The position numbers and the translations under genes are program-made. Of a DNA stretch of 24,517 nt, positions 1-24,517 are shown piece by piece (within the stretch, counting starts at the first letter, position 1; every line of letters begins with the position of its first letter). The DNA is from a virus. Taxonomy: Duplodnaviria; Caudoviricetes. The stretch is from the IMG/VR virus record IMGVR_UViG_3300005581_000128, positions 1 to 24,517 of that record; one strand, written 5' to 3'. The notes under the pieces were generated by a model. That model was not told the origin of the DNA. It saw only the letters and a program-made list of their open reading frames with translations, and made no database searches.

Positions 1-420
1 CACTGGCGATGCTGGCGGACTGTAAATACCGCTCTGCGGCGACGCCACAACCGCCGCACTGGACAGCGTGACAGTCGTGCCGCTGACGTAGGTGATCGTC
101 CCTGTCTGCGGCACGTTGGCGGTGCCTGTGCCTTGGAGGTAATACCGCTTGCCGGTGTCTGCTGAGGTAAACGTGGCGCTGCTGCACGTGAGCAGCGTGC
201 CGGCTGCGGCGATGGAGCACCCGGAGACGCCTACCGTATCGCCCACCGCCCCTGCGACTGCGCCATATCCGTCCTTGACGTTGACAACCTCGGCCGCTCG
301 GTCGGCAAGCGACCGCGGACTAATCGCACCAGTGGCTTTGACGGTCCCGCCAGACAGATTGCCCGTCTGAGCCAACGCAGGCGAAGCAAGCAGCATCGCC
401 GCTAAAATGTAACGGATCAT
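1..420 (-). CDS. N-terminal part of a tailspike/depolymerase-like protein with an apparent Sec signal peptide; continues beyond the left window edge
   Basis: Hand translation from ATG at 420 (ATGA overlap with the stop of 417..971) is open for all 140 codons: MIRYILAAMLLASPALA-QTGNLSGGTVKATGAISPRSLADRAAEVVNVKDGYGAVAG...ATFTSADTGKRYYLQG...TITYVSGTTVTLS. RSLADRAAEVVNVKDGYGA resembles the R(T/S)xxDKxxxxVxVKDFGA motif preceding beta-helix tailspike domains. Absent from the ORF track because its stop is outside the window. Confidence 0.75.
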   Translation of the reverse strand, partial: MIRYILAAMLLASPALAQTGNLSGGTVKATGAISPRSLADRAAEVVNVKDGYGAVAGAVGDTVGVSGCSIAAAGTLLTCSSATFTSADTGKRYYLQGTGTANVPQTGTITYVSGTTVTLSSAAVVASPQSGIYSPPASPV

Positions 421-971
421 GTGAGCCTCACCATCAGAAAATTGCCGTTTCGGTATAGTCGCTTCAACCCGATCCCACCCGCCGCAGCCGCCGCGTCGTC
501 ATCGTAGCTTGCTCCATCCGCTATCGCCGTGAGAAGCAGGGTTTCAACTGCTAGTTCACCGCCCGCGATCGTCAAGGCATTCGACCCGTGTGTGATCGTC
601 ATGTCCCCGCTGTTGAAGTTGATTACCGCGCCGGATGCTAGGAACACGTCGGACCACATGAGCGCCGTCGTGCCGAGTGCCAGGCCGTCCGACGTGGCGG
701 GCGACAATGCCGTGCCAGTCATCTGCATTTCGGCCGTGGTGTTGACCGCAAAGCCGAGGGTGTTGGTCGCAGGCAGATAGATGCCGTTGGCCGGGACCGT
801 GGAGCCGTTGACCGTTACGGATGAATACGTGCTGGCCAGCCCGCCGTTCAGCAGTTGCGTGACCGTGCCATGCGTGTACGCGGTCCCGGTTGCGCCTTGC
901 TGCAACAGGAACCGATCCGTCAGGGCAATGGCCGATGCCGCCGTGAACTGCGTGATCTGTTTGCGGGGCAT
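417..971 (-). CDS. Short tail fibre-like protein (184 aa)
   Basis: Starts 1 nt after the upstream stop. Thr/Gly/Ala-rich, with fibre-type segment NGIYLPATNTLGFAVN and C-terminal YDDDAAAAAGGIGLKRLYRNGNFLMVR. Its N-terminus resembles that of the 1054-aa fibre. Confidence 0.7.
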   Translation of the reverse strand: MPRKQITQFTAASAIALTDRFLLQQGATGTAYTHGTVTQLLNGGLASTYSSVTVNGSTVPANGIYLPATNTLGFAVNTTAEMQMTGTALSPATSDGLALGTTALMWSDVFLASGAVINFNSGDMTITHGSNALTIAGGELAVETLLLTAIADGASYDDDAAAAAGGIGLKRLYRNGNFLMVRLT

Positions 972-972
972 G

Positions 973-1683
973 TCAGCAACTGATCCCGCGCAGGTTCAGC
1001 AGGATGCCTTTGACCCAATCGTAGTAGGCGTCCCGCCCGGCCTCATTGACGATGCCCTCGAAGATGCCGCACCAAGCCCAATCGACATTGAGCGTATTCG
1101 TCGTTGCGGCGCCGCCGGTCAGGTCGATGGTGTTGGCGCCGCTCCCACTGACAAGGCCGGAACTGCCATCGGAGGACGCGGTATCGTCTGTCAGGTTGTA
1201 GAGTGCCGACGCGGTGTTTCCGCCGATGGTCGCCACGCAAAACCGGAACTCGTCCAGATCGCCGGCAATGGTGAGCGTTGCCGCGCCCGTGACCGGCGAA
1301 CCTGTCAGGCTCATGGCGCCGGTTGTCGGATTGAGGGACCACAGGATCACAGATGTCGGGTTCGTCGCGATGACGCGCGCCGCCGTGCCGCTGCCACCCG
1401 TCACGCGACGGAACACGCCCATGATGGTGTATGCCGTCGTGGTGTTCAGCACCGCCGTTCGGATGGCGTTCGTGTCGGGCTCCATCCTCGCGTAGCCGGC
1501 GGAGTAGGTTGGACCCGAGCCGATGGCGGACCATGCCGAGCCGGCCGGCGCGCGGTTGATGGACGTTCCGGCATCGACACCGAAAAAGGCGTTGAACACT
1601 TCGCCGGATACGTTTGGAAGCGGGCCGCATAGTTTCGTGGCGGTCGTTGCCGTGATGCCTGCGTATTGCGTGATCAGTGCCAT
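973..1683 (-). CDS. Putative ConA/LamG-like beta-sandwich protein, fibre-associated (236 aa from ATG 1683)
   Basis: ATG at 1683 with GAGGA about 9 nt upstream (the track uses TTG 1689). Alternating beta pattern (YTIMGVFR, FRFCVATIG, DWAWCGIFE) and a C-terminal helix YYDWVKGILLNLRGI. Fold call is inference. Confidence 0.6.
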   Translation of the reverse strand: MALITQYAGITATTATKLCGPLPNVSGEVFNAFFGVDAGTSINRAPAGSAWSAIGSGPTYSAGYARMEPDTNAIRTAVLNTTTAYTIMGVFRRVTGGSGTAARVIATNPTSVILWSLNPTTGAMSLTGSPVTGAATLTIAGDLDEFRFCVATIGGNTASALYNLTDDTASSDGSSGLVSGSGANTIDLTGGAATTNTLNVDWAWCGIFEGIVNEAGRDAYYDWVKGILLNLRGISC

Positions 1684-1685
1684 AA

Positions 1686-4600
1686 TCAAACATCCTCAAC
1701 GATGGTCATGCGTTGTCCAACAGCCCAGTTCCACAAAGGATACGGATCGCCGGAAACGCTGTCGGTGGCGTAGGAAATGGCCGGGTCGGAGTCACAAATG
1801 TTGCCCGCGCCGTCGTATGTCGCGTTGCCAGCGTATTGAACCCACGGGTTCGCAGCCGTGCTGGTTTCGCGCGCCATCGTGATGACGATTGAGGATTTCT
1901 TGACTTCGATGGCGCTGATCGTGATCGACCCGGCATCGTCACCCAACCGAAAGCCGCGATTGGCGAATGTGGTGGGGGTGGTTTCGAGGTATGCGGCCTG
2001 GACTTGCAGCGGCGGTTCTGGCGTGTGGTATTCCAACAGCACCTTGTCGCCTCGAAACCATGCGGCGGTGATGTGGCAGGGGAGCCATCCCTCGCCCGCG
2101 AAAACTACCCGGTCAAATACCTTGGCGAACTGCTCCCCAACCCACCGATATCCGTCGCTTGTGAGGTGTTTGGTCCCGTCGTCCGGGTAGGCGTAATACG
2201 GACCAATCAGGTAGATATTTGGATTGTCCTGCGCCGCCGAAAGCTGAGCATTGCCGATAGCGGATATGTCAGAACCGCTATCCCAATCGGATGAAGTCTG
2301 GCACAGGAACAAGCCGGGGTCGGGGGTTTGGACGGCCTCCGCTTTCGCATCGGTTGCGAAGTCGGTCGCGAAAGTCTCAAGCGTTGCCTTGTAGGATGCT
2401 TCCGAGGTTCCGGCGGCGTAGTCCTGTTCGCCTTGCAGGAGGCACAAGCCCGCGATGCCATACGAAGACCCGCCGGCCGCCGTGTGCGCCTTGGCCATCA
2501 GATCCGTTAGCTGGCCGTAATACTCGGTCGGTGTCGCGCCCTTGGACAGATCGGCCAGCGCGGTTCCACCCTTCCCGGCGGCGTTGACCACCAGTTGCCG
2601 CGTGCTGTCCGAGGCAAGGTTGGCCCTCGCCAACTGCGACCGGCGCAGGTAGTTGACCATGCCGATCGCAGGAACTTCCGCGCCGGCCGTGATCGTTAGA
2701 TCAAGCATCGTGGCGGAACCGGACTGCGTGAATACGTCCGTTGCGACGGTATTTGCCGGCCGCGAGCCGAACGAGAACGTTCCATCCGGGCCGGCCGTGG
2801 TGCTGATTAGGCCCGCCGATCCGAACCCGAGCGCGAAGCTCTGGCCGTAGTGGATGATATGGCTATAGGTCCAACATGGCGTCGCAATGGTCGGGTTCGT
2901 CTGGCTGCGAACGGCCATGGATTGCGCCAGAGCTTGCGCGTCGCGGGCCTCTAGCTCAATGCCTGTGTAGGCGCCGGAAGTGCCGCCGCTGGCTTCATCG
3001 ACGTATTTTTTCGTGGCGGCGTGGTCCGATGCAGTTGGTTCGGAATTGAGCGTCAGGGTGCCGGTGCGGACCGAGCCGAAAACGTAGACGCCATCAATCG
3101 CTTTGAAGCCGAATGGTTGGCTGGTGGCGTCAACATCCAGCGCCCCGAACAGGCCCCACCGCTGATCGCCGGCATAGGTGTTGTTGGACGATACCGAAAC
3201 GGTGCCGGCGGTCACTACGGTTGCCGTGGCGCTGTCCATGACCGCCGTGGTGATCGTGCTCTTGGTCGCGATCAGGTCCGGCGTTTTGACCTGGCCGAAT
3301 GAATGCGTCCCGTCCGCTTCTGACCATCCGACCGCCGCGCCCGTGCTGTCCACATCGACGGCCCCGAACAGTCCCCACCGCGCATCCGCCGTCGCGGCTG
3401 TCGCGCCGCCGGTTATGGCCGTCCCCACCGTTGCCGTGCCCGACACCGCCAGCGTCGGGATGGAGCCGGTCGTGAACGTGCCGGATGCTCCGGTCACCGC
3501 GCCGGAGGATGTGATGGTGCCGGCGTTGACGGCGGTAATCGTGCCCACCGTCGATACCAAAGTGCCGACCGTGCCCGTGGTCACGACTGCGTCTGTGACG
3601 GTCGCCTTGCCCAACGTGACCGTCCCAGCGTTGGCGGTTAGGGTTCCGATGGTTCCTGTGGCAATGGTGCCGGTGGTGCCCGCCAGATGCCCGATGGTGG
3701 CGGTGCCACTGGCCGAAAGGGTGGTGGCGGCCAGGTCGGTGATCGTGCCCTTGCCCAGCGTCACGGTGCCCGCGTTGGCAATCAGAGTGCCGATCGTGGC
3801 AACGCCAGTCGCCGCAAGCGTAGTAGAGGCAAGGTCGGTGATTGTGCCTTTCGACAACGATACCGTGCCGGCATTCGCAATCAACGTCGCGATGGTGCCC
3901 TTGCTGACAACGGCATCCGTGACCGTGGCGCTTGCCAGCGTGACAGTCCCCGCGCTCGCTACCAGCGTCCCGACCGTCGCGCTTGTCGCCGCCGCGTGTC
4001 CGATCGTGGCCGTCCCGGTCGCGGCCAGTGTCGTTGCCGTCACGTCCGTGATCGTGCCCGTCGCGGCGGTGACCTTGCCCGATACCGCGACCGTTCCGGC
4101 GTTGATGCTGGTAATCGTGCCGGATGCACCGATGATGGCGCCTGCCGCTGTGACGCTGGTGGCCGAGACGTGCCCCACCGTTGCCGTGCCCGACACTGCC
4201 AGCGTCGGCGCCGTCAGGTTGGTAATCGTCCCCGCGTCCGATTGCAGCGATTGCAGCACCGCCGCGCCCGCGTCGATATCGACCGTGCCGATATTGGCCG
4301 TCGTCAGGTTCGCCGTGCCAGCGCCTAGCGTGCCCGTGACCGTGAGCGCCGTCAGTGTGCCGGTGCCGGTCGTGATCGTCACGGTCCCGGCATTGAGGCT
4401 TGTCAGGGTCGCCGTGGTTCCGACGATCGTGCCAGCGTTGAGGCTGGTGATCGTCGCCGTCTGTAGCAGCGCGTCGCCGTTGTCGATATCGACGGTGCCT
4501 GCGTTCAGTTTTGTGAACGCGCCTAGCCCCACCGTTGCCGTGCCGGACACTGTGAGCGTGTTGATAGAGCCGGTGGCGAGCGTGCCAGTGCCGCTTTTGA

Positions 4601-4850
4601 TGTCGATGGTGCCGGCGGTCAGGCTGGTGATGCTGCCCACATCCAGCGTTGCCGTGCCGCCCGTGATGATAACGTCATTCGCAACGATGGTGCCGGTGCC
4701 GATTGCGTCAATCAGCCCGTTCATCACCTGTTCGGCGGATGCCTTGCGAAGCGGCGTTCCACCCGTGCCGGGCTGGATGACCAGCCAGTCCGACGGCGCA
4801 ACGGATGTGACGGTCGGGAGTTGGGCAATCTCGGTCGAAAGGTCAGTCAT
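1686..4850 (-). CDS. Long tail fibre/spike with Thr/Ala/Gly pentapeptide-periodic shaft and C-terminal SGNH (sialate O-acetylesterase-like) hydrolase domain (1054 aa)
   Basis: TAATG coupling at 4850. About 430 aa of GTIT/TLxA repeats, fibre motif HAATKKYVD, then SGNH blocks HYGQS, AGKGGT, LLQGEQD and DDGTKHL. Confidence 0.85.
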   Translation of the reverse strand: MTDLSTEIAQLPTVTSVAPSDWLVIQPGTGGTPLRKASAEQVMNGLIDAIGTGTIVANDVIITGGTATLDVGSITSLTAGTIDIKSGTGTLATGSINTLTVSGTATVGLGAFTKLNAGTVDIDNGDALLQTATITSLNAGTIVGTTATLTSLNAGTVTITTGTGTLTALTVTGTLGAGTANLTTANIGTVDIDAGAAVLQSLQSDAGTITNLTAPTLAVSGTATVGHVSATSVTAAGAIIGASGTITSINAGTVAVSGKVTAATGTITDVTATTLAATGTATIGHAAATSATVGTLVASAGTVTLASATVTDAVVSKGTIATLIANAGTVSLSKGTITDLASTTLAATGVATIGTLIANAGTVTLGKGTITDLAATTLSASGTATIGHLAGTTGTIATGTIGTLTANAGTVTLGKATVTDAVVTTGTVGTLVSTVGTITAVNAGTITSSGAVTGASGTFTTGSIPTLAVSGTATVGTAITGGATAATADARWGLFGAVDVDSTGAAVGWSEADGTHSFGQVKTPDLIATKSTITTAVMDSATATVVTAGTVSVSSNNTYAGDQRWGLFGALDVDATSQPFGFKAIDGVYVFGSVRTGTLTLNSEPTASDHAATKKYVDEASGGTSGAYTGIELEARDAQALAQSMAVRSQTNPTIATPCWTYSHIIHYGQSFALGFGSAGLISTTAGPDGTFSFGSRPANTVATDVFTQSGSATMLDLTITAGAEVPAIGMVNYLRRSQLARANLASDSTRQLVVNAAGKGGTALADLSKGATPTEYYGQLTDLMAKAHTAAGGSSYGIAGLCLLQGEQDYAAGTSEASYKATLETFATDFATDAKAEAVQTPDPGLFLCQTSSDWDSGSDISAIGNAQLSAAQDNPNIYLIGPYYAYPDDGTKHLTSDGYRWVGEQFAKVFDRVVFAGEGWLPCHITAAWFRGDKVLLEYHTPEPPLQVQAAYLETTPTTFANRGFRLGDDAGSITISAIEVKKSSIVITMARETSTAANPWVQYAGNATYDGAGNICDSDPAISYATDSVSGDPYPLWNWAVGQRMTIVEDV
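3423..4552. repeat. Intragenic direct repeats in the fibre shaft
   Basis: ccccaccgttgccgtgcccgacacYgccagcgtcgg at 3423-3458 and 4173-4208 (35/36 identical, 750 nt apart), with a third partial copy at 4527-4552. They encode (PTLA)VSGTATVG. Confidence 0.9.
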
Positions 4851-5539
4851 TAGACGGCTCCAATCGCGATCCAGTTGACAACGAAACTGCCTGTTGCTTG
4901 GTCGGGAACGTAAACGATGAACTCGGTTCCGTTCTGGCCAGTGATCGTCACGTCATTTTGGGACGTTGATGCGGAGCCGTTTGAAACGACAAGGGTGTAG
5001 AACGACGAAAACGTAGACGGGAAGCTGATCGTCGCGGAGTTGCCGGAAAGCGTTACGCTTTCAGTCCCCCATTGCATCCGGATGTTCCCGGGCAGGGTCA
5101 CGTAACCGTCGCCGGCTTTGGACTGCGCAAACTGGGAGAAATTCACAACCTCATCGCCCGTCGTGCCGTCTGCTGCGGTGATGTTGCCGGTTACCGCCAC
5201 ATCGTTCGCGATTTCCAGGTTCCCGGCCGAATTGAGATAGACCGCCTTTTCCGCCGGGATGTGGTTGATGACGTAGGCGGAACCGACAAACACCACCCGA
5301 TCCGTAGTGCCGAGGTGGTTAGACAACACCGTCGTGCGGGCCAGCGTGTCCGGCGTGGCGTGCGTCAGGGTGCCTAGCCCGACTTCCCATTGCGTCGAAT
5401 TGGACAGGCAGTATCCGACCGTCGATCCGTTCGCCAACTGACTGCGGAACGTGCTGCGGCCTGCCACCGCGCCGGCTAGGTTGATCGTGGCGGAATTGCT
5501 TGGAGACGCGCACGTCTCTAGGATCAGGTTCCCGATCAT
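4850..5539 (-). CDS. Tail fibre/adaptor protein with baseplate-anchoring N-terminal domain and gp53-like C-terminal domain (229 aa)
   Basis: N-terminal ET...INLAGAVAGRSTF...Y...QWEVGLGT...LARTTVLS pattern typical of fibre N-termini; C-terminal GYVTLPGNIRMQWG...ISFPSTF...NWIAIG. Confidence 0.8.
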   Translation of the reverse strand: MIGNLILETCASPSNSATINLAGAVAGRSTFRSQLANGSTVGYCLSNSTQWEVGLGTLTHATPDTLARTTVLSNHLGTTDRVVFVGSAYVINHIPAEKAVYLNSAGNLEIANDVAVTGNITAADGTTGDEVVNFSQFAQSKAGDGYVTLPGNIRMQWGTESVTLSGNSATISFPSTFSSFYTLVVSNGSASTSQNDVTITGQNGTEFIVYVPDQATGSFVVNWIAIGAV

Positions 5540-5540
5540 C

Positions 5541-6317
5541 TCAAAGCCTCTCAGTCACGGTTGCCCGCCATGTCCGCATCCGCGATGCGCCCGCCACGGC
5601 GCCGCTAGGCCCCGCCTGCATTTTTCCAAAGATCGCGTCGTATTTGACTGCGTTGCCGTTCGCGTCTGGGATCACGAGAAAGTTGATCCCCAAGCCCGCC
5701 AGCCGAGACGCTTCTTCCGCGCCCGCGTAATGTTCGTCAGACGCGATCGCGCCAAACTCGAAATTGAGCGTTCGCGCGTTGGATAGCTGCGTCGTGTATT
5801 CCTGTCCGCCGCGCGTGATTTGGTTGTTTTGCTGCGGCATCCATGCACTGGTGAGGGAAGGCGCGACGCTGTAGGTCGGGAGCCAGCCATTGCCGATGAA
5901 CACCAGCGGGACGTTCAAGAACCCATCCGGGTTGGACGTGTCCACAATCTCAATGGCGATGCTGTCCGCGTATTCGGCCGCGTCGAGAACGAACACCACC
6001 TGCCCGCGTCCTACTGCCGGGCCGGCTAGTGTCTCGGTCCATGTCTCGACGCTGTTATAGGTAATCGTCGCGGTGATTTGCGCCGTGGTCGATAGGTTGG
6101 TTCGGAAAAGCCCAATCACCAGCACCGACGAACCCGCAACCGCCAGCGTATACGTGAGCGTCGCCGTGGTCACGCCCGCGAGGGACTGCCAGCCGGTGGA
6201 CGCGTCGCCGATGTCGTTGACCGTCGCTTCCGGCGGCATGAGTGCTTCGGACGACGTGGCCGATATTGTCGCTAGTTTGGCGAGGTTGGACCACGCGAGC
6301 AGGGTTTGCGTGGTCAT
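5541..6317 (-). CDS. Tail-tip protein, probably distal tail (Dit)-like with an N-terminal beta-sandwich (258 aa)
   Basis: ATGA overlap with the upstream gene; position in the tail-tip module; C-terminal half (TRGGQEY...RTLNFEF...FLVIPD...IFGKM...WRATVTERL) resembles a Dit fold. Function inferred. Confidence 0.6.
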   Translation of the reverse strand: MTTQTLLAWSNLAKLATISATSSEALMPPEATVNDIGDASTGWQSLAGVTTATLTYTLAVAGSSVLVIGLFRTNLSTTAQITATITYNSVETWTETLAGPAVGRGQVVFVLDAAEYADSIAIEIVDTSNPDGFLNVPLVFIGNGWLPTYSVAPSLTSAWMPQQNNQITRGGQEYTTQLSNARTLNFEFGAIASDEHYAGAEEASRLAGLGINFLVIPDANGNAVKYDAIFGKMQAGPSGAVAGASRMRTWRATVTERL

Positions 6318-8146
6318 ACCAGCACCGTGAGTGTCATGGTCAATTCCGTTGTGTCAAAGGATCGACCAACCACCTTGCCGCGCGCGCCCGTGGCCATGAT
6401 GTGGTTGGGATAGGTCACGGTCACGGTGTCCCCGAACTCGCGATCGACCGCTTCAACAATCGGAAGCGTAACGTCGAAGGACCACCGCCGCGTGCCGAAC
6501 AGCGCGCCTATGCGGTCCGCCACGGCTTGCGCGTCCGCCTCGGTCGTCAGTCCGCCGCCGAACGGTGGCAGGTCCTTTGCGGTCGCGTATCCGTTCAAGA
6601 CCGACGTATCCAGCCACGCGGCGAAACGGTCCGCCGTCTGCACAAACTGCCGATGCGCCTCGGTCGTTGATCCGATCAGGCCGGAAGTCTGGACCGTGTT
6701 GTTATGCTGGTAGGCGCATCGCACACGATAGGTTGCCGGCATGACCTCGGCCGCGATGGTGCGGGGTTCACATCGGAGAATGTTCGCCGTGGTGTAGGAC
6801 GCGACCGACGTATCCGCGTCGGTGGTGGCTTTGAGAATGAAGCATTGCAGGGCACCCGATACCGCCGGAACGATGCGCGCCCCGAACGCCGCCAAGGCCC
6901 GCCCCACGGCTTCGTCACCGCTCACACGGTCATCCGGCCCAAAATACCAGCCGGCTTGATAGGGATAGTCGGTAGCCGCCGTCGTGAAGCTGGCCGTGTC
7001 CACATAATCGGCCGGGATGTCCATATCCTCGGTCAGCATGTAGCGGATGATATTCGCCGCGATCAGTTGCGCCCCGGCCGTGGGAAAGTGCCCCGTCACG
7101 TCAACCGTGATGGCCGCGTTGTCGGCGGGTTCCTGGCCGAGTTGGAACAGGCCACGGCTGTTGTCGGTGCGGTATTGCCCGGCGGATGTGGTGCCTGTGT
7201 ATAGGTCCGTCGTGTCCGCCTGAAACGTGATGGACGTTGCGCCACCCTCATACAATGCCGCGATCGTTCCGGGTCCGTCGTTGTATTGGTAAATCAGGTT
7301 GTCCCGGTCCACAAGAACGGGCGTGATGTTGTAGGCGATGCCACGGGTTTTCGGCTTCGGCACATTCGCCAGCGCCGCGTCACCTTCATACGTTCCGGTC
7401 CCGGCATAGAGGTTCCGCTGAAACGGCAGGTCCAACCAATAGGAGGCATCCCGTAGCGATACCTCCAACTTGAACTCGTCCAACATCCAGCCGGACGCCA
7501 CGCCCGTAAAGATGGTTGTCAGGTCGTCCGCAATCGGATCAAGGAACACGCCGCGTGTATCATCCCACGTCTTGACGCCATACTTGACCGAGACGTTCCG
7601 CCCCTCGACGTTCCACGCGCCGACAACGCCATCATAGGCGTGGTCCACATTGATGATGGACAGCGAACCCCAGCCGTAGACGATGCCGGTTTGCGCCGGG
7701 GCCAAGGGGATACGCGCGTCCAGTGTGAAGCCGCCGCTGATCCGGGGCGGGTAGGGTAGGACCGGGGTCTCAGTCCGATACCCCACGTCCGACACTCGCA
7801 GCGTTTCGGTATCCTCGGCCGCTGCCGCCAACAGGGACACCGCCCCCCATGGCGCCGACCCCCAGCCGTAGGCGTAATCCAGCGCAGCCGCCGGGCGGGA
7901 TATGTCGATGCCGACCGTGATGAACGGGACATTGCCAGCAATCAGCGCCGCATCGGTCGCCGTTAGCTCCGACACGATGATGCCGGACGGGTCCGCCAGT
8001 AGGTAGCCGTCCGGGTCCGCTACGTCGGTGGATGGCGAGGGTGCGCCGACATACCCCGTCAACGGCTCATACGGCCCGCCCACAAGGGTTCCGTCGCTGT
8101 CGCCTAGGGTAACCTCGCCCGGCCCGGTAATCGGCGCAGTGGGCAT
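6314..8146 (-). CDS. Tail-tip/baseplate hub-like protein (610 aa)
   Basis: TAATG-coupled directly after the tape measure; segments YAGTGTYEG...KPKTRGIAYNITPVLVD...YQYNDG and C-terminal FGDTVTVTYP...GKVVG. Function from synteny. Confidence 0.7.
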   Translation of the reverse strand: MPTAPITGPGEVTLGDSDGTLVGGPYEPLTGYVGAPSPSTDVADPDGYLLADPSGIIVSELTATDAALIAGNVPFITVGIDISRPAAALDYAYGWGSAPWGAVSLLAAAAEDTETLRVSDVGYRTETPVLPYPPRISGGFTLDARIPLAPAQTGIVYGWGSLSIINVDHAYDGVVGAWNVEGRNVSVKYGVKTWDDTRGVFLDPIADDLTTIFTGVASGWMLDEFKLEVSLRDASYWLDLPFQRNLYAGTGTYEGDAALANVPKPKTRGIAYNITPVLVDRDNLIYQYNDGPGTIAALYEGGATSITFQADTTDLYTGTTSAGQYRTDNSRGLFQLGQEPADNAAITVDVTGHFPTAGAQLIAANIIRYMLTEDMDIPADYVDTASFTTAATDYPYQAGWYFGPDDRVSGDEAVGRALAAFGARIVPAVSGALQCFILKATTDADTSVASYTTANILRCEPRTIAAEVMPATYRVRCAYQHNNTVQTSGLIGSTTEAHRQFVQTADRFAAWLDTSVLNGYATAKDLPPFGGGLTTEADAQAVADRIGALFGTRRWSFDVTLPIVEAVDREFGDTVTVTYPNHIMATGARGKVVGRSFDTTELTMTLTVLV

Positions 8147-11100
8147 TAGGCGGCCCGTGCTGACGACGGCGCGGAGGCGGTGCGGCGCACGTCATCGCGG
8201 AGCCGGCTCAATTCGGCCTTCAGGTCGCGCAACTCCATCACAAGAGTCTGTGTTTGTGTGCGGGTCTCGGTCGTGAAGATCGCGCTCGTCAGGCTTTCGG
8301 CCGGCATGGTCGCCACACCTTCCAGCGCCGACACGATCCGGTCGAAGTCCCGCACCGACTGTGCGCCGGACCCGAATTGCGCCCGGGACGCGGTGCGGAA
8401 TGTTTCGGCAACGCGGGTCAGGGATGACAGGGCATTGCCGTCGCCAGATCGGGCGGCACTCACCGTGCGGTTGAATTGCTCGCTGGCCGCCATGTAGCGT
8501 TCGCCACTGGACAGCGGGCTTTCCCCACCGAATTTGATGCCTTGCACGTAGTCCGTGATATTGCGGACGATGCCCGCCGCCGTGCTGGCCGCGCGGTCCG
8601 CTTGCACGGTCGATTGCACCTGCACCGTGTTGATGGCGTCGAGATAGGATTTCGCCGTGGCCAGACGTTCGGCGCCTCGGGTTTCTTCGAGAAGCGCCAT
8701 CTGTTCGCCGTATGCCTGCGTCTCCTTGAACGCCTCGCCATAGATCGAACGCAGTTGCTTGCTGAACGTATCGCGCTGGGCTTCCGTCTCGGCATCGAAA
8801 AGCAGCAGTTGCGCGTCTAGCTGCATCTGGACGTTGCCAGACGTTGCCCCGCGCGCGGCATAAAGCCTGGCGGTCAGACTGCGGTCGATGTTCGTCAGTT
8901 CACGGGTGGCGTTGTCGTTCGCGGCTTTGATGGCCCGATCACGCGCCTCAATCAGATCGAACTCGGCATATCCCAGCTTGTCCGCAGTGACCTTCGCCGC
9001 GTCGAATTGTGTCCGCAGCGCCTCGATGGACGTGGCGAGCGAACCGATGCCGTAGGAAGCCTCGGTCATGGACAGCGCCTTGAGTGCCGGCGCGGTCACG
9101 TCCACGAATTGCAGGATTTCCGTTGCCGCCGCCTGCAAAGCCTCGGCCGTGCCGAAGGATTGCCCGGCCAGGCCTTTTTGCAGCATCGGATTGTCGCTGG
9201 TGAACCGCAGTTCCCCGAACGCCGCATTCAGGTCGCCGGGCCGTCCATCGCCTTGGCCGAAGTTTAACCACTGGCCAGAGTTTCCACCGATCAGGCGCGC
9301 TTGCCCGTAGTTGTCCGACGATACGCCGTTTGCGATGCGAGCGCCGGTTGATGCGAGCAGGCTGTTGAGTGCCGATACCTGCTGTTGGAGCGCGTTGACC
9401 TCGGCCGTGGTGTCAACGATCTGGGAGAACGTCCGGCCAACCGACAGCATACCGTTGTCGGCTGTCAGGCCGGTGGCGGAGAACGGGGTTGCGGGGCGGG
9501 GACCGATCAGGCCGCCGCCAGCGCCGCCTAGGACGCCACCCAACAAGCCGCCGATCAAAGTGCCGATACCGGGGATAATGGAGCCAATAGCCGCGCCCGC
9601 AACGGACCCGGCGCCCGCTCCAATGGTCGGGCCGGGACCTGTCTTGTTGAGCGATGATTGCAGGAACCCGCCTGCAAGGGACCCAGCGCCGAAGCCTAGG
9701 CCAACGCCGCCTAGGAGGCCGCCAAGGGTAACGGGAGACCCGGCCGCTAGGCCAGCCGCCCCGCCAAACTCCGCGCCCGCCGTGGTCGCCAGAGAGCCGG
9801 CAGGGCCGCTCCACAGCGACGTGTTTAGGATGCTGGATATGCCGCCGCCGATCCCATTGAACAGGCCGCCTGACCCTGTGAGGCCGAGGGTGTCGCCGAA
9901 CGCGGAAAGCTGGCCGCCGATATTTGTCAGACCGAACGCGTCTGTGATGCCCGTCAGGGTAGACGCATTCGACAGCCCGCCGAATATGCTGCTCAGCCCA
10001 CCGCCACCCGATCCCGTCGCACCCAACGCAGCCGAAAGCGTCGGCGCCGACGAACCAAGCAACGCATTCCGCGCGGGGTTGATGAACCCCATCTTGACGA
10101 TATCGGTCGCCACGGACGCAAGCGCGGACTTGGCGATGTTGCCAAAGTTGACCGCAGCGCCGGACCCGGAAAGGAATGCGTCGACCAGACCTTGGCCTAG
10201 CCGGTCCGCCGCGTTGCCGATCGTGTCAAATAGCGCGGTGACGGAGGATTGCGCGTGCTGGAACTCGCGGGCGGCATCGGTGGAGCGGAGGTAGCTTTCG
10301 GACAGGCGCGATACCGTCGCCTCATAGTCTTCCATGGCTGGCGTGATGCCCGCCTTGAGCGCGGCGGCGTGCGCCTTCTCTTGCGCTTGGACCCGATCTA
10401 GCGAGCCTTGCGTGCCGTCGTAGGCGGCGGTGATGCGGATTTGCGCTTGCGTGGCTTGGTCGGTTTCCTCGATCGTCTTATTGAGGCTGTCCATGCCCTT
10501 CTGGTAGGCGCTGACCTGTTCCTCGATCGCCTTCGTGGTGGTCTTCACGCCGGCCTTGTGGGTGTCTTCGGTCTTCGTGAGTTTGGCCAAAGCCTCATCA
10601 CGCTCTTTCAGCATCGCCGTGCTGATCTTGAGGTAATCGGCCTCGGTGACGGCGCCGGAATTTCTGGCGGCTTCTAGCTTCTTAACGCCTTCGTCGTATT
10701 CCTTTCGGATCGTGAAGTCTTTGTCGTATTTCTTTTGTAGTTCCTCGACGGATTTGCGGTGTGAGACGGCTTCCGCAGCGAGCCGGCTTTCAGATGCCTT
10801 CGCCTGTTCGGCTTCGTCCGTCAGTGTGGCTTGCTGGTTGATCTGCGCCAGTTCGGCGCGGAATTTCCGCAGTTCCGCCGCCGCATCATCCCGCGTCCGT
10901 TCCAGCATCGCCACGGCTTGCGGGTCGCCACCGGCCGCGCGCGCGTCGTTGATCGCCTGATTGTAGGCATCGACTGTCGCTGCCTGCTGTTCAACGCCCG
11001 CGATCAGTTCCGCTTGCCGTTCGGCGCCCGTAGAGCCGCCCGTAAACCGGCGGATGCGGTCCACGAGATTGGCCGCAACCTTCAACGCCTCTGCGAGCTT

Positions 11101-12186
11101 ATGGCTAAACCCAAGGGCATGGTCGAGATGCGTCAGGAAGGAGGTTGTCGCAACATCAAACTGTTGCTGTGCCCGCGCCATTGTGACGGGCATGTTCGCG
11201 AATACGTCATCCACGCCCTGCGCCGCGCGCATCATGGCGGGGAAGATCGTATCCGCCGTCAGCTTGCCTTCCGAACCCATGGCACGGAGGGCGCCGACCG
11301 ACGTGCCGAGTTCCTTCGCCAGCGCTTGGGCGAACATCGGCATATTTTCAAGGATGGATCGGAGTTCGTCGCCTTGCAGGACGCCAGATGCCAGGGCTTG
11401 GCCTAGCTGTTGCGTCGTCGCAGCGGTTTCCTGCATCGACGCGCCGGAAACAATGGCGAATTTCTGTAAGCCATCGACCAGCTTTAAGACCTGATCGTTG
11501 GTGGCGCCTACATCCTTCGCGGCAATCGAGAACCGCTGGAATGCGCCCGCGCTGTCTGTCGCCGCGATGCCGGTTTGGCGGGATGATGCGGTCAGTGCCT
11601 CGAAAATCGAGGCGCCCTGTTCGGAACTGCCGACCGTTGCGGACAGGCGGGCAATGGCCGCGTTGGCAGCGTCGCCTGTTGTGGCAATCGCCTTCATGGC
11701 GACGGCCATGCCGGTTGCGGCCGCAGCACCAGCAACGACAAGCGGATTTACGCCAGCGAGGCGCCCGCCCAGGCTTTGGAACACGCCGCCGGTTTCGGCG
11801 GTCTGTGTGGCAAGCGAACGGGATGCCGTCTCGGCCTGCCGCATACCGGCGGTCTGTGCGGCCTGCGCTGCGGTGATGCGAGCTTGTGCCGCCGCCATGA
11901 GGGTTGCGGCCCGTGCGGCATTCTCACCGCCGCGCTGCACGATCGTATTGAGGCGGTCATAGTCCCGCGTTGCGTCACGGACCGCCTGCGACAGCGGGTC
12001 GTAACGGCGCGACAGAGCATCCAGAGACCGCGCCTGGCGGCCCATGCTCTCGACTTGCTTGAGGGTGGCGGCTTCGATCTTGCCGCTGTCGCCGATGACC
12101 TTATCAGCGGCCCGGCGGAACTCGTCAGCGCCTTGTTGCGCCTTCCGAGCGTCAATCGACAGTGCGAGGGATTGGCTATCGCTCAC
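8146..12186 (-). CDS. Tail tape measure protein (1346 aa)
   Basis: Longest ORF, Ala-rich and helical, directly after the chaperone pair (GTGA overlap); tape-measure motif QLGQALASGVLQGDELRSILENMP; Gly-rich hydrophobic middle segment. Confidence 0.95.
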   Translation of the reverse strand: MSDSQSLALSIDARKAQQGADEFRRAADKVIGDSGKIEAATLKQVESMGRQARSLDALSRRYDPLSQAVRDATRDYDRLNTIVQRGGENAARAATLMAAAQARITAAQAAQTAGMRQAETASRSLATQTAETGGVFQSLGGRLAGVNPLVVAGAAAATGMAVAMKAIATTGDAANAAIARLSATVGSSEQGASIFEALTASSRQTGIAATDSAGAFQRFSIAAKDVGATNDQVLKLVDGLQKFAIVSGASMQETAATTQQLGQALASGVLQGDELRSILENMPMFAQALAKELGTSVGALRAMGSEGKLTADTIFPAMMRAAQGVDDVFANMPVTMARAQQQFDVATTSFLTHLDHALGFSHKLAEALKVAANLVDRIRRFTGGSTGAERQAELIAGVEQQAATVDAYNQAINDARAAGGDPQAVAMLERTRDDAAAELRKFRAELAQINQQATLTDEAEQAKASESRLAAEAVSHRKSVEELQKKYDKDFTIRKEYDEGVKKLEAARNSGAVTEADYLKISTAMLKERDEALAKLTKTEDTHKAGVKTTTKAIEEQVSAYQKGMDSLNKTIEETDQATQAQIRITAAYDGTQGSLDRVQAQEKAHAAALKAGITPAMEDYEATVSRLSESYLRSTDAAREFQHAQSSVTALFDTIGNAADRLGQGLVDAFLSGSGAAVNFGNIAKSALASVATDIVKMGFINPARNALLGSSAPTLSAALGATGSGGGGLSSIFGGLSNASTLTGITDAFGLTNIGGQLSAFGDTLGLTGSGGLFNGIGGGISSILNTSLWSGPAGSLATTAGAEFGGAAGLAAGSPVTLGGLLGGVGLGFGAGSLAGGFLQSSLNKTGPGPTIGAGAGSVAGAAIGSIIPGIGTLIGGLLGGVLGGAGGGLIGPRPATPFSATGLTADNGMLSVGRTFSQIVDTTAEVNALQQQVSALNSLLASTGARIANGVSSDNYGQARLIGGNSGQWLNFGQGDGRPGDLNAAFGELRFTSDNPMLQKGLAGQSFGTAEALQAAATEILQFVDVTAPALKALSMTEASYGIGSLATSIEALRTQFDAAKVTADKLGYAEFDLIEARDRAIKAANDNATRELTNIDRSLTARLYAARGATSGNVQMQLDAQLLLFDAETEAQRDTFSKQLRSIYGEAFKETQAYGEQMALLEETRGAERLATAKSYLDAINTVQVQSTVQADRAASTAAGIVRNITDYVQGIKFGGESPLSSGERYMAASEQFNRTVSAARSGDGNALSSLTRVAETFRTASRAQFGSGAQSVRDFDRIVSALEGVATMPAESLTSAIFTTETRTQTQTLVMELRDLKAELSRLRDDVRRTASAPSSARAA

Positions 12187-12455
12187 CGCTTCCTGCCCTT
12201 CCCGCGCTTTGACGTTTCACGATTGGCCCAGCGCATGATGTCGCGCGCGGCCTGTTCAGGATTTGCCGGAGGAGGCTCATCCTTGTCATCTGAACCCCAC
12301 GGGTTCGTCTTCTTTACGAAATCAATCTTGCCGGCAATCGCCAGATGCAGATGGCCAAGGTTCGCATTCAGGACGACATCGGGGGGCCAACCGAGCCACC
12401 CCATTGCCGTCTGCGCCAACTCGGCCGCCCATTCATCCAGCGTTAGGCGTTTCCC
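12183..12455 (-). CDS. Tail assembly chaperone, frameshifted C-terminal part (lambda gpT analogue)
   Basis: The -1 frame is open from the slippery site: GGG AAA CGC CTA ACG CTG GAT GAA TGG GCG GCC GAG TTG GCG CAG = (GK)RLTLDEWAAELAQTAMGWLGWPPDVV..., joining track ORF 12183..12419. Confidence 0.85.
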   Translation of the reverse strand, partial: GKRLTLDEWAAELAQTAMGWLGWPPDVVLNANLGHLHLAIAGKIDFVKKTNPWGSDDKDEPPPANPEQAARDIMRWANRETSKRGKGRKR

Positions 12456-12796
12456 TCGCTGGCCTCAGCCGCCGGTTCATCGGGGGTTTCCGGGGGCATC
12501 TTGCCGCCGTTCATGAGGCACCGGATGTAGTCGAGAACGGGCATCAGGGTCGTATCGTTCAGGCCGGCGCGGAACAGCTTGGCGGACAGCGCGTTGTTGT
12601 CCTTGTCGGGAATGGACGCGCCTACCTTGATGATTTCCGCGATGCCGTCGAAGTCCTGATTGATTACCTTCTGGAACGTGTTTCGAAGCCCACCATGGAG
12701 GCGGGACAGCGTGCGGATGGCGTTCAGAGTCGGGCGCAGGGTGTAGGCATCGTCGCCAAGCGTGATGACGACTTCGCCATCGTTCAGGTTTGCCAT
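12443..12796 (-). CDS. Tail assembly chaperone (lambda gpG analogue, GTA gp10-like) (117 aa)
   Basis: VVITLGDDAYTLRPTLNAIRTL N-terminus, acidic Pro-rich tail, position after the tube genes, AAGGAA RBS at 12804-12809. Confidence 0.88.
   Translation of the reverse strand: MANLNDGEVVITLGDDAYTLRPTLNAIRTLSRLHGGLRNTFQKVINQDFDGIAEIIKVGASIPDKDNNALSAKLFRAGLNDTTLMPVLDYIRCLMNGGKMPPETPDEPAAEASEGNA
12449..12455 (-). other. Programmed -1 ribosomal frameshift slippery heptamer G GGA AAC
   Basis: Minus strand reads GAG GGA AAC GCC TAA: an X XXY YYZ heptamer in the correct phase, just before the chaperone stop, at the conserved lambda G/GT position between tube and tape measure genes. Confidence 0.9.
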
Positions 12797-12882
12797 GTCG
12801 GGGTTCCTTGTGTCGGGGTGTCGGGAGGTGGCGAGACGGCGCCCCGACAGCGCCGCCTCGCCTTGCAGTCCGGCCGGACTAC
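12796..12882 (-). promoter_or_regulatory. Structured intergenic leader: 14-bp palindrome, 13-bp hairpin with TGTCGGG loop, three CCCGACA repeats (candidate pseudoknot)
   Basis: Palindrome AGTCCGGCCGGACT 12867-12880; stem arms 12850-12862 and 12830-12842 (one G-U on the mRNA); loop 12843-12849; loop complements at 12819-12825, 12811-12817 and 12796-12802. Confidence 0.7.
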
Positions 12883-13355
12883 GAGGCGCCGGTAAAGATC
12901 GGCGTGTTGATTTCCAGGATGATCGTTGCGCGGATCACCTGATTGACGGCCCCGAGCGTGGTCCGAAACGACATGACCTTCGCGCCGAAGTAGACCGTAT
13001 CGTAGGAGGCATCAGCGCCCAAGATTGTGATCTTGAAGGGGTAGGTGTCCTGATTGCCCGCCACGTAGGACTTGAGCAGAGCTTGCCCTGTGTCGGTCAG
13101 GTCCTGGCCGATGGTGATCTGGAACTGGCCGTCGTTGTTGCCGCCGCGCAGCTTGTAGGTCCGGCCATCCACCACGGGCTGAAACGGGACCGTATCGTAG
13201 ACCCGGCCGTATTCGCCCATGCTTTCGATCAGGCCGATTTCGGTTGCGATGGTCAGACCTTGGAAGTCGCCGATCGCATCGGCAGCGGCCTCGATGTTGG
13301 TTAAAGCGGTAGCCGACGTATAAAGTCGGGAACCCAATACGCCGGTTACAGCCAT
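12879..13355 (-). CDS. Major tail tube protein, short paralogue (158 aa)
   Basis: TEIGLIESMGEYGRVYDTVPFQPVVDGRTYKLRGGNNDGQFQITIGQDLTDTGQALL is a siphovirus tube-type signature; directly precedes the chaperone. Confidence 0.88.
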   Translation of the reverse strand: MAVTGVLGSRLYTSATALTNIEAAADAIGDFQGLTIATEIGLIESMGEYGRVYDTVPFQPVVDGRTYKLRGGNNDGQFQITIGQDLTDTGQALLKSYVAGNQDTYPFKITILGADASYDTVYFGAKVMSFRTTLGAVNQVIRATIILEINTPIFTGAS

Positions 13356-13379
13356 GGCAGTGATCCTTCAGTGTGAGGG

Positions 13380-14504
13380 TTAGTCTTGACGGAGGTAGAG
13401 GTAATCAACCGTCATCGTCCGGCTCGACGTGGTGCGAGCCGATGCCGCCAGCGTGGGGTAAAGCGTCACCCCGGTTGCCGCCGCCGTCGTCATCTGCGAA
13501 CCGGCAATCACGCCGTTGATGTAGAACGTAGCATCCCCGCTGGTGTTCGTTTCGATGCGGAGGGTGATGTATGTGTTGGCAACCGGCGCAATGGCGCTGT
13601 TCTGCGCGGTTTCGTCCGAATTGTTGTTGACGCCGGTCAGCCAGATGTTGTCGGTGGCCATGCTCGTATCGAACATGAACCCGATGGCGTCCGTGGCGTT
13701 GGTCGTGATCGTGTCCGCCGATGCCGCGCTTTCAATCGGGATTTCCAGCGCGGCTTTCTGGTCCGTCCAGCCGAAGAACATTGAAACGGTGGTGATAGCG
13801 GACAGTTTCAACCGCGCCTCAAGCACCTTCGCGCCGGCCGCGAGCGTGTAGCCCGTGTCGCCGATCGCCTGCGTTCCGTCCGCCGCAAAGCCGGTGCCGG
13901 CGTCGCCTGTCACCATGACCAGGGTGTTCGAGGAAATGACCGGATCGACTGCCAGGTCATCCGAACCGGAGAACAGTTCGTAATGCGTCAGCGAGGCGCC
14001 GGTATCGAACGTGTCATACAGTTCGGCCGGGTCCACCGTCACGATCGGGCTGTTGATTTCCAGCATGGACGTTGCCGAGAACACGGCATTGACCGCGCCA
14101 AGGGTGGAGCGGAACGACATGGGCAGGGCGCGGAAGAAGACCGTCGAGGGGCCGCCGACCGAGGATGGCGCGTCGTTGAACTCGATGCGAAAGCCCCAAT
14201 TGTCCTGCGTCGCGGCGTTCGCGGCGTTGTAGAGCAATTCCTGGCCATCGTCGGACAGGTCTTGCCCGACCGTGAGCGTCATCTGGCCGTCGTTGTGGCC
14301 GCCCTTCAGCTTGAACGTGCGGCCATCGTAGACCTGCTGGAAGGTGACCAGATCATAGACCCGGCCATATTCGCCGAACTGCGTGATTAGACCCACCTCG
14401 GTCCAACTCTGCGCCGAAAATTCGCGCTCCGTGTCAATGGTGGACGCGATCGCCGCATCCGAAATGAACAGCCGCGTGCCAAGCACGCCTTGAGGGGATG
14501 CCAT
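13380..14504 (-). CDS. Tail tube protein paralogue with C-terminal ConA/GH16-like lectin domain (374 aa)
   Basis: The first ~157 aa align end to end with 12879..13355; the remainder has LEARLKL, TLRIET...ATFYINGV and terminal VDYLYLRQ, typical of ConA-like folds. Confidence 0.85.
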   Translation of the reverse strand: MASPQGVLGTRLFISDAAIASTIDTEREFSAQSWTEVGLITQFGEYGRVYDLVTFQQVYDGRTFKLKGGHNDGQMTLTVGQDLSDDGQELLYNAANAATQDNWGFRIEFNDAPSSVGGPSTVFFRALPMSFRSTLGAVNAVFSATSMLEINSPIVTVDPAELYDTFDTGASLTHYELFSGSDDLAVDPVISSNTLVMVTGDAGTGFAADGTQAIGDTGYTLAAGAKVLEARLKLSAITTVSMFFGWTDQKAALEIPIESAASADTITTNATDAIGFMFDTSMATDNIWLTGVNNNSDETAQNSAIAPVANTYITLRIETNTSGDATFYINGVIAGSQMTTAAATGVTLYPTLAASARTTSSRTMTVDYLYLRQD

Positions 14505-14510
14505 GTCGAT

Positions 14511-14963
14511 TTACCTTGCGCCAGTCACGATGAAAGGAACGCTACCGGAAACCCGGTAGTAGACGCCGCCGGGTTGCGCGCCGGGGATGTTCACGTCGGC
14601 TGCCTCGGCCGGGGAAGGTGGGTTGCCGCCTTCGAGATAGATGGACGTGGATACGAGTTGCAGTTCCAGCGCCGCCGTCATCGTATGGACAAGGCCGGTT
14701 GCGGTTGTGCGGCCCGATCCGAGCGGCACGAACGCGGAGAAGTAGACGATCCCGCCTTCAACCGACGAACGCTTGCCGGTCGATCCGAAGATGCCCTTGT
14801 CGGCGTAGGTCCCTTCAATCGAGACGTAGACGAATGCCGTTTCCAGGCCGTCCGGCTGGTATCTCTCGTTTTCCCAGACCAGTTGCGTTGACGCATAGGC
14901 GCCGGCTGCCCATTGCGTCTCAATGTGCGAGCGCAAGGCGGTCTCTACGGCAGCCCAGAGCAT
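14511..14963 (-). CDS. Tail terminator-like protein (150 aa; start revised to ATG 14963)
   Basis: TAATG coupling at 14963 gives MLWAAVETALRSHIETQW...LVWENERYQP...FVYVSIEG...GIVYFSAFVPLGSG; position just before the tube genes. Confidence 0.8.
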   Translation of the reverse strand: MLWAAVETALRSHIETQWAAGAYASTQLVWENERYQPDGLETAFVYVSIEGTYADKGIFGSTGKRSSVEGGIVYFSAFVPLGSGRTTATGLVHTMTAALELQLVSTSIYLEGGNPPSPAEAADVNIPGAQPGGVYYRVSGSVPFIVTGAR

Positions 14964-15595
14964 TACAGCGCCTCGATGACCAGTGCGGGGTAGGTGAGCG
15001 GTTGACCGGAGCGGGGCGGTTTCTTGAGGCGATATCCGGGCGAAAGCGAAATGAACTGGATGCCGACGTAGACGATGCGGCGATACCTTTTGAGGACCAG
15101 TTGCCGGACCTTTTCGAGAATGCCGGCCGGAACCTCGAAGCCCTTGGCGCCGGTATGAACCTTGCGCGCGTAGGGCAGGGGATTGACAATCGTCACGGTG
15201 GTTGCGCCGTCGAGTTGGTCCAGGCCGATGTTGCCGTTTGCCATGGTGCCGGGCCTTCCGACACGCGACGCCACGGCCAGCGATATGATCCGCCACGCCT
15301 TGCGATAGGCGCCGCTGCGAACCGGGGAAAGTCTCTCCAATTCCCTGAGCGCGAAGCTGACAACTTCCCGCATTCGGCCAAAGCGGTAGACGATCAGCCC
15401 GAACGGCTTGACCTCGCTTTCGGACCGCGCGGGCCGGGTATCAACCTCGATGTCCACCATCGGGCGGACGGACTGCCGCGCCATGAACTGCGACAACGCC
15501 GTCTTGGCAGTTTGGATGTGAAACGCTTTGACCGCTTCCGGTCCCGCCATCTGGTCTACGCGGAGGCGGATATACGTGTCAAACGGCGATGCCAC
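14963..15595 (-). CDS. HK97 gp10-like neck/tail-completion protein (210 aa)
   Basis: LSPVRSGAYRKAW and IVNPLPYARKVHTG motifs, basic composition, GTG start overlapping the upstream TAG. Confidence 0.78.
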   Translation of the reverse strand: MASPFDTYIRLRVDQMAGPEAVKAFHIQTAKTALSQFMARQSVRPMVDIEVDTRPARSESEVKPFGLIVYRFGRMREVVSFALRELERLSPVRSGAYRKAWRIISLAVASRVGRPGTMANGNIGLDQLDGATTVTIVNPLPYARKVHTGAKGFEVPAGILEKVRQLVLKRYRRIVYVGIQFISLSPGYRLKKPPRSGQPLTYPALVIEAL

Positions 15596-15972
15596 TAGCC
15601 GCGCACCTGCACATTGATCCGGTGCAGTTCCCCGTTGATGTAGATCGGATCGGCAAAGACAACCCCACGGGACCGGCCCTCAATGATAATGCGGTCGCCA
15701 GCACGCGGCACCCGAGGATCATTGACAGCCGGCGGGTTCGTTACAGGCTCGCCACCCGGCCATTGCGCGCGGTTGATATCGGTCGCGGAGATGATAACGT
15801 GGGTATCGCCTTGGATGATCCCGCCGGCCAGTTCCTTGGGCTGGTAGCCTCGGACAAGAGCGCGGCAGGGGCAGTCTACGGAGACTTGGTTCGTTGTGCC
15901 GGTGATGCGGCGTAGGATTACGTCCTGGCCGAATGAGGCGAGCATGGCGTCTAGGTCGGATTGGAAGGTCAC
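15595..15972 (-). CDS. Head-closure (stopper)/head-tail joining protein (125 aa; start revised to GTG 15972)
   Basis: GTGA overlap at 15969-15972; FGQDVILRR...ALVRGYQPKELAGGIIQGD...PRAGDRIII...QVRG. Confidence 0.78.
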   Translation of the reverse strand: MTFQSDLDAMLASFGQDVILRRITGTTNQVSVDCPCRALVRGYQPKELAGGIIQGDTHVIISATDINRAQWPGGEPVTNPPAVNDPRVPRAGDRIIIEGRSRGVVFADPIYINGELHRINVQVRG

Positions 15973-16358
15973 GTCACATGGACCCGAACCGCCAGCGCCC
16001 CGCTTGCCCATGTGCCTGTTGACGTAATAACTGCCCGCAATTCCGTTCCAAGCCAATTCAGGACCGAGTTAGCGGACAGCGTGGCGAATGCGGCGGGTGT
16101 GGCTGCTGTAGATACGACCGTGCATGACTTCGAGCCGGCCGCCGCAAAATCGATGCTCGCAATCTCCCGCCAGGCCCCAGCGGAACCCATGCGGGACTGG
16201 ATCAGCGCAACCGCCGTCGATCCGCCCGTGCCTGAGAACGTCGCCTCGAACGTGGCGCGGGTCATGCCGTCCAGGTTGTCGATCGCGGTTTGTGCCTGTG
16301 CCGTCACTGCCGTGGTGACGGTTTCGGATACCAGGGTGTAAAGACCGGGGATGGCCAT
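15969..16358 (-). CDS. Small beta-rich (jelly-roll-like) putative virion decoration/spike-base protein (129 aa; start revised to ATG 16358)
   Basis: TGATG coupling; MAIPGLYTLVSETVT...ATFEATFSGTGG...IQSRMGSAGAWREIA...LRAVITSTGTW. Lies between adaptor and stopper. Confidence 0.65.
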   Translation of the reverse strand: MAIPGLYTLVSETVTTAVTAQAQTAIDNLDGMTRATFEATFSGTGGSTAVALIQSRMGSAGAWREIASIDFAAAGSKSCTVVSTAATPAAFATLSANSVLNWLGTELRAVITSTGTWASGALAVRVHVT

Positions 16359-16990
16359 CAGCGAAGCTCCCGAAAGGGGAAAAGCAGTTCCCGGATTTCC
16401 TCGGACATGAGCGGGTCCGATGCGCCGCCGACCCACCATTCCCGCCGGCCGACGCCTTCGATGTCGACGCTTTTCAGGTTTGGGTCAGACCTCGCGCCCG
16501 GCCCATCCTCGGACCAGACCATGCGGAGCAGCTTAGACGCGCCCATGGCCAGGGCATCGGGAACCGTCGCATAGCCGGCGACATAGCCAACCGTGATCTT
16601 CTTGCCGGCCCATTTCATCCTGGCATCGTCGGACAGGGCGAACAGCAGGTTGCTCGACGCGTCCAGTTCGTATTCGTCCGTGTCCAGCGTCACTCCATCG
16701 GATACCACCGACAAGACGGACGTTGCGGGGCGCCTGGACAGCTTCAAGGATGGTTCCGCACGGAAGGGCCGGAACACCTCGGAAAGCGTCTCCTGGCGAA
16801 ACGTAGGCGGCGTGGCCGGCGCAACGGAGAGTTGGAGGCAATCCCGCGCCATCGCATCCGCGACCATAGCGCCGAACCCAACTAGGGCCGCGTCCTGCGA
16901 TGCGTCACTCGGATCGAGGCCGATCGCCGCGCGCATCTGCGCCGTCGTCAACAGCGAGCGGTCGGACGCAGCCGTGACGATCGTCAGCAT
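16358..16990 (-). CDS. Head-tail adaptor/connector (HK97 gp6 / phiE125 gp8-like) (210 aa; start revised to ATG 16990)
   Basis: TGATG coupling; LLTTAQMRAAIGLD...QDAAL, LKLSRRPATSVLSV, ITVGYVAGYATVPDALAMG, ELLFPFR. Confidence 0.85.
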   Translation of the reverse strand: MLTIVTAASDRSLLTTAQMRAAIGLDPSDASQDAALVGFGAMVADAMARDCLQLSVAPATPPTFRQETLSEVFRPFRAEPSLKLSRRPATSVLSVVSDGVTLDTDEYELDASSNLLFALSDDARMKWAGKKITVGYVAGYATVPDALAMGASKLLRMVWSEDGPGARSDPNLKSVDIEGVGRREWWVGGASDPLMSEEIRELLFPFRELR

Positions 16991-17355
16991 CACACCGTCA
17001 CGAAATAGAAGGTCCCGGTTTTCGTGTCGCCGCCGGCCGCGACCACGATCTTGATCCGGCCGGATACGGCGATCATGTCGTTCACCGGCTGTCCGGTCGC
17101 CGCATAGAGGGACGCGGCCCCGGCGGTGGAGTGCGTCGCCTGGCGGGGCGCGCGGGTGGCGCTGGCGTTCACGTCGCTCTCGGTCCACAGGGTTTCGCCC
17201 GTGGCGTCCGACGTGATCGTGAAGTCGACGCCGTTGGCGAAGTCCGTCTTGACGTATCGGACCTGCGAAAGCAGGCCGTTGACCGGATCGGAATAGGCCG
17301 TGGCGTCGCCGCTCGCGTCCGTCGTCACCGCCACGGGGAAGGTCTGGACGTGCAT
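16990..17355 (-). CDS. Small beta-rich hypothetical virion protein (121 aa)
   Basis: High-GC3 phage-like codon usage, coupled to the adaptor gene, all-beta pattern. Confidence 0.7.
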   Translation of the reverse strand: MHVQTFPVAVTTDASGDATAYSDPVNGLLSQVRYVKTDFANGVDFTITSDATGETLWTESDVNASATRAPRQATHSTAGAASLYAATGQPVNDMIAVSGRIKIVVAAGGDTKTGTFYFVTV

Positions 17356-17368
17356 TCGTGCCCCCAGA

Positions 17369-17785
17369 TTACCGGCTGATTTCCATGGCCAGGTGGACGC
17401 GCGGCGACCCGCCCGACCCGCCGCCCGTGACGGTGAAATTCACCGCCTGCCCGGCCGTCACTGTGTTCGCCGCGGTTGGGGTCGCGCTGTCGATGTCGCC
17501 GGCGCCCGACGCCGCCGTGGCGATCGTCACAACGCCGTTCGTCACGCCCGTTGCACCGATCGCCGCCGTGACGGTGATATCGGCGGTCGATACCGCGCCG
17601 TCGATCACCGTCCAGATTTTCGAGATGGTGCCGGCGTGAGGGCAGACCACGTAGTAGACGCCCTCGGCCGACCCATCCGCGATATCCAGGCCCACGACGT
17701 AGGTATTGACTTCGGTAGCGGAGGCCGTGACCTCCGTCCCGTCGATCATCAGGGCTTGGTCGCCCTGCCGAAAAGCTGCGGCCAT
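17369..17785 (-). CDS. Small beta-rich putative head decoration/fibre protein (138 aa)
   Basis: GGAG RBS upstream; IDGTEVTASATEVN segment followed by VVCPHAGTISKI...NTVTAGQAVNFTV beta-sandwich pattern. Confidence 0.7.
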   Translation of the reverse strand: MAAAFRQGDQALMIDGTEVTASATEVNTYVVGLDIADGSAEGVYYVVCPHAGTISKIWTVIDGAVSTADITVTAAIGATGVTNGVVTIATAASGAGDIDSATPTAANTVTAGQAVNFTVTGGGSGGSPRVHLAMEISR

Positions 17786-17801
17786 GGCCGGTCTCCGTCA
17801 G

Positions 17802-17825
17802 AAAAAGGGCGGGCCGAAGCCCGCC
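17802..17825 (-). terminator. Intrinsic terminator with C(UUCG)G tetraloop
   Basis: Minus strand GGCGGGC-TTCG-GCCCGCC-C-TTTTT, 5 nt after the stop of 17831..18283. Confidence 0.85.
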
Positions 17826-17830
17826 GCTGG

Positions 17831-18283
17831 TTACGCCAGAACCGGGCTATCGGTCGTCGCGGAGGCGATCACGGTCGATCCCTGCGTGGTCGGGACGCGG
17901 GACGCGTTGTATTGGATGGCAAAGATGCCATCGAACGGCCCGTTCGCGGTCACGTGGAACAGCTGCGCCTCGATGTAGCGGTAGGGAGGGCGCACCACGT
18001 CCAGGATGATCAACTTGTCGTCCGCGTCCGACGCGCCGGCCGTGAAGGTCGCGCTGCCGGTCAGCAGAGCCATCGCGCCCGTGGAATTGGTCGTTGCCCC
18101 CGCCGCTTTCAGCGTCAGCACCGACGTATCCAAGACGTTGCCCATCGCCGCGATGAAACACACGCTGTCAAAGCCGTCCATGTCGATGATGGTGGCCTTG
18201 GTCGGCGTGGCGGAAGCGGCGCCAGCGCCGTCCGCCGAAACCCGCGTGATCTTGGTATTGTTGAGGAGGTTGTGGATGTTCAT
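17831..18283 (-). CDS. Putative capsid cement/decoration protein (150 aa)
   Basis: Immediately after the capsid gene and before the terminator; IIDMDGFDSVCFIAAMG...PYRYIEAQL jelly-roll-like pattern; AGGA RBS. Confidence 0.72.
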   Translation of the reverse strand: MNIHNLLNNTKITRVSADGAGAASATPTKATIIDMDGFDSVCFIAAMGNVLDTSVLTLKAAGATTNSTGAMALLTGSATFTAGASDADDKLIILDVVRPPYRYIEAQLFHVTANGPFDGIFAIQYNASRVPTTQGSTVIASATTDSPVLA

Positions 18284-18307
18284 GGTGGTTCTTCCTGTCT
18301 CCGCTAG

Positions 18308-19630
18308 TTACGACGTGCCGAACTTCATGAACTTCACGGCCTCGTAATTGACCACGCCCCCGCCGACCCGCTTGGTTGTGTAGAACTTGACGTAAGGCTT
18401 GCTGGTCAGGTTGTCGCGAAGCACGCGGATGCCTTGCCGGTCGACGATCTGGTAGAACTGCGCGAAGTCACCGAACGCGAGGGAGAGGCTGTCCGCGCCG
18501 ATCGCCGGCATATCCTCGGCACGCGTCACGGGATAGCCCATGATCGTCTCCGGGACGTTCGCCACGAAAGAAGGCTGCCACAGGTAGTTGCCCATGCCGT
18601 CCTTGAACTTGCGGATAGCAGTGACGACCGAGCGGCGCGTCAACCACCTCGAGTTGGCGAGATACGCCGACTTGAGCGTGCCCGTCAGGTCATACAGCTT
18701 GTCGGCGGGGTTGGACGACGGGAACGCTGCCGAGGTGCCTGTTGCCACATAGCCGACCGAACCCCAGGTGACGCCCGATCCGCTGTCGGCCGCCATGGTG
18801 TAGCTAGTGATCCCGCGGATTTTGTTCGCCGCGCCCGTCACGAACTCGGCACTCTCGAAACGGCCGAACTTGTCCGCCACCTTGCCTGACAGCCAGCCCT
18901 CGATGTCAACCGAGGCGTCGTCGAGAAGTTGCTGCGTGGTCTTGGGTTCGGTGTCGATCCAGAATACCGGGATGCGCCACTTGCCGACCTGCGGCGTCGT
19001 GGTGTCGCTGCCCTGCGACCGTTCGCCCGCGTAGCCGGCGCCGGCTTCTCCCAGGTCCTCGATGCCTTCCAGCGCGTCGGTGGAGATGGTCTGAGCCGAC
19101 ACGATCTGCCGCATCGGGGAGGTTTCATAGACCTTGCGGACGATGCGCCCGCCCGTGTCCGGAGTCACGAAGTAGCCGCCATCCGGGTCGGAACCGACCG
19201 CCAGAACCTTGAACTCGTCGGAGTTCAGGGCGTCGCGGCCCTTCCGGGTGTAGACATCCAGCGCGACCTTGTAGGCGTCATATCCGGCATCCTCCAGCGG
19301 CGTGAACGCCTGGCGCTTCTCGGCCATGATCCCGCCGATCTGGACGTTAAACTCCTTGAGTTCCAGCGCCCGCTTGACCTCGGTTTCGGTGCCGCGCAGG
19401 CCGGACCGGTTGATCTTGAGTTCCAGCGCCTCGCGTTCCGCCTTTTCGGCCTTGATCGCGGCCTCGATCGCGGCCTTGGCCTCGACGGCCTGATCCAGCG
19501 ACTTTTCGATGCGCATCAGCTTCTCAGCCGTCACGACATCGGCCTTTTTCAGATCGTCATGCGTCGCCTTGAACGCCTCGAAGGCTTCGCCCTGCTTGTC
19601 CAGCAGGCTCTTGAACTCGGTCATATCCAT
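18308..19630 (-). CDS. Major capsid protein, HK97 fold (440 aa)
   Basis: Coiled-coil N-terminal scaffold (delta) region, LAVGSDPDGGYFVTP, KFKDGMGNYLWQPS, FGDFAQFYQIVDRQGIRVLRD, FYTTKRVGGGV. Confidence 0.97.
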   Translation of the reverse strand: MDMTEFKSLLDKQGEAFEAFKATHDDLKKADVVTAEKLMRIEKSLDQAVEAKAAIEAAIKAEKAEREALELKINRSGLRGTETEVKRALELKEFNVQIGGIMAEKRQAFTPLEDAGYDAYKVALDVYTRKGRDALNSDEFKVLAVGSDPDGGYFVTPDTGGRIVRKVYETSPMRQIVSAQTISTDALEGIEDLGEAGAGYAGERSQGSDTTTPQVGKWRIPVFWIDTEPKTTQQLLDDASVDIEGWLSGKVADKFGRFESAEFVTGAANKIRGITSYTMAADSGSGVTWGSVGYVATGTSAAFPSSNPADKLYDLTGTLKSAYLANSRWLTRRSVVTAIRKFKDGMGNYLWQPSFVANVPETIMGYPVTRAEDMPAIGADSLSLAFGDFAQFYQIVDRQGIRVLRDNLTSKPYVKFYTTKRVGGGVVNYEAVKFMKFGTS

Positions 19631-19644
19631 TGTAGTAGGGTTCC

Positions 19645-20292
19645 TTAACGGAGAAGTTGGGTGTTTCGGCGGACGAGTTCCGCCAGTTCTTCGCTCACCC
19701 CACCGGCATCCCGCTCGGATCGGATTGCACGAAAGCCACCGGCCAGAAGGCCCTTGGCTTCCTTCGCGGACAGCGCCGGCAACGTCCCGTTGATCAGCGC
19801 TTCCTCAAACTCTCGAATGGTCTGGATTTCCTCAGCCGCCTTGAAGCCCGTCACGCGGGCGCTTTCGTTCATTCCGAACGGGAGCAGGCTGATTTCAAAC
19901 AGACGGACTTCCTTCAACAGCCGCGCCTTGCGCCGCCCATCGTAGGAATGATCAACCGCACGATACCCGATCGACATGGCGTCGATGACGCCCTCCTTGA
20001 GGTCGATATAGGCATCCTTGCCATCCTGCTTTTCCAGCAACAGGCGGCCTTTGACGAACAGGCCCTTTTCGTCCTCGGCGATGTCCGTCCACACCCCGAT
20101 CCGCTTGGTCGAATTGTGGTCCGCGAACATCTTGACGCCCTTGGCGCCGCTGGCCTTGATGGACTTCTTGAACGCGCCGGCAACCACGATATCGCCGCCA
20201 AGGTCGCGCTCACCGAACGTCGACGCGTAGCCCTCAAAATGGCCAGCATCCGTCAGACCCTTCACTTCGAGGGCGAAATCAAGCCTGTCCAT
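19645..20292 (-). CDS. HK97-family prohead maturation protease (215 aa)
   Basis: FEGYASTFGERDLGGDIVVAGAF, catalytic His region MFADH, IGVW, catalytic Ser region MSIGY, LFEISLL. Confidence 0.96.
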   Translation of the reverse strand: MDRLDFALEVKGLTDAGHFEGYASTFGERDLGGDIVVAGAFKKSIKASGAKGVKMFADHNSTKRIGVWTDIAEDEKGLFVKGRLLLEKQDGKDAYIDLKEGVIDAMSIGYRAVDHSYDGRRKARLLKEVRLFEISLLPFGMNESARVTGFKAAEEIQTIREFEEALINGTLPALSAKEAKGLLAGGFRAIRSERDAGGVSEELAELVRRNTQLLR

Positions 20293-20304
20293 TCGGGGTA
20301 TCCC

Positions 20305-21534
20305 TTACGCGCCGGGATCAGCCGGCGGGCTGGCTGAAGGTTGAGCGGTTGCGGGTTGCGCAAGTTCATCGGCCTCGGGATCGTCGCTGCGGTCCATGTC
20401 CTCAAAGCCCCGCACATCGTTTTGGGTGAGCCACCCCTTGCCGCCGCCAGAGCCCAGGCCCCTGGCGTAATACTCGGCCCGGTCCTTCGCCGCGCCGCGC
20501 ATCAGGGCATTCGGGTTGATCTTGGTGTAGAGGCCCGCCCGGCGCTGTTCTTCGCTCAGCAGGTTCACGTCCGCCGATTGCTCGATCCGCTGATACCAGG
20601 GCATCAAAGTGTGGACGACGTGAGCAAGAAACATTTGCTCCGCGCTCGCATAAGTCGATGACTTGTCGTAATGCCCGACCATGATCGGCATGACGCGGAA
20701 GTGCCGGCAGATTTCCTCGATCTGGTGGCGCCGGGTCTCGATTAGCTGCTGATCGACGCCGGTCATGGTCATCGGGAGGAATTTTGCGTTTCGGTCCGCG
20801 ATCAGCGGCTTATGTGACCTGTCGCCGCCGATCTGGTGGCGGTCAAGCCATGCTGCCATTTGCTCAAACTGCGCCTTGTCCAGCCGGCCATCAACCGAAA
20901 CCGCGCCCGTTACCTTGGCGCCGTTTTTCTGAAACTCGGCCTGCCCCTGCTCCAGCGAAATGGCCAGGCCAAGGGCATTTCGGGCCATCTTGACCGCATC
21001 CAGGCCCATCCACGAGTTCCAGGACGGGCCGCGAAGGTGCCAGATGGCGTCTTGGCCGAAGTCCTTGGCCTCTCCCGTGTCCGCCGTCACCCGATATTGC
21101 AGCGACATGTTCGGGAGTTGCTTGACCGTGACCCGGCCCGGCTCGATCGGGATCAGTTCGCGGATTTCACGCGCGACGCCAACCCGGTTCATAAAACTGT
21201 AGGCGTTTCCGCAGAATATCGCGTGCAACAGCACGGTCTCGCGGTATTCAAAGCTAGTCTGCCAGGGGTTCGGCCGACGATAAAGCACGTAATCTAGCGG
21301 ATCGTCAGCGACCTGCTTGCGCCCGTCCCGCTCTTGCATCAGATGCCACGGGGTTTGCGCGCACCCCTCCGAAATCACACGGCCGCACGCCAGCGCGGTT
21401 GCCGTCTCAAGCGCCGCCTGCGTGTTAATCGTGACGCCGGCCGTGCTTTCCCTACCGCCGCCGTAAACCTCGCGAAACAATTCGAGCGAAGTCATCTTTG
21501 CAGCAAATCCGATGATGCGGTGGAGGATGCCCAT
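20305..21534 (-). CDS. Portal protein, HK97 family (409 aa; start revised to ATG 21534)
   Basis: LYRRPNPWQTSFEY, GNAY, IWHLRG, IEEICRHFRVMPIMVG, TLMPWYQRIEQ, GWLTQNDVRGFE. ATG lies 4 nt after the terL stop. Confidence 0.96.
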   Translation of the reverse strand: MGILHRIIGFAAKMTSLELFREVYGGGRESTAGVTINTQAALETATALACGRVISEGCAQTPWHLMQERDGRKQVADDPLDYVLYRRPNPWQTSFEYRETVLLHAIFCGNAYSFMNRVGVAREIRELIPIEPGRVTVKQLPNMSLQYRVTADTGEAKDFGQDAIWHLRGPSWNSWMGLDAVKMARNALGLAISLEQGQAEFQKNGAKVTGAVSVDGRLDKAQFEQMAAWLDRHQIGGDRSHKPLIADRNAKFLPMTMTGVDQQLIETRRHQIEEICRHFRVMPIMVGHYDKSSTYASAEQMFLAHVVHTLMPWYQRIEQSADVNLLSEEQRRAGLYTKINPNALMRGAAKDRAEYYARGLGSGGGKGWLTQNDVRGFEDMDRSDDPEADELAQPATAQPSASPPADPGA

Positions 21535-21538
21535 CAGG

Positions 21539-23350
21539 CTATGCGGCTTCCCAAAACGACACTTCCTCGGCCATCCCGCGCGCCTCGGCCGCCCCGGCCA
21601 GCATCGCCAGGACCACAAGCCCGTCAATGCGCCCGCGCTGCTGCGCCTTCACTAGATACCGATTGCCGCGCGCATCCGCCTTGATCGCCGCGTTGCCCGC
21701 ACACCATTTCGTGATCGGGCTTTCGTCAATCACGATCTCACCGTTCAGGATCATGTCTTCCAGAACGCCAAGAGACCGAGGCATCCACAGCATTTTGTCG
21801 CTGGTCATGCCCTGCGCCCCTTGCCCGTGGATGACCATTTTCAGGCCGGACCCGTATTCTTCGTCGGGGGACCAGACCCAGGTATCCAGCCCGATTGCGT
21901 CGCACGCGACCCGGAAGTCGCTCATGAAGGCCGGATCGACGGCCATCATTTCCACGTCGTATTCAGCACAAAGCCGCTGCACTTCCATGGCCACGAACGT
22001 GTAGTCGATCGTCCGGCCCGGAACGGCGTTCAAGATCGGGTTCGGTCCCTGCGCCCATTCGACATAGGACGCCCGATCAGCCCGCGCCGCCTCGGCCAGC
22101 CCATCCGCCGGCTTCCAATATCGCACCGCGGCAACCAACCTGCCTTCGTCGTCCCGGCACCCGATCCCGAGCGCGGTCAGGTCGTTCTTGCGGCTCAGGT
22201 CCAATGACAGCCAGCATGACCGGCCGGCGAATGCGTCCATGTCCACCCGGCCTTGCGCGCCTTCCCAGGCGTCCAAGTCGATCCAATATTCGGCCGTGCC
22301 GACCGGAATGCCGAAATACAGGCGCTTGGTCGCCAGAGCCTTGGCCATTCGCCCCTTCGCGCTCTGGACCTCGCCTCGCACATTCTCAATCGGGAACGTC
22401 AACCCCAGGCACGGCAGGGACTTCCGCCACACGCTTTCATCGTTCATCGGGTCGTCACCGGGATCAGTCCGGGCGATCAGCGAGAACGCCGCGTCGTCAT
22501 CAGCTTCGCCGCGCAAGATCGACTGGTAGACCTCGGAATACTCAGTTCCCACCAACTGGTCCGCCGCCGGGGTATTCGTGCCCAGCAGCATCAGGCTATC
22601 GCCCGGCATCTTCGCGATTGCCGCCTGCCACGTCTCGATGGCGCCGCCCGTCCGCCATTCGTGGATTTCATCACCCAGCACCAGCGATGGGCGCGGGCCG
22701 TTCACTCGTTCGTCACCTGCCAGCGCACGGAACACAGACCGCGTGGCCGGGTGTTCAATCATCCAGGACATTTGCCCGTTGCCCCGGATCAGCACTTCTC
22801 CGAGGCTTTCCAGCGTCTCGCCATCCCGGCCGGGGATCGGCGCCTGGCACATCGCCGCCGCGTCCTGGAACAAAACGTTCGCTTGGTTTCGGTCCTTCGC
22901 GATCGCGTAAACCTCAGAACGTGCAACCCCGCACCATCCCATGACATACAGGCCGAGGGCCGCCATCAGCGGGCTTTTGATCTGCCCCTTGCCCAATTCC
23001 AACCACGCATGGCGGAAGCGCCGCCGGCCGTCTGCCCTCATCCAACCAAACAGCGAACCGACGACGAATGTCGTGTAGCTCGGCAAGTTGAACGGTTCGC
23101 CGACCTTCGCGCCCGCAGTGACCGACAACACCGCCGGGAAGAACGCCTGCGCCCGCTCGGCCTGTTCCGTTCGCCAATGCAGCCCGCGCTTGGGTCCGTC
23201 CTTCAGGTCGCGTAGGTGCCGCTCACAGGCCAGCCGCATGAAGTGGCCGGACACCACATCGCCGTTCACGACATCCTCGGCCCATGCCGAGGCGGGGTCT
23301 GTGTCGGGGTGGTATTTACGCTTTCGTGGCAAGGAACCTGTCTGCCGCAT
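21539..23350 (-). CDS. terL: Terminase large subunit (603 aa)
   Basis: RRFRHAWLELGKGQIKS Walker A region, LVLGDEIHE Walker B, LSLDLSRKNDLTA and RIDGLV RNase H-like nuclease motifs. Confidence 0.96.
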   Translation of the reverse strand: MRQTGSLPRKRKYHPDTDPASAWAEDVVNGDVVSGHFMRLACERHLRDLKDGPKRGLHWRTEQAERAQAFFPAVLSVTAGAKVGEPFNLPSYTTFVVGSLFGWMRADGRRRFRHAWLELGKGQIKSPLMAALGLYVMGWCGVARSEVYAIAKDRNQANVLFQDAAAMCQAPIPGRDGETLESLGEVLIRGNGQMSWMIEHPATRSVFRALAGDERVNGPRPSLVLGDEIHEWRTGGAIETWQAAIAKMPGDSLMLLGTNTPAADQLVGTEYSEVYQSILRGEADDDAAFSLIARTDPGDDPMNDESVWRKSLPCLGLTFPIENVRGEVQSAKGRMAKALATKRLYFGIPVGTAEYWIDLDAWEGAQGRVDMDAFAGRSCWLSLDLSRKNDLTALGIGCRDDEGRLVAAVRYWKPADGLAEAARADRASYVEWAQGPNPILNAVPGRTIDYTFVAMEVQRLCAEYDVEMMAVDPAFMSDFRVACDAIGLDTWVWSPDEEYGSGLKMVIHGQGAQGMTSDKMLWMPRSLGVLEDMILNGEIVIDESPITKWCAGNAAIKADARGNRYLVKAQQRGRIDGLVVLAMLAGAAEARGMAEEVSFWEAA

Positions 23351-23786
23351 TCGTAGCCTTCTTCACCGCAGCAGTTTTACCGACCCGCCCGCGCATTGAT
23401 GGCGGCAGGCCCAACTCAGCCTCGATCTTCATGCAACGCTCAGCGGCACCATTCGCAATCGAGAGATACGGGTTTTGCATCGGGGTCCCGGTTCGTGGCG
23501 CAGGGACCACCGGACCGTGTTTCGTTATATGCGCCTCGGCCAGTCGCCACCGCGCATAGCTCACCGCCAGCATTTCCAGCGCGGTTGCGTTCTCCGGCCC
23601 GAGCGTCCGCATACGGGTCATATCCGCAACGGCCGCATTCCATTTCTGGCTGGCAATCTCTGCCGCTCGCTCCCCCCAGCTTTCGCCGGGGTATTCCGTC
23701 AGCCAGTCCGGTTCCGATACCGCCGCCGAGGCGAAAACCCCGGCAACGACGTTATCGACCGGCGCGGCCGGCTTTTTGCCTCGCAT
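23316..23786 (-). CDS. terS: Terminase small subunit, P27 family (156 aa)
   Basis: MRGKKP N-terminus; QNPYLSIANGAAERCMKIEAELGLPPSMRGRV matches the NP...ELGLTPxxRxR signature. Confidence 0.93.
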   Translation of the reverse strand: MRGKKPAAPVDNVVAGVFASAAVSEPDWLTEYPGESWGERAAEIASQKWNAAVADMTRMRTLGPENATALEMLAVSYARWRLAEAHITKHGPVVPAPRTGTPMQNPYLSIANGAAERCMKIEAELGLPPSMRGRVGKTAAVKKATNAADRFLATKA

Positions 23787-24477
23787 TACCCCACCAATCG
23801 CCAGCAGCAGCCGGCATCCATGTCGCGGGCGCGTCTTTCACGTCCGATGCGGCCAGCAGGTTTACCGCGTCCGCATGGACCATGCGCCGGACCGGGAGCG
23901 GCCGCCCGCGCGCCCACATCTCCGCCATCATGTCGTCGACCACCGCGTAGATTGCGGGATCGTCGGACACATCGGATTGCTCAAAGCGCGGATTGGCGTT
24001 CAGGTTCATCGACCCACGGATCACCACCCGCCATCCACATTTCGTCGAAATCGTCACGATCTTAGCGTGGCTTTTCGTCACCCGCACGCAGTCGTCACCA
24101 AACTGCGCCTGTAAGTCCGCCACGATCGGCATGTCCCGCTGTGCGCCAGCCCAGTCCATAACCAGCCGGAAGCCGGACACCGCGCCGTTGGTCATGAATG
24201 CCGTGATCGCCTGGACCTCGTATTCCGCAATGCACCAGGTCCACACGGAGACATCAGCCGGCCCGGTCTTTGCCAGCACCGCCGACGCAATGTCGATCAT
24301 TGAAAATTGGCCTTTAGTCAGGCCGAAAACATGGGCGCCACGATCAAACCCGGAAAGCGCATCAGTCGCGCTACCCAGGCACCGGACAGCGGACGATTGC
24401 CGACGCTTAAACGCCGCCGTCGAACCCTTGGCGCGCATCTCGTTCGGGTTAGTCCCGAATGCTTCAAACTGTGCCAT
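23752..24477 (-). CDS. Single-domain phospholipase D-fold protein, putative nuclease (241 aa)
   Basis: SHAKIVTI (HxK, 24061-24069) ... RGSMNLNANPRFE (GSxN, 24004-24015, plus downstream Glu); strong AGGAGGA RBS at 24482-24488. Confidence 0.75.
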   Translation of the reverse strand: MAQFEAFGTNPNEMRAKGSTAAFKRRQSSAVRCLGSATDALSGFDRGAHVFGLTKGQFSMIDIASAVLAKTGPADVSVWTWCIAEYEVQAITAFMTNGAVSGFRLVMDWAGAQRDMPIVADLQAQFGDDCVRVTKSHAKIVTISTKCGWRVVIRGSMNLNANPRFEQSDVSDDPAIYAVVDDMMAEMWARGRPLPVRRMVHADAVNLLAASDVKDAPATWMPAAAGDWWGNARQKAGRAGR

Positions 24478-24481
24478 GTAT

Positions 24482-24503
24482 TCCTCCTAACTCACGGATT
24501 ATA
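24482..24503 (-). promoter_or_regulatory. Candidate sigma70 -10 box (TATAAT) and strong RBS for the PLD-fold gene
   Basis: Minus strand GTGCTAG-TATAAT-CCGTGAGTT-AGGAGGA-ATAC-ATG; TATAAT at 24498-24503. The -35 position would fall outside the window. Confidence 0.5.
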
Positions 24504-24517
24504 CTAGCACATCCGGC

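Follow-up and report, generated by a model that had tools for sequence, protein, structure and literature searches.

The tail tube and tail assembly chaperone genes of this phage are separated by an RNA element in which the loop of a long hairpin covaries with copies of its complement around the ribosome binding site of the chaperone gene. The loop probably forms alternative H-type pseudoknots with these copies that set the frequency of chaperone translation. The element has a defined anatomy, is conserved, changes loop and copies in concert, and keeps a fixed position at the start of the downstream gene. Dozens of other phages share it, Caulobacter phage phiCbK among them, and Rfam has no entry for it. 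The module is not tail-specific, and in many relatives it is extended by a putative decoy hairpin on the upstream side and by a stem that pairs the Shine-Dalgarno sequence (SD).

The window, that is, the whole stretch of 24,517 nucleotides analysed here, carries on its minus strand part of the structural operon of a siphophage, with genes for terminase, portal, protease, capsid, tail and tape measure (assigned by matches to PHROG- and Pfam-type profiles). The 117-aa ORF downstream of the element (Table 1) is considered a gpG-type chaperone because of its position between tube and tape-measure genes, a sub-threshold match to Phage_TAC_11, and the heptamer G GGA AAC before its stop codon, which recurs in relatives. 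GGGAAAC or a similar heptamer is found close to the 3' end of most related chaperone genes; the available text of the phiCbK genome paper names GGGAAAC as the site of phage Colossus and mentions a chaperone frameshift (PMC3556154). Directly 5' of the 158-aa tube gene, positions 13380-14504 (minus strand) encode a protein of 374 aa whose N-terminal domain resembles a major tail protein (phrog_158, E 2e-13); this gene pair is seen again in G001 (L or G with a number labels collected loci). The tail fibre protein encoded at 1686-4850 (minus strand) includes a domain of the SASA acetylesterase type (PF03629). No sigma-70-like promoter is detected in 12000-13800, a scan that says little for this host group. 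RNA runs match in small shares, with none of their contigs spanning 12486-12863.

Table 1. Features of the tube-chaperone region (positions in the window).
Feature	Position	Strand	Evidence
Tail tube (major tail) gene, 158 aa	12879..13355	-	phrog_158 major tail protein, E 3e-7; tblastn to annotated tail tube genes
P0, 14-bp perfect palindrome; as RNA, predicted hairpin with self-complementary loop	12867..12880	.	sequence, fold
P1 5' arm	12850..12862	-	sequence, fold; stem retained with differing sequences in homologues
P1 loop UGUCGGG, putative pairing donor	12843..12849	-	sequence, fold, homologue comparison
P1 3' arm	12830..12842	-	sequence, fold
Loop complement copy 1, 3-4 nt past P1, tight pseudoknot geometry	12819..12825	-	duplex -12.6 kcal/mol
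Loop complement copy 2, ends at -15, adjoins SD, best-conserved register	12811..12817	-	duplex -14.4 kcal/mol
Shine-Dalgarno AAGGAA of chaperone gene	12804..12809	-	sequence
Loop complement copy 3, ends on A of AUG	12796..12802	-	duplex -14.4 kcal/mol
Tail assembly chaperone (gpG-like), 117 aa	12443..12796	-	phrog_6454, E 6e-22 (unknown function); PF11836 Phage_TAC_11, weak, sub-cut-off
Slippery heptamer G GGA AAC, predicted -1 frameshift, G/GT type	12449..12455	-	sequence
gpT-like downstream frame, 5' of tape-measure gene	12183..12419	-	ORF list; phrog_7493

The first-pass annotation had described a gap of 82 nt, a 13-bp stem with the 7-nt loop UGUCGGG, three downstream occurrences of the exact complement CCCGACA, the third ending on the A of the AUG, and a perfect 14-bp palindrome over the tube stop codon. 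All of these are found base for base on the minus strand, with one of the 13 stem pairs being a G-U on the mRNA. ViennaRNA adds a closing U-G pair to the hairpin (P1), which reduces the loop to GUCGG, and the fold stands out from shuffled sequences (z = -3.3, with 0 of 200 shuffles equally good). The linkers from P1 to copies 1, 2 and 3 are 3, 11 and 26 nt. A U tract is absent after the stem, as had also been noted, so that the stem does not qualify as an intrinsic terminator, and the minus strand holds 0 terminator-like sites in 12000-13800. The description of the gap as almost fully structured is overstated: its 3' half comes out unpaired in the predicted fold. The chaperone gene itself contains a fourth CCCGACA (12604..12610), and the heptamer occurs 10 times in the whole window versus 5.7 expected, a count reached by 4 of 100 shuffles. 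Since this count is just mildly raised, the significance of the copies rests on their conservation.

Relatives of the tube and chaperone genes were drawn from viral, metagenome and genome collections as well as from named phages, and comprise 91 distinct tube-to-chaperone gaps plus 4 whose next gene was not matched by the chaperone profile (95 gaps). Stem length alone (at least 12 bp, at most 60 nt from the AUG) selects 34 of these, one of which (L125) is identical to the window. Conservation of the loop/repeat complementarity, on which the earlier proposal depended, is borne out: 30 of the 34 gaps contain a complement of their own loop, versus 3.0 expected from shuffling of the downstream part (at least 6 Watson-Crick pairs, observed complements 6-9 nt; the homologue counts are uncorrected for relatedness). 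The mean complementary run is 6.9 for the own loop versus 4.1 for loops of other classes, which attain 6 pairs in 23% of 722 cross-tests; permutation among 13 class representatives gives p = 1e-5, with classes defined from the loops and kinship ignored. The loop cores of the 30 elements are UCGG (20), UGGG (4), UCAG (3), GCGG (2) and CCAG (1), and the copies, one to four per element, change accordingly. The window before the SD matches the own loop in 23 of 30 elements (14% for other-class loops) and the start-codon window in 14 of 30 (10%), the start-codon copy being absent from the other 16. In L192, L201 and L264 the AUG copy is altered together with the loop. We note that covariation was counted by structure-anchored scripts, as MAFFT alignments misaligned the copies, and that L138, L146 and L147 carry the element by eye but stand outside the script-based stem/loop counts. 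Taken together, a real RNA pairing of loop and copies is very likely.

The element is dispensable for this tail type, since 61 of the 95 gaps fail the stem filter and most of these are without it. Most of the remaining gaps are short, or contain a plain UUCG-type hairpin as in Pseudomonas phages. The tube-chaperone gaps of L197, L198 and L204 hold a different multi-helix structure of about 140 nt that shows no loop/copy match.

The first two exact-pattern scans for the element returned chance matches for the most part. A blind pattern consisting of loop, complement and SD, applied to 10 of the 64 parts of the viral collection, yields 120 loci, 19 of which have a stem of at least 10 bp around the loop (two of them already in the protein-selected set). 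The hairpin-bearing loci stand directly before an ORF in 17 of 19 cases, versus 8 of the 101 others. Two features outside the search pattern distinguish them as well: an upstream hairpin whose loop displays the same complement (H0; 16/19 vs 2/101), and a stem of 4-6 bp that pairs the SD and encloses a downstream copy (P2; 14/19 vs 5/101). P2 shows a compensatory change from CCUU/AAGG to CCCU/AGGG. An upstream complement to the P1 loop is found in 17 of the 19 hits. H0 starts 1-12 nt past the upstream stop codon in 12 of 17 rows and the linker between P1 and P2 is at most 5 nt in 15 of 17, both counts covering 17 of 20 rows. The element in the window has no upstream complement and no H0, and its anti-SD pairing is 3 bp; in the protein-selected set, anti-SD pairing is barely higher than in shuffles (24/34 vs 18.1). 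A covariance model built from 14 loci of the blind type, with the window excluded, recovers the window element with 36.5 bits (E 1.4e-8). The next match, at 18185-18273 with 17.4 bits, lies in a coding region without the loop and was rejected. Applied to 151 host genomes with 27 candidates scored per genome, the model returns 2 weak matches, neither of which shows loop/copy pairing by eye; with just 27 candidates scored in each genome, this is no proof of absence.

The genes downstream of the pattern hits are diverse. Eight loci precede chaperones of another family (phrog_313), mostly behind Phage_tube_2 tubes, three precede the CBASS inhibitor Acb3 and one a GDP-mannose dehydratase; unknown ORFs are also found. 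In L400, L419 and L429 the element is directly 5' of the anti-CBASS Acb3 genes (PF25187), which suggests that this counter-defence gene is under post-transcriptional control.

Among named phages, the element is found in 12 of 22 records, namely phiCbK, Rogue, Colossus, CcrSC, Bajun, Bambus, RcXuper, RXM, R5C, Azospirillum phage Cd, MinM1 and RpAliso; the 22 records were picked non-randomly from tblastn/blastn hit lists, and 11 of the 12 were flagged by script, RpAliso being recognized by its fold outside the script-based count. In phiCbK the element lies between gp92 and gp93. Complements are present on both sides of P1 in 9 of the 12 records; RXM and MinM1 have one upstream and none downstream at the threshold used, and R5C has one downstream only. 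Azospirillum phage Cd and L563 show a new loop class, UUGGUCG, that is matched by the H0 loop as well as by the downstream copies. The hosts are alphaproteobacteria, save for MinM1 (Synechococcus). The annotated start of gene 41 of Azospirillum phage Cd (L548:1408) is inside the element; judged by the sequence, the AUG about 87 nt further on, behind an SD, looks like the true start. In EBPR siphovirus 3 (L549:1346-1588) the polarity is swapped: the long stem displays GCCGACAC, the upstream hairpin displays its complement, and a third loop matches sequence near the SD.

Pairing of the P1 loop with its copies can be cast as a mechanism. A second helix of 6-8 bp with a crossing loop of 0-1 nt fits an H-type pseudoknot. 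The loop would engage a single copy at any moment. If it pairs 5' of the SD, with copy 2 (perhaps copy 1), the SD and the AUG would stay accessible; if it pairs with copy 3, the spacer and the A of the AUG would be masked. The balance between the registers would set initiation. Given the similar duplex energies of its registers, the window element may act as a rheostat between an open state (copies 1-2) and a start-masking state (copy 3), and we read the window as such a variant because H0 is missing and the anti-SD pairing is merely 3 bp. In forms with H0 and P2, pairing of the P1 loop with the downstream copy would open P2 and free the SD (ON), as the linker between P1 and P2 is too short for an intramolecular kiss of both loops, whereas a P1 loop kissing H0 would keep the SD covered (OFF). 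H0 may be melted by a ribosome that terminates on the upstream gene, and translation would then be coupled over about 90 nt in the manner of the repZ pseudoknot. Control of translation initiation by the element is a reasonably likely outcome; the ON and OFF signs of the registers are tentative, with somewhat less than an even chance of being correct. For the multi-register tuning that the first-pass annotation had proposed, the structural half has good support, as loop and copies covary with the AUG copy included; the functional half draws what support it has from position.

That position is informative. In L130, L134, L157, L159 and L161, P1 is 114-664 nt away from the tube stop and still adjoins the chaperone SD. 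The retained distance to the AUG, in spite of the growing gap to the tube stop, ties the element to the chaperone start and bears on an unlikely alternative, namely that the element acts at the level of RNA abundance, as a 3'-end protector, a processing signal, or a pause or Rho-dependent attenuator by which tube mRNA would be held at a higher level than the mRNA for chaperone and tape measure; the pseudoknot would then stabilise the element or mask a C-rich Rho site. Such an action would suit a long G+C stem directly behind a highly expressed structural gene, the C-rich repeats, and L073, in which the element remains at the tube stop, 5' of an inserted gene. It is at odds with the missing U tract, with a spacing that is kept to the AUG and not to the stop, with copies that overlap the region from SD to AUG and covary there, and with L401 and L429, in which the element is found just behind terminator-like hairpins and 5' of non-tail genes. 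Extra genes are inserted between tube and chaperone in L073 (769-1131), L134, L129 and L159; in L073, copies that resemble CCCGAC accompany the inserted gene and are also kept, in partial form, at the displaced chaperone start. Upstream of P1, L130, L157, L159 and L161 have a longer, A+T-richer form with additional conserved helices between H0 and P1, and in three of these four loci a GAAA tetraloop replaces the palindrome.

The palindrome is left unaccounted for by the pseudoknot model. Immediately 5' of P1, a perfect palindrome of at least 10 bp is present in 19 of the 34 elements of one set and in 12 of the 17 of another, versus 2-3% in shuffles and tiled windows, and the 34-gap set contains 18 different palindrome sequences; a perfect 12-mer palindrome is found in 33 of 62 elements. 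Several are predicted to have 0.0 kcal/mol as lone hairpins and -15 to -20 as duplexes. Internal single mismatches across the 62 elements are G-U in 8 cases, A-C in 0 and other in 3 (p = 0.008), a pattern that points to pairing on the mRNA strand and is equally compatible with a hairpin and a dimer. Functional RNA homodimers are described as rare in the accessible text of PMC7357161. An intermolecular action, in which late transcripts would pair via the palindrome and the P1 loop would kiss the copy-bearing loop of the partner, so that translation tracks mRNA concentration, would make use of these observations, and the short linker between P1 and P2, which bars a kiss of both loops inside one molecule, permits it between two. 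Nonetheless, L130, L157, L161 and L216 have a GAAA-type loop or no palindrome, the G-U pairs would equally suit the stem of a simple hairpin (3 of the 8 are in the central four bases), and the predicted dimer energy of -18.9 kcal/mol carries no weight because any perfect palindrome has a favourable predicted dimer. We consider the intermolecular reading quite unlikely. The pseudoknot, the stop-to-start relay and the palindrome could also be parts of one portable, RNA-only module of alphaproteobacterial phages, in which one loop serves several registers in cis, a relay spans about 90 nt from stop to start, and a palindrome dimer senses mRNA concentration, and which came to serve tail chaperones as well as an anti-CBASS gene and a sugar enzyme; so broad a generalisation is doubtful.

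The first-pass annotation had also offered the repeats as binding sites of an autoregulating protein, which the comparison disfavours, as the repeat sequence varies with the loop. Short direct copies around a ribosome binding site are typical of translational repressor sites, and repeats and palindrome could be bound, as RNA or as DNA, by a protein of the phage or its host, with the loop complementarity being one site in two orientations. The multiple short direct copies that flank the ribosome binding site agree with this, as does L175 (1672-1779), where copies are retained and the matching loop is lost. The strand test based on G-U pairs between loop and copies is likewise not significant (20/259 vs 6/80, p = 1; internal positions only, post hoc, 9/192 vs 0/55, p = 0.21). 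A protein site is nevertheless improbable: the motif exists in at least five forms that change in step with the loop, the inverted copy is invariably at the hairpin apex, the module precedes unrelated genes, and the palindrome has no fixed sequence. Repeats that have no matching loop are seen in L156 (974-1054) as well as in L175, and may reflect decay or an assembly error. A neutral by-product of local duplication and template switching in G+C-rich spacers is scarcely credible, for although C-rich spacers before the AUG are common in such loci and slippage can yield short tandem copies, the element is conserved in 12 named phage records and across tube and chaperone families that are unrelated, its spacing is fixed, and three separate helices covary.

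The preferred reading, alternative pseudoknots at the chaperone start, concerns a step on which tail assembly hinges, namely the balance of chaperone products. It is well known that this balance, the G:GT ratio, is set by frameshifting. In lambda, a 30:1 ratio of G to GT is given as crucial in the available text of PMC5009743. For a setting of the chaperone start relative to the tube gene we found no description in the open-access literature searched, and the element represents an apparently uncatalogued RNA family, supported by covariation, at this start. Its presence in phiCbK between gp92 and gp93 makes it directly testable in Caulobacter, and its second use, in front of the anti-defence genes for Acb3, suggests that phages employ the module as a general device.

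The search of Rfam 15 that had been suggested gives 0 matches at the gathering threshold in the window and thus no named family; at E values up to 10, neither 500 nt of the window nor 40 related loci have a hit close to its gathering score. The aspS motif (RF02930) aligns weakly, through a G+C hairpin that shows GUC in its loop and precedes an SD; it scores 14.8 bits versus a gathering score of 42.5 and is not seen in the 40 related loci. Fremin 2023 lists ten unnamed DNAVirus_ csRNAs from IMG/VR within 25 bp of TAC_4/5/7/10/12 genes (supplement file 5). None is listed there before TAC_11, and tail genes are unmentioned in the main text as available. The terms 'pseudoknot', 'stem-loop' and 'palindrom' are absent from the accessible text of the phiCbK genome paper (PMC3556154). 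No description of the element was found in the open-access literature searched. The element appears to be an uncatalogued phage RNA family with support from covariation, the TAC candidates of Fremin 2023 being known by listed position and not by alignment.

The c4 antisense RNA of phage P1 (Rfam RF01695) has a layout with one upstream and one downstream target; the Rfam c4 model matches neither the window nor any of the 40 related loci. The CI RNA of phage P4, with seqA and seqC, resembles the layout of 17 of the 19 blind hits, though not that of the window, which has no upstream complement, in that a central sequence is complementary to one upstream and one downstream target on the same transcript, but CI is described as a processed, trans-acting immunity RNA that causes termination (PMC4825925, available text), whereas the element has a single loop, belongs to a late operon and shows no sign of processing. 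The operator pseudoknot of T4 gene 32 and the GP20 and GP32 motifs are likewise cis-regulatory structures of phages directly 5' of a start; as far as the available text of PMC10690425 describes them, they are known or proposed sites for the downstream protein, whereas the sequence of the element varies with its loop and its downstream genes are unrelated.

By analogy, the closest mechanism is the translation-activating pseudoknot of ColIb-P9 repZ, to which, together with pMU720 repBA, the element is likened by layout; a sequence relation is not claimed. In repZ, as described in the available text, a loop becomes able to pair with sequence just before the SD once translation of an upstream ORF terminates, and an antisense RNA competes by kissing the same loop (PMC4705826). 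A loop complement immediately 5' of the SD is common to both and is present in the element family, as are a putative rival kissing partner for the same loop and a nearby upstream stop codon. A stem that would mask the SD is a likely further parallel for the single-copy forms (14 of 19) and a doubtful one for the protein-selected gaps (24 of 34 against the 18.1 expected); in the window it has 3 bp. The element is not a member of the IncI/IncB rep switches on account of its gene context: these have a leader peptide upstream and a rep gene, whereas its flanks are a structural gene, the tail tube, and the chaperone. The competitor is an antisense RNA in trans in the plasmids and a cis-encoded H0 or additional copies in the phages, and the element differs further by an AUG start with a good SD, up to four downstream registers and the palindrome. 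If the proposed mechanism holds, the repZ paradigm would reach beyond plasmids into phage morphogenesis, in the form of a pseudoknot switch whose competitors are encoded in cis.
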